From an uncultured delta proteobacterium (GTDB taxonomy: Bacteria > Myxococcota_A > Polyangia > Polyangiales > Polyangiaceae): a stretch of 64,000 nucleotides of DNA. How positions within the stretch are numbered: position 1 is the first letter of the stretch; every line of letters begins with the position of its first letter. Where the stretch lies: the NCBI GenBank assembly GCA_963782055.1, contig CAWAIF010000003.1, forward strand, positions 4,960,001 through 5,024,000. Direction: 5' to 3'. Shown piece by piece: positions 1 through 64,000 of the stretch. The notes under the pieces are model-generated. The model was not told the origin of the DNA, did not search any database, and saw nothing but the letters and a program-made list of their open reading frames with translations. The translations under genes and the position numbers were made by a program.

Positions 1-967
1 AGAGGTAGTCGCCGTTGAGGTTGAGCGTGGCGATGACCTCGAACTCCTTCGGCCGGGTGAGCACCTGCTGGAGGGTGATGTCGGCGATGGCGTCCTTCAC
101 CAGCAGCTTGCCGCCGTCCAGCGCCGCCTTCTGCTCCGCGTTCGCCGCGGGCTCGCCCTTGTCCGCCTTGGTCTTCTCCCACTGCTGCCAGGTGTAGACC
201 TTGCTGGCGAACTCGCGCTCGGCGAGGGCGTAGCCCCACTTCATGAAGGCACCCTCGGTGAACTTCATGATGTTGCCCTTGTGGACGAAGGTGACGCTCT
301 TGCGGCCGTTCTTCAGGGCGTACTCGATCGCCGCGCGGACCAGGCGCTCGGTGCCCTCGCGGCTCACCGGCTTGATCCCGATGCCGGCGGTGCCGGGGAA
401 GCGGATCTTCTTGAAGTCCTTCGGGAACTCCTTCTCGATGAAGGCTATGATCTTCTTCGCCTGCTCGCTCTCCGCCTCGAACTCGATGCCGGCGTAGATG
501 TCCTCGGTGTTCTCGCGGAAGATCACCATGTCCACCCACTCGGGGTGCTTGACCGGGCTGGGCACGCCCTTGAACCAGCGCACCGGGCGCAGGCACACGT
601 AGAGGTCGAGCATCTGCCGCAGGGCCACGTTGAGGGAGCGGATGCCGCCGCCGATCGGCGTGGTGAGCGGTCCCTTGATGCCGACGAGGTACTTGCGGAA
701 GGCCGCGATGGTCTCGTCGGGGAGCCAGTTGTTGAAGGCCTTGAAGGCCTTCTCGCCGGCGAACACCTCGTACCAGGCGATCTTCTTCTTGCCGCCGTAG
801 GTCTTCTCCACGGCCGCGTCGAGCACGCGCACGCTGGCGCGCCAGATGTCGCGGCCGGTGCCGTCGCCCTCGATGAAGGGGAGGATGGGGTTGTCGGGGA
901 CGCTGAGCTTGCCGTCGGCGCCCATGGTGATGGGCTGACCGGAGGTGGGGGGGGCGAAATCGGCCAT
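1..967 (-). CDS. icd: NADP-dependent isocitrate dehydrogenase (3' end runs off the window)
   Basis: Translated by hand from ATG at 967: [42 protein letters not shown]...[37 protein letters not shown]...[17 protein letters not shown], typical E. coli-type IDH motifs. Absent from the ORF track because there is no stop in the window. Confidence 0.96.
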
Positions 968-1158
968 GGGACTCTCCGCGTAGGGGCGGCGGCGCAACAC
1001 GCAAGTCGCCGGGTGCTTGCACTTAGCAAGGACCGGCAGGCGCGTCCACGGCATTGCCGAGCCGGCGGCTCGCGTCGCCGAGACGCTCAGCCGGCTTGGG
1101 GCCTCGGCCATGGGCTTTCGGGCGTGCGCCCGCGCGGCACGCTTGGTAGGAACGGGCG

Positions 1159-4100
1159 ATGCCTCGCGCCCTCTCGCTCCTCGGCCTGAGCTCTCTCCTT
1201 CTGGTCGCGCTCGCGCCGTCCCTCTCGGCCGCGACGCCCCACAAGGCGGGCAAGGCGGCCAGGGCGCTCGCCGCCGCCCCCACGGCGGGCAGCGCCGACG
1301 CCCGCTACACCGACGTCACCCCCGACGCGATGATCGACGCGGCCCGCGCGCGCGCCATCGCCGGCAAGACGGACCACGCGGCGGTGGGCGCCATCGCCAC
1401 CATCCTGACCCTCGCCGACCGCGCGGAGGAGGGCGTGGCGGACAGGGCGCTCGCCGCCATCGCCGCCGACGAGGCGCTCGCCGCCGACGTGCGCGACGAG
1501 GCGCGCCTCGCCGTGCGCGCGCTCGCCGCCGACGAGGGCGAGCCCGCGGGCGTCCACGCCGACGAGGCCCTCGGCGTGGTGACGCACCTGGCGCTCGCCG
1601 GGCCCTTCCGCGACACCGGCGGCGGCGTCACCCGCAAGGAAGGTCCGGAGGCGCCCGGCGGCGTCGCGATGGACCCGAAGGCGGACTACTCGTGGGGCAC
1701 GGTGCTGGTGCGCTGGCGCGCGCTGCCCCCGCCCTTCGCTCAGGCCGCCGGTGTCCCGGAGGACGTCTTCGTCTCGCCGCGGCGGGAGAGCTGCTCGTAC
1801 GTGGCCACGCGTTTGGTGCTGGAGCACGCAGAGCCCATCGTCGTGCGCCTCGCGTCCACCGGGCAGGCCCGCCTGACCTTCGACGGCGCCGACGTCGGGT
1901 CGAGCCAGGACGTGCACCAGAGCGCGCTCTTCGATCGCATCGCCGGGCGCGTCGACGCCGCGGCGGGCGAGCATGTGCTGGAGGCCAAGGTGTGCACCTC
2001 CGCGCTCAGCGACGACGGTCGCTTCCGCCTGCGCGTGACCGACCCGAAGGGCCACGCGACGGACGCGCGCATGGAGGTCGGCCCGCCGAAGGGGCACATC
2101 GCGATCGGCAAGCAGAAGATCACCCGGCTGCCCACGCCGCTCGAGCGCACGCTGGAGACGAAGCGCGGCGCGGACATGGACACGCTGCTCGACGCGATCC
2201 TGGCGCGCACGCTGGCCGGCGCCGACGACGCCAAGAGCCCGCGGGCGCCCGGACTCCTCGACGCCTTCACCCACGCGTCTGGCCTGGACCCCGACCGCCT
2301 CGCGATGGCGGGCTGGGTGGCGCCGAGCGGGTCCAACCGCAGCGGGTGGCTCAACCTCGCCCGCGAGCAGGCGGCCAAGGCGCACGACGGGCGTGCGGAG
2401 GCGTTCGCCTCACGGCGGCTCATCGCGCAGCGCCTCAACGCGCGGATGCCCGACTGGGCGCGGGCGACGGCCAACGGCTCCATCGCCGGGGCGAAGGACG
2501 ACGAGGCCGCGCTGCTGGACGCCATGGTGAACGAGGCGCTCGGCACCGACGCGCTGCGCCTGCGGGCCTACCAGCGCCTCTCGGCGGTGGCCCTCGCGCG
2601 GGGCAAGGCGGCGCCGACGTCGCTGCTGGAGGAGCTCGCCTCCCTCGCCTCCTCCTACGATCCCGGCCTGGAGAAGAAGGTGCGGGTGCTGCTGCGCGAC
2701 CGCGGCGAGCGCGGCGCCGGATACGTGAGCAGCGTCGCGCGCTCCGGCTCGGCCGACGCGCTCAAGACCGCCGCGGTGGGCGCGCTGCAGACCGGCGCCG
2801 TCGACGACGCCGACGACGCGATCGGGATCGCGCACGTGCTGGGCAACGCCGGCATCCACGACGAGGCGCTGGTGCTCTTCTCGTCGATCGCCGCGTGGGC
2901 GCCCAACCGGGCGGGCTCCTGGTCGGGGATGTCGGAGGAGGCGCGAGGCGCGAGGCCTCAGGTGGCGGAGGCCGCGGCGCACCTCATCGGCGCGCACACC
3001 GCCGCGCAGCTCGTCGAGGGGAGCCTGCGCCGCGCGCGCGAGCTGGAGCCGAGCGAGGCGAAGTACCGCGCGCTGCTCGCCCTGCGCGCCAAGGATCACA
3101 ACGAGTCGCCGGAGGCGCACGAGGACGAGAAGTACCTGGTGCCCGCGTCGGTCATCCTGGCGCGCCGGCAGGGCGTCCCCAAGCACCCCGACGTGGCCGA
3201 CCGCGAGCTGCACTGGGTGCGCGCGGTGGTGATGCACAAGGACCGCCGCGTCTCGCAGCTCATCCAGTACGCCCGGGAGATCGTCATCCCGCCGCGCAGC
3301 CAGGAGGAGCTCTACGAGGACATCCCCGCGGAGGGCGACCTCACCGAGATCCTGCACGCGCGCGTGTACCGCAAGGACGGCGGCACCGCCTTCCCGCTCG
3401 AGGAAGTGAGCGAGGGCGCGCGGCCGCGCATCCGCTGGCCGGAGCTCGAGCCGGGGGACACGGTGGAGGTGGCCATCCGCACCTGGACCGATCACGCCGT
3501 GGGCGGCCGTGGCGATCCGCCGTACTACTTCCTGGACTACGCCGGCTCCACCTCGTCGCACCCCATCGTCTACAACGAGGTGGACGTGGAGGCGCCGACG
3601 CGGACGCCCATCTACGTCGACGTCGTGCACGCCGCGCCGGGCAGCTTCCGGCGCACCGAGAAGGACGAGAACGGGCGCCACGTCACGCGCCTGATCTGGA
3701 CCAAACCGCCGTCGGTCCCGGAGGAGCCCATGGCCCCGGCCCTGAGCGAGATCATCCCGGTGATCGCCGGCTCCACCTTCAAGAACTGGAAGGACTTCCG
3801 CGCCTGGTACGAGGAGGCGGTGCAGGGCTTCACCGTGCCCGACGAGCAGGTCAAGCGCCTCGCCGCCGAGCTGACGAAGGGCAAGACGACCCGCGAGGCG
3901 AAGCTCAAGGCCCTCTTCGACTTCGTCGCCGACGACATCCGCTACGTCAACTACGTGAGCGGCGAGTTCTGGCTGCCCAACCGCCCGCAGCAGCTCCTCG
4001 CGCGGCGCGAGGGCGACTGCGACGACAAGGCCATCCTGCTCATCACGCTGCTGCGCGCGGTCGGCATCCAGGCGCAGGAGGTCATGGTGCAGACGCGCCT

Positions 4101-4986
4101 GACCGGCCAGCCGACGGTGGTCCTCGCCAAGAACGTGGCGGTCCCCCTCTTCGATCACGGCATCGCCTTCCTGCCGGGGCCGGGCGGCGGCACCTACCTC
4201 GACGCGACGAGCCCCCAGTCCCGGCTCGGCCCGCTGCCCTCGATGGACGCGCGCGCGGTCGCCCTGCGCCTGGACAACGGCCCGGCGGAGATCGTCCACC
4301 TGCCGGCCAGCTCGCCCGACGATCACGGCTCGGAGGTCGTCTGGAAGGTCACGCTGAAGAAGGACGGCTCCGGCGACCTCGCCGGCGAGGAGCACCACAC
4401 CGGCGACGGCGCCTTCTTCCTGCGCAGCTTCCTCAAGGAGCCCGACGGCCGCGCGCAGTACGTCGAGGACAACCTGATCGGCGGGTGGTTCCCCACCGTG
4501 CACGTCGACAAGGACGTGCAGTTCGACGGCGAGCTGCCGCACGGCGCGGCTGTGGTGAAGTACAAGGCCCACTCCGACGGCCTGGCGCGCAAGGAGCACG
4601 GCGACCTCGTGGTCCCCCTCTCGCCGAGCTGGACGCTCACCTCCTCGCTCGCCCCGCTGGTGAAGCGCACCCTGCCGGTCTCGCTGCCCCCCAACCTGGC
4701 GCCGAGCCACCAGGCGCGCACCATGCGGGTGACCGCGCCGGCGGGCTACGTGTGGGGCGATCTCCCGCCCGGCGGCACCGTCGACGGCGGCGAGTTCGGC
4801 CGGGCCACGCTGGAGGTGACGCGCGACCCGCACAACCCGCGCGTGGCGATCGTCAAGCGGTCGGTGATCTTCGACCTGCACCTCGTCCCCGTGGACAAGT
4901 ACCTGGCGTGGCGCGCCTTCCTGCAGCACATCGACGGCCTGATGCACCGGACCCTGCGTGCGGTGCTGGCGGGAGGTGCGAAGTGA
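1159..4986 (+). CDS. Exported TPR + DUF3857/transglutaminase-like domain protein
   Basis: Signal peptide, helical TPR-like middle, LEPGDTVEV (DUF3857-like), and a core with IRYV...[21 protein letters not shown]...FDHGIAF...YLDAT (Cys-His-Asp). Confidence 0.85.
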
Positions 4987-7900
4987 GCCCCCGCGTGACA
5001 CGCGCGCTCGCGCTGCTGGGCATCTCGGCGGCGGTGGCTTGCGGCGGTCCGGGCGCGAAGGCGCCGCACGGGTCGGCCGCCGGCCTCGCCTCCAGCTTCG
5101 GCGTCGCGCTGCGCACCGAGGCGCTGGGCGATCAGGTCCAGGCCGAGGCGCAGTACGCCCGCACGGTGGACGCGGCCGCCGCGGCGGGCGGGGACCCGCG
5201 CGCGCTGCTGGCCGTGCTCGCCTCGCTCGACGCCCTGGCCGAGCGGGACGTCACCGCCCTCTCCGACGCGACGGTCGGCGGCGCGCTGTTCGACCGGACC
5301 GCCCCCACCCCGCGCGGCGCCGCCGAGGCGCACCTGGCGACGAGCGCCGGCATGGCCGACGACCCCTTCACCAAGGGGCTGCTCGCACGCACCCTCGCCG
5401 GCCTCGCCGCGCGCCGCGGCGACGCGCAGGCCGCGGAGCGCTGGCGGCAGGCGAGCGGGTGCGCGCGCGAGGCGACCGTCATCGGCCCCGTCGACTGGGC
5501 GGTCATCACCGGCGTCGCCGACGCCGACCCGCTGGCGCGCTTCGACGCGCCGATCGCGGCGTCGTACGCGTCACCCGGTCCCTTCGCGCGGCCGCTGCCA
5601 CCCGTCGTGGTGCGCGGGCGCGGCTGCGCCATCCCGATGGCCGCGGCCAGCCCGCTGAACGGGGTGCGCGACGTCGTCGTGGACGTCACCGTGCCGAAGG
5701 AGCAGGACATCGGCGTCGCGCTGCGCACCGACAGCGCCGCCACCTTGCGGGTGGGCGGCGCGGTGGCGGTGCGCCGCGGCTACGACCTCGGCGGCGACGA
5801 CGTGGTGCGCTTCGCGCGCGTGCACGTCGGCGCCGGCCGCGTGCGGCTCGTCGCGCGCATCGGCGCGACCGGCAGCTCCGACCTGCAGATGGCCGCCTGG
5901 GACGAGCACGGCGACGCGCTCGCCATGCACGCGCCCGGCCCCGGCGAGCGGGCGAACGCGCGGGCGACGCGCGTCGCGCCGGTGACGTTCCCCGCCCCCG
6001 TCAGCGACGACGACCGCGTCCTGTACGCGGCGGGCATGCTCGCCTCGGGCGACGGCCACGCGGCCGAGCGCGCGCTCCACGCGGCCGCCGCCCGACCCGA
6101 CGCCTCGCCCGCGCTGCTCCTCGTCTACGGCCGCGCCCTGGAGACGGCCCAGGACGTGAGCCTGGTGCACCGCATCGAGCGCGAGCGAACGGTCTACGAC
6201 CGCCTGCTCGAGAAGTGGCCTGGCGCCTGGGAGGCCATCCTCATGCACGCGCGGCTCGCCGCCGACCGCAAGGGGATGAGCGAGGCGCGCGTGGAGGCGC
6301 TCAAGGACCTGGAGACGCACCGCGCGAAGGCGCCGGCGACCGCCCGCCCCCTGCTCGCCGCCTTCGAGGCCGCGATCGCCGGGCGCGAGGGCCTGCACGG
6401 GCGCGCGCACAGAGCCTTCGAGGAAGCCAGGAAGACGCTCGACGGCACCTCCCTCCTCCACGACGTCAGCCGCATCGCCTTCGGCCGGACGGCCGCGGAG
6501 TCGCTGTCGTTCGAGTGCGCCGCCACGCCGGGCAACGACCGCTCGGGGCTCGGCTGCTACGCCGCGCTCCGCGGCATGGGCCGGCACGCCGAGGCGGCGC
6601 GCGAGCTCGACCGGCTCCGCCAGGTGCTCGGGCAGCCCCGCGGCTTCATGGCCATCACCCTGCGCGACGCGCTCGGCCTGGGGGACCTGCAGGCCGCGCG
6701 GCGCGCCTACGACGCCCTGCTTCCGGGGGAGCACTCCCTCGGGACGCTGGCCGCCCTGCGCGCCGCCCCGGACGCCGGCCCGCCGGCCATCACCCCCGCG
6801 CAGGTGCTGGCGCTCGCGCCGGTCTCGCGCGACGCCCCCGGCGCCATCCCCTCCCTGATGCGCGCGCTGGGCCGCGATCCCGCGGCGCAGTTCGACGGCG
6901 TGGCGGAGAAGCTCGCCGCTGAAGACCGCGTCAAGCGGAAGCTCGCCGACGCGGCGACGGCGCTCCTGCAGCACACCGAGAAGTACGAGATCTACCCCGG
7001 GGGCGTCGTGCACTACGTCATGTTCGACGTGCGGCGCGTGAGCGGCACGACGGACGTCGAGCAGAACGCCGCGGCGCTGCCGCCGGCGCTGACAGGCCGG
7101 AGCACCGCCCGCATCCTGCGCCGCCGCATCTACAAGAAGGACGGCCGCGTGCTCGAGCCCGATCGCACGCCCAACGCGGCCCAGAGCCACGCCGACCTCG
7201 CCCAGCTCGAGGAGGGGGACGTGGTGGAGGTGATCTACGAGGGCTGGGCGGTACCTGGCGAGACGGGCGACGTCGGCATCGACACCCCCGACCTGCTCCC
7301 CGAGCGCACGGCCATCGCGCAGGCCGACATCGAGATCCGCATGCCCCGCTCCCTGCACGGGTCGATGTGGGTCCACCCGTTGCTCGGCAAGGCCGCCGAG
7401 ACGACCGAGGGCGACCAGCGCGTGCTGCGCTGGCACATGGCCGACCACCCGACGCGCCGCCTCGAGTACGGCGTGCCCAAGATGGACCGCGACGTGAGCG
7501 TCAGCTTCTCCACGAGCACGTGGAAGACGGTGGCGCGCTCGCTGCGCGAGACGATCGCCGGCCTGGACGACGACGACGCCGAGGTCGCCGCGTGGGCGGC
7601 CGCGGCCGCCGCCGGCAAGGCGCCGCGCTCGCGCGAGCTCGTCTCCGCGGTGGTGGCGCGGGCCGGCGAGACGGTGCGAGAGGCGGAGGGCGGCGTGCTC
7701 TCCGACATCGGCATCGGCCGCTCGCAGGGTCCGCAGACGACGACCGCGCGATCCATCCTGGTGGACCGCGAGGGTTCGCGCACCTGGCTGATCGTCAAGG
7801 CCCTGCGCGACCTGGGCGTGCCCGTCGACGTCGTCGTCGCCGAGAACGATCCGTACAGCGCCGACCCCAACTTCCCCGCGCACTACGGGCGCTTCCAGCA

Positions 7901-8762
7901 CCCGCTGGCGGTGGCGCACGTGCCGTCGGCCGCCGACCCGAAGAAGACCGAGGACGTGTGGATCGACGCCGACGTCTCCGGGCCTCCCCTGCCCGCCGGC
8001 CGCATCTCGCCGGAGCTGCGCGGCCGCATCGCCCTCTACCCGGACGGCGGCATGCGTCCGGTCCCCGATCTGGGCGGCGCCAAGGAGCGCGACGAGGTGG
8101 ACGTGCGCCTCGCCATCGACGCCGAGGGCAACGCCCGCGGCGATCTCACCGTGCTGCTCCGTGGCCGCGCGGCGCAGCAGATCTCGGAGGCGCTCTTCCG
8201 CCTGGTGGGCTTCCAGCGCGAGCGTGCGCTGCGCGGCATCGCCCTGGGCTGGGTGCCCTTCGCCAACGTGGAGGACGTGCAGCTCTCCTCGAGCGAGGGG
8301 AGCTGGCAGGTCGCCCTGCGCGCGCACATCACGGTGCAGGACTACGCGCAGCCGGAGGGGCAGAAGACGCGCACGTGGCTGCTGCCGGGCATCGACCCGG
8401 TGCACTACGTCTTCCCGCGGCCGCAGGTGGCGACGCTGGGCGCCACCTACGCGAGCGAGGGCGCGCGGGAGAACGCGCTCTCGGTGAGCCGCGCGGTGCA
8501 GTACCACGTGCACCGCCGCATCGAGCTGCCCAAGGGCGCGCAGGTCGTCCGCGCGCCCGGCCCGCTGGACGTGCGCTCGCCCAACCTGGTCGCCTCGCGC
8601 GCCATCACCGTGGACGGCTCGGCGATCGACGACGAGTTCATCCTCGCCGTCAACACCGGCACCGTCGCGGCGAACCGGTACGCCGGCTTCGTGAGCGACG
8701 CGCACCGCATCGACGACGGCTTCCTCGCGAGCACCAGCGTGAAGCCGCCCGCGAAGCCCTGA
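4983..8762 (+). CDS. Lipoprotein, DUF3857/transglutaminase-like paralogue lacking the catalytic Cys
   Basis: GTG overlaps the upstream stop (GTGA) after GGAGG; lipobox AVAC; LEEGDVVEV; REGSRTWLIVKALRDLGVPV...FQHPL...WIDAD. The track's extension back to 1017 is a shadow frame. Confidence 0.8.
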   Translation: MSPRVTRALALLGISAAVACGGPGAKAPHGSAAGLASSFGVALRTEALGDQVQAEAQYARTVDAAAAAGGDPRALLAVLASLDALAERDVTALSDATVGGALFDRTAPTPRGAAEAHLATSAGMADDPFTKGLLARTLAGLAARRGDAQAAERWRQASGCAREATVIGPVDWAVITGVADADPLARFDAPIAASYASPGPFARPLPPVVVRGRGCAIPMAAASPLNGVRDVVVDVTVPKEQDIGVALRTDSAATLRVGGAVAVRRGYDLGGDDVVRFARVHVGAGRVRLVARIGATGSSDLQMAAWDEHGDALAMHAPGPGERANARATRVAPVTFPAPVSDDDRVLYAAGMLASGDGHAAERALHAAAARPDASPALLLVYGRALETAQDVSLVHRIERERTVYDRLLEKWPGAWEAILMHARLAADRKGMSEARVEALKDLETHRAKAPATARPLLAAFEAAIAGREGLHGRAHRAFEEARKTLDGTSLLHDVSRIAFGRTAAESLSFECAATPGNDRSGLGCYAALRGMGRHAEAARELDRLRQVLGQPRGFMAITLRDALGLGDLQAARRAYDALLPGEHSLGTLAALRAAPDAGPPAITPAQVLALAPVSRDAPGAIPSLMRALGRDPAAQFDGVAEKLAAEDRVKRKLADAATALLQHTEKYEIYPGGVVHYVMFDVRRVSGTTDVEQNAAALPPALTGRSTARILRRRIYKKDGRVLEPDRTPNAAQSHADLAQLEEGDVVEVIYEGWAVPGETGDVGIDTPDLLPERTAIAQADIEIRMPRSLHGSMWVHPLLGKAAETTEGDQRVLRWHMADHPTRRLEYGVPKMDRDVSVSFSTSTWKTVARSLRETIAGLDDDDAEVAAWAAAAAAGKAPRSRELVSAVVARAGETVREAEGGVLSDIGIGRSQGPQTTTARSILVDREGSRTWLIVKALRDLGVPVDVVVAENDPYSADPNFPAHYGRFQHPLAVAHVPSAADPKKTEDVWIDADVSGPPLPAGRISPELRGRIALYPDGGMRPVPDLGGAKERDEVDVRLAIDAEGNARGDLTVLLRGRAAQQISEALFRLVGFQRERALRGIALGWVPFANVEDVQLSSSEGSWQVALRAHITVQDYAQPEGQKTRTWLLPGIDPVHYVFPRPQVATLGATYASEGARENALSVSRAVQYHVHRRIELPKGAQVVRAPGPLDVRSPNLVASRAITVDGSAIDDEFILAVNTGTVAANRYAGFVSDAHRIDDGFLASTSVKPPAKP

Positions 8763-8768
8763 GCCGGC

Positions 8769-9791
8769 CTACGCCCCTCGCGGGCCGAACACGCGGCGCT
8801 CGCGCGCGATCGCGAGCCCCTCGACCGCCAGCCGCACGAGCAGCGGTCCGAGGACGAGACCCCAGCCTCCGAAGAGACGCAGCCCGCCGACCACGGAGAG
8901 GAAGACGACCACGATCGGCAGGCGCAGCTTGCCGGCCCGCGCGAGCCACGGACGAACGACGCCGTCCACGGTGCCGATCACGCCGAGCCCGAGCCCGGCG
9001 AGGATGACCGCGCGCCCCGGGTGCCCGGTCACCGCGAACCCGACGGCGATGGGCGCCCACACCAGCGCCGTCCCCACGGCCGGCACGAAGGAGAAGGCGC
9101 CGGTGAGGAAGCCCAGCGTCAATGGGTTGCGCACGCCGAGGCTCGCGTACACGACCGCGGCGACCGAGCCCTGCACCGCCGCCGTCCCTACCCCGCCCAC
9201 CAGCAGGCCGCGCCCCGTCTCGCGGAACGCGCCGACGAGACGGTGCAGCGCGCGCAGGTCCAGCGGGATGCGACGCGCCAGCCACGCGTACAGGTGGCGT
9301 CCGTGGACGCTGAAGGCGTAGAGCCCGACCACGAAGACCGCCGCCCCGACCACCGCCGACACCGAGGCGCTCGCGATCCCCCCCGCGAGGCGCCACGCCG
9401 TCGTCCCGTGCTCGCGGAGCAGGTCGTTCAGGTCGCTCAGGTCGAACGAGAGCGGACCGCCGGGCGGGGCGATGCCGAGCGTCGCGGCGACCGGACCGCC
9501 CGCCGCCGCCGAGTGCAACGTCGCGACGACCAGCTCGCGCGCGCGGACGACGACGGCGACCGTCGCCGCGACGAGCGGCGTGGCGATGGCGAGGACGAGC
9601 GCGACGGTGATCGCGCCCGCGGCGGCACGCCGGCCGCGCAGCACGCGCTCGAGGAGCTTCACGAGGGGACGAACCAGGTCCGCCGTCCACGCCGCGAGGA
9701 CGAGCGGCGCCCAGAGCGGCAGGAAGACCGCGAGCGCGGCGGCGCTCAGCACGAGCACGACCAGACGGAGTGGGGTGTTGGATCGGGTCAC
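8769..9791 (-). CDS. AI-2E family transporter
   Basis: Multi-TM protein with FSFVPAVGTALVWAP, IGTVDGVVRPWL and FGGWGLVLGPLL. Confidence 0.88.
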   Translation of the reverse strand: MTRSNTPLRLVVLVLSAAALAVFLPLWAPLVLAAWTADLVRPLVKLLERVLRGRRAAAGAITVALVLAIATPLVAATVAVVVRARELVVATLHSAAAGGPVAATLGIAPPGGPLSFDLSDLNDLLREHGTTAWRLAGGIASASVSAVVGAAVFVVGLYAFSVHGRHLYAWLARRIPLDLRALHRLVGAFRETGRGLLVGGVGTAAVQGSVAAVVYASLGVRNPLTLGFLTGAFSFVPAVGTALVWAPIAVGFAVTGHPGRAVILAGLGLGVIGTVDGVVRPWLARAGKLRLPIVVVFLSVVGGLRLFGGWGLVLGPLLVRLAVEGLAIARERRVFGPRGA

Positions 9792-10004
9792 CTGTTCCGC
9801 TCCTGGGTGTCACGCGGCTTGCGTGCGGGCATCGTGCCAGCCCTTCTCGCGCGTACGGCGCCGGTGTGGACCGCGCGAGGCGTGCACCGCGCGCCGCAGG
9901 TCGTGCGCGGGGGTCGTGGCGCGGGGCCCGGACCGGGCGCTGCTCTCGCTCGGCTTCCGCCATCGCTTCGGGTATCCTCGCCCCCCTCTCGAAAGGAGCC
10001 CCCC

Positions 10005-10466
10005 GTGAACCTCGCCGAGCTGGAGAAGCACGCCGCGGACATCCGCAAAGAGCTCAACGTCCCCAAGCAAAACGAAGTCTTCGAGGTCGCGACCGAGGCG
10101 GGCTACCTCGCCGCGGCGAGCGACGGCAAGGTGGACGACGCCGAGCGCGCCACCATGATCAAGGCCATCGAGGTGCTCTCGGTCGGCGCGATCATCGAGT
10201 GGGAGGTCGAGACGCTCCTCGACGCGTGCGCCGAGCACGCCGAGAAGGAGGGCGTCAAGGCGCGCGCCGCGCACGTGGGCCAGAAGCTCAAGGCGCTGGG
10301 CCAGCCGGAGGCCGCCCTGCTCTTCGCCGCCTTCGTGGCCCAGGGCAGCGGCGGCATCGACAAGAAGGAGTCGGAGATCCTGCACGCCATCGGGAAGGCG
10401 GCGGGGCTGGCCAAGAACAAGGTGACGGGCATCCTCAAGCGCGTGGGCGCCGCCGCCACGGAGTGA
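10005..10466 (+). CDS. TerB-family (tellurite resistance-like) protein
   Basis: GTG after AAGGAG; AAASDGKVDDAER and VAQGSGGIDKKESEILHAIGKAAGL. Confidence 0.75.
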   Translation: MNLAELEKHAADIRKELNVPKQNEVFEVATEAGYLAAASDGKVDDAERATMIKAIEVLSVGAIIEWEVETLLDACAEHAEKEGVKARAAHVGQKLKALGQPEAALLFAAFVAQGSGGIDKKESEILHAIGKAAGLAKNKVTGILKRVGAAATE

Positions 10467-10528
10467 CGCGTTCGCCCGCGTGGCGGACGTGTTGCGATGC
10501 GCGGGCCCGATCGGCGTACCATGGACCG

Positions 10529-11737
10529 GTGATTGAAGGGGACGACCCGGGTCCGGGGAATCACCAGACGTGCGGGGCGGAGTTCATCCCCGGGTATTTC
10601 TTTCCCGCGTGGATCGGCGGCGGAGCCCTGCTCGGCCTGGCGCTGATCCTCATGGCGCGTCTGGCGCCGGCGCACGCCCCGCAGGTCCTGCTCGCCGCGG
10701 GCGTCTTCGCGATCCTGAGTCCCCTCCTCGTCATGCGTAGCGATCCGAAGGCGAGCATCCTCGTCGACCGAGCCGGCGTCTGGATGAACGGGAAGCTGCG
10801 GGTGGCGCGTCCGCTCGCGGCGCACCGCGTCGACTCCGCGGGGAAGGTCTCGGTCCGGGTGGACGGGGTCGGGGGGAGGATCACGCTACGCGGCGTCGGC
10901 GAGAAGAGCGCCGCCTCCCTCCTCCACGCGGCGAACGGCGCCGCGGTGACCGTCCTGCGCTCCGTGCCTCACCACCACGGCGCGTTCAAGATGGCGGGGG
11001 TCGTCGCGCTGGTGTCGCTGGCGGGTGCCGCGATGCTGAGCGTGAAGCACCTGTCCATCTTCCTGATCCTGCCCGTGGCGCTCGGCGTCGCCGCGGCGCT
11101 CGGGGCGCGCCGCCTGCACCGCAACCGGACCGTGCTTCGGATCGGCGACGATGGCGTGGTCGTCACCACCGAGGACGAGCGGCGCTTCCTCCCCATCGCC
11201 GACATCGTGAAGTGCGATCTGGAGATGGACTACGCCACGGCCGAGGGGCTGCGGATCCTGATGCGCGACGGGAGGGTCGAGGAGGTGGTGTTCCCGTCCA
11301 TCCCCGCCGGCAAGTATTCGCGACCCGAGCAGCCGGCGCGCGGCGCCAAAGACGCGATCGAGCGCAGGCTGAAGGAGTTCCGGCGTGCTCCACGCGCGCG
11401 CCACGGGTCGATCGCGGCGATGCTGCCGGAGCGCGGGGAGTCCACGCTCGAGTGGGTGCGCGCGCTGCGCGCGCTGAGAGATCGCAGGCCGGACTACCGT
11501 GAGGGCGCCGCGCCCGACGTCTCCGAGGTGCTCGAGCTCGTCGACGACCCCACCGCCGACCCGATGCTCCGCGTCGCCGCGGCGCTGGAGGCGGAGGCGT
11601 CGCCCCAGGTGCGCGTCCGCATCCGGGAAGCCGCGGGTCGGTCGGCACAAGGGCTGAGCGAGGTGCTCCGTCTCGCGGCGGAGGAAGGCTCGTCGGAGGA
11701 GGAGCTGGCCGCGGCGATCGAGGCGATGCAGGAGTGA
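10529..11737 (+). CDS. Hypothetical membrane protein
   Basis: Two pairs of TM helices, each followed by a beta-rich segment, and a helical C-terminus (DYR...DPTADPMLRVAAA). Start uncertain. Confidence 0.6.
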   Translation: MIEGDDPGPGNHQTCGAEFIPGYFFPAWIGGGALLGLALILMARLAPAHAPQVLLAAGVFAILSPLLVMRSDPKASILVDRAGVWMNGKLRVARPLAAHRVDSAGKVSVRVDGVGGRITLRGVGEKSAASLLHAANGAAVTVLRSVPHHHGAFKMAGVVALVSLAGAAMLSVKHLSIFLILPVALGVAAALGARRLHRNRTVLRIGDDGVVVTTEDERRFLPIADIVKCDLEMDYATAEGLRILMRDGRVEEVVFPSIPAGKYSRPEQPARGAKDAIERRLKEFRRAPRARHGSIAAMLPERGESTLEWVRALRALRDRRPDYREGAAPDVSEVLELVDDPTADPMLRVAAALEAEASPQVRVRIREAAGRSAQGLSEVLRLAAEEGSSEEELAAAIEAMQE

Positions 11738-11835
11738 ACGGCAGGCTCACCGGCCGGCTTGCAGGCGCGGCTGGCGCCGACTACCTTCCGGATCCCTTTT
11801 TCGGCCCACCCCGGGCCACGCAGACGAGAGGCATC

Positions 11836-12588
11836 ATGAGCGGCCACTCCAAATGGGCCACCATCAAGCACAAGAAGGGCGCGGTCGACGCCAAGCGCGG
11901 CAAGCTCTTCACCAAGCTCATCAAGGAGCTGACGGTCGCCGCGCGCATGGGCGGGGGCGATCCTTCGGGCAACCCACGCCTGCGCAAGGCGATCGCCGAC
12001 GCCAAGGGCGAGAGCATGCCCAACGACACCATCCAGCGCGCGGTCAAGCGCGGCACGGGTGAGATCGAGGGCGCCTCGTACGATGAGGTCCTCTACGAGG
12101 GCACCGGCCCTGGCGGCACCCTCTTCCTCGTCGAGGGCATGACCGACAACCGCAACCGCACCGTCGCCGAGATCCGCAAGATCTTCGAGAAGCACAACGG
12201 CGTGCTGGGCGGCGCCGGCACCGCCGGCTGGGCCTTCGATCGCAAGGGCGTCATCCAGCTCGCGAAGGAGGCCGCGACGGAGGACCAGCTCATGGAGATC
12301 GCCGTGGGGGCGGGCGCGGAGGACTACTCCGACGCCGGCGACGAGTGGCAGGTCACCACGCCGTCGGATGCGCTCAACGTGGTGCTCGAGGCGCTGGACG
12401 CCGCCAAGATCGCCGCGAAGGGCTCCGGGCTGCAGTACCTGCCCAAGACCAAGAAGCCCATCGCCGGCCGCGACGCCGAGGTGGCGCTCAACCTCGCCGA
12501 GACGCTGGACGACCACGACGACGTGCAGAACGTCTTCGCCGACTTCGACATCTCCGACGAGGAGATGGCCAAGCTGGCCAAGGAGTGA
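11836..12588 (+). CDS. yebC: YebC/PmpR family protein
   Basis: MSGHSKWATIKHKKG...YEGTGPGG...TDNRNRT...DDVQNVF; adjacent to ruvC. Confidence 0.96.
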   Translation: MSGHSKWATIKHKKGAVDAKRGKLFTKLIKELTVAARMGGGDPSGNPRLRKAIADAKGESMPNDTIQRAVKRGTGEIEGASYDEVLYEGTGPGGTLFLVEGMTDNRNRTVAEIRKIFEKHNGVLGGAGTAGWAFDRKGVIQLAKEAATEDQLMEIAVGAGAEDYSDAGDEWQVTTPSDALNVVLEALDAAKIAAKGSGLQYLPKTKKPIAGRDAEVALNLAETLDDHDDVQNVFADFDISDEEMAKLAKE

Positions 12589-13088
12589 TCATCCTCGGGC
12601 TGGACCCGGGTACGCGCCGCTTCGGCTGGGGCGTGGTCTCGCGCGCCGGGACGCGACTCTCGCACGTGGCGCACGGGGTCATCGCGCTGGGCGACGGGCC
12701 GCTGGCCGGTCGGCTGGTCGAGCTGGAGTCTCGCCTGGACGAGGTCGTCCGCGCCTACCGCCCCGCGCAGGCGAGCGTGGAGACACTCTTCTTCCACAAG
12801 GACCCGCAGGCGGCGGCGAAGCTCGGCCACGCGCGCGGGGTGGCGCTGCTGGTGTGCGGCCGCGCCGGCCTCCCGGTGGGCGAGTACGCGCCCGCCCGGG
12901 TGAAGCGCACCGTCGCCGCGTACGGCCTGGCCGACAAGGCGCAGGTCGCGCAGATGGTCCGGGTCATCCTGGCGCTGGACGCGGCCCCGCCATCGGACGC
13001 CGCCGACGCCCTCGCGCTCGCCATCACCCACCTGCAGAACGCGGCGACCTGGCGGCCGCCGGCCCCCGCCGCCCGCCGACGCCGTTGA
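12585..13088 (+). CDS. ruvC: Crossover junction endodeoxyribonuclease RuvC
   Basis: IILGLDPGTRRFGWGVV...VETLFF...LGHARGV...DAADALALAITH; GTGA overlap with yebC. Confidence 0.95.
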   Translation: MIILGLDPGTRRFGWGVVSRAGTRLSHVAHGVIALGDGPLAGRLVELESRLDEVVRAYRPAQASVETLFFHKDPQAAAKLGHARGVALLVCGRAGLPVGEYAPARVKRTVAAYGLADKAQVAQMVRVILALDAAPPSDAADALALAITHLQNAATWRPPAPAARRRR

Positions 13089-13184
13089 CAGTCGGCCCCG
13101 CCGGGGCCAAAACGGCCAGGCTTTCGTCGGGCGTCCCGCAATGTTTCGGGGGCCTCCCACGTCTAACGCCGTAGAAAGGCGATC

Positions 13185-13883
13185 ATGGCGATGCGTTCGG
13201 TACGTCAATTCCTCGGTGCAGCTGGGCTTTCTCTGGTGCTCGGCATGGCGTGGGCCCCCACGGCCGCGCAGGCTCAGCCGGCGGCGGCGGCCGCCCCCTC
13301 CTCGGTGAACGCGGCGGTGGCCAACGTGCAGGCGTTCTACAACCACACCAGCACCTTCAGCGCGGACTTCACGCAGAGCTTCCTCGCCAAGGCCTACAAC
13401 ACCACCAAGACCTCCAGCGGCCACGTCACCTTCGCCAAGCCCGGCAAGATGGACTGGGTGTACAGCTCCCCCGCCGGCAACCGCGTGGTATCCGACGGCC
13501 AGAACCTGCGCGTGTACGAGGCCGCCAACAAGCAGATGTACCAGGCGAAGGTGAACCAGTCGCAGTACCCCGCGGCGCTCTCCTTCCTCACCGGGCAGGG
13601 CAACCTGGCGCAGCTCTTCGATTTCCAGCTCATCCCGGGGGACCAGCTCCGGTTCCACGGGGGCTACGTGCTCGTCGGCACGCCCAAGAAGCCCACGCCC
13701 GCGTACACGAAGGTCCTCTTCTTCGTCGACACGGCCACCTCGCAGGTGCGCAGCGTGCTCATCCTCGACGGCCAGGGCAACCGCAACCGCTTCGACTTCA
13801 AGAGCCCCAAGGCGAACGTCGCCGTCCCGGCGTCGCAGTTCCAGTTCGTCCCGCCGCCCGGCACCACCATCGTGCATCCTTGA
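13185..13883 (+). CDS. lolA: Outer-membrane lipoprotein carrier LolA family
   Basis: Signal peptide; FSADFTQ...GHVTFAKPGKMDWVY...VVSDG...FQFVPPPG. Confidence 0.88.
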   Translation: MAMRSVRQFLGAAGLSLVLGMAWAPTAAQAQPAAAAAPSSVNAAVANVQAFYNHTSTFSADFTQSFLAKAYNTTKTSSGHVTFAKPGKMDWVYSSPAGNRVVSDGQNLRVYEAANKQMYQAKVNQSQYPAALSFLTGQGNLAQLFDFQLIPGDQLRFHGGYVLVGTPKKPTPAYTKVLFFVDTATSQVRSVLILDGQGNRNRFDFKSPKANVAVPASQFQFVPPPGTTIVHP

Positions 13884-14012
13884 GAAGGGGCGGCACGCGC
13901 TGCCCCTCCCCGCCCGGGCCCTCCGCTACGCGTCGGGGCGAGGAGACGGCACACGCCGCGGGGTGGGGCATGTAAGGTGTGGATGGGCGGCGCGTTGAGG
14001 GACAGAGGACGC

Positions 14013-14408
14013 ATGCGAGGCGTACGGACAGCAGCGGCGGTGGTCTTGGCGTGCACGGTCGTCGCCTGCGCCGCGGCCGGCAAGTCGGGCGAGGCGCCCC
14101 CCGCTGCCATGCCCTCCGGCGGCGCCCCCATGAACGACACCCAGCAGAAGGGCGTCGCCCCCAGCGGCACCGGCGCGGAGGCGCCGCCGCGCGAGATCGG
14201 CGTCGCTCGCGCCGACGTGGACCGGACCGCGCGCGACGTGGAGGCCTCCCTCTCCGACTGCGCGACGGCATGCCGCGCCCTCGCCTCCTTCGCGCGCGCC
14301 ACCGAGCACCTGTGCGCGCTCTCCGAGCCGGCCGAGTGCGACGACGCGAAGGCGCGCCTGGAGCGCGCCCGGGGTCGCGTGCTGTCGTCGTGCGGGGCGT
14401 GCAAGTAA
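14013..14408 (+). CDS. Small Cys-containing lipoprotein
   Basis: Lipobox VVAC; CATACRALASFARATEHLC helical Cys motif. Confidence 0.65.
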   Translation: MRGVRTAAAVVLACTVVACAAAGKSGEAPPAAMPSGGAPMNDTQQKGVAPSGTGAEAPPREIGVARADVDRTARDVEASLSDCATACRALASFARATEHLCALSEPAECDDAKARLERARGRVLSSCGACK

Positions 14409-14440
14409 CCGCGCGCCCTTCGCGCTACCATGCCCGGCGC

Positions 14441-15124
14441 ATGACGTCGCCCTTCGACCACGACCACCACGTGGCCAACCTCTACGGAGAGCACAACCGC
14501 TGCCCCACCTGCGGGGCCGTGTCGCGCATCGTCCCCAGCGACACCCTGCGCTGGGCGTGCGGCGTGTGCGGCAGCCCGCGCGTCCCGTGGCGCGACACCG
14601 ACCACCCGCCCGAGGAGGCGATGGACGCGCTGCGCGCCGCGGGCAACGCCAAGCGGCAAGGCTTCGCGTGGCGCGCGGGGGCGTGGGCGGCGGGCATCCC
14701 GGCGGCGGTCGCCTTCGTGCTGGCGGTGCTGCTCGGTCCGGCTTCGTACGTGGCGGGCGGCGTCCTGGTCGCGATCGGCGTGGTGCTGGCGGTCCTCGCG
14801 TCGAAGGCCTCGCGCAGCGCTTCCACCGCGCGCAAGCGGATGCGCTCCGAGCTCGATCGCGGCTGGGAGGCGGCCATGGAGGGCATGCTCGCCCAGAGCG
14901 CCGGCACGATGACCGCCCGCGAGATCGCGCGCGCCCTGCGGATCTCGGAGGCGGACGTGGAGGCGACGCTGACGACGCTCTCGGTGCACGAGCGCATCCG
15001 CGTCGCCGTGCAGGACAACGCGGACCTCGCCTACTCGCACGCCGAGGCCGAGCAGGCGGCCGTCGAGCAAGCCGAGCAAGAGGCGCAGGCGGAAGCGCCG
15101 GCGCAGGCCAAGAAGGTCCCATGA
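14441..15124 (+). CDS. Zinc-ribbon membrane protein with possible C-terminal HTH
   Basis: CPTCG...CGVCG, two TM helices, then MTAREIARALRISEADVE. Confidence 0.65.
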   Translation: MTSPFDHDHHVANLYGEHNRCPTCGAVSRIVPSDTLRWACGVCGSPRVPWRDTDHPPEEAMDALRAAGNAKRQGFAWRAGAWAAGIPAAVAFVLAVLLGPASYVAGGVLVAIGVVLAVLASKASRSASTARKRMRSELDRGWEAAMEGMLAQSAGTMTAREIARALRISEADVEATLTTLSVHERIRVAVQDNADLAYSHAEAEQAAVEQAEQEAQAEAPAQAKKVP

Positions 15125-16377
15125 CCAATCCGCCGGAGCGGGCGCAGGGTCCGCGGGTGCGGCGGCGCGGCCTGGTCAACCTGGGCGGCGCGATCGACAG
15201 GACGGGCGCGGCGAGCGAGAGCGCCGCGCTCGCCCGCGCGCTGGACGTGCCGCCGGCGCCGCGCGAGGGCTCCGGCAACGACGACCCCGATCGCGCCCAC
15301 GTCCACGGCTTCCACCCCTACCCGGCGCGGATGCATCCTCGGACCGCCGAGCGACTGGTGCGCGCCTTCGCGCCGCCCGACGGCCCCCTGCTCGATCCCT
15401 TCGCCGGCTCGGGCACCGTGCTCGTCGAGGCGGCGATCGCCGGGCGCGACGTGCTCGGCACCGATCTCAACCCCCTCGCGGTGATGCTCGCCTCGCGCAA
15501 GCTCGCCCCGCGCGACGCCGCCGACCTGGAGCGCCTGCGCGCGCGCGCGGAGGAGCTGCGCGCCTTCGCCGACGATCGCCGCAAGCGCCGCGCGGGCGCG
15601 ACCCGCCGCTACGCCGACGAGGACGTGCGCGCCTTCGACCCGCACGTGCTGCTGGAGCTGGACTCGCTGCGCGCCGGCATCGCCGCCGAGCGCGACGCCG
15701 CGCTGCGGGCGGACCTCTCGCTCGTGCTGAGCGCCATCCTGGTGAAGTTCTCTCGCAAGAAGGGCGACACCTCGGAGGGCCTCGCGCCCAAGCGGATCGG
15801 CGCGGGGTACGCCGCCAAGTTCTTCGCGCGCAAGGCCGACGACTTCGCGCGCCGGCTGGGGGAGCTCGCCGCGCTCTTGCCGCGCCCGCGGCCGCGCGCG
15901 CGCGTCACGCAGGACGACGCGACGGCGCTGCGAACGGTCCGGGCGGGGAGCGTCGCGTGCGTGGTCACCTCCCCGCCGTACGCGGCGACCTACGACTACC
16001 TCGCGCATCACGCCCTGCGCCTGCGCTGGCTCGGCCTGGACGCGCGCCCCTTCGCCCGCGGCGAGCTGGGCGCGCGGCGCACCTACGCGACGCTCTCCGC
16101 CGCGGAGGCGGAGCGAGCGTGGGGGGCGGAGCTCGAGCGCTTCCTCGCCGCGGCGCGGCGTACCTTGCGCCGTCGCGGCACGCTGGTGCTGCTCCTGGCC
16201 GACTCCGAGGTGCGTGGCCACGCGCTGCGCGCCGACGAGGCGCTCGTGGCCGTCGCGCCGCGCGCGGGCCTGCGGGTGGTGGCGGCCGCGTCGCAGCCCC
16301 GCCCCCACTTCCACGACTCGCGCACCTTCGCCCGGGTGCCCCGCAAGGAGCATGCGGTGCTGCTCGAATGCGTGTAA
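15121..16377 (+). CDS. Site-specific amino-DNA methyltransferase (SPPY type), orphan
   Basis: HGFHPYPARM, motif I LDPFAGSGT, then motif IV VTSPPY; ATGA overlap with the upstream gene. Confidence 0.8.
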   Translation: MTNPPERAQGPRVRRRGLVNLGGAIDRTGAASESAALARALDVPPAPREGSGNDDPDRAHVHGFHPYPARMHPRTAERLVRAFAPPDGPLLDPFAGSGTVLVEAAIAGRDVLGTDLNPLAVMLASRKLAPRDAADLERLRARAEELRAFADDRRKRRAGATRRYADEDVRAFDPHVLLELDSLRAGIAAERDAALRADLSLVLSAILVKFSRKKGDTSEGLAPKRIGAGYAAKFFARKADDFARRLGELAALLPRPRPRARVTQDDATALRTVRAGSVACVVTSPPYAATYDYLAHHALRLRWLGLDARPFARGELGARRTYATLSAAEAERAWGAELERFLAAARRTLRRRGTLVLLLADSEVRGHALRADEALVAVAPRAGLRVVAAASQPRPHFHDSRTFARVPRKEHAVLLECV

Positions 16378-16388
16378 GAACACGGCGG

Positions 16389-16700
16389 ATGCCGCGCGTG
16401 GTCTTCATCAGCGAGGATTCGGCCGAGCTGGGCGTGGACGTCCCGGCGGGCGGCTGCCTGGTCGATGTCTGCGACGCCAAGGACGCGCCCGTCCCCTTCT
16501 CCTGCCGGAGCGCGAGCTGCGGCACGTGCCGCGTGGTGGTGCTGGAGGGCGCGGAGCTCTTGCTGGAAGCCGAGGACGAGGAGCTCGATGTCCTCGACGC
16601 CTTCGGTGCGCGGCCGCCCCGGCAACGCCTCGCCTGCCAGGCCAGGCTGGTCCCCGGCGCGGGCATGCTGCGGGTGCGCCCGGCTCGCGACGACGAGTAG
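16389..16700 (+). CDS. 2Fe-2S ferredoxin
   Basis: FSCRSASCGTC...RLACQ. Alternative ATG at 16368. Confidence 0.88.
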   Translation: MPRVVFISEDSAELGVDVPAGGCLVDVCDAKDAPVPFSCRSASCGTCRVVVLEGAELLLEAEDEELDVLDAFGARPPRQRLACQARLVPGAGMLRVRPARDDE

Positions 16701-16836
16701 CAGTTTTCGCACCGCGCACGCGTTTTCGCGGCGAAAAGCCCATGGCGAAATGCTCACGGCGAGGCGAGACTAGCAACCCGTCCTCGCGCGTTGCCCGTCT
16801 CCCCGGCGCGGCACGCGTGTCGCATTGGAACGAGTC

Positions 16837-17934
16837 ATGTTGGAGCCGGCAGTCAACCGTCACGAACGCTCAGCCGCGCTGCGCCGCGGGATGAGCACCA
16901 CGGCGGACGCCGCGCGCCTCGAGCGCGCCGCGTCGCCGGACGTGGTCGTCGACGAGAACGCGCTGTCGCTCCCGCGCCGCATGGTCCGCAACATGGCGGT
17001 GCAGGACTGGTTCGTCCTCGGCTACTTCCTGGTGCTCATCGCGGCCGTCATCGGCGGCAGCGGACCCAACCGCGCGGGCAACCTGCGCACGCTGCTGCAC
17101 GACACGGCGATCATCACGGTCGCGCTGGTGCTGGTGCGCGGCGAGCTGCTCAAGGGCGTCGCGGCCGCCACCCTCTACCGGCTCGGCCTCATCGTCTCCA
17201 TCCTGCTCTCGTACTTCCAGCTCCGGTGGATCCTGCCGGCCGTCACCTCGCGCGCGGTGGACGCCCAGATCTTCGCGTTCGACATGCGGGTGTTCGGGGT
17301 CGAGCCCTCGGTCGCGTGGGACAAGTTCGTCGCCCCCGCGACCACCGAGTGGTTCGCCTTCTTCTACTTCGGCTACTTCGCCATCATGGCGGCGCACATC
17401 GTGCCCTTCGTCACCCTCTCGAAGGACTCGCGCCTGCTGCGGCACTTCGGCATCGGCCTGGTCGCGCAGTTCTGCATCACCCACGTGCTGTACCTGGTGG
17501 TGCCGGGGTACGGGCCGTACCACGAGCTGCACTTCCAGCACGAGCTGCAGGGCGGCGTCTTCTGGCGGCTGGTGCAGGAGTCGGTGCACTCCGCCGGCGC
17601 GCTGAAGGACATCTTCCCGAGCCTCCACACCGGGGCGCCCACCTTCATCGCCATCTTCTCCTTCGTCCACCGCAAGCACGCCCCCTTCAAGTACACCTGG
17701 CCGGTGATCGCCTTCTGCGCCCTGCAGATCATCGGCGCGACGATGTTCCTGCGCTGGCACTACCTGATCGACATCATCGCCGGCTTCTCCCTCGCCGCGG
17801 TGAACGTGTACGTCGGCGGGAAGGTGGTCCGCTGGGAAGAAGGGCGCCGCGCCCGTGCGGGGTCGATGCCCCTGTTCGGGGAGGCCCCGCTGCCCTGGCT
17901 GGTCAAGCGGGTGATGGCCGGCAAGGCGGACTGA
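16837..17934 (+). CDS. PAP2 superfamily membrane protein, Aur1/IPC-synthase-like
   Basis: Multi-TM; YLVVPGYGP, DIFPSLHTG, RWHYLIDIIAG. Alternative start 16891. Confidence 0.8.
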   Translation: MLEPAVNRHERSAALRRGMSTTADAARLERAASPDVVVDENALSLPRRMVRNMAVQDWFVLGYFLVLIAAVIGGSGPNRAGNLRTLLHDTAIITVALVLVRGELLKGVAAATLYRLGLIVSILLSYFQLRWILPAVTSRAVDAQIFAFDMRVFGVEPSVAWDKFVAPATTEWFAFFYFGYFAIMAAHIVPFVTLSKDSRLLRHFGIGLVAQFCITHVLYLVVPGYGPYHELHFQHELQGGVFWRLVQESVHSAGALKDIFPSLHTGAPTFIAIFSFVHRKHAPFKYTWPVIAFCALQIIGATMFLRWHYLIDIIAGFSLAAVNVYVGGKVVRWEEGRRARAGSMPLFGEAPLPWLVKRVMAGKAD

Positions 17935-18130
17935 CTGCCCCGCAGGCCGGGATGCGGAGGGGCGGCCGGGCGGGCAGGCTCACGCCCTCCCGCGCGACGA
18001 CTGGATCGCGCGTGCCCCAGCACCCGTCACGCAATTGTGCGGGGCAGGACGTTGACGGAAGGCCAAACGTGTGAGTAATTGCGCACACGCCGTCCTTGGG
18101 GTGGCGAGGACTTTGGCGAGGAGCAGCGTG

Positions 18131-18784
18131 ATGAAGAACATTCGATTGGCTTTGGTGCTCGGCAGCGCGGCTTCTCTGGCGCTGGCGGCGATCGGCATGT
18201 CGGCCTGCAGCGGCGACGACATCGTCAACAACACGAACGACGCCGGCAAGAAGGACAGCAGCGTCAACGACAGCGGCGGCGGCAACGACAGCGGTGGCGG
18301 CAACGACAGCGGCGGCAACGACAGCGGCGCAGCCGACTGCGGCAAGCCGAACTCGATCTTCAACACGCCCGACGCCGGTCCGTACTGCCCCTTCCAGGTC
18401 GGGCCGGACGGCGGCACGGTGTTCAGCGCCTGCGACATGGGCCAGCACTGCTGCGTGTACGGGAGCACGGACGCCGGCTCCACCTGCAACGACTCCAACA
18501 CCGCGTGCGCCGACGGCGGCTTCCCCGCCGACTTCGAGTGCAACGAGAACAGCGACTGCCCGAACAACGGCGACGTCTGCTGCCTCGTCGGCTCGGTGAA
18601 GCAGGACCAGGTCTGCACCGACACCTACTACGGCAGCCTGGTGAAGGGCACCAAGTGCGAGGCGACCCAGTGCGCCAACGGCGAGGTCCCGCTCTGCAAT
18701 GCGCCCGATGCCGGCTGTGGCCAGGGCCTGACCTGCCGTCCGTTCAAGACCAAGGCGATCTCGCTCGGCGGCTGCGTCCCCTGA
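18131..18784 (+). CDS. Cys-rich lipoprotein
   Basis: Lipobox MSAC, NDSGGG linker, many Cys with CC pairs. Confidence 0.8.
   Translation: MKNIRLALVLGSAASLALAAIGMSACSGDDIVNNTNDAGKKDSSVNDSGGGNDSGGGNDSGGNDSGAADCGKPNSIFNTPDAGPYCPFQVGPDGGTVFSACDMGQHCCVYGSTDAGSTCNDSNTACADGGFPADFECNENSDCPNNGDVCCLVGSVKQDQVCTDTYYGSLVKGTKCEATQCANGEVPLCNAPDAGCGQGLTCRPFKTKAISLGGCVP
18266..18328 (+). repeat. Intragenic tandem repeat AACGACAGCGG(N) x4 (NDSGG[G])
   Basis: Units of 18, 18, 15 and 12 nt read directly. Confidence 0.85.
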
Positions 18785-18840
18785 CCTCACCCCCCGGCCT
18801 CACCCCCCGGCCCCCTCTCCACTTCGTGGAGAGGGGGAGA
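18785..18840. repeat. REP-like palindromic element between convergent genes
   Basis: CCTCACCCCCCGG twice, then the perfect hairpin CCCCCTCTCCAC-TTC-GTGGAGAGGGGG (18811-18837). Confidence 0.75.
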
Positions 18841-18853
18841 GGAGAGGTGATGC

Positions 18854-19702
18854 TCAGGGGCGGGCGTGGGAGAGGATCCACTCCGCCATGGCGTCCGCGA
18901 TGGGGCGCCACTCCGGCTCGTTGAGGACCTCGTGGAAGAGGCCCTCCTTCTCGTCCTTCGTCTTGTCGGCGCTGCCGGCGCGGTCGTAGAAGGTGCGCCC
19001 GCCCTCGGGTGAGGCGACGTGGTCGGCGGTGCCGACGACGAGGTACAGCGGCATGGTCAGCTCCGGCGCGCGCGCGAGGCAGCGCTCCTGCGCCTTGGTG
19101 GCCTCCACGAACCAGCGCGCGTTCGCCTTCGGGAAGACCAGCGGGTCCTCGTCGTAGGCGCGGGCCTTGTCCGGATCGTGCGTGACGTCCTTGCCGGAGA
19201 GGCCGGAGGGGATGCTCAGGCTCGGGATGATGCGCGCCGCGATCTTCCCGGCCAGGAGCTTGAGCGGGGGCACCGGGAGCGCGAGGCGGAAGTACGGACC
19301 GGAGAGCATCAGGCCCTTCCACTCGCCGGGCCGCGTCAGCGCGCGCGAGGCCGCGACCAGACCGCCGAAGCTGTGGCCGAAGAGGAAGGCGGGGAGGCCG
19401 GGTGCCTTCTTCGCGACGAGGCGCTCCAGCTCGGTCATGTCGTGCATGTACTCGTCGAAGGAGCGGCAGGCGCCGCGTGGACCCTCGGCGCGGCCGTGGC
19501 CGCGCAGGTCGATGGCCACGCTGACGATGCCGCGCTCGGCCCACGCCGCCTGCACGTGCGCGTAGCGGCCGGAGTGCTCGGCGTAGCCGTGCACGATGCC
19601 CACCGCGGCCACCGCGCCGGTGTCCGGGCCGACGGTCACCTGGTACAGGCGAGGGCCGGGGGTGACCTCGCGCTCCAGCGGTCCCTTGTCTTCGGTCGTC
19701 AT
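18854..19702 (-). CDS. Lysophospholipase/monoglyceride lipase-type alpha/beta hydrolase
   Basis: VHGYAEHSGRY, DLRGHGRAEG, GHSFGG, FHEVLNEP. Confidence 0.9.
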   Translation of the reverse strand: MTTEDKGPLEREVTPGPRLYQVTVGPDTGAVAAVGIVHGYAEHSGRYAHVQAAWAERGIVSVAIDLRGHGRAEGPRGACRSFDEYMHDMTELERLVAKKAPGLPAFLFGHSFGGLVAASRALTRPGEWKGLMLSGPYFRLALPVPPLKLLAGKIAARIIPSLSIPSGLSGKDVTHDPDKARAYDEDPLVFPKANARWFVEATKAQERCLARAPELTMPLYLVVGTADHVASPEGGRTFYDRAGSADKTKDEKEGLFHEVLNEPEWRPIADAMAEWILSHARP

Positions 19703-19736
19703 CGGGGTCCTCGCAGCTTGGATGTCACTGCCCGGA

Positions 19737-20303
19737 TCAGGAGCTGCTCGGCTCCTGGTCCGCGGCGAGCAGGGCCTCGCGCAGCGCGGCGATGGCCCGC
19801 GCCGCCCGCGACTTCACGGTGCCGAGGGGCACGCCCTCCCGCTCGGCGATCTCGGGGTAGCTGAGGCCCTCGTAGAAGGCGACCTCCAGCGTCTTGCGCT
19901 GCGCCTCCGGGAGCGAGGCCAGCGCCTGGCGCACCTGCGCGCGGCGGCCGGCGTCGTTGCTGAGCACCTCCGGGTCGCGGGACTCGAACGCGGGGCGCTC
20001 CAGGGCATCCTTGCGCGCCAGCGCGCCGCGGCGATCGCGCCGGCGCTTCCGATCGATGCTCAGGTTGCGCACCAGGGTGACCAGCCACGCCGCCACGCTC
20101 CCGCGCTCGGCGGAGTACTGGGCGGCGCGCTCGCTGACGGTGACGAAGGCGTCATGAAGCACGTCCTCGGCCTCGGCGCGGTCGCGCACGATGCGCAGGG
20201 CGAGCGGAAAGAGCTGGGCGATGTACGCGTCATACAGCTCACCCACCGCCGCGGCCTCGCCGCGGGCGATCCGGGCGAGCAGGTCGGCGTCGGCGGGGCC
20301 CAT
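19737..20303 (-). CDS. ECF RNA polymerase sigma factor (SigK-like)
   Basis: AEAEDVLHDAF...WLVTLVRNLSID...GLSYPEIAEREGVPLGTVKSR. Confidence 0.92.
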   Translation of the reverse strand: MGPADADLLARIARGEAAAVGELYDAYIAQLFPLALRIVRDRAEAEDVLHDAFVTVSERAAQYSAERGSVAAWLVTLVRNLSIDRKRRRDRRGALARKDALERPAFESRDPEVLSNDAGRRAQVRQALASLPEAQRKTLEVAFYEGLSYPEIAEREGVPLGTVKSRAARAIAALREALLAADQEPSSS

Positions 20304-20405
20304 CTGGCGGAGCCTCCTAGGACCCCCGCGAAAGGTCAACACGAAAACCGGCGCGGCTCGAGGGGGCGGAGCGCCGGACGCGGCGGCGCGCTACACTGCA
20401 AACCC

Positions 20406-20999
20406 GTGATCGCCGTTCGCGTGCTCGCCGCGTGCCTGGGCGCTCTCTTCGTGGCCGCGCCGCTCGCCGCCGACGGCTTCGTGCCGCACGGGCAGGGGCT
20501 CGATCGCCCGCCGCGCACCCTGGCGCCGGCGGGGCCAGACCCCGCCCCCATCCTGGCGACGCTGGCGCAGACGCACACCGGCGAGCGCGTCGTGCTCGAC
20601 GAGCGATCGCCGTCGGAGGCGCGCTTCGACGTGCTCCTGGAGGACCGGGTGTGCGGGGAGCTCCACGCCATCGATCCGCGACTTCTCGGGCTGCTTCGCG
20701 CGCTGGCGACGCGCCATCCGGGCTCGCGCATCGAGATTGTCAGCGGCTACCGGAGCGCCAAGCTGAACGAGATGCGCCGCAAGAAGGGGCACCACGTGGC
20801 GCGCCACAGCCAGCACTCGCTCGGGCACGCGGTCGACTTCCGGCTGGTGCCGCCGGGGGCCGACAAGGGGGAGGACCCGCGGCTGCTGCGGGCGGAGGTG
20901 CGGTCCCTCGGCTGGGAGGGCGGCGTGGGGGTCTACACACTCCAGACCGATTGGTTCGTTCATGCCGACGTGGGCCCGCTCCGCGGCTGGAACGGGTAA
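20406..20999 (+). CDS. YcbK/DUF882 (peptidase M15-type) protein
   Basis: Signal peptide; IDPRLL...IVSGYRS...SQHSLGHAVDF...GGVGVY...FVHADVG. Confidence 0.85.
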   Translation: MIAVRVLAACLGALFVAAPLAADGFVPHGQGLDRPPRTLAPAGPDPAPILATLAQTHTGERVVLDERSPSEARFDVLLEDRVCGELHAIDPRLLGLLRALATRHPGSRIEIVSGYRSAKLNEMRRKKGHHVARHSQHSLGHAVDFRLVPPGADKGEDPRLLRAEVRSLGWEGGVGVYTLQTDWFVHADVGPLRGWNG

Positions 21000-21100
21000 C
21001 CGGCAGATCGTTAGCGTGCACATGAAGGGGCCCCGAACCGTCCGGCCGGGGAGGGGCTGGGGTGGGGGGGAGGCGGCCTGTGCACCCCTCCCAGGGCGTG

Positions 21101-22591
21101 TCAGCGGAGGGCGGCCGCGCTCGGGGGGAAGTCCAGCGTCGCCTGCAGGTAGACGTAGTGCGAGAAATCCGGCGCCGCGAGGGCGCCGGAGGCGTCGACC
21201 GTCCCGCGCTGGCGCGCCAGGAGCACCGCCTTCGCACCGTCGCCGAGGAGCATGCCGGCGTAGCCCGCGGCGAGCGTCAACGCCGGCCAGGGCCGCCAGG
21301 ACGCGGTCACGTCCAGCTCGTGGCCGAGGTCCAGGCTGCCCGTCCCCGCCGGCAGCGAGCCGACGGTGAAGAGGTAGCCGTCCAGCCAGTCCCCCGTGTG
21401 CGTGGCGAGCCGGGTGTAGTGGTACTCCAGCGCCACGTGCACGTCCGGCGTGGGGGCGATGCGCACCGCCGCGTGGCCATCGATGACGTTGGAGAGCGCC
21501 GTCGCGTCGAGCAGGCCGTAATGGGTGGCCACGTCGGGGTAGAGCGGGTCGAACTGTGCGTAGGTGCCGCCCTCCTGACCACCGCTGGCGAAGGCGCCGC
21601 CGACGCGCACCGAGGGCATGAGGGCCACGCCGCTGAAGGTGTGCGAGGCGTCCCCGGCGAAGGCGTAGGCGAGGCGATCCAGCGACGCGCCGCCCACCGT
21701 CACCGATCCGAGCTGCGCGGCGCCCGTCACGCCGTACTTCCACCCGCGGTGGTCCCCCGCCACGCGCGCCCCGACCGTGTACACGTCGTGCTGGCGTGCC
21801 TCCTGGAAGCCCTGGATGAGTCCGGTCCCGGCGGCGCCGGTGCGCGCCAGACCGAAGACCTCGGCGTGAAAGAGGGGGTCGAGGGTGAGGCCGACCATCG
21901 CCCCGTACAGGATTGAGCCGCCGCTCGTGGTGCCGGAGAAGTCGTCGAAGGAGGTGCCGAGCGGCAGCGCTGCGTCGAGCACCGCGCCGAAGGCCTCGAA
22001 GTCCCAGGCTTTGTAGGTGGCGTGGCCGCGCGCGGCGTCGAAGGTCCGCGCGACCGGCGAGAAATCGGCGTTGCCCAGCAGGCGGCCGTCCCCCCAGGTG
22101 ATCGCCTGCCGCCCGAGGCGCAGGTACACGGGGTTGTCCGGCGACGTGGTGTGGATCTCCACGTAGCCCTCGTACAGCCCGGTGGCGCCGCGCGGGACGA
22201 CCGGGTCGGCGGGCAGCACCGCCGTCGGCGCGGAGATGCCGGCGAGGTGTGTGTCCTGCAAGGTCACCTGCGCGGCGAGCGCACCGCGCTCCACGCCCAG
22301 GCCGAGGCGGGTCCGCTCGAAGACATCCCAGGCGTTCTCGGCGTAGGCGCCGCCGCCGCCGGCGTCGACCGGATCGTGCCGCCACTCGCCGCGCGCGCGC
22401 ACCTGCAGCAGCGGGTGGAGGGTGAAGTCGTAGAGCTTCAGCGGGGGCGGGGCGGCCTCCGCCGGCGCGTCGACGTGCTGCTCACCCTCCTTCGGCGCGG
22501 GGGTCGTCTGCGCGCGGGAGGGCACCGACACGGAGAGGCCGCACAGCGCGAAGGCGACGGAGAGTACGGTGCCACGAGGGCGCACGGCCAC
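21101..22591 (-). CDS. Alginate-export family (AlgE-like) outer-membrane beta-barrel
   Basis: Signal peptide; QVRARGEWR, RTRLGL, LRLGRQAITWGDGRLLGNADF...RTFDA, LGHELD, terminal YLQATLDF. Confidence 0.78.
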   Translation of the reverse strand: MAVRPRGTVLSVAFALCGLSVSVPSRAQTTPAPKEGEQHVDAPAEAAPPPLKLYDFTLHPLLQVRARGEWRHDPVDAGGGGAYAENAWDVFERTRLGLGVERGALAAQVTLQDTHLAGISAPTAVLPADPVVPRGATGLYEGYVEIHTTSPDNPVYLRLGRQAITWGDGRLLGNADFSPVARTFDAARGHATYKAWDFEAFGAVLDAALPLGTSFDDFSGTTSGGSILYGAMVGLTLDPLFHAEVFGLARTGAAGTGLIQGFQEARQHDVYTVGARVAGDHRGWKYGVTGAAQLGSVTVGGASLDRLAYAFAGDASHTFSGVALMPSVRVGGAFASGGQEGGTYAQFDPLYPDVATHYGLLDATALSNVIDGHAAVRIAPTPDVHVALEYHYTRLATHTGDWLDGYLFTVGSLPAGTGSLDLGHELDVTASWRPWPALTLAAGYAGMLLGDGAKAVLLARQRGTVDASGALAAPDFSHYVYLQATLDFPPSAAALR

Positions 22592-22621
22592 GACGCTAGC
22601 ACAGGCGCCCGCCCCTGGGCG

Positions 22622-24025
22622 TCACCCTTCCGCAGGCTGCGTCTCCAGGAAGTGACGCGCCCTGGAGAGCAGGGTCTCGCGCTCGTTCAGCGCAGGGTCG
22701 TTGGTGACGTCCTCGAGCAGCGCGGCGAGGATCTTCCCGAGCACCGGGCCCGGCGGCAGGCCGAGCTCCTTCATGAGGTCGTGGCCCCCGATGGCGAGAT
22801 CGCGGGTGTTGAGCGCGGCGCCCCGGGCGATGACCCGGGCCACGTGCTCCTTCAGCGCGGCGAGCGCGGCGAGGTCCGCCTCGAAGTCGCGCCCCTTCGC
22901 GCGCACGTCCGCCTCGTTCAGCGTGTAGAGGTCCTGCACCCGGTCCTTGCCCACGCGCCGGATCCACCGCCGCACCGTCGCGTCGCTCCACTCGGCCGTG
23001 TAGTGGAAGAGGTGGTGGCGCACGAGCAGGACGATCCGCTCGCGCTCCTCGTTGGAGAAGCGCAGCCGCCGGCAGATGGGATCCGCCATCTCCGCGCCGA
23101 CGCGATCGTGGTCGTAGAAGGTCCAGTCCCTGGTCTTGTCGCTGAAGGCGCGCGTGCGCGGCTTGCCCACGTCGTGCAGCAGGGCGGCGATGCGCAGGAA
23201 GGCGTCGCCCTGGCAGGCGTCCATGCACTCCATCGCGTGGCGCCAGACGTCGTAGGCGTGCCATTTGTTCTGCTCCATCTCGACGCCCTCGAGCATCTCC
23301 GGGCAGGTGACGCCCAGGATGCCCGTGCGGCGCATCACCTCGAAGGCGCGGGACGGACGCCGCGCCTTCATCGTCTTGACCCACTCGTCGCGCACGCGCT
23401 CCGCCGAGACCTTGCGGTACGTGTCCAGCGTCGGGGCGATGGCGCGCTCGGTGTCGGCGTCCAGCTCCACCTCCAGCGTGGCGACGAAGCGAGCGGCTCG
23501 CAGCACGCGCAGCCCGTCCTCCCGGAAGCGCTCGAGCGGATCGCCCACCGCCCGGAGAAGACGCCGGCCGAGGTCCTTCTGGCCCTCGAAGGGGTCGATG
23601 ACGTGGCCGTCGTTGGGGTCGAGGGCGATGGCGTTGACGGTGAAGTCCCGCCTGGCGAGGTCCGCGACGATGTCCTCGACGAACTCGACGGTGTCCGGCC
23701 GGCGCCCGTCGCTGTAGGCGCCCTCCCCGCGGAGGGTCGTCACCTCGTACGGGTGGTTCTTGAGCAGGACCGTCACCGTGCCGTGCTGGATGCCGGTGGG
23801 AATGACGCGCGGGAAGATGCGCATGACCTCCTCCGGCCGGGCGTCGGTCGCGACGTCCCAGTCGGAGATCTCCTTGCCGAGCAGCAGGTCCCGCACACAC
23901 CCCCCGACCACCCAGCCGCGCTTGCCGTGCTCGGCCAGCCTCTTGCAGAGCGCCCGGACCTCCTCGGGGACTGCGTCGAGCCAGTCGTCCCTGGGGACGG
24001 CGTCCTGAGAACCCGGCCGTGTCAC
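22622..24025 (-). CDS. cca: CCA tRNA nucleotidyltransferase with HD domain
   Basis: VVGGCVRDLLLG..DWDVAT, DLARRDFTVNAIA, FREDGLRVLRAARF, ALLHDVGKP. Confidence 0.9.
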   Translation of the reverse strand: MTRPGSQDAVPRDDWLDAVPEEVRALCKRLAEHGKRGWVVGGCVRDLLLGKEISDWDVATDARPEEVMRIFPRVIPTGIQHGTVTVLLKNHPYEVTTLRGEGAYSDGRRPDTVEFVEDIVADLARRDFTVNAIALDPNDGHVIDPFEGQKDLGRRLLRAVGDPLERFREDGLRVLRAARFVATLEVELDADTERAIAPTLDTYRKVSAERVRDEWVKTMKARRPSRAFEVMRRTGILGVTCPEMLEGVEMEQNKWHAYDVWRHAMECMDACQGDAFLRIAALLHDVGKPRTRAFSDKTRDWTFYDHDRVGAEMADPICRRLRFSNEERERIVLLVRHHLFHYTAEWSDATVRRWIRRVGKDRVQDLYTLNEADVRAKGRDFEADLAALAALKEHVARVIARGAALNTRDLAIGGHDLMKELGLPPGPVLGKILAALLEDVTNDPALNERETLLSRARHFLETQPAEG

Positions 24026-24091
24026 GCCAGCAGCGTACCGGCTTTTTCAGGCACGCGCCGCGCGCATGCAGTACGATTCTTCGGTTACGGC

Positions 24092-25780
24092 ATGGAACCC
24101 GCTTCCCAGCTAGGTCGCTACCGCCTCATCGCCGAGCTCGCGCACGGGGGGATGGGGGACGTGTACCTGGGCGTGGCCCAGGGTCCCGGCGGCTTCAACA
24201 AGCTGATGGTCATCAAGCAGCTGCGCCCGGCGCTGGCCGAGGACGAGCAGTTCCTCGCCATGTTCCTGGAGGAGGCGCGCCTGGCCGCCCGGCTGAACCA
24301 CCCCAACGTGGTGCAGACGGTGGAGGTCGGGTCGGAGGGCCGCGATCACTTCCTGGCGATGGAGTACCTGGAGGGCCAGTCGCTCCAGCGGCTCCGCACC
24401 CGCATCGCCAAGGATCGCCCCTTCCCCCTCGGCCCCCACCTGCGCATCCTCGTCGAGGTGTGCGCCGGCCTGCACTACGCCCACGAGCTGGTGGACATCG
24501 ACAACACGCCGCTCGGCATCGTCCACCGCGACGTCACCCCCCACAACCTCTTCGTCACCTACGAGGGGCGCGTCAAGGTGGTGGACTTCGGCATCGCCAA
24601 GGCGATGGACTCCTCGCTGGAGACGCGCACCGGCGAGCTGAAGGGCAAGATCGCCTACATGCCGCCGGAGCAGGCCTCCGCGCAGCGCGTGGACCGGCGG
24701 GCGGACGTCTTCGCGGTGGGCGTGATGATCTGGGAGGCCGCCGTCGGCCGCCGCCTCTGGAAGGGCATGAACGAGCTGGCGATCATGCACCAGCTGATGA
24801 ACGGGGCGATCCCCTCCCCTCGCTCCGTCGACCCGCGCGTGCCGCCGGAGCTGGACCGCATCTGCCAGAAGGCGATGGCCACGTCACCCGACGACCGCTA
24901 CGCCACGGCGGCGGACCTCTCGGCCGACCTGGAGCGCTTCCTCGTCAGCATCGGCGACCGCACGACGCACCGCGAGATCGCCAAGCTGGTCGGCGACGCC
25001 TTCGAGACCGACCGCAAGGAGATGCGCGAGATCATCGACGCGCAGCTCCGCGGGCTGCGGGCGGAGCCCGGGAGCAGCGGCCCGGTGCCCGTGCCGCGCA
25101 TCGACCTGACCGGCACGCGCACGCCGTCGGTCTCCGGCGTGCCTCGCCCGTCGGCCACGCAGATGGACACCGGCGCGGCGCCCTCCTTCACCGCCGGAGG
25201 TACCGCGGCGAGCACCCAGCCTTCCACGCCTCGCCGCACCTCGCTGGTGATCGGCGCGGTGATGACCGTCGCCGCGGTCGGCCTGCTCGCCGTCGCGGTG
25301 GCGGTGGGCCTGCATCGCTCCTCCGACACGCCCGCCGCGGGGGCCGCGAGCGCGGCGACCTCGACACCTCCGACGACGACCGACACCGACACGACCGCGC
25401 CCCCGCACGTGGACGTCACCTTCACCGCCAACCCCGCGGACGCGAAGCTCACCCTGGACGACGCCCCGCTGGAGGGTAACCCCTTCACCGGCGCCTTCCC
25501 GCGTGACGGGCTCGCGCACCGCGTCCGCGCCGAGGCGAAGGGCTACCTTCCCCGCACCGAGATCGTGGTCTTCGACAAGGACGCCGCGAGCGTCTCCCTC
25601 ACCCTGCCGAAGGCCACCGTCATCGGCGGGCCGATCCCCGGGTGGAAGGGCCCGCACCACGGGGCGCTCGCCAGGACGCCGGCCACCAGCACCAAGCCGG
25701 CGGCGAGCGTCGACCCTCTCGACGCGAACAAGAAGCCGCCGAAGCGCCAGATCGACACCAACCCGTTCGGCAAGCCCTGA
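24092..25780 (+). CDS. Membrane Ser/Thr protein kinase with PEGA-like extracellular domain
   Basis: HGGMGDVY, VIK, HRDVTPHN, DFGIAK, YMPPEQ; TM helix; ANPADAKLTLD. Confidence 0.93.
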   Translation: MEPASQLGRYRLIAELAHGGMGDVYLGVAQGPGGFNKLMVIKQLRPALAEDEQFLAMFLEEARLAARLNHPNVVQTVEVGSEGRDHFLAMEYLEGQSLQRLRTRIAKDRPFPLGPHLRILVEVCAGLHYAHELVDIDNTPLGIVHRDVTPHNLFVTYEGRVKVVDFGIAKAMDSSLETRTGELKGKIAYMPPEQASAQRVDRRADVFAVGVMIWEAAVGRRLWKGMNELAIMHQLMNGAIPSPRSVDPRVPPELDRICQKAMATSPDDRYATAADLSADLERFLVSIGDRTTHREIAKLVGDAFETDRKEMREIIDAQLRGLRAEPGSSGPVPVPRIDLTGTRTPSVSGVPRPSATQMDTGAAPSFTAGGTAASTQPSTPRRTSLVIGAVMTVAAVGLLAVAVAVGLHRSSDTPAAGAASAATSTPPTTTDTDTTAPPHVDVTFTANPADAKLTLDDAPLEGNPFTGAFPRDGLAHRVRAEAKGYLPRTEIVVFDKDAASVSLTLPKATVIGGPIPGWKGPHHGALARTPATSTKPAASVDPLDANKKPPKRQIDTNPFGKP

Positions 25781-25938
25781 GAAGGGGCGGGCGCCCGGGT
25801 GTACGGCTGAGGCGAATCGCGTTACGGTCGAGGTGAGTTCGGGGGCTCGCTGTCACGGGGGGCGTCCGGCCAACGGATCAGGGTGCGGACTCTCGTCACG
25901 ACCGACGAGTACGGGCCCTCTCGCTGCGGAGGCGACCC

Positions 25939-26751
25939 ATGCGCAAGGCTCTCATCCTCTTGGTTCAGGTCCCGCTCATCGCCCTGGTGTACGGAGCGTG
26001 CGGCGGCGACGACAGCGCCACCGACGACGCCGGCGCCGACGCCGCCAGCGACGTGCGCATCGACAAGAAGGCGCCACCCGACACCGGGGTGCAGGACAGC
26101 GGCGGCGCCTGCTCGCCGACGGACAACTCGGGGAGCTTCACGCCCAAGTGGACGCCCCCGCGCCAGCCCAACCCCAGCGCCTGCAGCGACCAGCAGATCG
26201 CCGACTACTTTGCCTTCTGCTACGACCCGAACACCAGCAACACCACCAAGTGCAGCCAGTTCACCAGCCAGTCGCCGAACAAGGCGTGCGTCTCGTGCAT
26301 CAGCTCCAAGCAGACTGACGCCGCCTACGGCGTGCTCATCAGCACCGGCGGCGTGGCCTACGCCAACGTGGCCGGCTGCATCGCGCTGCTCACCGGCGAC
26401 ACCAGCGACACCGGGTGCGGCGCCAAGGAGTGGGCGTCGACCGACTGCGTCGACGACGCCTGCAAGGCCAACTGCCCGGTCACCGACCAGGCGTCCTTCC
26501 AGCTCTACGACCAGTGCACCAAGCAGGCCGGGGCGGCGTCGTGCAAGCAGTACGCGGACGCGCAGTGCGACCTGAGCGATGCCGGGTCGGTCTACGACAT
26601 CTGCGTGAACCACCAGGCCTTCGCCGACTACTACACGGCGATCGCGCCGGTGTTCTGCGGCGGCTACTCGGCGGACGCGGGTCCGCCCGACGGGGGGAGC
26701 GACGCGTCCGGCGACGCGAGCGACGACGCGAGCGACGCGGCCTCCGAATGA
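25939..26751 (+). CDS. Cys-rich lipoprotein
   Basis: Lipobox YGAC after GGAGG; many Cys; acidic DASDDAS tail. Confidence 0.8.
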   Translation: MRKALILLVQVPLIALVYGACGGDDSATDDAGADAASDVRIDKKAPPDTGVQDSGGACSPTDNSGSFTPKWTPPRQPNPSACSDQQIADYFAFCYDPNTSNTTKCSQFTSQSPNKACVSCISSKQTDAAYGVLISTGGVAYANVAGCIALLTGDTSDTGCGAKEWASTDCVDDACKANCPVTDQASFQLYDQCTKQAGAASCKQYADAQCDLSDAGSVYDICVNHQAFADYYTAIAPVFCGGYSADAGPPDGGSDASGDASDDASDAASE

Positions 26752-26780
26752 CCCGATACGCCATGGTGTAGACTCCCCGC

Positions 26781-28271
26781 GTGCACGAAGCCGAACACCT
26801 CGACGTGATCGTCGTCGGCGCCGGGCTCTCCGGCATCGCGGCGGGCTACCACCTGCAGACGCGGTGCCCCGGCAAGCGGTACGCCATCCTGGAGGGGCGC
26901 GACGCCATCGGCGGCACGTGGGACCTGTTCCGCTATCCGGGCATCCGCTCCGACTCCGACATGTACACGCTCGGGTACTCCTTCCGGCCGTGGAGGGGCG
27001 CCAAGTCCATCGCCGACGGCCCGTCCATCCTCGCGTACATCCGCGACACGGCGCACGAATACGGCATCGACCGCGAGATCCGCTTCGACCACCGCGTCGT
27101 GAAGGCGTCGTGGTCCAGCGAGCAGGCACGCTGGACCGTGGAGGCGAGGCGCGAGGACGGCGCCGTCGCGCGCTTCACCTGCGGCTTCCTCCTCGTGTGC
27201 AGCGGGTACTACGACTACGAGCGCGGCTACACGCCGGACTTCCCCGGCGTCGATCGCTTCGCCGGCCGTCTGGTGCACCCCCAGCACTGGCCCGCGGACC
27301 TCGACTACGAGGGCAAGCGCGTCGTCGTGATCGGCAGCGGCGCGACGGCGGTCACGCTCGTCCCGGAGCTGGCGAAGCGCGCGGCGCACGTCACCATGCT
27401 GCAGCGCTCGCCGACGTACATCCTCTCGCTCCCCGCCGTCGACCCGGCGGCGGCGTGGCTCCGCCGCAAGCTGCCGGAGGGCACCGCCTACGGGGCGACG
27501 CGCTGGAAGAACGTCCTCGTCAGCATGGCGATGTACAACTTCTGCCGCCGCTTCCCCGACCGCGCGAAGAAGCTCCTGGTGGGCGGCGTGAAGAAGAGCC
27601 TCGGCGACGACTTCGACGTCGCCACCCACTTCACCCCGAGCTACGGCCCCTGGGACCAGCGCCTCTGTCTCGTCCCCGACGGCGATCTCTTCGAGGCCAT
27701 CAAGACCGGCCGCGCCGACGTCGTCACCGATCACGTCGAGACCTTCACCGAGACCGGCCTGCGCTTGCGCTCCGGCAGGACGCTCGACGCCGACGTCGTC
27801 GTGACCGCGACCGGCCTGCGCGTGCAGCTCCTCGGCCACATGGAGGTCGACGTCGACGGGCGCCACGTCGACGTGGGCAAGACGCTCACCTACAAGGGCG
27901 CGATGCTCAGCGACGTGCCCAACCTCGCGGTGACGCTCGGCTACACCAACGCGTCGTGGACGCTCAAGTGCGATCTCACCTGCCAGTGGGTGTGCCGCCT
28001 CCTCGGCGAGATGGACCGCGGCGGGTATCGGATGGTGGTGCCCCGGCGGACCGACCCCGACATGCAGGAGGAGCCCGTCATCAACTTCAGCTCCGGCTAC
28101 ATCCGGCGCGCCCTCTCCGAGCTGCCGCGGCAGGGCTCGAAGGTGCCGTGGCGCCTGCACCAGAACTACGCCCTCGACCTGCTGGGCCTGCGCTTCGGCA
28201 GGATGAAGGACGCGGCGCTCCAGCTCACTGGTCGCGGGGGCGGCACGCGCCGCCCCTCCCCGCCCGAGTGA
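26781..28271 (+). CDS. Flavin-containing (Baeyer-Villiger type, EthA/AlmA-like) monooxygenase
   Basis: GAGLSG, GGTWDLFRYPGIRSDSD, FAGRLVHPQHWP, GSGATA. Confidence 0.92.
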   Translation: MHEAEHLDVIVVGAGLSGIAAGYHLQTRCPGKRYAILEGRDAIGGTWDLFRYPGIRSDSDMYTLGYSFRPWRGAKSIADGPSILAYIRDTAHEYGIDREIRFDHRVVKASWSSEQARWTVEARREDGAVARFTCGFLLVCSGYYDYERGYTPDFPGVDRFAGRLVHPQHWPADLDYEGKRVVVIGSGATAVTLVPELAKRAAHVTMLQRSPTYILSLPAVDPAAAWLRRKLPEGTAYGATRWKNVLVSMAMYNFCRRFPDRAKKLLVGGVKKSLGDDFDVATHFTPSYGPWDQRLCLVPDGDLFEAIKTGRADVVTDHVETFTETGLRLRSGRTLDADVVVTATGLRVQLLGHMEVDVDGRHVDVGKTLTYKGAMLSDVPNLAVTLGYTNASWTLKCDLTCQWVCRLLGEMDRGGYRMVVPRRTDPDMQEEPVINFSSGYIRRALSELPRQGSKVPWRLHQNYALDLLGLRFGRMKDAALQLTGRGGGTRRPSPPE

Positions 28272-28293
28272 GTGCCGAGCGGCGGGGGCGCGA

Positions 28294-29163
28294 TCAGCTC
28301 GAGGTGGCCTTCGTCAGCGCCTCCAGGCCGGAGCGCACGTGGACGTCGCGCTGCGGGAAGGGGATCTCGATGCCCGCCGCGCGGAAGCCGGCGTCGATGG
28401 CGAAGCGCAGGCGCGAGGCCGCGCGCAGATCTTCCCGCGGGTTGGGGATCCAGACCAGGAGGGCGAAGTCCAGGCTGGACTCGCCGAAGTCGTCGAAGCG
28501 CACCTCCGGCTCGGGGTGCTGCAGCAGGCCGGTGTCCTCCCGCGCGACCGCGAGCAGCACCTCCTTCACCATCGCGGTGTCCGAGCCGTAGGCCACCCCC
28601 ACCTTCACCGTGATGCGCAGGTTGGTGGTGGGGACCGAGTGGTTGACCACCTGCCCGGTGACGAGCTGGCTGTTGGGCACGATGATGGTGACCTCGTCGC
28701 GGGTGATGACCTTCGTCGCGCGCATGCCGATGTCCACGATCGACCCGAACGTCTGACCGATCTGCACGAAGTCGCCGCGCGCGACGGGCCGCTCGATGAG
28801 GAGGATGAGCCCCGACACGAAGTTCTGCGCGATGGTCTGCAGGCCGAAGCCGATGCCGACGAGAAGCACCGCCGACGCGGCGAGCAGCGCGTCCAGCCGG
28901 ATCCCGAGCGACATGATCGCCACGAGGGTGCCGAGCAGCACGATGACGTAGCGCGCGATCTTCGCCAGGGCGAAGCGCGCGCCGTGCGCCACCTCGTGCC
29001 GCCCGAGCACGCGCATGATGGCGCGGTGGACCACCGCGCCGAGAACGTACGACACGACGACGATGAGCAGCGCCGTGAGGAGCCCGGCGAGGGTGATCGG
29101 GCCGCCGGCCAGGTGGACCAGCGGCTCGTGCACGACGGCATTGATCCGGTCGAAGGTGGGCAT
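28294..29163 (-). CDS. mscS: Small-conductance mechanosensitive channel
   Basis: GIGFGLQTIAQNFVSGLILLIERP..GDFV...IIVPNSQL...GIEIPFPQ. Confidence 0.9.
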   Translation of the reverse strand: MPTFDRINAVVHEPLVHLAGGPITLAGLLTALLIVVVSYVLGAVVHRAIMRVLGRHEVAHGARFALAKIARYVIVLLGTLVAIMSLGIRLDALLAASAVLLVGIGFGLQTIAQNFVSGLILLIERPVARGDFVQIGQTFGSIVDIGMRATKVITRDEVTIIVPNSQLVTGQVVNHSVPTTNLRITVKVGVAYGSDTAMVKEVLLAVAREDTGLLQHPEPEVRFDDFGESSLDFALLVWIPNPREDLRAASRLRFAIDAGFRAAGIEIPFPQRDVHVRSGLEALTKATSS

Positions 29164-29214
29164 GCTCACGTCGGCGCTCGGGAGGGGGACATCTTGGACC
29201 CGGCGCGCGGCGTG

Positions 29215-29720
29215 TCAACGATCCGCAGGCTCCTCGCGGTAATCGATGCGCACGATCTCGACGTCGTCCTGGCCGCCCGGGGTCCGCACGCGGGCCTCCT
29301 CCCCGACGCCCTTGCCGGAGAGGGCCCGCGCGAGCGGCGAGGTGAAGGCGATGGCGCCCCGGGCCGGATCGGCCTCGTCCACGCCGACGATGCGGTAGCG
29401 CCTCTCGGCGCCCGAAGACCCGCGCAGGGTGACCGTCGCGCCGAAGCGCACCTCGTCCTGCGGCTGCTTCGCCGGGTCGACCAGCTCCGCGCCGGCGATG
29501 CGCTCCTCCAGCAGCGCCACGCGCTCGTTGAGCACCGCCAGCGCGCCCGGCTCTCCCGCGGCCTCCGCGCGGGCGCGCTCGGCGGCGAGGCGCGCGTGCT
29601 CCTCGCGCAGGGCGGCGAGGCCGCGCGGCGTGACGTAGTTGGGGACGCCCTGCGGCAGCGGCGCTCGGGGGGGACCACCGCGTCGCCCGCGGCGTCGTCC
29701 TTGGTGAAGGCCTTGCTCAC
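29215..29720 (-). pseudogene. GreA/GreB-family elongation factor with a frameshift in a C7 tract (real or sequencing error)
   Basis: GTG at 29720 gives MSKAFTKDDAAGDAVVPP in one frame; RAPLPQGVPNYVTPRG...VRFGATV...YRIVGVDEAD...SPLARAL continues in another. One extra C at 29667-29673 joins them. Confidence 0.8.
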
Positions 29721-29796
29721 CGGGCGGAGCGTAGCAGCGACGCCCGCCTCGGGGAGGGCGCTGGGACGCAAGGGTGCGGTGTGCGATGCTCGCGGC

Positions 29797-30159
29797 GTGC
29801 CGATCGCCGCCAGCCTGCTCGTTTGCCTCGTCGCCCTCCTTCACGTCTACTTCCTCGTCCTGGAGATGTTCCTCTGGGCGACCCCGTTCGGTCAGCGGAC
29901 CTTCGGCCGCTCGCGCGAGGAGCAGGAGCAGACGAAGTCGCTCGCGCAGAACCAGGGCCTGTACAACGGCTTTCTCGCCGCGGGCCTCGCCTGGTCCTTC
30001 TTCGCGCCCGGCGCGATGGTCTTCCCGCTCCGCGCCTTCTTCCTCGGGTGCGTGCTGGTGGCGGGCGTGGTGGGCGCCGTCACGGCCTCCCCCAAGATCC
30101 TCTTCGTGCAGGCGCTCCCCGCGGCCGTGGCGCTCGCGCTGGTGATCGCCGCGCGCTGA
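29797..30159 (+). CDS. DUF1304 family membrane protein
   Basis: LHVYFLVLEMFLW...AQNQGLYNGFLAAGL...ILFVQALPA. Confidence 0.88.
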   Translation: MPIAASLLVCLVALLHVYFLVLEMFLWATPFGQRTFGRSREEQEQTKSLAQNQGLYNGFLAAGLAWSFFAPGAMVFPLRAFFLGCVLVAGVVGAVTASPKILFVQALPAAVALALVIAAR

Positions 30160-30177
30160 AGGCCGCCAGGCCCCTGG

Positions 30178-31599
30178 CTACTGCCAGGGCGGACGCTCGT
30201 CCAGCGTCGCGCGCAGCGCCTTGAGCCGCGCGACGGCCTCCGAGCGCTTGTCGGCGTCGCCGGAGAGATCGTGCTCCTCGCCCGGGTCGGAGGCGAGGTC
30301 GTAGAGCTCGTAGCGCTCGTCCCGGTAGGAGATGAGCTTCATGCCGGGCGTCGGCCCGTAGACGAGGGCGCGCCGCAGCTCGTTGTAGGGGCCCTTGGGC
30401 ATGTCGACGTACACGTCGCGCTCCTCGTAGTCGGCCCCGGGCGGCGCGAGGACGTCGGCCATCAGGCTCTTGCCGCGCAGGGCGCCCTCGGGCACGGGCA
30501 CGTCGAGCAGGTCGAGGATCGTCGGCGCGATGTCGATCGCCGAGCGCTTCACCGGGACCCGGCGCGCAGGCTGCCCCGGCACGTAGACGATGAGCGGCAC
30601 CCGGATGAGCGGCTGCCACAGCTCGTGGCCGTGCTTGTAGAAGCCGTGCTCGCCGAAGGCCTCGCCATGATCGGCGGTGACGATGATCGCCGTCTCCTCC
30701 GCCCACGGCTGCTCGGCCACGTAGTCGAGCACCTCGCCGATCTGCTGGTCGGTGAACCACACGTCCTCGTCGTAGAGATCGCGCCGGGCGGGCACGCCGG
30801 CGTCGATCGCCGAGAAGTCCGGCGCGCCCTCGTGGTGCACGTACTGCCAGTGCGGGTCGTAGTAGTGGAACCACGCCAGGAAGCGCCGCGGGCGGGTGGT
30901 GTCGGCGTCGGCGGGGACGCCCGCGTCGTCGTCCCAGCTCGGCGCGGTGTTCTGCGGGCGGCCGAGCAGGTCGAGCGCCACACGCGTGAGCCGGTCGCTG
31001 GTGATGCTGTCGCCGTCGTCCTCCATGTTGGGCGCGATGGCGGAGGTGTCCCAGACGTCGAAGCCCTCCGAGAGCCCGGTCGGCCACTTGAAGTAGCGCT
31101 GGCACATCCCGCCGAGCGTCCGCACCCCCGCCGCCTGCGCCCGCTCGGCCATGAACACGTTGGCCGGGTAGTACGTCGTGTAGTGCGCGGGATCGCGCAT
31201 CGTCTCGTCGCAGTAGCGGCCGATGATCATCGAGCCGATGCTCTTGGAGGTGTACGAGGCGAGGGAGTACGCGGTCTCGAAGACGGTGGAGCGCGCGGCG
31301 AGCTCGTCCAGGTTGGGCGTGACCGGCCGCGGGTACCCGGCGAAGCCCTGGTCGGCGCGGAGCGTGTCGATCGTGATGAAGATGACGTTGTAGCTCTCCA
31401 GTCGCGGCGGCGGCTCCGGCGGCGCGGCAGACGCGCTCGGGACCGACGCGACCGGATCCGAAGGCGCCGTCGCCGAGAGCGCCGTCGACGCGGCGGCTCG
31501 CGCCGGCGAGGGCGAGTGCGAACGCGAGGCGAGCGCAAAGACCGTGACCGCCACGACCCCCGCGCCCGCGCCGGCCACCGCATGGAGGCGAGCGCGCAT
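30178..31599 (-). CDS. Sulfatase-like alkaline phosphatase superfamily protein
   Basis: NVIFITIDTLRAD, TPNLD, HYYDPH, TADHGEAFGEHG, ELYDLASDPGE; N-terminal anchor. Confidence 0.88.
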   Translation of the reverse strand: MRARLHAVAGAGAGVVAVTVFALASRSHSPSPARAAASTALSATAPSDPVASVPSASAAPPEPPPRLESYNVIFITIDTLRADQGFAGYPRPVTPNLDELAARSTVFETAYSLASYTSKSIGSMIIGRYCDETMRDPAHYTTYYPANVFMAERAQAAGVRTLGGMCQRYFKWPTGLSEGFDVWDTSAIAPNMEDDGDSITSDRLTRVALDLLGRPQNTAPSWDDDAGVPADADTTRPRRFLAWFHYYDPHWQYVHHEGAPDFSAIDAGVPARRDLYDEDVWFTDQQIGEVLDYVAEQPWAEETAIIVTADHGEAFGEHGFYKHGHELWQPLIRVPLIVYVPGQPARRVPVKRSAIDIAPTILDLLDVPVPEGALRGKSLMADVLAPPGADYEERDVYVDMPKGPYNELRRALVYGPTPGMKLISYRDERYELYDLASDPGEEHDLSGDADKRSEAVARLKALRATLDERPPWQ

Positions 31600-31655
31600 G
31601 GCGACCACCGTGGACCCATGCGCCGGATGACGCAAGCACGTCGTGACCGCGCGCC

Positions 31656-33278
31656 TCAGCGGTACGGCCGCGTGGACGACACGCGCGCCAGCAAGGTCTC
31701 CACACGCGCGCGCAGCGGGTGTGCCGCGCCGAGGCAGCGAGTGCCGTCGTCGGCGAGCTCCACCATGGTCCGCGCCTCCTCCGGGCGCCCGCCGGCCTCC
31801 GCGCAGGCGGCGAGGGCGAGCGCCGCCTCCACGCGCGCCTGCCCCTCGTCCAGCATGCCGAGCACCGCGCGCAGCTCCGGCGCGGCGCGCGCCGTGTCTC
31901 CTCGCTCCAGCCACGCCTGACCACGGAGCCACCTCCCGCGCGCCTCCGCGCCGCCGCCGAGCGCGGGGCCGTGCGCGCACAGCCAGGCGGCGATGGCCTC
32001 CGCCTCGGCGTGAGCGCCCGACGCGAGGCTCGCGCGGCCCATCTCGAACCGGAAGAACGCGTCGAGCAGGCCGGGCGCGCCAAAGAGCACCGCGAGCGTC
32101 TCGCACGCCTCCCGCGCCCTCGCCCCGGCGGCGGCGTGCTGGCCCATGTCGTTGCATGCGCACACGGCGTCGTAGCGCGCGAGCAGCGCCTCGAAGTCCG
32201 CGCCGCCGCGACAGGCGGCTGCCTCGTCCAGGGTCGCGAGCGCCTCCTCCAGGCGCCCCTCACGGCGCAGCGCCGAGCCGCGGAGCGCGAGCACCTTGGC
32301 CGCGAGCGCGCCGCGCGGACCGTCGACGCGGATCGCCTCCGCGTGCGCCGCGCCGAGCTCGGCGTTGGCGGCCGCGAGGCGCCCCTGGTCCAGGAGCTCC
32401 CCGGCGCGCCGGAGCGCGTCGAGCAACGCGGCGTCGTCCTCGCCGAACGCCCGGACGCCCGACCGCGCGACGAGGACCGTCGGGCCGCGTGAGGTCGACT
32501 CGATCACCACGTCGAAGAAGACGTTGCGCCCACCGTGCCACGCGGTGCCCGCGCGCAGCGCGATCAGACCCCACGCGGGCTGGCTCACCCCCGGGATGGA
32601 CGCCATCTCGGCGTAGCGCTCGGCGACGGCGGGGAGGAGCTTCGGCGGGATCGCGGCGATGGCGTCGGCGGCCTCCACCCACCGCGCCCCGTCCCACGCC
32701 CGGAGCTCCGGCGCGTCGCCGAGCGCGATGCGCATCCGCGTCCACCGACCCCGGGTGAGCGTGAGCAGCAACATGTTCGCGAGGCGCACCACCGGCGGGT
32801 CCGGCGACTGTCCCCCGTCCGGCGCGGGTGCGGCCGCAGGGGGCGCCGCCTCGCCGTGGGCGAAGACGGTGATCAGGGCTCCCACGATGGACTGCTCCGA
32901 GGCCACCTCCACCTCCAGGTCGGCCTGCGCGGCGAACTGCACCGCCGCGAGGGCGTCGTGGTCGGTCGGGTCCGCCGCCGCGACGCGGAGCACGCGGCCG
33001 CGCCTCGCCACCGGCGCCATCCGCGTGCGAAAGAGGAGCTTCGCGCCGAGCGCGTGGCACGCCTCACCGTCCAACTCCCCACCCCAGACAGGGAGGCCGT
33101 ACGCGCACGACCGGGCCTCCACGATCGCATCCTCCGAGAGCGCGCCGCGCACCACCAGCGCCGCCGCCACGCTCGTGTCCAGTGCCCTGGCGGTGTGACG
33201 CGCCCATTCCAGCTCCTGCGGGTCGAGGCCGCCGTCGAGCAGGACCCGCTCGAGCGGCGACGGCACCGGGGACGCCAT
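31656..33278 (-). CDS. GspE/PilB N-terminal-like domain fused to TPR-like repeats, no ATPase
   Basis: LRVAAADPTDHDALAAVQF...VEVASEQSI, then PPVVRLANMLL, then Ala/Leu helical repeats; no Walker A. Confidence 0.65.
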   Translation of the reverse strand: MASPVPSPLERVLLDGGLDPQELEWARHTARALDTSVAAALVVRGALSEDAIVEARSCAYGLPVWGGELDGEACHALGAKLLFRTRMAPVARRGRVLRVAAADPTDHDALAAVQFAAQADLEVEVASEQSIVGALITVFAHGEAAPPAAAPAPDGGQSPDPPVVRLANMLLLTLTRGRWTRMRIALGDAPELRAWDGARWVEAADAIAAIPPKLLPAVAERYAEMASIPGVSQPAWGLIALRAGTAWHGGRNVFFDVVIESTSRGPTVLVARSGVRAFGEDDAALLDALRRAGELLDQGRLAAANAELGAAHAEAIRVDGPRGALAAKVLALRGSALRREGRLEEALATLDEAAACRGGADFEALLARYDAVCACNDMGQHAAAGARAREACETLAVLFGAPGLLDAFFRFEMGRASLASGAHAEAEAIAAWLCAHGPALGGGAEARGRWLRGQAWLERGDTARAAPELRAVLGMLDEGQARVEAALALAACAEAGGRPEEARTMVELADDGTRCLGAAHPLRARVETLLARVSSTRPYR

Positions 33279-33339
33279 CACCCGATGGTACCGCGTTGTG
33301 CGACCGGCGCGCGCTTCGCATGGTGTACGCTCGGGGCCG

Positions 33340-33945
33340 ATGCTCGGCCCCCTCGGCGTCCGCGGGTGGACCCGGTGCGGGCCGCTGGTCGCGGTCGCCG
33401 CGCTCCCGCTCCTCTGCGCGTGCACCCGCGTCGCGCGCGTGCACGTGTCGGCCGCGGAGGTCGCGGCCGCACGCGACCGGGTCGCCCACAGCCAGCGGCT
33501 GGACCTCCTGACTGGCGACGGCCTGTTGCCGGGCGGGCCCTCCGACGTGCTGCGCGTCGACAACGACGACGGCACGCACGTCACCTTCCCTCACCGCGTG
33601 ACGCTGGCCGAGGCGCTGCGCTCCGTCCACGGCGGTGCGACGCTCTCCGTCCGGCAGAGCGACCGGACCGACGCCTCGTGGACCGCGAGCACCCTCACCC
33701 TGACGTCGCTCGTCCTGTTCGGCAGCACCACGCCGGCGACGATCGCGGGGGAGGCATACCAGCTGCTGCACGACGAGTCGCTGGACAACGCCATCCCCAC
33801 CCCCAAGCTGGGCTGGTACCGATCCATCCTGGTGTTCGAGGGCGTCACGCTCGCCGCCACCGTCATCGGCGCGACGTTCTGGCTGATCAGCGGGCTGGTC
33901 TTTTGCCACCACACCGACCTCGGCGAGGGCCACTTCCTCCACTGA
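33340..33945 (+). CDS. Hypothetical membrane/lipoprotein
   Basis: Possible lipobox LCAC; C-terminal TM; coding-like codon pattern. Confidence 0.5.
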   Translation: MLGPLGVRGWTRCGPLVAVAALPLLCACTRVARVHVSAAEVAAARDRVAHSQRLDLLTGDGLLPGGPSDVLRVDNDDGTHVTFPHRVTLAEALRSVHGGATLSVRQSDRTDASWTASTLTLTSLVLFGSTTPATIAGEAYQLLHDESLDNAIPTPKLGWYRSILVFEGVTLAATVIGATFWLISGLVFCHHTDLGEGHFLH

Positions 33946-33946
33946 A

Positions 33947-35425
33947 TCAGCTCGGGGTCCGCGCGCGGCGCTTGCGACCCAGGCCGCGACGCTCCAGCAG
34001 GCGGTAGAGGGTGACGGCGTCGACCCCCGCCAGGGCGGCGGCCCGGCGCACGTCGCCCGACGTCTCGGCGAGCAGGTCCTCCAGGTAGCGCCGCTCCAGC
34101 GGGGCCAGCCACTCCTCGCGCAGCTCCCGCAGACCGCGTCGCGCTGCGGGGGCGGGGGCGGGCGCCGGGGCGACGATGGACCGCGGCAGGTGCTCCGGCC
34201 GGATCTCCTGCCCTGCGCTCAGGATCACCGCGTGCTCCAGCGCGTTCTTCAGCTCGCGCACGTTGCCGGGAAAGTCGTAGCTCGCCAGCGCGGCGAGCGC
34301 CGCCGGCGAGACGGGGCCCGCGGGCAGCGCGTGCCGCTCCGCCGCGAGCTTCACGAAGACGTGCGTCAGCACCTCCAGGTTGTCCTTGTAGCGGCGCAGC
34401 GGCGGCAGCTCGAAGGTGATGACCCCCAGCCGGTAGTACAGGTCGTCGCGGAAGCGCCCCTCCTTCACCATCGCCGCGAGGTCGCGGTTGGTGGCGCAGA
34501 CGAGGCGCACGTCCACGCGCTCCGGCGCGCCGTCGCTACCGAGCGGCTGCACCTCGCCGTACTCCACCGCGCGCAGCACCTTGGCCTGGAGCATCAGCGG
34601 GAGCTCGCCGATCTCGTCCAGGAAGAGCGTGCCGCCGTGGGCCTTCTGCATCTCCCCGATCTTGTGCGCGGTGGCCCCGGTGAAGGCGCCGCGGCGATGA
34701 CCGAAGAGGGTGCTCTCCAGCAGCGTGTCCGGCACCGCCGCCGCGTTGACGATGACGAACGGCCGATCGGCGCGCCGGCTGTTGAAGTGGATGGCGTGCG
34801 CCACCAGCTCCTTGCCCGTCCCGCTCTCCCCCTGGACGAGGACCGGCGCGCTGGTGGGCGCCGCGTACTCGATGCGCCGCTCCACCTCCGTCCACTCCGG
34901 CGAGAGGCCCTTGATGAGGAAGGGGCGTCCCGTCGCCGCGCGGGTCGCGCGCTCCAGCGCGGCGCGTCGAAGGAAGCGCGCCGACGACGCCGCGAGCGCC
35001 TCCAGCTCCTCGACGTGCTGCTCGCTGAAGGCGCCCGGCTCGCGCGCCGAGACGGTCAGCACCCCGATCACGCGGCGCTGGTAGCGAATGGGCACCGCGA
35101 CGATGGACCGGACCTCGAGGAAATACCGCGCGTAGTTGGGGTCCCCGCGCGTGTCGGCGGCGAGGTAGGGCGCGTCGTGCTCCAGCACCCAGAAGGCGAT
35201 GCCGTTGGGGCGGCCGTCGCGGCGCCGCTCGAGCACCGCGCCCGGGAGGTTCACCACCAGCCCCTCGACGACGTGGAAGTGCACCACGAGCGCGTCGCGC
35301 TTCGCGTCCCGGAGAAAGAGCGCGCCGTTGCGCGCCCCGGTCCGCGCGAGGGCCTCCTCCATCAGCCGCTGCTCGATGGTCTCCGCCTCCGCGGCGTGCA
35401 GTCGGTGCTCCGAGCCTCGCGCCAT
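33947..35425 (-). CDS. GAF-domain sigma54-dependent enhancer-binding protein (Fis HTH)
   Basis: N-terminal GAF (GIAFWV...RSIVAVPI); GESGTGKE, GAFTGA, LFLDEIGE, FRDDLYYRL, FPGNVREL; C-terminal HTH. Confidence 0.93.
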   Translation of the reverse strand: MARGSEHRLHAAEAETIEQRLMEEALARTGARNGALFLRDAKRDALVVHFHVVEGLVVNLPGAVLERRRDGRPNGIAFWVLEHDAPYLAADTRGDPNYARYFLEVRSIVAVPIRYQRRVIGVLTVSAREPGAFSEQHVEELEALAASSARFLRRAALERATRAATGRPFLIKGLSPEWTEVERRIEYAAPTSAPVLVQGESGTGKELVAHAIHFNSRRADRPFVIVNAAAVPDTLLESTLFGHRRGAFTGATAHKIGEMQKAHGGTLFLDEIGELPLMLQAKVLRAVEYGEVQPLGSDGAPERVDVRLVCATNRDLAAMVKEGRFRDDLYYRLGVITFELPPLRRYKDNLEVLTHVFVKLAAERHALPAGPVSPAALAALASYDFPGNVRELKNALEHAVILSAGQEIRPEHLPRSIVAPAPAPAPAARRGLRELREEWLAPLERRYLEDLLAETSGDVRRAAALAGVDAVTLYRLLERRGLGRKRRARTPS

Positions 35426-35449
35426 GGGATTGCGATGATTCCACTGGAC

Positions 35450-35463
35450 TTGCATTTCTGCAA
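35450..35463. promoter_or_regulatory. Palindrome TTGCA-N4-TGCAA, candidate enhancer (UAS)
   Basis: TTGCATTTCTGCAA in an AT-richer spacer about 75 bp upstream of the -24 box, with related TTGC half-sites nearby. Confidence 0.55.
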
Positions 35464-35536
35464 CAGTTGCTATCATTCGCACAACTACGGGCGCGCCGAC
35501 TCCGCGGTTTCCCGCGGGGAGCAGGAGGCGGAGGCG

Positions 35537-35552
35537 TGGCACGCGTCTTGTA
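35537..35552 (+). promoter_or_regulatory. Sigma54 -24/-12 promoter
   Basis: TGGCAC-GCGTC-TTGTA against consensus TGGCAC-N5-TTGCW (one mismatch), divergent from the activator gene. Confidence 0.7.
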
Positions 35553-35566
35553 AAAGGCCGCGCATC

Positions 35567-35767
35567 ATGAAGGTGCCCGTCGTCCTCGAGCCCAGCGTCC
35601 GCACCGGACGCGTCCGCGCCTACTGCCCCGACCTGCCCGGCTGCTCCGCCGTCGCCGGGTCGGAGCCGGACGCCCTCGCCCTGCTCCGTCGGCGCATCGA
35701 GGACTACTTCGCCCGCTCCCCCCTGCGCGCCGCACCCGGCACGCGCACCACCACCGTCGAAGTCTGA
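35567..35767 (+). CDS. Short HicB-like protein (N-terminal domain only)
   Basis: MKVPVVLE...RAYCPDLPGCSAVAGSEPDALALLRRRIEDYF resembles the HicB PDLPGC motif; 66 aa; no DNA-binding tail. Confidence 0.72.
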   Translation: MKVPVVLEPSVRTGRVRAYCPDLPGCSAVAGSEPDALALLRRRIEDYFARSPLRAAPGTRTTTVEV

Positions 35768-35790
35768 AAGCACCGCACAGGAAGCTCGCC

Positions 35791-37071
35791 ATGAACCACC
35801 GCCTCGCCCTCGCCCTGCTCGCCTCGTCGCTCTTCTTCCCGGCCTGCGCCATGAACACCGGTGATCCCACGGCGTCCAGCTCCGGGGCCGCGCTCAGCAT
35901 GTCGGCGGACGACGCCGCGCGTGTGCTCGCGCTGGTCAACTACCCCGGCACCGACCGCACGACGCTGGACGACGCCGTGGGCCTGGACGCCCGCGCGGCG
36001 CAGAACATCGCGGCGTACCGCGCCGGCGACGACGGCGTCGTGCCGTCGGCGGACGACCGCTACTTCGGCGACCTCGGCGAGCTCGACGCCGTCCCGTACG
36101 TCGGCGACTCGGCCTTCCAGAAGCTCCAGGCCTACGCAGCCAACCACGCGGTGCCCGCGGCGGAGTCGGTGGAGGGCGTCTACTTCCGCGGCTGGCAGTC
36201 ACAGACGGTGGTGTGGGCGGTCGATCACCTGGACGAGGCGTCGCTCGACGCGGTGCTCGACTCCCGCGCCGCCAAGAATCTGGTGGCGGCCCGCCCCTTC
36301 TCCACGGTGACGGCCATGGGCCCGGTCTCGTACGTGGGCGGCAGCGCGCTCGCCAGCCTGCGTGACGCCGCGACCACGTGGTGGCCGCTGATGCAGTCCA
36401 ACGCCACCGAGAGCCTGGCCGGGACCTTCGACGGCGTCGCCTTCGACGAGCCGACGGCGGAGACGGCCCTGGAGATCGCCAACCAGGCGAGCGCGGCGCG
36501 GCTCACCGCGCATGGCGTGGCGACGCACCCCGCCGACCTGATGGTCGCCGGCCGCGCCTACACCACGCTCGCCGCGGTGGCGGGCGTCTCCGGCGTGGGC
36601 ACGGCGACGATGGCCGCCCTCCACGACTACGCGACGAGCGGCGACTGGGGCCAGGACCCCAACGCGTGCGTCGACGCCTTCCAGGCCGCGGTCTCGCCGC
36701 ACCTGGGCGATCTCTTGCTGATGAGCGAGAGCGATCGCCCGCTCGACCTCGTCTCGTACCCCGGCGCGGGCACGCAGGCGCCCACCGCCGACTCGGTGCT
36801 CGCCCTCGTCGGCGCGGAGGCGGGGAGCACCGCGGAGGTTCGCACCCTCGACTACTTCAAGATGGTGCTCGAGCCCTCCAGCGACAACGCCGACCCCAAC
36901 GCCGCGGCGGACGTGGTGGCGGCGATCGGGGCGCAGCTCACCGACGTCATCGTGGTGAAGGTGCACAAGCCCCAGAACGACCCCTACAGCGCCGAGGTGG
37001 ACATGTACGTGCTCGGCCGCACCTCCTGCGGCGATCTGGTGGGCCTCCACGCCATCGCGATCGAGACCTGA
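35791..37071 (+). CDS. Lipoprotein with three ComEA-like HhH repeats and a C-terminal NuiA-like (nuclease A inhibitor) domain
   Basis: Lipobox FPAC; repeats ending LDAVPYVG, MGPVSYVG, VAGVSGVG; C-terminus LLLMSESDRP...EVDMYVLGRTSCGDLVGLHAIAIET. Confidence 0.8.
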   Translation: MNHRLALALLASSLFFPACAMNTGDPTASSSGAALSMSADDAARVLALVNYPGTDRTTLDDAVGLDARAAQNIAAYRAGDDGVVPSADDRYFGDLGELDAVPYVGDSAFQKLQAYAANHAVPAAESVEGVYFRGWQSQTVVWAVDHLDEASLDAVLDSRAAKNLVAARPFSTVTAMGPVSYVGGSALASLRDAATTWWPLMQSNATESLAGTFDGVAFDEPTAETALEIANQASAARLTAHGVATHPADLMVAGRAYTTLAAVAGVSGVGTATMAALHDYATSGDWGQDPNACVDAFQAAVSPHLGDLLLMSESDRPLDLVSYPGAGTQAPTADSVLALVGAEAGSTAEVRTLDYFKMVLEPSSDNADPNAAADVVAAIGAQLTDVIVVKVHKPQNDPYSAEVDMYVLGRTSCGDLVGLHAIAIET

Positions 37072-37257
37072 ACCGGTCGCAGGCGCCGCGGCCCTCCGCG
37101 CGTCGGGCTTCCCGGCCTGGAATGGATCTCCGCACCGACCCCGCGCGGGCAGTTGCCGCGCGGCGCCGGCGCATCGACCGCCCCTGCTACTGGATGGTGG
37201 CCATGCCCGAGGGCGCGGCGGGCCCGGCGCTTATGTCCTGCATGGTCGGCGCCCGCG

Positions 37258-37842
37258 GTGCTGTGGCCGTCGGTGCGCGCGCTGCGCAAGCGACACCCGC
37301 GCCTGCTGCCTCGCCTCCTCGTCCTCGACCCCACCCACCTTCAGGAGTCGCTGCTGCGCGGCGAGGTGGACGTCGCGCTGCTCGACCGGCCGCCGCCACC
37401 CAGCGCGGAGCTCTTCGTCGAGCGGCTCGGGCGGCTGGGTCACGGCATCTTCGCGCCGCCCGGTCACCCCCTGGCGGGCCGGCGCAACCTCGATCTGCGG
37501 GAGGTCGCGACGTACGCGTTCGCCGTCGCCGCACCGCGCGCCGACGATCCCGTGCCGCCCGACCGCTGGCCCGCGGAGATCCCGCGCGAGGAGCTGCTGC
37601 GCGTGGCGGACGTCGCCATGGCCGCCGACGCGTGCGCGGAGGTCGGCGTGCTGGCGGTCCTGCCCGATCTGGTGGGACGAGGTCACGCCGGCGGGCTCCG
37701 CCGCCTCCCGGTGGCGCTGCCGTCTGGCGCGGAGGCCGATCTCTATGCGGTGGCCCGGGCGCCGGCGGGCGGCGCGCACCATGCCCGCACCGACGCCGCG
37801 CTGGAGGTGCTGCGCGCGCGGGCGGGTACGCTCTCGACCTGA
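37258..37842 (+). pseudogene. LysR substrate-binding domain without HTH (truncated or stand-alone)
   Basis: LWPSVRALRKRHPRL...LLRGEVDVALL...PPGHPLA...LAVLP; no HTH seen upstream. Start uncertain. Confidence 0.6.
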
Positions 37843-37880
37843 CGTCGCGCGCCGAGGCCGAACATCGGTATGCTGGGCGG

Positions 37881-38585
37881 ATGAGCCGCTGGCGTGTCGC
37901 GTGGGGCCTTTGGATCGCCTTGCTGGTGGGCTGCGAGAACGCGCAGCCGGCGCAGCCGCCACCCGCCGCGCCGCCTGCGGTCACCACCACCGCGACGGCG
38001 ACCGCCTCGGCGCCGCCGGCCGCGAGCGACGCCGCCGCCGCACCGCCGCCCTCCGCTTCGAGCACGGCCGGCTCCCCGCTGCTGCAGCCCATGCCGGACG
38101 GCAGGAGCACGCCGGACCCGAAGGCCATGCTCGCCTCCGGACAGGCCGCGTCCCCGCTGGCGCTGGAGATCGCGCGCATGCTCGGGTCGGCGGCGCGCCA
38201 CGCGACGCGCTCCGGCGTCTGCTACGACGGCTCCGGCTGGGTGGTGGCGATCGATGAGGTCGCGCTCGATGGCGCGCCCCACGCCACCGCCGGCCAGACG
38301 TCCGTCGGGGTGCGCTACCGTGTCTCGCGCGTGGCAGAGCACGACACGCGCGGCTGCGGCGCCGACCCCGACTGCGCCTCGCCGAAGCCGATCGTTGCAG
38401 CTGAGCAGATGACCGTCGACTTCGCGCGAGCGGGGAAGAGGTTGCGCATGCGCGTGCCCGCGGAGGTGCCGGGCGTCCTCGGCGGCAAGGCTGGCCTGCC
38501 CGGCGCCACCCCGCTCTCCCGGGACCACGACACCGCCTGCTACGGTCACGAGCCACCCTTCGTCCCGGAGCCGATCTCCCCCTGA
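37881..38585 (+). CDS. Hypothetical lipoprotein
   Basis: Lipobox LVGC, Pro/Ala/Thr linker, globular C-terminus with 4 Cys. Confidence 0.65.
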   Translation: MSRWRVAWGLWIALLVGCENAQPAQPPPAAPPAVTTTATATASAPPAASDAAAAPPPSASSTAGSPLLQPMPDGRSTPDPKAMLASGQAASPLALEIARMLGSAARHATRSGVCYDGSGWVVAIDEVALDGAPHATAGQTSVGVRYRVSRVAEHDTRGCGADPDCASPKPIVAAEQMTVDFARAGKRLRMRVPAEVPGVLGGKAGLPGATPLSRDHDTACYGHEPPFVPEPISP

Positions 38586-38629
38586 CCGTCTCGCCCTGAC
38601 GCAGCCGCCGTCGGCTATGCTGGAGCGCG

Positions 38630-40081
38630 ATGCGCTCCTTCTTCCTCCTCCTCGCGATCCCGGCGCTCGTGGCGTGCAGCACGCAGGACACGGGCTCCGC
38701 CCCGGACGACGCGGGGGAGCCCGACGTCGACACGCGCCCGCCCACGCCGACGGAGTGGGACCGGCCGGTCACTCGCCCGGACGACTCGCAGGCGGACGCC
38801 GACCGCGCGGCGTGCAAGTTCGCGCGCGGGGCGCTGGCGGGGGAGACGCTCGGCAAGAGCACGCCCATCGAGGACGACATCCCCATCCAGAACATCGTGT
38901 TTTTGGTGATGGAGAACCACTCCTTCGACAACTACTACTCGAAGCTTGCAGAGTACACGCATCGCACCAACATCGAGGTCGCGCCGGCCGACGCGTCCAA
39001 CCCCGACCTCGTCGACGGCGGCACCAAGACCATCCTGCGGCAGCACGCGCCCCACAAGTGCACGCTGGACACCGGGCACGGCTGGCGCGCCTCCCACCAG
39101 GAGTACGACGACGGCAAGAACGACGGCTTCGTCCAGGTCAACGAGGAGGGCACGCCCCTCGGCGCCGGGGAGCAATCGCTCTACTACTGGGACCAGAGCG
39201 ACATCCCCTTCTACTACCAGCTCTCCAGCACCTTCGCGATCGCCGACCACTACCACTGCTCGCTGCTCGGCCCCACCTGGCCGAACCGCATGTTCACCTA
39301 CGCGGCGACGAGCTTCGGCCGCACCAGCAACGACCTGCCGGACCTCTCCGGGTACCCCTTCCCCGACAAGGACGCGACGATCCTGGACGAGCTGGAGAAG
39401 CGCCACGTGGACTGGGGCGTCTACTCCGATGGCCCGTCCGGCGCGCTCACGGTCTACGGCGCGGCCGTCCTCTCGCGCTGGGGCCGGCGCGTGACGCACT
39501 TCGACTCCGACTTCTTCACCGATGCCGCCGCCGGCACCCTGCCGCAGGTGGCGTACCTCGACGCCAACTCGCTCTCGGAGGGTCCGGCGGGCAACGACGA
39601 GCACCCCCCCGCGGACGTGCAGATCGGGCAGAAGTTCGTGAGCGACGTGGTGCACGCCCTCTTCGCCAGCCCGCAGTGGCCGCACCTGGCGCTGTTCATC
39701 ACCTACGACGAGCACGGCGGCTACTACGATCACGTCCCGCCGCCAAAGGCGTGCCTGCCCGGCGATCACGCCCCCATCCTCTCCGACAAGGACCCGCCGG
39801 GCGACTTCGACCGCTACGGGTTCCGGGTGCCGTTCATCGTCGTCTCTCCGTACGCGAAGAAGGCGTACGTCTCGCACACGACCTACGACCACACGAGCAT
39901 CCTGCGCTTCATCGAGGCCAAATTCCGCGTGCCCGCGCTGACCGGCCGCGACGCCAACGCCAACGTGATGACCGACATGTTCGACTTCGCCAACCCGCCG
40001 TTCCTCACGCCGCCGGACATCCCCGCGCCGACGATCGACCAGACCGAGGCGGACTACTGCGTGGCGACGTACTCCAAGTGA
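38630..40081 (+). CDS. Phosphoesterase/phospholipase C (PlcN/AcpA family) lipoprotein
   Basis: Lipobox LVAC; VMENHSFDNY, GPTWPNR, DEHPP, TYDEHGGYYDHVPPP, GFRVP, YDHTSILRFIE. Confidence 0.92.
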   Translation: MRSFFLLLAIPALVACSTQDTGSAPDDAGEPDVDTRPPTPTEWDRPVTRPDDSQADADRAACKFARGALAGETLGKSTPIEDDIPIQNIVFLVMENHSFDNYYSKLAEYTHRTNIEVAPADASNPDLVDGGTKTILRQHAPHKCTLDTGHGWRASHQEYDDGKNDGFVQVNEEGTPLGAGEQSLYYWDQSDIPFYYQLSSTFAIADHYHCSLLGPTWPNRMFTYAATSFGRTSNDLPDLSGYPFPDKDATILDELEKRHVDWGVYSDGPSGALTVYGAAVLSRWGRRVTHFDSDFFTDAAAGTLPQVAYLDANSLSEGPAGNDEHPPADVQIGQKFVSDVVHALFASPQWPHLALFITYDEHGGYYDHVPPPKACLPGDHAPILSDKDPPGDFDRYGFRVPFIVVSPYAKKAYVSHTTYDHTSILRFIEAKFRVPALTGRDANANVMTDMFDFANPPFLTPPDIPAPTIDQTEADYCVATYSK

Positions 40082-40102
40082 GCGCCTCGGGCGCGGCGCG
40101 GG

Positions 40103-40729
40103 CTACATGCCCACCATGCGCATCAGGACACGCACGGTGGCCTCCACCTTCGCCGGCTCGGCGATCGCGGTGATGATGATGCCGTAGACGGCGCCCGCCA
40201 GGTGCGCGTCGTGGTTGACGTTGTCCTTCGCGCGGCGGGAGCTCCAGACGCTGTAGATCATGTACAGCACGCCGAAGACGATGCCCGGGACGCGCACCGG
40301 GATGAACGGCACGCCGACCTGCAGGTGGCCGTCGAGCAGGATGGCGCTGAGCATCACCGCCGCCACCGCGCCGGAGGCGCCGAGGGAGCTGTAGCGCGGC
40401 TGCTTCCAGTAGCGGATCAGCGTCGGCACGTGCGCGGCGACGACGGCGCTCACGTAGAAGGCGAGGAAGGGCAGGTCCCCGAAGGTGATCCGGACCCGGG
40501 CGGCGAAGCCGTACAGGACGTAGAGGTTCAGCGCGAGGTGCGTCAGGTCGGCGTGAAGCCAGCCGGCGGTGAGCATCCGGTAGACCTCGCCCCGGCGCAC
40601 GCGGTCGGCGTTGAAGATGAGCGCGCGCTTCACCGGCTCGCTCGCGAACCCGATGACGCTGACGATCGCCACCGAGATCATGATGAGGTGGGTGACTGTC
40701 AGCCCGTGGACGGCGGCGGAGGCATTCAT
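40103..40729 (-). CDS. Rhomboid family intramembrane serine protease
   Basis: WLHADLTHLALN, GASG, AHLAGAVYG. Confidence 0.92.
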   Translation of the reverse strand: MNASAAVHGLTVTHLIMISVAIVSVIGFASEPVKRALIFNADRVRRGEVYRMLTAGWLHADLTHLALNLYVLYGFAARVRITFGDLPFLAFYVSAVVAAHVPTLIRYWKQPRYSSLGASGAVAAVMLSAILLDGHLQVGVPFIPVRVPGIVFGVLYMIYSVWSSRRAKDNVNHDAHLAGAVYGIIITAIAEPAKVEATVRVLMRMVGM

Positions 40730-40833
40730 TCCGCGGACGAGGGTAGCCGATCACGCTCCGCCCGGGAGCGTGCCCAGCCCGGCCGTGGTAGCGTCCGGGG
40801 ATGGACCGCGGGATCCGTCCAGCCACGCTGGCG

Positions 40834-41934
40834 ATGCGCGCGCTGATCGGGGGTGCGATCGGGGGCGCCCTGGTCGCCTGCGTGGGCGGCGCGTCGTCGC
40901 CACCGAAGCGCAAGAGCCAGCTGCTGGAGTCCGCCGGCGCGCTGCCGGACGGGAGGACCTTCCCGTGGACGGTCAGCACCAACACCTCCCGCACCGCGTG
41001 GGTGTACGGCGCGCCTTCGGCACAGATCGAGATCCACGATGGCAGCGGGCTCGTCGCGTCCACGCCGGACGAGGGCCTGGGAAACCTCGACGTGGTGCCC
41101 TTCGACGTGGCGCCGGACCGCTCCGCCGCCCTCTGCGCCGCCACCGAGCTGCGCGCCTTCGACGGCGCGAGCTGGTCGGCCACGAGCTACGCTGCGATCA
41201 CCGCGGGCGGGGGCGCCTACCAGTGCGCCGCGCTGGCGACCCGCGCCCGGGGCGACGTCTGGATGATCCTGCAGCCCGACGCGTCGGTGGGCGTCCCGCC
41301 GCCGGATCGCCTCTGTCACCTTCAGACGGGGGCCTGGACGTGCGCCGACCTGCCGAGCCCTGCCCTCCTCGACACGCTGGTGCTCACCGCGCAGCACGTG
41401 TGGTGGCTCTCCGGCGCCGGCGACGTCCTCGCGGTCGATACCAGCCTCCCCGTCGCGCCGCTCGCCGCGACGACCGTCGCCACCGGCACCTCGGCGTCGT
41501 GGCTGCAGGCGGACCCGACGGCGGAGGCCGTCCTCGTCACCTACCAGACCACCCGCTTCCCCGCGCACATGTCCGCCGACACCCCGCCGGAGCACGTCGC
41601 CCTGGACGGCACACGCACGCCGTACGCGATGCACTCCCAGTTCGGTGGCTACGCCGACGTGTGGCTCGCGCCGGACGGGCGCGCCCTGGCGCTGGACGTG
41701 GGCCAGGGCACGAGCTGCTCGGGCGGCGGCGTGTACGGCTACACCACAGGCGGCGGCGGATGCAGCGTGGACTGGACACAGCTCGTCCTGTACCGGCTCG
41801 GCACCGGCGCGCCGGTGGAGGTCGCGCACGCGGACTACAGCGGCGGCGGCGGGGACCAGATCGTGGTCGACGTGGAGCGACCGGACGGCACGTACCTCTC
41901 GGTCACCGGCGATCCCTGGTACCGCTGGCCCTGA
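40834..41934 (+). CDS. Hypothetical lipoprotein, beta-propeller-like
   Basis: Lipobox LVAC; Trp/Gly/Asp-rich beta segments (FDGASW, GDVW). Confidence 0.65.
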   Translation: MRALIGGAIGGALVACVGGASSPPKRKSQLLESAGALPDGRTFPWTVSTNTSRTAWVYGAPSAQIEIHDGSGLVASTPDEGLGNLDVVPFDVAPDRSAALCAATELRAFDGASWSATSYAAITAGGGAYQCAALATRARGDVWMILQPDASVGVPPPDRLCHLQTGAWTCADLPSPALLDTLVLTAQHVWWLSGAGDVLAVDTSLPVAPLAATTVATGTSASWLQADPTAEAVLVTYQTTRFPAHMSADTPPEHVALDGTRTPYAMHSQFGGYADVWLAPDGRALALDVGQGTSCSGGGVYGYTTGGGGCSVDWTQLVLYRLGTGAPVEVAHADYSGGGGDQIVVDVERPDGTYLSVTGDPWYRWP

Positions 41935-41966
41935 TCCGCACGCCCTGCTGCGAGTAAGATCCAGCC

Positions 41967-42758
41967 GTGGCCAGGCGATCGCGCTTCTTCTACGTCCGCG
42001 TCACCATCCTGCTGGCCACTCTGGTCGTCACCATAGGCTGGGCGGCGAAGGACCGGGCAGACCGCCGGGCGCGCAAGGACTGGGATCACACCCTCGCCAT
42101 CGCGGTCGTCGTCCTGCGTGACGGCGCGGTCGACCCGGCGGCGATCGACGCCCTGCGGCAGCGGCTGCCGGCGCTGGGCGACCGGATGCAGCAGGAGCTG
42201 CACCGCTACCGGCCGGGCGCGCCGCGCCCCTTCGAGTTCACGCTGTTCGGCCCGATCGACGTGACCGCGCCGCCGCCCGCGGCGAAGGGCGACGGCGTGC
42301 TGGACCTCGCGGGCCACGCGTGGGACTCCTGGCGCTACGTGCGCGGGGTGGATGCGCGCGCCGGCGTGACGGGCGGAGACTGGGACTCGCGCATCTACTT
42401 GACGGTGACCGCGCCGGCCAGCGACAGGCAGCAGTTCGTGGAGGGGTCGAGCGAGCAGAACGGCCGCATCGGCGCGGTGATTGTCGAGCTCGCCGACGGC
42501 ATGGTGGACTTCGCGCTGGCGGTCACGGCGCACGAGCTGCTCCACACGCTGGGCGCGACCGACAAGTACGACGACGCCGGCCGCACGCGCGCGCCCGACG
42601 GGCTGGTCGAGCCGGACGCGAGCCCGCTCTACCCGCAGCGGTTCGCCGAGATCATGGCGCACGGCCGGCCCGTCTCGCCGACCGAGACCGAGCCCATCGA
42701 CACCCTGGACAATCTGGCGGTGGGCCCGGCGACGGCGGCCGAGATCGGCTGGCGGTGA
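41967..42758 (+). CDS. Membrane-anchored zincin-like metalloprotein
   Basis: N-terminal TM; AHELLHTLGATDKY and downstream AEIMA. Confidence 0.7.
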   Translation: MARRSRFFYVRVTILLATLVVTIGWAAKDRADRRARKDWDHTLAIAVVVLRDGAVDPAAIDALRQRLPALGDRMQQELHRYRPGAPRPFEFTLFGPIDVTAPPPAAKGDGVLDLAGHAWDSWRYVRGVDARAGVTGGDWDSRIYLTVTAPASDRQQFVEGSSEQNGRIGAVIVELADGMVDFALAVTAHELLHTLGATDKYDDAGRTRAPDGLVEPDASPLYPQRFAEIMAHGRPVSPTETEPIDTLDNLAVGPATAAEIGWR

Positions 42759-43481
42759 CTACGCCAGGTTGCGCGCGAAGAGGGCGAAGAGGCGCTCGAA
42801 GTGGCGCTCGGAGGCCGCACGGTCGTAGCGCGCGCCGCCCGGGGGCGCGAAGCCGTGCAGCGCGCCGGGGTAGCGCTCGATGCGGTGGCGGACGCCGGCC
42901 TTCGTCAGGGCGGCCTCCATCGCCTCGCGGTCGGAGGGAGGCGCGGTGGGGTCGTCGTCCGCCCAGCCGAGGTAGACCTCCGCCTTCACGCCCGACACGT
43001 TGAGGTGCGAGGAGTCCGGCTCGTCGGTCACGAACCACGCGCCGTGGAAGCTCGCCGCGGCGGCGACGCGATCCGGGAAGGCGCTGGCGACGGCCAGCGC
43101 GAAGGGCCCGCTCATGCAGTAGCCGACCACCCCGACCTTCCCCGCGGTGACGGGCTCCTTCGCGGCGTGCGCGAAGAGCGCCCGGGCGTCGTCGACGACG
43201 CGCGCCCTGGTGAGCTTCTGTCGCAGCTCGGTGCGGCGGTGCATCTCCTCGTCGCTCGCGCCGAACTCGCGGTACGGCTCGTCGGCGTAATACAGGTAGG
43301 GCAGGAAGACGGTGTAACCGACGCTCGCGATGCGCGACGCCATGTCGCGGAGCGACTGCCGCACGCTGGGCGCGTCCATCAGGAAGAGCACCAGCGGGAA
43401 CGGGCCGCCCTCCTCCGGGTGGAAGACGAAGGTGGGCATCGTCCCGTGGGGCGTGGTGACGTCGACGCGCTTCTCAATCAT
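42759..43481 (-). CDS. Dienelactone hydrolase family protein
   Basis: GYCMSG, SFHG, YPGALHGF. Confidence 0.9.
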   Translation of the reverse strand: MIEKRVDVTTPHGTMPTFVFHPEEGGPFPLVLFLMDAPSVRQSLRDMASRIASVGYTVFLPYLYYADEPYREFGASDEEMHRRTELRQKLTRARVVDDARALFAHAAKEPVTAGKVGVVGYCMSGPFALAVASAFPDRVAAAASFHGAWFVTDEPDSSHLNVSGVKAEVYLGWADDDPTAPPSDREAMEAALTKAGVRHRIERYPGALHGFAPPGGARYDRAASERHFERLFALFARNLA

Positions 43482-43514
43482 GCGGGCGACCGTAGATCCA
43501 CCCGCGCGCGCCGG

Positions 43515-44525
43515 CTACGCCGAAGGCGACGGGCGAGGCTCGTCGGTGGGCGACGGCGCCTGGAGCGCGCGAGGGCGAGGCCCGGGCGCGCCGTGCGCAC
43601 GCGCCAGCACGCGACGCATCGCCGCGACGAAGCGGGTGAAGAGGCGCCGCAGCGGTCGGCGACGCGGTGGAGCCCGGAAGGCGACGCGTACGCGCGCGGG
43701 CTCCCGCTCCTCGGCGAGGAAGCGCTCCACGTCGCCGGTGAACCGCTCGGCGGCCTCCAGGTGCGGGAAGTGCCCCACCCGCGGGTAGCGCGCCAGGCTC
43801 GCGCCGGCGAGGAGCTCGCGCGCGCGGACGCCCTGCCTGACGGGGAGGATGGGATCACGGTCTCCCCAGACCAGGGCCAGGGGCGGCAGGTCGACCTCCC
43901 CGATGCGATCCCACGTCTGCACGCGCTGCCCGAAGAGATCGATGCACCCGATCACCGTCCGGTGGAACGCCATGCCCGTGCCGGGCGCGCGGTTCATCCA
44001 CGCCGCGCGCGCAATCTCCTCCGGCGAGCCGTTGCCGGCGACGCGCATCATCACGTGGGTGCCCGGGCCCATGAGCGGCTGCGCGAGAAGGCGGCCGAGC
44101 ACCGGCATCGACGCCAGGCGCAGCCCCAGGCTCACCTCCGGCCCGAGGCCGCCCGGCGCGACCAGCACCATGCGCTCGACGCGCGCCCGTGCGTCCAGCA
44201 CCAGCCACTGCGCGATCCCGCCGCCGAAGGAGTGGCCGACGACGTGCGCGCGCTCCACGCCGGCGGCGTCCAGCCAGCCGACCAGCGTGCGCGCGTACCA
44301 GTCCAGCGTGTACGGCGCGTCCGGCCTGCCGGACAGGCCATGGCCGGGCAGGTCGGGCATCAGCACGCGGAAGCGCGACGCGAGGCGCGGCGCGGCGAGC
44401 CGCCACGTGCGATGCGAGTCGGCGAGGCCGTGGAGCAGGACCAGCGGCGGTCCGCTCCCCATCTCCGACCAGGCGATCGACGTATCCGAGACGCGCGTGA
44501 CCCTGGGGGTGCCGAGCATGTCCAT
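43515..44525 (-). CDS. Alpha/beta fold hydrolase
   Basis: LLHGLAD, DLPGHGLS, GHSFGG, WGDRD, GHFPHLE. Start 44525 or 44519. Confidence 0.88.
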   Translation of the reverse strand: MDMLGTPRVTRVSDTSIAWSEMGSGPPLVLLHGLADSHRTWRLAAPRLASRFRVLMPDLPGHGLSGRPDAPYTLDWYARTLVGWLDAAGVERAHVVGHSFGGGIAQWLVLDARARVERMVLVAPGGLGPEVSLGLRLASMPVLGRLLAQPLMGPGTHVMMRVAGNGSPEEIARAAWMNRAPGTGMAFHRTVIGCIDLFGQRVQTWDRIGEVDLPPLALVWGDRDPILPVRQGVRARELLAGASLARYPRVGHFPHLEAAERFTGDVERFLAEEREPARVRVAFRAPPRRRPLRRLFTRFVAAMRRVLARAHGAPGPRPRALQAPSPTDEPRPSPSA

Positions 44526-44555
44526 GTGATACATACGTGATACATCGTGACACAC
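44526..44555. promoter_or_regulatory. Triple direct repeat GTGA(T/C)ACA, candidate operator
   Basis: GTGATACAT (44526), GTGATACAT (44537), GTGACACAC (44547), abutting the hydrolase start. Confidence 0.55.
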
Positions 44556-44606
44556 CAGAGCGCAAGGGCTCTCGGGTGCGCGGCGTCGGTGAAGATCACG
44601 AGCGCA

Positions 44607-45383
44607 TCAGGTCCACGCCTTCTCCTCGAGCGCTCGCTCCGTCTTCGACGTGTCCACCCCGAAGTGCTCGAAGCCTGGCAGGACCACCTCGCGCACCGTG
44701 CTCCGGTAGATGGCGGCGACCGCCTGCGGTCCGAGGTAGCCCCAGCGCTCCAGCGAAGGCTCGTCGTCCCCGCTCGTCTCGGCCGGCTTCATGCCCGGGT
44801 TCATCGCACGCAGCACGGCGCCCGGGAGCGCGTCCGCGAGGCCCTGCAGGCTCCCGGCCCTCGCGCGCTCGGCGACGTACGCCCAGCCGACGCGCCCGTG
44901 GTCGAGCTCGTCGCGAAGGAGCGACTGCACCACGGCGCGGGCGACCGGGTGCGTCGTGCGCGAGAGCATCTCGGTGAAGGCGACGCCGGTGACGGTCTCG
45001 CTCACGCAGCACGTCTCCACGACGTGGAGCAGCACGCGCATGGCCGGCGGCAGCGCCTCGTACGCCGGCATCGTCGGCGTACCGCGGTAACGCGCGACGA
45101 CGAAGGGCTGTCCCCGGAGAGCAGACCACATGCGGGCGCAGATCTCGGCGTGGCGGACCTCGTCGTTGGCCGCGCGCGTGACGAGAGAGAGCACGACGGG
45201 CTCGCAGCCTTCCTCGGCGAGCTGGTGCGCGATGCGCGAGAACCCGCCCACGGCGAGGTGCTCCTGCTTGCTGCGGTGGTTCCACGACTCCGCGACCCTC
45301 AGGCAGCCCGCGCGGTCGGCCCCGGCATCGCGCGCCAGATCGTCCCAGGCGAAGTCCGCCGCCGCTCCTCGACCCTCCCGCAT
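44607..45383 (-). CDS. Ferritin-like diiron domain protein
   Basis: Two E...ExxH sets: QEHLAV...DEVRHAE and SETVT...DELDHGRVGW. Confidence 0.8.
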   Translation of the reverse strand: MREGRGAAADFAWDDLARDAGADRAGCLRVAESWNHRSKQEHLAVGGFSRIAHQLAEEGCEPVVLSLVTRAANDEVRHAEICARMWSALRGQPFVVARYRGTPTMPAYEALPPAMRVLLHVVETCCVSETVTGVAFTEMLSRTTHPVARAVVQSLLRDELDHGRVGWAYVAERARAGSLQGLADALPGAVLRAMNPGMKPAETSGDDEPSLERWGYLGPQAVAAIYRSTVREVVLPGFEHFGVDTSKTERALEEKAWT

Positions 45384-45444
45384 TCGGACAGCGTACCGGA
45401 CGGCGTGTGGTCGCGCACGGCCCCGGCGCTGCTACGCTGCAGTC

Positions 45445-45960
45445 ATGGGGAAGAGGGGGATGTACCGGGCCATCGTCCTTCGCGGGGCTTCGCTCGTCGG
45501 TCGCACGTCACTGGCGGTGATATGCGGCGCGTGCGGCAGCAGCGAATTGCCGGGGCCGGTCTGCAACCCGTTCGTTCTCCTTCAGTCGCCGTGTGGCTTC
45601 CGGAGCGTCACCACGACGTGCTCCGCCGGCCCGGCGCAGTGCGACGGCAACACGACCGCCTCGGACCTCTGCGAGATCGGCTCTCCCGCCGACCCGATCA
45701 AGGACGACTGCAGCGTCTCCGTGATCCTCCGGGACGGGAGCCGCCACGACTTCTCCGTCACGATCGATCACAGCGCCGGAGCGGCTTGCGTCAACGCACT
45801 GGTCTCCCCATCCGACAACAGGTCGCTCACGTGCACGGAGGAGGCAGGGACCGACGCCGCGAGCAACCCCGGCGACGGCGGTCAGGACAGCTCCGTCGAC
45901 GCGGCAACCGTCGACGCCGGCGCAGACGCCCAGGGCCCCACCGACGCGGGGACCGACTGA
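45445..45960 (+). CDS. Cys-rich exported protein, paralogue 1
   Basis: YRAIVLRGASLVG leader, LQSPCGFRSVTTTC, DAG tail. Alternative ATG at 45460. Confidence 0.7.
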   Translation: MGKRGMYRAIVLRGASLVGRTSLAVICGACGSSELPGPVCNPFVLLQSPCGFRSVTTTCSAGPAQCDGNTTASDLCEIGSPADPIKDDCSVSVILRDGSRHDFSVTIDHSAGAACVNALVSPSDNRSLTCTEEAGTDAASNPGDGGQDSSVDAATVDAGADAQGPTDAGTD

Positions 45961-45961
45961 G

Positions 45962-46486
45962 ATGGCGCGATCGCAGCGACGCGCAGCCAGGCTGTTTCGG
46001 GCCATCGTCCTCGGCGGTGCCTCGCTCGTCGGAGGGACCGCCCTGGCGGTCATCTGCGACGCCTCCTGCAGTGGAGAGACCGCCGGCCCCACATGCAGTC
46101 CCTACGTCCACCTCCAGTCGCCCTGCGGGTTCCGCAGCATCACGACGACGTGCACCGGCGCGCCCGCGCGCTGCGACGAGAGCATCGACGCTGGCGCCTC
46201 CGCGTGGTGTCAGATCGGCTCCTTCGACGACCCGGTGACGAAGGACTGCACGGTCTCGGTGGTGCTGGGCGACGGCACGCGACACGACATGAACGTGAAC
46301 GTGGCGCCCAGCGGAGTGCCCGACTGCTCGACCGCGTTCTACACGCCCGCGAGCTTCTACTCGACGACGTGCAGGCCGCCCGAGCCGAGCGCCGATGCGG
46401 GGAGTGACGCCTCAGGCGACGCCGGAGCGACGGACGCCGGCGAGGCGGGCGACGCACACGGCGAGATGGACGCGAGCGGCGACTGA
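45962..46486 (+). CDS. Cys-rich exported protein, paralogue 2
   Basis: FRAIVLGGASLVG leader, LQSPCGFRSITTTC, DAG tail. Confidence 0.72.
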   Translation: MARSQRRAARLFRAIVLGGASLVGGTALAVICDASCSGETAGPTCSPYVHLQSPCGFRSITTTCTGAPARCDESIDAGASAWCQIGSFDDPVTKDCTVSVVLGDGTRHDMNVNVAPSGVPDCSTAFYTPASFYSTTCRPPEPSADAGSDASGDAGATDAGEAGDAHGEMDASGD

Positions 46487-46490
46487 GGCC

Positions 46491-47312
46491 TCAGCCCCTG
46501 GCGGTGCAGTCGCGCACGAAGTCCTCGAGCAGGCGGTTGAACATGTCCGGCGCGTCCCACTGGACCGCGTGGCCAGCCTCCGGGACGTCGTGCACCTTGC
46601 CGCGCCACAGCGTCGGCATCGTGAGCCCGTCGAAGTAGTTCCGCTGCACGAGGCGGTCGGCGCCCGCCAGGATGGCGAGCGGGCGCTTCAGCGCGCCCAC
46701 CGCGGCGACCTCGTCGCGGATCTCGCCGCGGTTGAGGGCCGCCATGACCGCCGCCCGCGCGCGCCCGTCGCTGCGCGCGAAGTCCTCCAGGAAGATCTCC
46801 GGGATGGGCTCACCGGGCCGGAAGTAGAGCGCCAGGAGCGCGCGCACCTGCTCCGGCGTCGGGGACTCCTCGAACGCGGCACCCAGCGCCGGCTCGCTGG
46901 CGAAGGCGCGCGGGAAGTCGGCGCTGCTCGCGAGCGGCGGCGCCCCGGAGATCATCAGCCCGGCTGCCGCGCCCAGACGATCGCTCGCCTCGAGCACGAC
47001 GTGGCCACCCAGGCTCCACCCCACGACCACGCCGCCGTCCAGCGCGCCGACCTCGCGCGCCACGCCCACGAGCGCCTCCGCGTACCCGCGCGGGGTGTAC
47101 GTCCGCGCCGGATCGGCGGCGCGGCTGGAGTCGCCGTGCCCGGGCAGGTCCATCGCGACGAGGCGCAGTCGCTCCCCGAGCGGCGCGAGCTGCCGCTCGA
47201 AGCACCGGCCGGAGCACGAGTTGCCGTGGCAGAGAAGCACAGTGGGGCCCTCGCCCTCGGTCGTGCGCAATGCGATGTCGAGCTCCCCCACCCGGACGAA
47301 GGTCTTCTTCAT
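46491..47312 (-). CDS. Alpha/beta fold hydrolase
   Basis: LCHGNS, DLPGHGDS, GWSLGG, AGHAVQW. Confidence 0.88.
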   Translation of the reverse strand: MKKTFVRVGELDIALRTTEGEGPTVLLCHGNSCSGRCFERQLAPLGERLRLVAMDLPGHGDSSRAADPARTYTPRGYAEALVGVAREVGALDGGVVVGWSLGGHVVLEASDRLGAAAGLMISGAPPLASSADFPRAFASEPALGAAFEESPTPEQVRALLALYFRPGEPIPEIFLEDFARSDGRARAAVMAALNRGEIRDEVAAVGALKRPLAILAGADRLVQRNYFDGLTMPTLWRGKVHDVPEAGHAVQWDAPDMFNRLLEDFVRDCTARG

Positions 47313-47340
47313 GAGAGGGGGATACACGAGGCCGTACCCT

Positions 47341-47566
47341 AAATCGGCGTTCGTGATCCTCGAACGCCGATTTTCGCGAGCAAGGCGAGCGCCGCGTGGG
47401 GTGGGGCCCCGAAAAACCGCGTTTTTCGGGGCGGGGCGGGGCGGCGCGTGCCGCCCCGTGAGACAAGACCTGAATCGGACGAGCGCGATTCCGAATCGCG
47501 CTCGTTCATTTGAATCAGCGTGCACGATTCGGCTGCACCGAATCGTGCCGGGGGATGCTCATCCCC
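47341..47566. repeat. Cluster of five inverted repeats in an intergenic region
   Basis: Stems at 47341-47373 (13 bp), 47406-47432 (12 bp), 47479-47505 (13 bp), 47522-47548 (11 bp), 47551-47566 (7 bp). Confidence 0.75.
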
Positions 47567-47853
47567 GCGCCGCCGAAGTGAATCAGTCGCCAGTCACGAA
47601 GGCCCGGAGGGCTCGGGACTGCCCGCTCCGTCCGCCTTGACCTCGGCGACCGCCGCCCCACCGGCGACCGCGGGCGCAGGATCCGGCGGCTCCTTCTCGA
47701 ACGCCTTCTTGCCGTACACGAGGAAGCGCACCGGATGCGCTGCCGCCCGCTCCGTGGTTCCCGACCGCGCGTTCAGGACGCGAACACCAGTGCTCCAGCG
47801 CCGGGCGAGTCCACGCTCGACACGCCGGCGCGATGGTCCGACAATCCTCCCCG

Positions 47854-49152
47854 ATGCGCCTCGCCTGGATGCTCCTGGTGCTCGCCGGATGTCATCACGC
47901 GTCGACCGCCGCGGCGCCCGACGCCGGCGCGCCGCCGACCGCAGCGCCGTCCAACGCCCCCAAGGCGCTGCGCAAGGCCGACTCGGCCATCCTGGTGGAG
48001 GTGCGCGAGACGAGCGACGCCGACGGCCGGCGCGGCGACGTGGCCTTCAAGCTCACGCGCGCCCGGGAGCGCTTCGGCTGGGACGGCAAGGGCGTTCCCT
48101 ACCCCGACTCGCTGGGCGAGCGCGTGCCCGACCCCGACGACAGGCGGACGTGCAGCTGCGACGTCACCGCCGTCTGCCCCCGCTGCGACGGCTTCCAGTC
48201 CAGCCAGCTACAGCGACGCAACGGCGTCGTGAGCGCGGCGGTGGTGGACGCCTTCATCGCCGAGGTGATGCGCCATGGCTGGGCCCCCGGCGCCGACGCC
48301 GGCGCGCCGCGCTTCAGCAGGCACCTCGAGAAGGTGCACGTCGCCATCGCCGTGCCCGGCGTGCCCGACCCGATCCACGTCTCCATCATGGACTCGCGCC
48401 ATCGCTGGTTGCTCGACGACCGTCCCATCGGGGGCGACACGACGAAGCTGGACGCCGCCTACCAGGCGCTCAGCAAGGCGCTGGGCATCGGCGACTGGCT
48501 CGCCGCGATGAGCCCGCCGGTCGAGACCTCCCTGCCGCCGGACTTCGCCGACCTGGCGAAGGCGGCGATCGTGGAGGTCCACGACTCCTGGAACGGCCTG
48601 GGGTCGACGCACGACGACGTCGTGCGGCTGAAGCGGCAGGGGAAGGCCTTCGCGTGGCGCGCCAAGATCGCGTCCTACCCCGGCTCGCTCGGGGAGAGCA
48701 CGCCGAACCCCTTCACGCCCAAGGAACGCGACAACCCGACGTGCACGTGCGACGTCGACGCCACGTGCCCGTGCGAGCATCCCGGCGGCGCCATCACTCG
48801 CAAGAAGGGGACCGTCCCCGCCGCGGCGGTGGAGGCGTTCCTTCGGACGGTGGCGGCGCACACCATCGACCCGGCGCCGCCCACGGCGCGCGCGCACTGG
48901 ACCGACGACTACCCGAAGGCCCACGTGGTGGTGTGGGTGACGCCCACCAGCACGCCGATCCACCTCGGCTTCCCGGATCAGCAGCGGCAGTGGCACGCCA
49001 ACGGCCTCGTCCTCTCGCCGGACCCCGCGCCTCCCGCGGCCGAGCAGCAAAGAGGCGTGCCCCAGACGCAGCACCAGGTGATCAACGCCTCCTACCAGGT
49101 GATGCTCACCGCCCTGGGTGAGCCGCATTGGGTCGACGAGTCCAGGCGCTGA
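47854..49152 (+). CDS. Lipoprotein with internal duplication
   Basis: Lipobox LAGC; TCSCDVTAVCP and TCTCDVDATCP in two homologous halves. Confidence 0.72.
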   Translation: MRLAWMLLVLAGCHHASTAAAPDAGAPPTAAPSNAPKALRKADSAILVEVRETSDADGRRGDVAFKLTRARERFGWDGKGVPYPDSLGERVPDPDDRRTCSCDVTAVCPRCDGFQSSQLQRRNGVVSAAVVDAFIAEVMRHGWAPGADAGAPRFSRHLEKVHVAIAVPGVPDPIHVSIMDSRHRWLLDDRPIGGDTTKLDAAYQALSKALGIGDWLAAMSPPVETSLPPDFADLAKAAIVEVHDSWNGLGSTHDDVVRLKRQGKAFAWRAKIASYPGSLGESTPNPFTPKERDNPTCTCDVDATCPCEHPGGAITRKKGTVPAAAVEAFLRTVAAHTIDPAPPTARAHWTDDYPKAHVVVWVTPTSTPIHLGFPDQQRQWHANGLVLSPDPAPPAAEQQRGVPQTQHQVINASYQVMLTALGEPHWVDESRR

Positions 49153-49262
49153 CGCGCGACGCCCGGATGGCCTGCGAGCCGGGGTGTACTCCTGCCAAGC
49201 GACGCGGGATCCTGCGCGAGTGACAGTGGCCCACGCGGCCGGCCTTGGTGTAAATGTGGGCG

Positions 49263-49937
49263 ATGCTCCCCGACAGCTCGCTGCACCACGCCGCACGCCA
49301 CGCCGTCGCGATCCTCATCGCGGCGACCGCGATGGGTTGTTCCAAGGACCAGCCCGAGACCACCGCCGCCTCGGCCAGCGCGAGCGCCCCCGCGGCGCCG
49401 GCGCCCACGCCGTCGGCGAGCGCCGCCCCCAGCGCCACCGCCAGCGCGGCGCCGGAGCCGCACCATGACTGCCCCGCGCACTCGGAGGGCATCGGCTCCT
49501 TCGCCAAGCCCTGCGAGGCCAAGGGCAAGGAGCGGCTGATGACCGTGAAGTGGAAGAAGACCGACGACAAGGGGCCCAGCTTCTGGGTGAAGAACACCGG
49601 CAAGCTGACGATCCTCTACGGCAAGATCGCCGTCTACTTCTACGACAAGAAGGGCAAGCAGCTCGACGTCAAGGACGACGCCCAGACGCCCCCGGTGGTC
49701 AAGTCTTTCCTCACCTGCTCGGGCAACATCTTCTCCGGCGTGATGCACCCGAAGGAGAGCGCCGTGCTCACCTTCTCCTGCGTGCCCAAGTCCCTCATCC
49801 CCGACGGCACGGCGTCGATCGAGGGCGAGATGGAGGAGGTCGGCTTCGCCGACGCGGGCGGCAAGAAGAACGACTTCTTCTGGAGCAACCACGACCTCGC
49901 GCCGGAGCAGCGCCCGAAGGGCGGCATCAAGAAGTAG
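49263..49937 (+). CDS. Hypothetical lipoprotein
   Basis: Lipobox AMGC; Ala/Ser/Pro linker; beta-rich domain. Confidence 0.75.
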   Translation: MLPDSSLHHAARHAVAILIAATAMGCSKDQPETTAASASASAPAAPAPTPSASAAPSATASAAPEPHHDCPAHSEGIGSFAKPCEAKGKERLMTVKWKKTDDKGPSFWVKNTGKLTILYGKIAVYFYDKKGKQLDVKDDAQTPPVVKSFLTCSGNIFSGVMHPKESAVLTFSCVPKSLIPDGTASIEGEMEEVGFADAGGKKNDFFWSNHDLAPEQRPKGGIKK

Positions 49938-50028
49938 GCGGCGAGCCCTCGTCGGGCGCGCTCGCGTCTTCGGGAGCCTGCGACGCCGGGCCGCCAGGGG
50001 GAGACTCGACCCCCGACGCCGCGGCCCT

Positions 50029-50457
50029 TCACCGGGTCGCGAGCGTGTCGCTCTTGAGCACGTGGCCGTCGGCGTCCTGCACCTCGACCTCCATCTCGTG
50101 CGCGCCGGCCACCGGACACGCGCCCCACGTCTGCCAGCGAGGCGACTGACCGATGGAGAGGTGCTGCTTGACGACCTCGCGGCCGTCGCGCTTCCACACC
50201 AGGACGACGTCCTGCGTGTCGCTCGTGTTCTTGATCGCGAGCCAGTAGGTGACCACCGGCGCGTGCGCGGCCGCCGACGCGTCGCCGACCGGCTTGCCCC
50301 CGTCCACCTTGTCGGTGAACGCGCTGGAGACGACCGAGACGGTGCTGGCGGCGGCGGTCGCGGCGGGATCGTCGGCGTGGGCGGTGGCGCCCGCGAAGAG
50401 GGTGACGCCGGCGGCGGCGGCGGCTGCGAAGAGGGACCGGAGGGTGACGATGTTCAT
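50029..50457 (-). CDS. Secreted DUF2914-like protein
   Basis: Signal peptide ending AHA; VVLVWKRDGREV..QHLSIGQSPRWQTW...VEVQDADGHVL. Confidence 0.7.
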   Translation of the reverse strand: MNIVTLRSLFAAAAAAGVTLFAGATAHADDPAATAAASTVSVVSSAFTDKVDGGKPVGDASAAAHAPVVTYWLAIKNTSDTQDVVLVWKRDGREVVKQHLSIGQSPRWQTWGACPVAGAHEMEVEVQDADGHVLKSDTLATR

Positions 50458-50576
50458 GCGGCGGGTGAAGAGCACGCCGCGTGCCGCCCGCAAGTGCGCG
50501 AAACCGGGTATCGGCGCGTGTCCACGCGCCCGCGGTGTGTGCGTTCGCCGCGCCCGCGCCCCAACCCGCAGGCTCA

Positions 50577-50725
50577 CCCTCCCCGTGTGGCGCGCGGAGC
50601 GCGACACCGTGGGGAGGGGCGACACGCGCAGGGCTCGCGCGCAAGCTCTCGTGCGTGCCGAACATGTGCATCCTGCACACATCGACCGGCACGCGCGAAA
50701 GCGAGCACGAGCCCGAGCATGTCGC
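50577..50725. other. Long imperfect hairpin region
   Basis: Hairpin closed by CCCTCCCC/GGGGAGGG (50577-50618), followed by an interrupted inverted repeat of about 107 nt (50619-50725). Confidence 0.6.
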
Positions 50726-50762
50726 GGGAGGGGCCCCCTACTTCTTCACCCTCCTCTCGCGG

Positions 50763-52613
<1,851 letters not shown>

Positions 52614-52615
52614 GG

Positions 52616-56320
<3,705 letters not shown>

Positions 56321-56372
56321 CGACTCCTCCGCGGGGCCGGTTGCTCCCCTGCTGGGCGCGCGAGGGCGCCCG

Positions 56373-56390
56373 TGACTGACGTGTCAGTCA
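56373..56390. promoter_or_regulatory. Palindromic operator (TetR-type)
   Basis: TGACTGAC-GT-GTCAGTCA between the divergent activase and TetR genes. Confidence 0.7.
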
Positions 56391-56520
56391 GGGAGGCTAT
56401 AGGTCTTCGGGCCCGGCGGGAAGGACTTCCTGATAGCGCGAGAAACGCGCCCTTTGCGCCCATTCTGCCTTCCGATCGGCCGAGTCCCGTCGTCCCTGCG
56501 GGCGCTGGAGGGTGGCGGAC

Positions 56521-56543
56521 TGACTGACGCCGGCGTCAGCCCA
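56521..56543. promoter_or_regulatory. Second related operator
   Basis: TGACTGAC-GCCGGC-GTCAGCCCA; same half-site with a longer spacer. Confidence 0.6.
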
Positions 56544-56610
56544 CCGGTCGCGCTCGCCGCGTGTCGGGCGACGGCTCCGCGCAGGCGCGGGGTGATATAG
56601 AGGTCGCGCG

Positions 56611-57189
56611 ATGGACCGCGAGAAGAGACGCCAGCAGATCCTCGCCCACGCGCGGCAGGTCTTCGCCAAGCACGGCTACCACGCGGCCAAGGTGGACGAC
56701 ATCGTGGCGGCCGCCGGGGTCGCGCGGGGCACCTTCTACCTGTACTTCGAGGACAAGCGCGCCATCTTCGAGGAGATCGTCGACCGGCTGCTGGTGCGCT
56801 TCGGCATGGCCATCGTGCGGGTGGACGTCGGGGGCGACGTGGGCGACCAGGTCAAGGGCACCATCCGCCGCATCGTGAAACTGCTCCTGGAGGAGCGGGT
56901 CACGACGAAGCTGCTGCTCTCCGACGCGCAGGGCGTCGACCCGGCCTTCGATCGCAAGATCCACTCCTTCTTCGAGCAGATGCGCACGCTGCTGGAGGAG
57001 TCGCTGGAGGAGGGCCAGCAGCTCGGCATCGTGGTCAAGGGCGACGCGCGGATGCAGACCGCCTTCGTCATCGGCGCGCTGCGCGAGGTGATGAGCCAGG
57101 TGGTGGTGCGCGGGTGGGACGACACCGAGGAGGAGATCGTCGACGCGCTCTTCGCGTTCCTCCAGGGCGGGTTGCTGGGGAAGAAGTAG
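56611..57189 (+). CDS. TetR/AcrR family regulator
   Basis: FAKHGYHAAKVDDIVAAAGVARGTFYLYFEDK. Confidence 0.93.
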   Translation: MDREKRRQQILAHARQVFAKHGYHAAKVDDIVAAAGVARGTFYLYFEDKRAIFEEIVDRLLVRFGMAIVRVDVGGDVGDQVKGTIRRIVKLLLEERVTTKLLLSDAQGVDPAFDRKIHSFFEQMRTLLEESLEEGQQLGIVVKGDARMQTAFVIGALREVMSQVVVRGWDDTEEEIVDALFAFLQGGLLGKK

Positions 57190-57194
57190 GTCGG

Positions 57195-58070
57195 ATGGGG
57201 TCGGGGACAGCGCTGGGGCTGGTGGGGCTGGGGCTCCTGCTCGGGGGATGCCGGACGTCGCCGCCCGCCGAGGTGCATGGGGCGCCTGCTCGGCTCCTGG
57301 CAGGGGTGGTCGCGAAGAGCGCGGTGGGGGTCGTGGACGCGGGCGAGGCCGGAACGTCGGATTGCACGCATGCTTGCAATGGCGACGGTGGGCCCGGAAT
57401 CATGCGGGAACAGCGGGCGGACGTCGGGCCGCACGAGCTGACGATGCTGCCCGGCCGGTCGGTCTGGTATGCCCTTCCCCGCTACGAGGACGCGCACCGC
57501 CTCATAGCCCACCTTCACGGGCAGTGCGCGCCGCCCGTCTACTCCTGCGGCGAGTGGATCGACGCAGGCACCGAGCGGGGCCTCATGGTGTGCCCGACGG
57601 GCAACGCCCACTGCAACGACTCGGGCATGGGGCCGGCGATGTGGGACGAGTCCTTCCGGCTGATGGACCAGGATCTGGAGAAGGGGATCGCGGTGGTGAC
57701 GCGCAAGCTGGACGGCGGCGTCGCGCGGGACGACGAGGTGCTCACCGGCTTCTCCCGCGGCGGCTGGGCGGCGATCCAGATCGTGCGCCGGCACCCGGGG
57801 CGCTGGCCGCACCTCGTCATCGTGGAGGCGGACGTGACGATCACGCGCGCCATCCTCGACGCGGCCAAGGTGAGATCGGTGGCGATGGTCGCCGGCGAGT
57901 GGGGCACCGAGCGCGCGGGCGAGGAGAAGAGCGTGGAGGCGCTGAAGGCGACGGGCTACCCCGCCGAGCTGTTCGTCATGCCGAAGACCGCGCACCTGTA
58001 CTCGGAGGACATCGACGAGGTCATGGGCCGGGCGCTCGACTTCGTCTTGCGCGAGGGCCGCGCTCGATGA
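57195..58070 (+). CDS. Lipoprotein, alpha/beta hydrolase-like
   Basis: Lipobox LGGC; HLHG; GFSRGG nucleophile elbow; C-terminal His. Confidence 0.65.
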   Translation: MGSGTALGLVGLGLLLGGCRTSPPAEVHGAPARLLAGVVAKSAVGVVDAGEAGTSDCTHACNGDGGPGIMREQRADVGPHELTMLPGRSVWYALPRYEDAHRLIAHLHGQCAPPVYSCGEWIDAGTERGLMVCPTGNAHCNDSGMGPAMWDESFRLMDQDLEKGIAVVTRKLDGGVARDDEVLTGFSRGGWAAIQIVRRHPGRWPHLVIVEADVTITRAILDAAKVRSVAMVAGEWGTERAGEEKSVEALKATGYPAELFVMPKTAHLYSEDIDEVMGRALDFVLREGRAR

Positions 58071-58747
58071 TCGACCTCCTCTACGGCGACCCGCACCTCG
58101 TCGTCGCGGACAAGCCGTCCGGGCTGCTGGTGCATCGCGGCTGGGACAACGACGACGACGTCGCGATGTTTCGCGTGCGCGACGCGCTGGGGCAGCGCGT
58201 GTTTCCCGTGCACCGGCTCGACCGCGGGACGAGCGGCGCGCTCCTCTTCGCGCGGACGCCAGAGGTCGCCGCCGCCCTGACGAGCGCGTTCACCGGCGGG
58301 CGCGTCGAGAAGTCGTACCTCGCGCTCGTCCGCGGACGTCCGCCGGACGAAGGGACGATCGACTACCCGCTCCCGAGGCGCGAGGGCGGGCCGAAGGTCC
58401 CGGCGGTGACGCGCTTCCGCGTGGTCCGGCGGTCGCCCGTCGACCGATGCTCGCTCGTCCTCGCGGCGCCCGAGACGGGGCGCCTGCATCAGGTGCGGCT
58501 TCACCTGCGTCACATCGACCACCCGCTCGTCGGGGACGTGAACCACGGGTCGGGTGCCATCAATCGCCACTACCGCGCCGAGTACGCGCTGCATCGCCTC
58601 GCGCTCCACGCGCTCCGCATCGCGTTCGTGCACCCGGTCACCGGCGCGCGCGTCGACGTCACGGCCCCGGTGCCCGACGACCTCGGGCGCCCGCTGCGAA
58701 TGCTCGGCCTCGCGTGGCCTCCCGAAGACTCGCACGAGGTCGCGTGA
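58067..58747 (+). CDS. RluA/TruC family pseudouridine synthase
   Basis: DKPSGLLVH, VHRLDRGTSG, TGRLHQVRLH, HPLVGD. Confidence 0.92.
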   Translation: MIDLLYGDPHLVVADKPSGLLVHRGWDNDDDVAMFRVRDALGQRVFPVHRLDRGTSGALLFARTPEVAAALTSAFTGGRVEKSYLALVRGRPPDEGTIDYPLPRREGGPKVPAVTRFRVVRRSPVDRCSLVLAAPETGRLHQVRLHLRHIDHPLVGDVNHGSGAINRHYRAEYALHRLALHALRIAFVHPVTGARVDVTAPVPDDLGRPLRMLGLAWPPEDSHEVA

Positions 58748-59406
58748 GCCGCCGCGACAACGCCCACCTCCGCTGCCCCCGCTGCCGGATGCACGGCAGC
58801 CTCTGCATCTGCGCGCTCATCCCGCGCATCGAGACGCGCACGCGCCTGGTCCTCTTGATCCATCGCCTCGAGCTGCGGAAGCCGACGAACACCGGGCGCC
58901 TCGCGGCCTTGTGCCTGCCCAACAGCGAGGTCCTCGTGCGCGGTCACGCCGACGCGGCCGCCGCGCCCTTCAAGCCCCGGCCCGGCGTGCGCAGCGTGCT
59001 CCTCTTCCCCGCCGGAGACGCCATACCACTCGACGCGCTGCCCCCCTCGCGGCTGCCCACCGCGCTCCTCGTGCCGGACGGGACGTGGCGACAGGCCTCG
59101 AAGGTGCGAAACCGGGTCGACGGACTTCGTGACCTGCCGTGCGTCTCGCCGCCGCCGGAGGCGCCGTCGACGTATCGCCTCCGCGCCGAGGCGCACGCGC
59201 ACGGGCTCGCGACGATCGAGGCCATCGCCCGCGCGATGGGCGTCCTCGAGGGGATGCACGTGCGGCGCGCGCTGGAGCTCGTGTTCCGGGCGATGGTCGA
59301 ACGAACGCTGTGGGCGCGCGGGGAGATCGCGGCGACCGACGTGACCGGCGGCATCCCGGCGGGCGCCTTGCGGCACGACCTGCGAAGCGGACTGCGGGCC
59401 GTCTAA
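58744..59406 (+). CDS. DTW-domain protein (TapT-like tRNA aminocarboxypropyltransferase)
   Basis: CPRC...CIC, ELRKPTNTG, PDGTWRQA, LATIEA. Confidence 0.88.
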   Translation: MSRRDNAHLRCPRCRMHGSLCICALIPRIETRTRLVLLIHRLELRKPTNTGRLAALCLPNSEVLVRGHADAAAAPFKPRPGVRSVLLFPAGDAIPLDALPPSRLPTALLVPDGTWRQASKVRNRVDGLRDLPCVSPPPEAPSTYRLRAEAHAHGLATIEAIARAMGVLEGMHVRRALELVFRAMVERTLWARGEIAATDVTGGIPAGALRHDLRSGLRAV

Positions 59407-59437
59407 TCCAGGCGGAGCGCGGCGGGACGGAGGTCCC

Positions 59438-59908
59438 TCACCGGCGCACCGCGCCGCGGCGGCGGAGCGCGCGCTCGACGCGCTCCGGCAGCGACGGGCC
59501 GATCGCGAAGACGCACCACGCCTCGCACTCGTCCACGCGGGGGCGCACCGGACGCGCGGCGTCCAGGAAGAACTCGATGGCCTCCTCCAGCGATTCGTTG
59601 GCGTGCGAGGAGGTCCACACCACGTCGGCGGATCGCTCGGCGCCGTCGCGTCGCGAGACGGCCTCCGCGACGACGTCGTCGAAGCCCTCCTCGGTGAGCG
59701 CGCAGCCCGGTCCCCACGCGCACGCGAAGGCGAGACCCTGGTCGAGCGCGCGACGGGCGAGCGGCTCGACGTCCTCGGCGTGCTCGGCGGCCACGAGCAG
59801 CCCGAAGGTCGTGCACGACCATGGAAGCGCGTCCGGCCACTCGTCGACGTCCCGTGCGGCGATGACCCAGACGCGCCGACCGGAGTGTGGGTCGGTCCAG
59901 CGCTGCAT
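59438..59908 (-). CDS. Hypothetical protein
   Basis: Fills the gap; ACAWGPGC...VWTSSHANESLEEAIEFF. Confidence 0.6.
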   Translation of the reverse strand: MQRWTDPHSGRRVWVIAARDVDEWPDALPWSCTTFGLLVAAEHAEDVEPLARRALDQGLAFACAWGPGCALTEEGFDDVVAEAVSRRDGAERSADVVWTSSHANESLEEAIEFFLDAARPVRPRVDECEAWCVFAIGPSLPERVERALRRRGAVRR

Positions 59909-60011
59909 GGGAGTGAGAAACACTTCGCAGAAGGAGGCGCGTTCGTCGAGGGGAACTCTGCACGCCGCGCCAGGATGCCCCGCCCCCCCCCAACCGTCGC
60001 CCGCGCGCGGT

Positions 60012-60731
60012 CTACCGCTGAGCGGCGGCCCGCGCGAAGGCCTGCATGAGCGCGGTGGCGTGCGGCGCGTCGGCCACGCCGGCGCGGATGCGCTCGAACG
60101 GCAGGCCCTCGGCCTCGACGAGGTGGCGACGCGCGTCCATGTAACCGCGCATCACGTCGGCGTCGATCTCCGGGTGAGGCTGCACCGCCCAGGCGCGCCC
60201 CACGCGGAAGGCGGCGTTGGGATCCAGATCGGTCCGGGCGAGGCGCGTGGCGCCGGAGGGGAGGCGATCCACCGCGTCGACGTGCGTGGCGTTGACATCG
60301 AAGCGCGGCGGCAGCGCGCCGAAGACGGCGTCGCCCCGCGCGTCCTCGGTGGTGTGCAACGTCACCGTGCCGATCTCGCGGCCGCGTGCGTTGCGGGTCA
60401 CGCTTCCGCCGAGCGCCTGGGCCAGGAGCTGGTGGCCGAAGCAGATGGCGAGCACGGGGACATCGGCGGCCATCACCTCCCGCAGCCAGGCCTCGGTGCG
60501 GACCATCCACCCGGCGCGCTCGGTCACGCTGCTGGCCGAGCCCGTGAGGACGAAGGCTCCGGCCGACCGCGGGGAGGGCAGCGGGGCCTCCCCGCGGGCA
60601 TCGTGCTCGGCCCACGGGCCGGCCCACGCCCGGCCCACGCCGCCGCGGATCCAGCCGAAGAACTCGCCACGGCGGGCGGCCACCTCCGGCACGGCGTCCC
60701 CCATCCGAATGACCCATAGGGGGGTGTCCAT
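60012..60731 (-). CDS. Class I glutamine amidotransferase
   Basis: LTGS, ICFGHQ, VQPHPE (Cys-His-Glu triad). Confidence 0.88.
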   Translation of the reverse strand: MDTPLWVIRMGDAVPEVAARRGEFFGWIRGGVGRAWAGPWAEHDARGEAPLPSPRSAGAFVLTGSASSVTERAGWMVRTEAWLREVMAADVPVLAICFGHQLLAQALGGSVTRNARGREIGTVTLHTTEDARGDAVFGALPPRFDVNATHVDAVDRLPSGATRLARTDLDPNAAFRVGRAWAVQPHPEIDADVMRGYMDARRHLVEAEGLPFERIRAGVADAPHATALMQAFARAAAQR

Positions 60732-60835
60732 CACAAGGAAGCTTAACACCGCGCGAGGACCGCGGGGACGTGCCACCGCGCGGCCGCCGTGATAAAGAGA
60801 CGAGCTTGCGGGGCGCCAGGCCCCGCGCCTTGGCC

Positions 60836-61702
60836 ATGAGCATCGACCGTCCGACGTCCTTCTGGCTGCGCCTGCTCAGGCAACGACGCGAGCGCATGTA
60901 CGAGGACAAGCTGGACCTCGCCCGGCCCGTCGAGTGGGACAGCCCGGAGGAGAGGGAGTCCGCCGTCGCCTTCTTCAACGCGGCGTTCCGTGCGGAGGAG
61001 TCCGGGCTGCGCCAGGCCCACGACCTCGCGGACGAGGTGGCCTCGTGGGACCCCGACCTCGCCGAGTGCCTGCGCCTCTACGGCGACGAGGAGGGCTGGC
61101 ACAGGCAGCTTCTGACGGAGTTCCTCGGCTACATCGGCGGCACGGTCCGGCCGATGGGCCCCACCACCCGCACCTTCTACAAGCTGTACGGGCGGGCCGA
61201 GCGCATGGAGACGATCGTCCTCACCAACCTCATGTTCGAGACCATCGGCTCCACCACCTACCGGCTCGCCCTGCGCACGGCCAAGGCGCGGCCGGCCGTC
61301 CGGCAGATGCTCACCATCCTGACGCGCGACGAGTCCTTCCACGTCCCGCTCAACGTCCACTTCCTGAGGCGCATCCTGGAGCGCACGCCCCGCACCGCGC
61401 GCCCCCGCATGCGCGCGATCTACCACCTGCTGGGCGCGAGCCTGGTCGCCTCCGCCGCCGCCAGCCGGCGCCGCGCCAAGCACTTCGACCACATCCCCTT
61501 CCGCACGCTCTCGCGTGCGTACGCCGAGCAGCTCGGCAAGCTCTTCGTTCACGCCGACGATCTCGGCCTCTCGCCCTCGCGCCTGCTGCTCGCCAGCGTG
61601 GGGCTGCGCCGGCGCGATCTCCAGGACACCAGCGACATCATCAGCGCCGATGCGGCGGAGGCGGCGGCTGACCGGACACGGGTCGTCGTGAAAGCCCTCT
61701 GA
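60836..61702 (+). CDS. Ferritin-like diiron protein
   Basis: AEESG...DEEGWH and FETIG...RDESFH. Confidence 0.75.
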   Translation: MSIDRPTSFWLRLLRQRRERMYEDKLDLARPVEWDSPEERESAVAFFNAAFRAEESGLRQAHDLADEVASWDPDLAECLRLYGDEEGWHRQLLTEFLGYIGGTVRPMGPTTRTFYKLYGRAERMETIVLTNLMFETIGSTTYRLALRTAKARPAVRQMLTILTRDESFHVPLNVHFLRRILERTPRTARPRMRAIYHLLGASLVASAAASRRRAKHFDHIPFRTLSRAYAEQLGKLFVHADDLGLSPSRLLLASVGLRRRDLQDTSDIISADAAEAAADRTRVVVKAL

Positions 61703-61707
61703 CGAGA

Positions 61708-63897
61708 ATGTTGCTCCGGCGCTCCGCCCGCCTGCTCGCCGCCGCGATGGCCGCCTCTTCGGCACTCGCCAACGCCCGTTGCAGCAGCGAGCCTCCACCC
61801 GGGCCGGGCACCACCCGGGCGAGCGTGCTGGCTCACGACATTCCCGGCTACGACGCCCGCCCGCACACCACCTGCGTCGCCTTCCCCGCGCCGGCCGCGC
61901 CGGTGAAGATCGAGCCGGCGTTCGGGAGCTCGACGTTCACGTACCCCACGCGCGTGGTGCACCCCTCGTGGGGCGGCGCGCCGTTCTACGTCCTGGAGAA
62001 GAACGGCCTCATCAAGCGCGTGGAGGGCAAGGGCGACTCCGCGGTCGTCACCGTCTTCGCCGACCTCACCCCCCTGATCCCGATCGACGTCGACCCGAAC
62101 GAGAGCGGCGTGCTCGGCATGGCCTTCGACCCCAACTTCCAGCAGAACGGCCAGGTCTTCCTCTCGTACAGCCGCAAGTACACCGGCCCCGACCCCAACG
62201 TGCTCCTGCTGGGCGTCATCACGCGCGCCATCAGCAAGGACGGCGGCCTCACCCTCGACATGTCCACCCAGCAAGACGTGCTCGCCATCGACCGTCTCGC
62301 CATCGGCCACAACGGCGGCAACATCGCCTTCGGTCCGGACGGTTACCTGTACGCCGGCTTCGGCGACGGCAACTTCGGCGACTGGATGGGCAACGCCCAG
62401 AACGACGGCGCGCTGCTCGGCAAGGTGCTGCGCCTGGATGTGAGCGCCCAGCCCTACGCCATCCCCCCGGACAACCCCTTCGCGCAGGGAGGCGGTGCCC
62501 CGGAGATCTATGCCAAGGGCTTCCGCAACCCGTGGTGCTTCTCCTTCGACCCGCCCACAGGCGACCTGTGGCTCGGCGACGTCGGCCACGACAACTGGGA
62601 GGAGGTGGACGTCATCCACAACGGCGGCAACTACGGCTGGAACGTGACGGAGGGTGACCACTGCTTCGGCGAGGAGGACGACGAGTGCGACCAGGACGGC
62701 CTGACCAAGCCGCTCTTCGAGTACTCGCACCTCGATGGCGCCGCCATCACCGGCGGCTACGTCTACCGCGGCAAGGCGCTGCCCTCCCTCGCGGGCAAGT
62801 ACGTCTTCGGCGACTTCGGCTTCGGCACCATCTGGGAGCTCGACCAGGACGCGCTGACGCAGACGTACTTCAGCAAGGAGCTGCTCCCGACCGGCAAGTC
62901 CATCACCTCCTTCGCGACCGACGACGACGGCGAGCTCTACTTCACCGACATCGCCGGCGGCGTGGTCTACGAGCTGGTAGCCAACGACGTGACCGGCTCA
63001 CCGCCGCCCGGCCTGCTCAGCCAGACCGGCTGCGTCGACTCGGACGACCCGACGAAGGTCCCGCCCGGCGTCATCCCCTATGACGTCAACGTCTCCTTCT
63101 GGTCGGACGGCGCCGGCAAGGAGCGCTACCTCTCCGTCCCGGACGACGAGCACGCCACGGTGCTGCAGGACGGCGAGCTGGACCTCCCGGCCGGCTCGGT
63201 GCTGATGAAGACCTTCCTGCTCGGCGGCAAGCGCATCGAGACACGCCTGATGGTCCACCACGGGGACGTCGGCTGGGCCGGCTACACCTACGAGTGGAAC
63301 GACCAGCAGACCGACGCCACCCTCCTCGACGACGGCAAGGTGGCGCAGAAGAACGGGCAGGACTGGCTCTACCCCGGCCGCGCGCAGTGCATGTTCTGCC
63401 ACACCTCGGCCGCGAACCGGACGCTCGGCATGGAGCTAGACCAGCTCGACCGGGACCACACCTACCCCAACGGCCGCGTCGCCAACCAGCTCACCACCCT
63501 CTACGCCATCGGGGTGATCGCGCAGCCGCCGGACCCGCAGCTCGTGGTTCCCCTCGCGCCCATCGACTCCGACGCGCCGCTCAATCTGCGCGTGCGGAGC
63601 TGGCTCCACGTCAACTGCTCCAACTGTCACCGGCCCTCCGGTCCCGGCGGAGGCAGCGCGGACTTCCGCATCGACGGCCCGAGCACGCACCTCTGCAACG
63701 TGAGCCCCGTCGCCGGCGACCAGGGCGTCGCGGGCGCCAAGCTCGTGGTGCCGGGCGAGCCGGACCACTCGCTCGTGCTGCTGCGCGCGGGCACGCGCGA
63801 GTCGGGCAAGATGCCGCCGCTCGGCTCCTTCCGCGTCGACGACGAGGCGATGAGCGCGCTGGCCGGGTGGATCGCCGGCACGAGCGATTGCGAGTGA
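61708..63897 (+). CDS. PQQ-dependent glucose/sorbosone dehydrogenase-type propeller fused to a diheme cytochrome c domain
   Basis: HNGGNIAFGPDGYLY, GFRNPW, GGNYGW, ITGGYVYRG; then FWSDGAGKER, CMFCH, CSNCH, MPP. Confidence 0.88.
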   Translation: MLLRRSARLLAAAMAASSALANARCSSEPPPGPGTTRASVLAHDIPGYDARPHTTCVAFPAPAAPVKIEPAFGSSTFTYPTRVVHPSWGGAPFYVLEKNGLIKRVEGKGDSAVVTVFADLTPLIPIDVDPNESGVLGMAFDPNFQQNGQVFLSYSRKYTGPDPNVLLLGVITRAISKDGGLTLDMSTQQDVLAIDRLAIGHNGGNIAFGPDGYLYAGFGDGNFGDWMGNAQNDGALLGKVLRLDVSAQPYAIPPDNPFAQGGGAPEIYAKGFRNPWCFSFDPPTGDLWLGDVGHDNWEEVDVIHNGGNYGWNVTEGDHCFGEEDDECDQDGLTKPLFEYSHLDGAAITGGYVYRGKALPSLAGKYVFGDFGFGTIWELDQDALTQTYFSKELLPTGKSITSFATDDDGELYFTDIAGGVVYELVANDVTGSPPPGLLSQTGCVDSDDPTKVPPGVIPYDVNVSFWSDGAGKERYLSVPDDEHATVLQDGELDLPAGSVLMKTFLLGGKRIETRLMVHHGDVGWAGYTYEWNDQQTDATLLDDGKVAQKNGQDWLYPGRAQCMFCHTSAANRTLGMELDQLDRDHTYPNGRVANQLTTLYAIGVIAQPPDPQLVVPLAPIDSDAPLNLRVRSWLHVNCSNCHRPSGPGGGSADFRIDGPSTHLCNVSPVAGDQGVAGAKLVVPGEPDHSLVLLRAGTRESGKMPPLGSFRVDDEAMSALAGWIAGTSDCE

Positions 63898-64000
63898 CCG
63901 GCCGCAGGTGACGCGGGAATCCGCGGGGAGGTTCGTGTGTTGGAGACACGAATCCCAGCCCACACGGAAACATCGCCCATGCTGTATCGCAGTCTCGTCC

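Follow-up and report, generated by a model that had tools for sequence, protein, structure and literature searches.

A sigma-54-type unit in Myxococcota encoding a HicB-fold protein and a predicted exported lipoprotein with an orphan NuiA domain

Why would a bacterium encode a HicB-like protein and a NuiA-like nuclease inhibitor domain side by side, with neither of them next to its toxin? A locus within 64,000 nucleotides of DNA from an uncultured member of the Polyangiaceae (the whole stretch is called the window here) raises this question. An earlier note on the sequence proposed a double antidote, in which the small protein counters HicA RNases and the NuiA domain counters nucleases in a second compartment. 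Half of that proposal holds up in our analysis: the exported NuiA part stands, whereas a HicA antidote function for the small protein is not supported.

The unit and its exchangeable cargo

A sequence check of the 64-kb window found all three genes, the palindrome and the sigma-54 site at the positions given by the earlier note, with a gap of 23 nt between the 66-aa open reading frame and the lipoprotein gene. The features are as follows.

33947..35425, minus strand: sigma-54 activator, GAF-AAA+-HTH, 492 aa, with intact Walker A/B and GAFTGA motifs (Pfam and an alignment of 23 orthologs)
35429..35444, no strand: weaker enhancer box 2, lying 4 bp ahead of the start codon of the activator gene, matrix score 13.4
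35449..35464, no strand: enhancer box 1, GTTG(A/C)A-N4-T(G/T)CAAC, holding the palindrome TTGCA-N4-TGCAA, matrix score 20.0
35537..35551, plus strand: predicted sigma-54 -24/-12 promoter, TGGCAC-N5-TTGT, with a predicted start near 35563 and a putatively near-leaderless mRNA
35567..35767, plus strand: 66-aa HicB-fold protein without the HicA-blocking residues (pS/pN, structural model, residue counts)
35791..37071, plus strand: lipoprotein, 426 aa, with a signal peptide containing Cys19, three HhH-type modules and a C-terminal NuiA domain
35902..36651, plus strand: three ComEA-like (HhH)2 modules, residues 38-122, 124-200 and 210-287, net acidic
36664..37068, plus strand: NuiA domain (Pfam match at residues 301-426), with invariant S-E-S-D and C-terminal E-T

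Across Myxococcota, 60 related loci could be assessed, and the unit recurs at 23 of them; its flanking genes differ between loci. This recurrence supports the claimed co-conservation of a unit of sigma-54 type that has its own divergent activator. Relatives missed by a single-protein scan of genome contigs were recovered by an alignment scan. No terminator-like site was found 3' of the lipoprotein gene.

The idea of a fixed module of two antidotes is weakened by the variety of what the activator drives, mostly other lipoproteins without the small gene. Among 43 activator loci, the cargo is a lipoprotein with four DUF1508 domains in 17, the commonest type, an HhH-type lipoprotein in 12, a lamin-tail and amidohydrolase lipoprotein in 7 and something else in 7; the exact HicB-like plus NuiA form occurs in only 5. 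Even among 20 complete three-gene units, 4 lack NuiA and carry a replacement. The conserved core, judging from sequence, is an activator, an enhancer and a sigma-54 promoter driving an exported lipoprotein.

The activator and its boxes

The activator has the makeup of a GAF-type sigma-54 enhancer-binding protein. Pfam recognizes an N-terminal GAF domain, a sigma-54 AAA+ domain (E 1e-63) that contains Walker A, Walker B and GAFTGA, a lid and a C-terminal HTH_8, and sequence conservation points to a -24/-12 promoter with upstream palindromic boxes. Among 401 genomes from the order, 42 encode an ortholog. In the alignment of 23 orthologs, identity is 63-85% and GAFTGA is invariant. As far as the cited account describes it, PexR of Myxococcus xanthus (PMC12754779) is likewise a GAF-AAA+-HTH activator from Myxococcota, divergent from its sigma-54 target and with tandem palindromic boxes within a short intergenic region. 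The window activator departs from PexR, as portrayed there, in metal site, box sequence and peroxide-gene targets: the PexR boxes are CACCG-n6-CGGTG instead of GTTG(A/C)A-N4-T(G/T)CAAC, its targets are ahpC/katB instead of a lipoprotein, and its GAF domain binds metal via His/His/Cys/Asp, whereas the GAF domain of the window activator contains no Cys. A metal sensor of the PexR/NorR type was ruled out because the metal ligands are missing.

Within the window, neither the palindrome (35450-35463) nor the promoter sequence has a second match to its pattern. The palindrome makes up the core of a 16-bp box, and a second box lies 20 bp away; such a partner, at a spacing of 20-21 bp, is present in 24 of 25 loci, where a few score very low. 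The arrangement goes beyond chance: the combination of enhancer, promoter and tandem partner box occurs only at this locus in the 7.58-Mb genome. Measured against a background maximum of 12.9 for the enhancer matrix (300 windows), the box exceeds background in 36 of the 43 activator loci overall and in 31 of 38 outside the training set. By sequence, the enhancer tracks the activator even where the two are unlinked: in all four genomes in which a lipoprotein has the box but no linked activator, the activator is encoded elsewhere, compared to one of six genomes in which the lipoprotein has no box. The activator very probably binds these boxes.

The putative promoter lies 12-15 nt ahead of the small open reading frame in 25 of 25 loci, with a -12 element that reads GT in the window and GC in 22 of the 25. 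We do not regard the leaderless start as special because, over the whole genome, 88 ATGs follow one of 179 strong sigma-54-like sites at a distance of 12-14 nt. Nor do we claim a broad regulon, since the box and promoter pattern gave 38 matches in 49 genomes versus 22 for the reversed control, and targets away from the activator were mostly unrelated genes.

On a tree of 62 activator sequences, which has a midpoint root and weak deep nodes and from which 2 loci were left out for short matches, the small gene falls in three separate groups. We define here a Myxococcota activator family, apparently uncharacterised so far, with its own binding box and exchangeable lipoprotein targets, making the family's signal directly testable.

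A HicB fold without HicA contacts

The small gene is under purifying selection, with pS of 0.46-0.47 versus pN of 0.10-0.12 for its two nearest relatives. In calling its product HicB-like, the earlier note was right about the predicted fold, whereas the 66-aa protein alone has no Pfam HicB match and 9 of 11 relatives have only sub-threshold ones. The model (pLDDT 87) best matches the HicB N-domain 6G1C (TMq 0.74) and appears to have the partial RNase H (beta-beta-beta-alpha) fold of HicB; Foldseek ranks 1-12 are all HicB/TTHA0281-like at a best E of 0.03, and Atlas matches are 0.90-0.92. The protein shares C-P-x-x-P-G-C with short HicBs of this order, at 32-35% identity. Compact class 1/2 hicAB/hicBA modules, as presented in bioRxiv 10.1101/2023.12.08.570793, also have HicBs without a DNA-binding domain (57-94 aa). 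Unlike in those modules, the lipoprotein gene stands here in the place of hicA, the HicA contacts are gone and the charge has the opposite sign.

The reading in which two orphan antidotes work together, the small protein neutralising cytoplasmic HicA RNases and NuiA acting outside, draws on this modelled fold and on the presence of possible targets. The genome search proposed by the earlier note found one hicA-like open reading frame, about 1.7 Mb from the unit, and no PF15919 HicB match in the same genome; of 5 other carriers, 4 also encode hicA at another place. Against it, one carrier genome, G005, gave no hicA match despite its copy of the small gene, and none of 8 strong family matches in a sample of the order adjoins hicA, so the operon with hicA that typifies HicB is missing. 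The residues tell against it as well. When Streptococcus pneumoniae numbering was mapped by a 14-residue spacing through the 6G1C alignment, the position equivalent to the HicA-blocking Glu47 was acidic in 0 of 34 small proteins and the HicA-blocking Ser/Thr equivalent to Thr33 was replaced by Ala in 29 of 34. The E47A change in S. pneumoniae HicB is described as having abolished neutralisation (PMC6159526). Finally, 24 of 27 family members are net basic, in contrast to the acidic character of 5 of 5 short HicBs. Because the HicA-blocking glutamate is missing and the protein is usually basic, it is probably not an antitoxin, and the two-antidote reading as a whole is quite improbable. The small protein offers a clear example of how selection can maintain the HicB fold after the loss of toxin-binding residues.

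A probably exported NuiA with no NucA-type partner found in its genome

The lipoprotein is very likely exported, as its signal peptide suggests; Cys19 is kept in 78 of 78 relatives, which are not a random sample because they were chosen as full-length. The SES motif and a free C-terminal Thr are likewise kept in all 78, and the SES glutamate corresponds to Glu24, which, like the C-terminus, has a functional role in NuiA. In the NucA-NuiA structure study, Asp75/Trp76 of NuiA reportedly form a second contact, and these residues are not conserved on alignment. The domain matches PF07924 (43.8 bits versus a cut-off of 22.1, E 3.9e-11), the profile of 2O3B (E 4.9e-10) and NuiA in Foldseek (E 1.6e-6). 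HHH_3 falls just below its Pfam cut-off, no NCBIfam family reaches cut-off and PADLOC matches neither of the two cargo proteins. On balance, we lean slightly toward the NuiA domain being an inhibitor of nucleases.

The model of the lipoprotein (pLDDT 92) suggests that the HhH modules resemble TEFM, KIF22 and ComEA (Z 5.4-8.8), and the region has a profile match to the ComEA-related 2DUY (E 8.5e-5). Like the ComEA DNA receptor as outlined in PMC9747964, this would be a membrane-anchored exported protein with the (HhH)2 fold and no catalytic domain. ComEA has one module in that account, compared to three acidic ones here (median charges -9, -3 and -3; mature lipoprotein -33), and, unlike in ComEA, an inhibitor domain is fused and competence genes are not linked. 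The residue just ahead of the position of the ComEA DNA-binding Lys is a conserved Arg (R68, R159); at the Lys position itself the modules have Ala, and Asp replaces the first hairpin Gly. DNA binding by the modules is plausible and a little less than probable.

The domain's label as an orphan inhibitor holds because SES and the C-terminal Thr are kept and a NucA-type nuclease (PF01223) occurs in just 1 of 9 HhH-NuiA carrier genomes. The proposed search for nucA found no PF01223 in the window's own genome, which is 97% complete. Within the order, 53 of 301 genomes encode PF01223, and therefore foreign targets exist among relatives; ordinary adjacent nucA-nuiA pairs also occur in other genomes of the order. 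A partner could come from a nuclease family beyond the three searched. Anabaena NuiA, as characterized in PMC2790893 and PMC13522737, resides in the cytosol, is made constitutively and has nucA as its partner. The window domain shares the fold, SES motif and C-terminal E-T of that pair (PDB 2O3B). Unlike it, the window NuiA is the last domain of a putatively exported lipoprotein, with a lipoprotein signal, a predicted sigma-54 promoter and no nucA found adjacent or in the genome.

Our preferred explanation, held tentatively, is a shield that is exported upon induction and directed against NucA-type nucleases of foreign origin. The activator would occupy the tandem boxes between the divergent genes and, upon a small-molecule signal, open the sigma-54 promoter; with boxes at its own start, it would probably repress itself. 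A near-leaderless mRNA would then yield the small protein, derived from a short HicB and an optional accessory of the operon with no HicA antidote function, and the closely coupled membrane-anchored lipoprotein. The HhH modules may hold extracellular DNA, and the NuiA domain would block the Mg2+ site in nucleases of the NucA/Serratia type, none of which the cell itself produces. The lipoprotein would thereby give protection from enzymes of competing cells or of prey that has lysed. This explanation draws on observed gene content, co-conservation, motif conservation, folds and residue states. The recurrence of the unit amid changing flanks, the enhancer that follows its activator, the distribution of PF01223, the conserved Arg, and the occurrence of the same HhH module in lipoproteins whose other domains are 5'-nucleotidase (2) or PLD-like (5) all favor a shield. 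The acidic modules, the altered Lys and Gly positions, the lost Asp75/Trp76 contact and the replacement of NuiA in some units count against it, as do the 24 of 43 activator loci that drive DUF1508 or amidohydrolase lipoproteins, for which a shielding role is not obvious.

Those HhH paralogs would also suit scavenging instead of defence. In this reading, a purine- or nucleoside-sensing activator turns on surface proteins for capturing and processing nucleic acids of prey or soil, and NuiA preserves the captured DNA until it is taken up. The amidohydrolase cargo points the same way, with best NCBIfam matches that include guanine and 5'-deoxyadenosine deaminases, but these matches are far below cut-off. 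Moreover, flanks of related loci held no conserved transporter, competence or salvage gene beside the unit, and the tandem box and promoter are confined to one genomic locus; we consider scavenging unlikely. Still less likely are repurposed domains, which would make an acidic lipoprotein of the envelope that binds metal and has a role in structure or stress apart from nucleic acids, under an activator that senses the envelope or stress. The strong negative charge, weak PsbU/GspK-type matches of the HhH module, neighbours of the NuiA fold that include PsbP, Mog1 and Maf1, and the predominance of DUF1508 cargo are consistent with such a role; the invariant NuiA residues, which constitute the inhibitory motif, argue against it.

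If the shield explanation is true, a signal-controlled, exported NuiA fused to a DNA receptor and lacking a cognate nuclease would widen the role of NuiA, which is described as a cytosolic partner of NucA that serves self-protection, to the nucleases of other cells. The M. xanthus biofilm matrix is reported, in the accounts cited, to contain extracellular DNA (PMC3530553, PMC9073016). We speculate, with considerable doubt, that a dedicated myxobacterial sensor of foreign cells or free nucleic acid induces an extracellular immunity lipoprotein that holds DNA and blocks nucleases, directed against NucA-type enzymes that other myxobacteria secrete or that prey releases, guarding the group's extracellular DNA, with a HicB antitoxin co-opted as a non-antitoxin accessory.

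Recurrent fusion of the small protein to the lipoprotein was considered and dropped, as a weak search of longer proteins returned none; the single fusion seen is at locus L031.

Layout and conservation of the unit

We found that the unit is real and conserved and is assembled from known parts, and that half of the antidote model proposed for it in an earlier note fails. All elements described in that note were present in the window where it had placed them; the list below adds the enhancer boxes:

33947-35425, minus strand: sigma-54 activator (Pfam: GAF, sigma-54 AAA+, lid, HTH_8)
35429-35444 and 35449-35464: enhancer boxes, abutting the activator start; the second contains the palindrome at 35450-35463
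35537-35551: -24/-12 sigma-54-type site, before the small ORF
35567-35767: 66-aa small ORF, 23 nt from the lipoprotein gene
35791-37071: lipoprotein gene (Pfam: NuiA above the cut-off, HHH_3 sub-threshold)

Directly after the lipoprotein gene, an ORF at 37153-37842 (plus strand) has a LysR substrate-binding domain and no HTH match, and resembles a truncated regulator.

The three genes are syntenic elsewhere. An alignment of 78 lipoprotein sequences, used as the query, gave 71 loci, and 60 were left after exclusion of 11 without the N-terminal module. The divergent activator, small gene and lipoprotein were all present in 23 of these 60, with differing neighbouring genes; the small gene was present in six more where the sequence ends too soon, two had the activator but no small gene, 25 had neither, and four were too short. 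These counts are not independent, since the loci include near-duplicates, a frameshifted small gene (L084) and an apparent misassembly (L065). Among the taxa named in the record titles are Polyangiales, Kofleriaceae and Myxococcaceae. In a single case (L031, 5824-7269) the small gene is in frame with the lipoprotein signal peptide, a fusion that may be due to faulty assembly or to a short deletion.

The layout is like that of PexR, but the box, ligands and targets of PexR (PMC12754779) are not matched by the unit. A literature search that scarcely covered subscription journals yielded no description of the unit under NuiA, NucA, ComEA, GAF enhancer-binding proteins, myxobacteria, immunity or YegP/DUF1508.

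A probable sigma-54 switch with exchangeable targets

The -24 element GGC(A/C)(C/T) occurs in all 25 loci examined, with the small ORF starting 12-15 nt from the -12 base; the -12 element is the usual GC in 22 and GT in the window and two close relatives. The upstream box has the consensus GTTG(A/C)A-N4-T(G/T)CAAC, and a second box, weak in some loci, lies 20-21 bp off in 24 of 25. Because the box matrix was trained on these loci, activator loci outside the training set provide the fair test, and 31 of 38 scored above the background maximum. Where an unlinked lipoprotein keeps the box, an activator was found elsewhere in the genome in four of four cases, compared to one of six without the box, in ten possibly incomplete assemblies picked by box score before the activator search. 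Tandem boxes and promoter occur together only at this locus in the window's own genome (G000). Since the boxes abut the activator's start, their position suggests that the activator may repress itself.

The near-leaderless start is not special to the unit, being a habit throughout the genome. G000 has 179 strong sigma-54-like sites, and 88 ATGs follow their -12 base at a distance of 12-14 nt. This number of ATGs is inflated by a multi-copy family; the spacing suggests that leaderless sigma-54 transcripts may be widespread. Dozens of these sites are near-identical (on contig C3, for example, 56248, 3968282 and 2965388, all minus strand) and are followed after 13-14 nt by ORFs beginning MDPVFF or MTPLFF. 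They form a multi-copy family, of genes or of repeats, that brings its own promoter.

The activator's GAF region gave orthologs in 42 genomes out of the 401 sampled for the order, and in 19 out of 401 for the phylum, 18 of which fall in the same class; the small-gene family was found in only 8 of 401 (E below 1e-20). In 17 of 43 activator loci the first divergent gene encodes a four-DUF1508 lipoprotein; in 12 the product is a lipoprotein of HhH type, and in seven an amidohydrolase protein, for the most part a lipoprotein whose start resembles a lamin tail. The remaining seven have another gene or none, and the exact small gene plus NuiA form accounts for five of the 43. Given this variation in cargo, we take what stays constant to be a switch serving a single exported lipoprotein, of which the window holds one version. 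The four-DUF1508 (YegP-like) repeat lipoproteins (L152, L156, L160-L176, L253, L255) are the activator's commonest target.

A HicB fold lacking antitoxin residues

Codon pattern marks the small ORF as a real gene (pS 0.46-0.47 against pN 0.10-0.12 to its two nearest relatives; pS exceeds pN in 24 of 26 pairs). Structurally, the modelled protein resembles HicB N-domains and TTHA0281, and its weaker profile matches are short HicBs, at least five of them followed by hicA-like ORFs. In HicB of Streptococcus pneumoniae (PMC6159526), Thr33 together with Glu47 blocks the histidine of HicA, and the E47A change abolishes neutralisation. With residues mapped via a short HicB aligned to 6G1C, the Thr33 equivalent is A28 (Ala in 29, Ser in four and Gly in one of 34 sequences), and the Glu47 equivalent, R42, is acidic in none of the 34; the next residue is an invariant Arg. 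Of 27 members, 24 carry a positive net charge, compared to -5 to -8 in five of five short HicBs. The small protein shares the HicB fold but failed two antitoxin tests, one on the HicA-blocking residues and acidic character and one on an operon shared with hicA, and the proposal that it neutralises HicA is not upheld. The genome's lone hicA-like ORF, found together with no PF15919 match, counts against a non-antidote reading. This ORF (L092, 1474-1950; G000:C3:6682524) has a low-complexity tail, and the genome has no HicB match.

The small gene is always 5' of the HhH lipoprotein gene, with a gap of 1-2 nt in 14 of 23 loci, and never precedes DUF1508 or amidohydrolase cargo. We read its product as a probably optional accessory that may act in feedback or nucleic-acid binding.

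The lipoprotein and possible functions

Cys19 of the lipoprotein is invariant among aligned relatives. The three helical modules of its model (pLDDT 92) match (HhH)2 proteins, and its NuiA domain matches 2O3B. The HhH modules may bind DNA: in other proteins the module is joined to 5'-nucleotidase and PLD-like domains, and here an Arg adjoins the ComEA Lys position. Against this, Ala occupies that position itself and all modules are acidic. A paralogous lipoprotein in the same genome (L019, G000:C3:3039120-3042713; gene 1036-2124, minus strand) carries two HhH modules plus a P-domain and lacks a strong box and promoter; genes of this type immediately follow the unit in L021 and L023.

None of the four proposed functions is nearly as secure as the regulatory layout. 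The likeliest, which we hold tentatively, is that the unit would provide, on induction, an exported shield that protects against NucA-type nucleases of foreign origin. All 78 full-length relatives retain the S-E-S-D and terminal E-T of the NuiA domain, and a nuclease partner, not seen in the window by the earlier note, was not found genome-wide either: PF01223, PF04231 and PF13930 were looked for in the assembly (7.58 Mb, 97% complete) and none was found. A PF01223 nuclease occurs in one of nine HhH-NuiA carrier genomes; in the order, NuiA is encoded by 61 of 301 genomes, PF01223 by 53 and both by 23. The NuiA-family domain is shared with the NucA-NuiA pair, but the unit is not such a pair. 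We consider a double antidote, the earlier note's model, the least probable of the four; its HicB-like half fails and its NuiA half may hold. Scavenging of nucleic acids is rather unlikely, though better placed. Doubtful to a degree between these two is a repurposed envelope protein.

The 23 complete units end in NuiA in 16 cases and in other domains in four, with three cut off. An acidic 180-aa C-terminal domain ending in Cys, without a Pfam match, replaces NuiA in L041, L048, L064, L066, L068, L040 and L077. The order also has ordinary adjacent nucA-nuiA pairs with short, signal-less NuiA and further NuiA lipoproteins. The latter (L259-L274, L276-L281) are about 170 aa or 350-380 aa, have another N-terminal part and are common in one family (f17).

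Follow-up and report, generated by a model that had tools for sequence, protein, structure and literature searches.

Where proteins that inhibit secreted nucleases are known, they serve, to our knowledge, as an insurance inside the cell against its own enzyme, beside which they are encoded. What, then, might such an inhibitor be doing at the end of a predicted lipoprotein, behind repeats resembling a DNA receptor, in a genome where searches returned no cognate nuclease? The gene raising this question lies in a stretch of 64,000 nucleotides (hereafter, the window) and is an ORF of 426 codons (35791-37071, plus strand), open throughout and ending in ...AIET-stop. The original prediction, made from the letters of the DNA, had read it as a lipoprotein in which three ComEA-like repeats are fused to a nuclease-inhibitor domain, proposing that the protein binds extracytoplasmic DNA and shields it from NucA-like nucleases. 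The architecture itself was borne out by Pfam, by sequence search of the PDB and by a structure model: a signal peptide is followed by three repeats of the helix-hairpin-helix (HhH) type and, at the C-terminus, by a NuiA domain (Table 1); the lipobox also held, with its Cys19 invariant in all the aligned full-length relatives. Other details needed correction: the described pattern LD.RAA...YVG fits repeats 1 and 2, but the third HhH unit is divergent, and the segment LLLMSESD is indeed present but starts at 36712 instead of about 36670. The AlphaFold model (77 sequences, pLDDT 92) displays three helical units followed by an alpha/beta domain. The upstream sigma54 cassette and the missing cognate nuclease, both discussed below, went unnoticed in that prediction.

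Table 1. Features of the fusion gene and its upstream region (window positions), with the evidence for each.
Feature	Position	Strand	Evidence
Sigma54 enhancer-binding protein, presumed operon activator	33947..35425	-	Pfam GAF, Sigma54_activat, HTH_8; divergent
Palindromic candidate enhancer, TTGC-N6-GCAA type	35448..35465		Pattern counts over loci
Sigma54 -24/-12 promoter motif	35537..35552	+	GGCA and TG invariant in 15/15 aligned upstream regions
66-aa small protein, HicB-derived by sequence, no adjacent HicA	35567..35767	+	14/29 loci; transitive HicB match
Predicted lipoprotein signal peptide with Cys19	35791..35847	+	Cys19 kept in 77/77; lipobox-like (simple rule) in 74/77
HhH repeat 1, acidic G-x-D-G...D-D insertion	35899..36153	+	Pfam, model, alignments
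HhH repeat 2, Arg159 invariant	36154..36399	+	Alignment, structure comparison
HhH repeat 3, divergent	36412..36648	+	Alignment, family profile, structure comparison
NuiA domain, Glu313 = NuiA Glu24, Thr426 = Thr135	36661..37071	+	Pfam, PDB search, Foldseek, alignment

The fusion is not accidental, since a homologue search returned 279 relatives, with PF07924 in 98 of the 120 listed; a chance fusion or a mis-assembly was thereby ruled out. The alignment used throughout (77 rows) was drawn from those 120 and holds full-length proteins with three repeats and NuiA; rows that were truncated, carried two or four repeats, had no NuiA or were extended by an N-terminal fusion were omitted. Among 31 genomic loci, the named lineages are nearly all Myxococcota, which makes it probable that the window, too, belongs to this phylum. 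A named and cultured species, Pyxidicoccus caerfyrddinensis (L016), carries the fusion gene. Automatic database labels call the family members either ComE-like or nuclease A inhibitor family. Directly 3' of the window gene, an ORF (37153-37842, plus strand) contains a LysR substrate-binding domain with no HTH match, possibly a truncated regulator, and no counterpart of it was seen in the related loci compared. Elsewhere in the genome, a paralogous lipoprotein (G000:C3:3040158-3041375, minus strand) carries two HhH repeats and ends in a domain reminiscent of the P-domain of proprotein convertases; in L001 and L003, genes of this kind immediately follow the NuiA fusion.

The C-terminal domain matches Pfam PF07924 at residues 301-426 (E 3.9e-11; 43.8 bits vs. 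a cut-off of 22.1), and phmmer against the PDB retrieved 2o3b_B (E 1.4e-4; 5e-10 with the family profile). Foldseek, queried with the model, returned this chain as its sole match at E≤0.001 (E 1e-6; TM 0.71 over the target), and superposition on 1j57 by VIA-align gave Z 7.1 (rmsd 4.9, 129 aligned), the NuiA fold being thus recovered as foreseen. Identity to NuiA is 23-24%. Six residues (Ser312, Glu313, Ser314, Asp315, Glu425 and Thr426) are invariant in 77/77 sequences, and Ser312, Glu313, Glu425 and Thr426 are also kept in 13/13 diverse NuiA proteins, among them the real Nostoc protein, whose alignment gave the equivalences of Table 1; the predicted retention of the Glu and of the terminal Thr therefore stands. 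No domain is ever fused C-terminal to that Thr within the family. Glu24 of NuiA we take to be a residue used for nuclease inhibition, and the Asp75-Trp76 loop, presumably, a second contact site with the nuclease. In the clade of the window protein this loop is shortened and without Trp, and the neighboring hairpin carries an insertion, so that affinity or target may differ from those of NuiA; other repeat-NuiA fusions, e.g., L047, keep Asp75-Trp76. The available text of published work describes the C-terminal Thr of NuiA as coordinating the catalytic Mg2+ of the nuclease (PMC2790893, PMC5587815), and NuiA as a competitive inhibitor (PMC5758888). The window protein thus resembles NuiA of Nostoc (Anabaena) PCC 7120 (PF07924; PDB 2O3B, 1J57) in fold, Ser-Glu-Ser motif (Glu24), terminal Glu-Thr and free C-terminus. 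The Nostoc protein, however, is in the accessible part of its description a cytosolic one (PMC13522737), 135 aa long and encoded beside nucA, whereas the window protein has an export signal, three fused repeats, a probable disulfide, no Asp75-Trp76 loop, and no cognate nuclease found in its genome.

In a tree built from 59 NuiA domains (7 loci were excluded as partial, duplicate or divergent), the window protein falls in a clade of 23 rows with support 100/99. Together with the lost Asp-Trp loop and the clade's own invariant residues (Arg351, Glu361 and Asp315), this distinctness lends something to the idea that the domain was repurposed, i.e., that the pair formed by the Glu and the C-terminal Thr binds a metal or another metalloenzyme, the protein being a structural or signaling surface lipoprotein unrelated to nucleases. 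The highly varied N-terminal partners of NuiA go in the same direction. The best-conserved residues, nonetheless, are precisely the two used for inhibition, with nothing fused beyond Thr, and we hold such a repurposing to be improbable.

The protein is predicted to be exported and lipid-anchored, as its conserved lipobox supports. Two cysteines of the fusion, Cys293 and Cys413, occur together in 70 relatives, are both missing in 6 and occur singly in 1 (n = 77, the relatives not being independent of each other); this co-occurrence suggests a disulfide, consistent with export, and the two residues probably form one. The original prediction had regarded export as peculiar to this protein, given that NuiA is normally small and cytoplasmic, which did not hold up: among 29 NuiA loci of the phylum inspected, from 36 matches, a simple rule detects a lipobox in 26, the C-terminal ET is present in 26 and the Glu is retained in 28, while the N-terminal parts vary widely. 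Judged by these signals, the NuiA proteins of this phylum are, as a rule, exported. One divergent NuiA (L058:1087-1890) lacks a lipobox, has a long, helical N-terminal region and is altered at its C-terminus. Queried with an armatimonad NuiA, a search for further long fusions of this domain gave no match at E≤0.001, which counts as weak evidence.

Do the repeats bring DNA to the inhibitor? As originally conceived, they would attach to DNA outside the cytoplasm and keep the inhibitor on it, a DNA-guided shielding that might operate during uptake. Their HhH fold is related to that of ComEA: Pfam HHH_3 matched with E 7e-6 and 26.5 bits, slightly under its cut-off of 27 bits, the family profile matched the ComEA-related 2duy (E 1e-4), and VIA-align to HhH-type domains gave Z values of 5.3-8.6, "middling" by the tool's own scale (2duy, 5.6; 8dss, 5.3). 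The NCBIfam comEA model TIGR01259 scored 18.1 bits, under its cut-off of 152.35; a GspK- or PsbU-like identity was not adopted, as the Pfam scores for these were sub-threshold only. The available text on ComEA states that the Vibrio cholerae protein needs Gly60 and Lys63, the latter equivalent to Lys164 of Bacillus subtilis, and that the changes G60E, K63A or K164A abolish or sharply reduce uptake (PMC3879209, PMC9747964). In the alignment to B. subtilis ComEA, Asp66 and Ala69 of the window protein fall on the Gly60 and Lys63 positions. Across the family (77 members, and a repeat alignment of 32 rows, on which this argument is based), the Gly60 position is Asp in 72/77 for repeats 1 and 2 each, and the Lys63 position is Ala in 74/77 (repeat 1) and 73/77 (repeat 2); repeat 3 has Pro, Ala or Glu, and no Lys, at the latter. 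Superposition on ComEA upheld a fold of HhH type, but with the key residues replaced. The repeats have a median net charge of -6 (repeat 1), -2 (repeat 2) and -3 (repeat 3), in agreement with the initial caveat that they are acidic. In summary, double-HhH fold and extracytoplasmic location (predicted, in the window protein) are shared with ComEA (HHH_3, PF12836; PDB 8DFK, 8DSS, 2DUY), whereas here GhG has become GLD and YVG, the key Lys has become Ala, the net charge is negative, an acidic insertion is present, and the units stand in tandem. Binding of DNA in the manner of ComEA is not supported by these residues and charges, and the genome has a separate, basic ComEA-like gene with the canonical motif.

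Several observations still speak for the shielding of bound DNA. The Lys62 position holds Arg in 72/77 (repeat 1) and 77/77 (repeat 2), the second Gly of HhH2 is retained, and the acidic insertion might bind Ca2+, offsetting the charge. The genome also encodes ComEC, in addition to the ComEA-like protein. On the NuiA tree, at least three changes of the repeat-fused label are required, so the pairing of repeats and NuiA may have arisen repeatedly. The partners of the repeats point both ways. A profile search with repeat 1 returned 1,666 clusters at 50% identity; among 145 new proteins from the best 150 matches (Pfam at E≤1e-6), the partner domains were P_proprotein (13), NuiA (10), PLD (6), amidohydrolase (6), lamin-tail (4), TSP3 (2), RskA_C (2) and, once each, GH25 lysozyme, subtilase, UDG, RCC1, MopE and APP1, the remaining proteins having HHH_3 alone or no Pfam match. 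PLD, lamin-tail and UDG domains are often linked to nucleic acids; the same module, however, sits on lysozyme, subtilase and proprotein-convertase P-domain proteins, and clustering of the ORFs at 31 loci revealed no widely shared neighbor beyond the cassette described below, and no recurring competence gene was recognized. All in all, we consider DNA-guided shielding unlikely. Fused to many unrelated domains, the repeats behave as a mobile accessory module, and would be a spacer or anchoring module of Myxococcota, not a DNA receptor of the ComEA kind; that they bind DNA in some altered way is conceivable. They would represent a hitherto undescribed HhH-derived module, automatically annotated as ComE-like and DNA-binding despite the missing residues. 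Examples with 2-5 copies are P0241, P0243, P0244, P0249, P0251 and P0284, where the module is found on amidohydrolases, a UDG-like protein, a GH25 lysozyme and a subtilase.

Which nuclease would then be inhibited? No cognate nuclease gene adjoins the window fusion, and searches of the genome (97% complete) returned a single NuiA match but nothing for four His-Me finger families (PF01223, PF13930, PF14040 and PF04231). Cyanobacterial plasmids served as control for the pairing of NuiA with its nuclease: in 24/24 plasmid records with NuiA, all of them cyanobacterial, a comparison of positions by hand put the nuclease no more than about 300 bases away, and an armatimonad NuiA also stands beside a nuclease. 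In 251 sampled genomes of the phylum, by contrast with this control, NuiA was found in 34, PF01223 (the NucA family) in 13 and both in 2, i.e., PF01223 was not matched in 32 of the 34 NuiA-bearing genomes. This scarcity of partners adds to the case for a repurposed domain, and the conserved residues of orphan NuiAs could equally serve another role. One of the two genomes with both (G123) argues the other way: a secreted PF01223 nuclease is followed directly by a lipoprotein NuiA (L063:4373-5749), and the latter groups among the orphan lipoprotein NuiAs in the tree. L063 is thus a natural exported nuclease-inhibitor pair. In the other (G119), which encodes two lipoprotein NuiAs, the NucA-like nuclease is not linked to them, lying on a different contig. 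This arrangement offers some backing for a third explanation, in which the window protein restrains an exported nuclease of its own host, encoded elsewhere and belonging to another family, e.g., a divergent His-Me finger enzyme; the search of the own genome covered four families. Those four families are nonetheless unmatched in a genome that is 97% complete, and 94 neighboring proteins from 30 loci contained nuclease domains only in the known pairs, plus one RNase E/G gene, so that we regard a self-directed role as very unlikely. As for foreign enzymes, a genome of the same family in which NuiA was not matched contains a gene for a nuclease with 42% identity to Nostoc NucA, making kin plausible targets, and the presence of PF01223 in only 13 of the 251 phylum genomes suggests that targets would lie mostly outside the phylum. 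Separately, L065, L067 and L071 encode long proteins with a trypsin-like region (assigned by eye) and a C-terminal PF01223 nuclease, apparently with no signal peptides.

The fusion gene is also preceded by a conserved cassette (Table 1). An orthologue of the activator (63-86% identity; in the window its start codon was picked by reading the sequence) is divergent and adjacent in 14/29 repeat-bearing loci, the small ORF is present in 14/29, and both occur together in 13; activator matches in L012 and L017 were rejected as cassette members, being non-adjacent and limited to the AAA domain (40-45% identity). The sigma54 motif lies just upstream of the small ORF in 15/16 cassette loci, as against 3/14 others and 7.9% of background. 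Located 60-90 bases upstream of this motif, the palindrome occurs in 13/16 cassette loci, 4/14 non-cassette loci and 1.5% of background windows, a pattern fitted post hoc on these same loci; in independent loci, 2/5 carry it, and a version with a 5-base spacer was found in 0/30 loci. L014, L015, L020 and L023 have the palindrome upstream of the repeat gene and no activator next to it, a hint of control in trans. The small ORF starts about 4 nt past the predicted +1 in most loci (window 35537-35569), suggesting a near-leaderless mRNA.

The small protein is, on the ranking of its matches, probably HicB-derived. Against Pfam HicB_lk_antitox the match is weak (9/15 members at E≤0.1, best 1e-3), but the next-ranked matches of the small-ORF profile were HicB proteins in 16/16 scanned, with HicA among the neighbors scanned in 4. 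A PDB sequence search with the profile gave nothing meaningful. Probably homologous to the N-terminal domain of the HicB antitoxin (PF15919), it differs from HicB in that it has no DNA-binding domain, no adjacent HicA, and a position as first gene of a sigma54 operon; the genome holds a single PF07927 match, about 1.7 Mb away. Among the nine closest small-protein matches, no HicA adjoins, the activator and the repeats each adjoin in 8/9, and NuiA follows in 6/9, so that the cassette goes with the repeat lipoprotein more closely than with NuiA. At four loci (L021, L028, L084 and L085), activator and small ORF accompany the repeats and no NuiA was matched within the DNA examined. In two separate records (L011:5824-7269 and P0014), a HicB-like domain is fused in frame ahead of the lipoprotein signal peptide.

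We propose that the window gene encodes an inducible, envelope-anchored orphan inhibitor, directed against the NucA/EndoG-type (DRGH, His-Me finger) nucleases of other cells, a reading to which we give an even chance. The GAF-domain enhancer-binding protein would sense a small molecule, bind the palindrome and fire the sigma54 promoter; this anatomy is present in the DNA, and its working is deduced. The lipoprotein, by its sequence, would then be exported and lipid-anchored, with a NuiA domain stabilized by the disulfide, and, in the way NuiA acts on NucA, the free C-terminal Thr426 and Glu313 would occupy the Mg2+ active site of nucleases that reach the cell, the HhH repeats acting as spacer or anchor. 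Inhibition, target, location and induction are all inferred, and the 23-24% identity to NuiA and the shortened Asp75-Trp76 loop count against this reading, as do the closer link of the cassette to the repeats and the rarity of PF01223 in the phylum. The material protected might be extracellular DNA (eDNA) of the matrix or DNA under uptake; eDNA is described as strengthening the matrix of Myxococcus xanthus in the available text of one study (PMC3530553).

Precedents exist for part of this proposal in the periplasmic lysozyme inhibitors Ivy and MliC/PliC and in orphan toxin-immunity genes, i.e., inhibitors exported with no cognate enzyme and aimed at foreign targets. Here, by contrast, nucleases would be the enzymes targeted, the fold is another one, and control would be exerted through a sigma54 enhancer. 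The titles and abstract openings searched, mostly of open papers and with no supplements, contained no description of an exported NuiA, of the repeat-NuiA fusion or of the cassette. More broadly, and with a probability that we place well short of even, Myxococcota may have turned NuiA from cytoplasmic self-protection into phylum-wide orphan anti-nucleases of the surface or periplasm. In this lineage a dedicated GAF-sigma54 sensor would induce the inhibitor along with another orphan one, derived from HicB, as a sensed and inducible defense against the nucleases of other species, outside and possibly inside the cell. The proposal is testable, since the fusion gene is present in the cultured P. 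caerfyrddinensis; the analysis also delineates a compact sigma54 regulon, including a predicted enhancer. If true, the family would comprise natural, possibly broad-range inhibitors of DRGH nucleases, and an exported orphan inhibitor would defend extracellular DNA, be it of the biofilm matrix, food or transforming DNA, against neighbors and prey.
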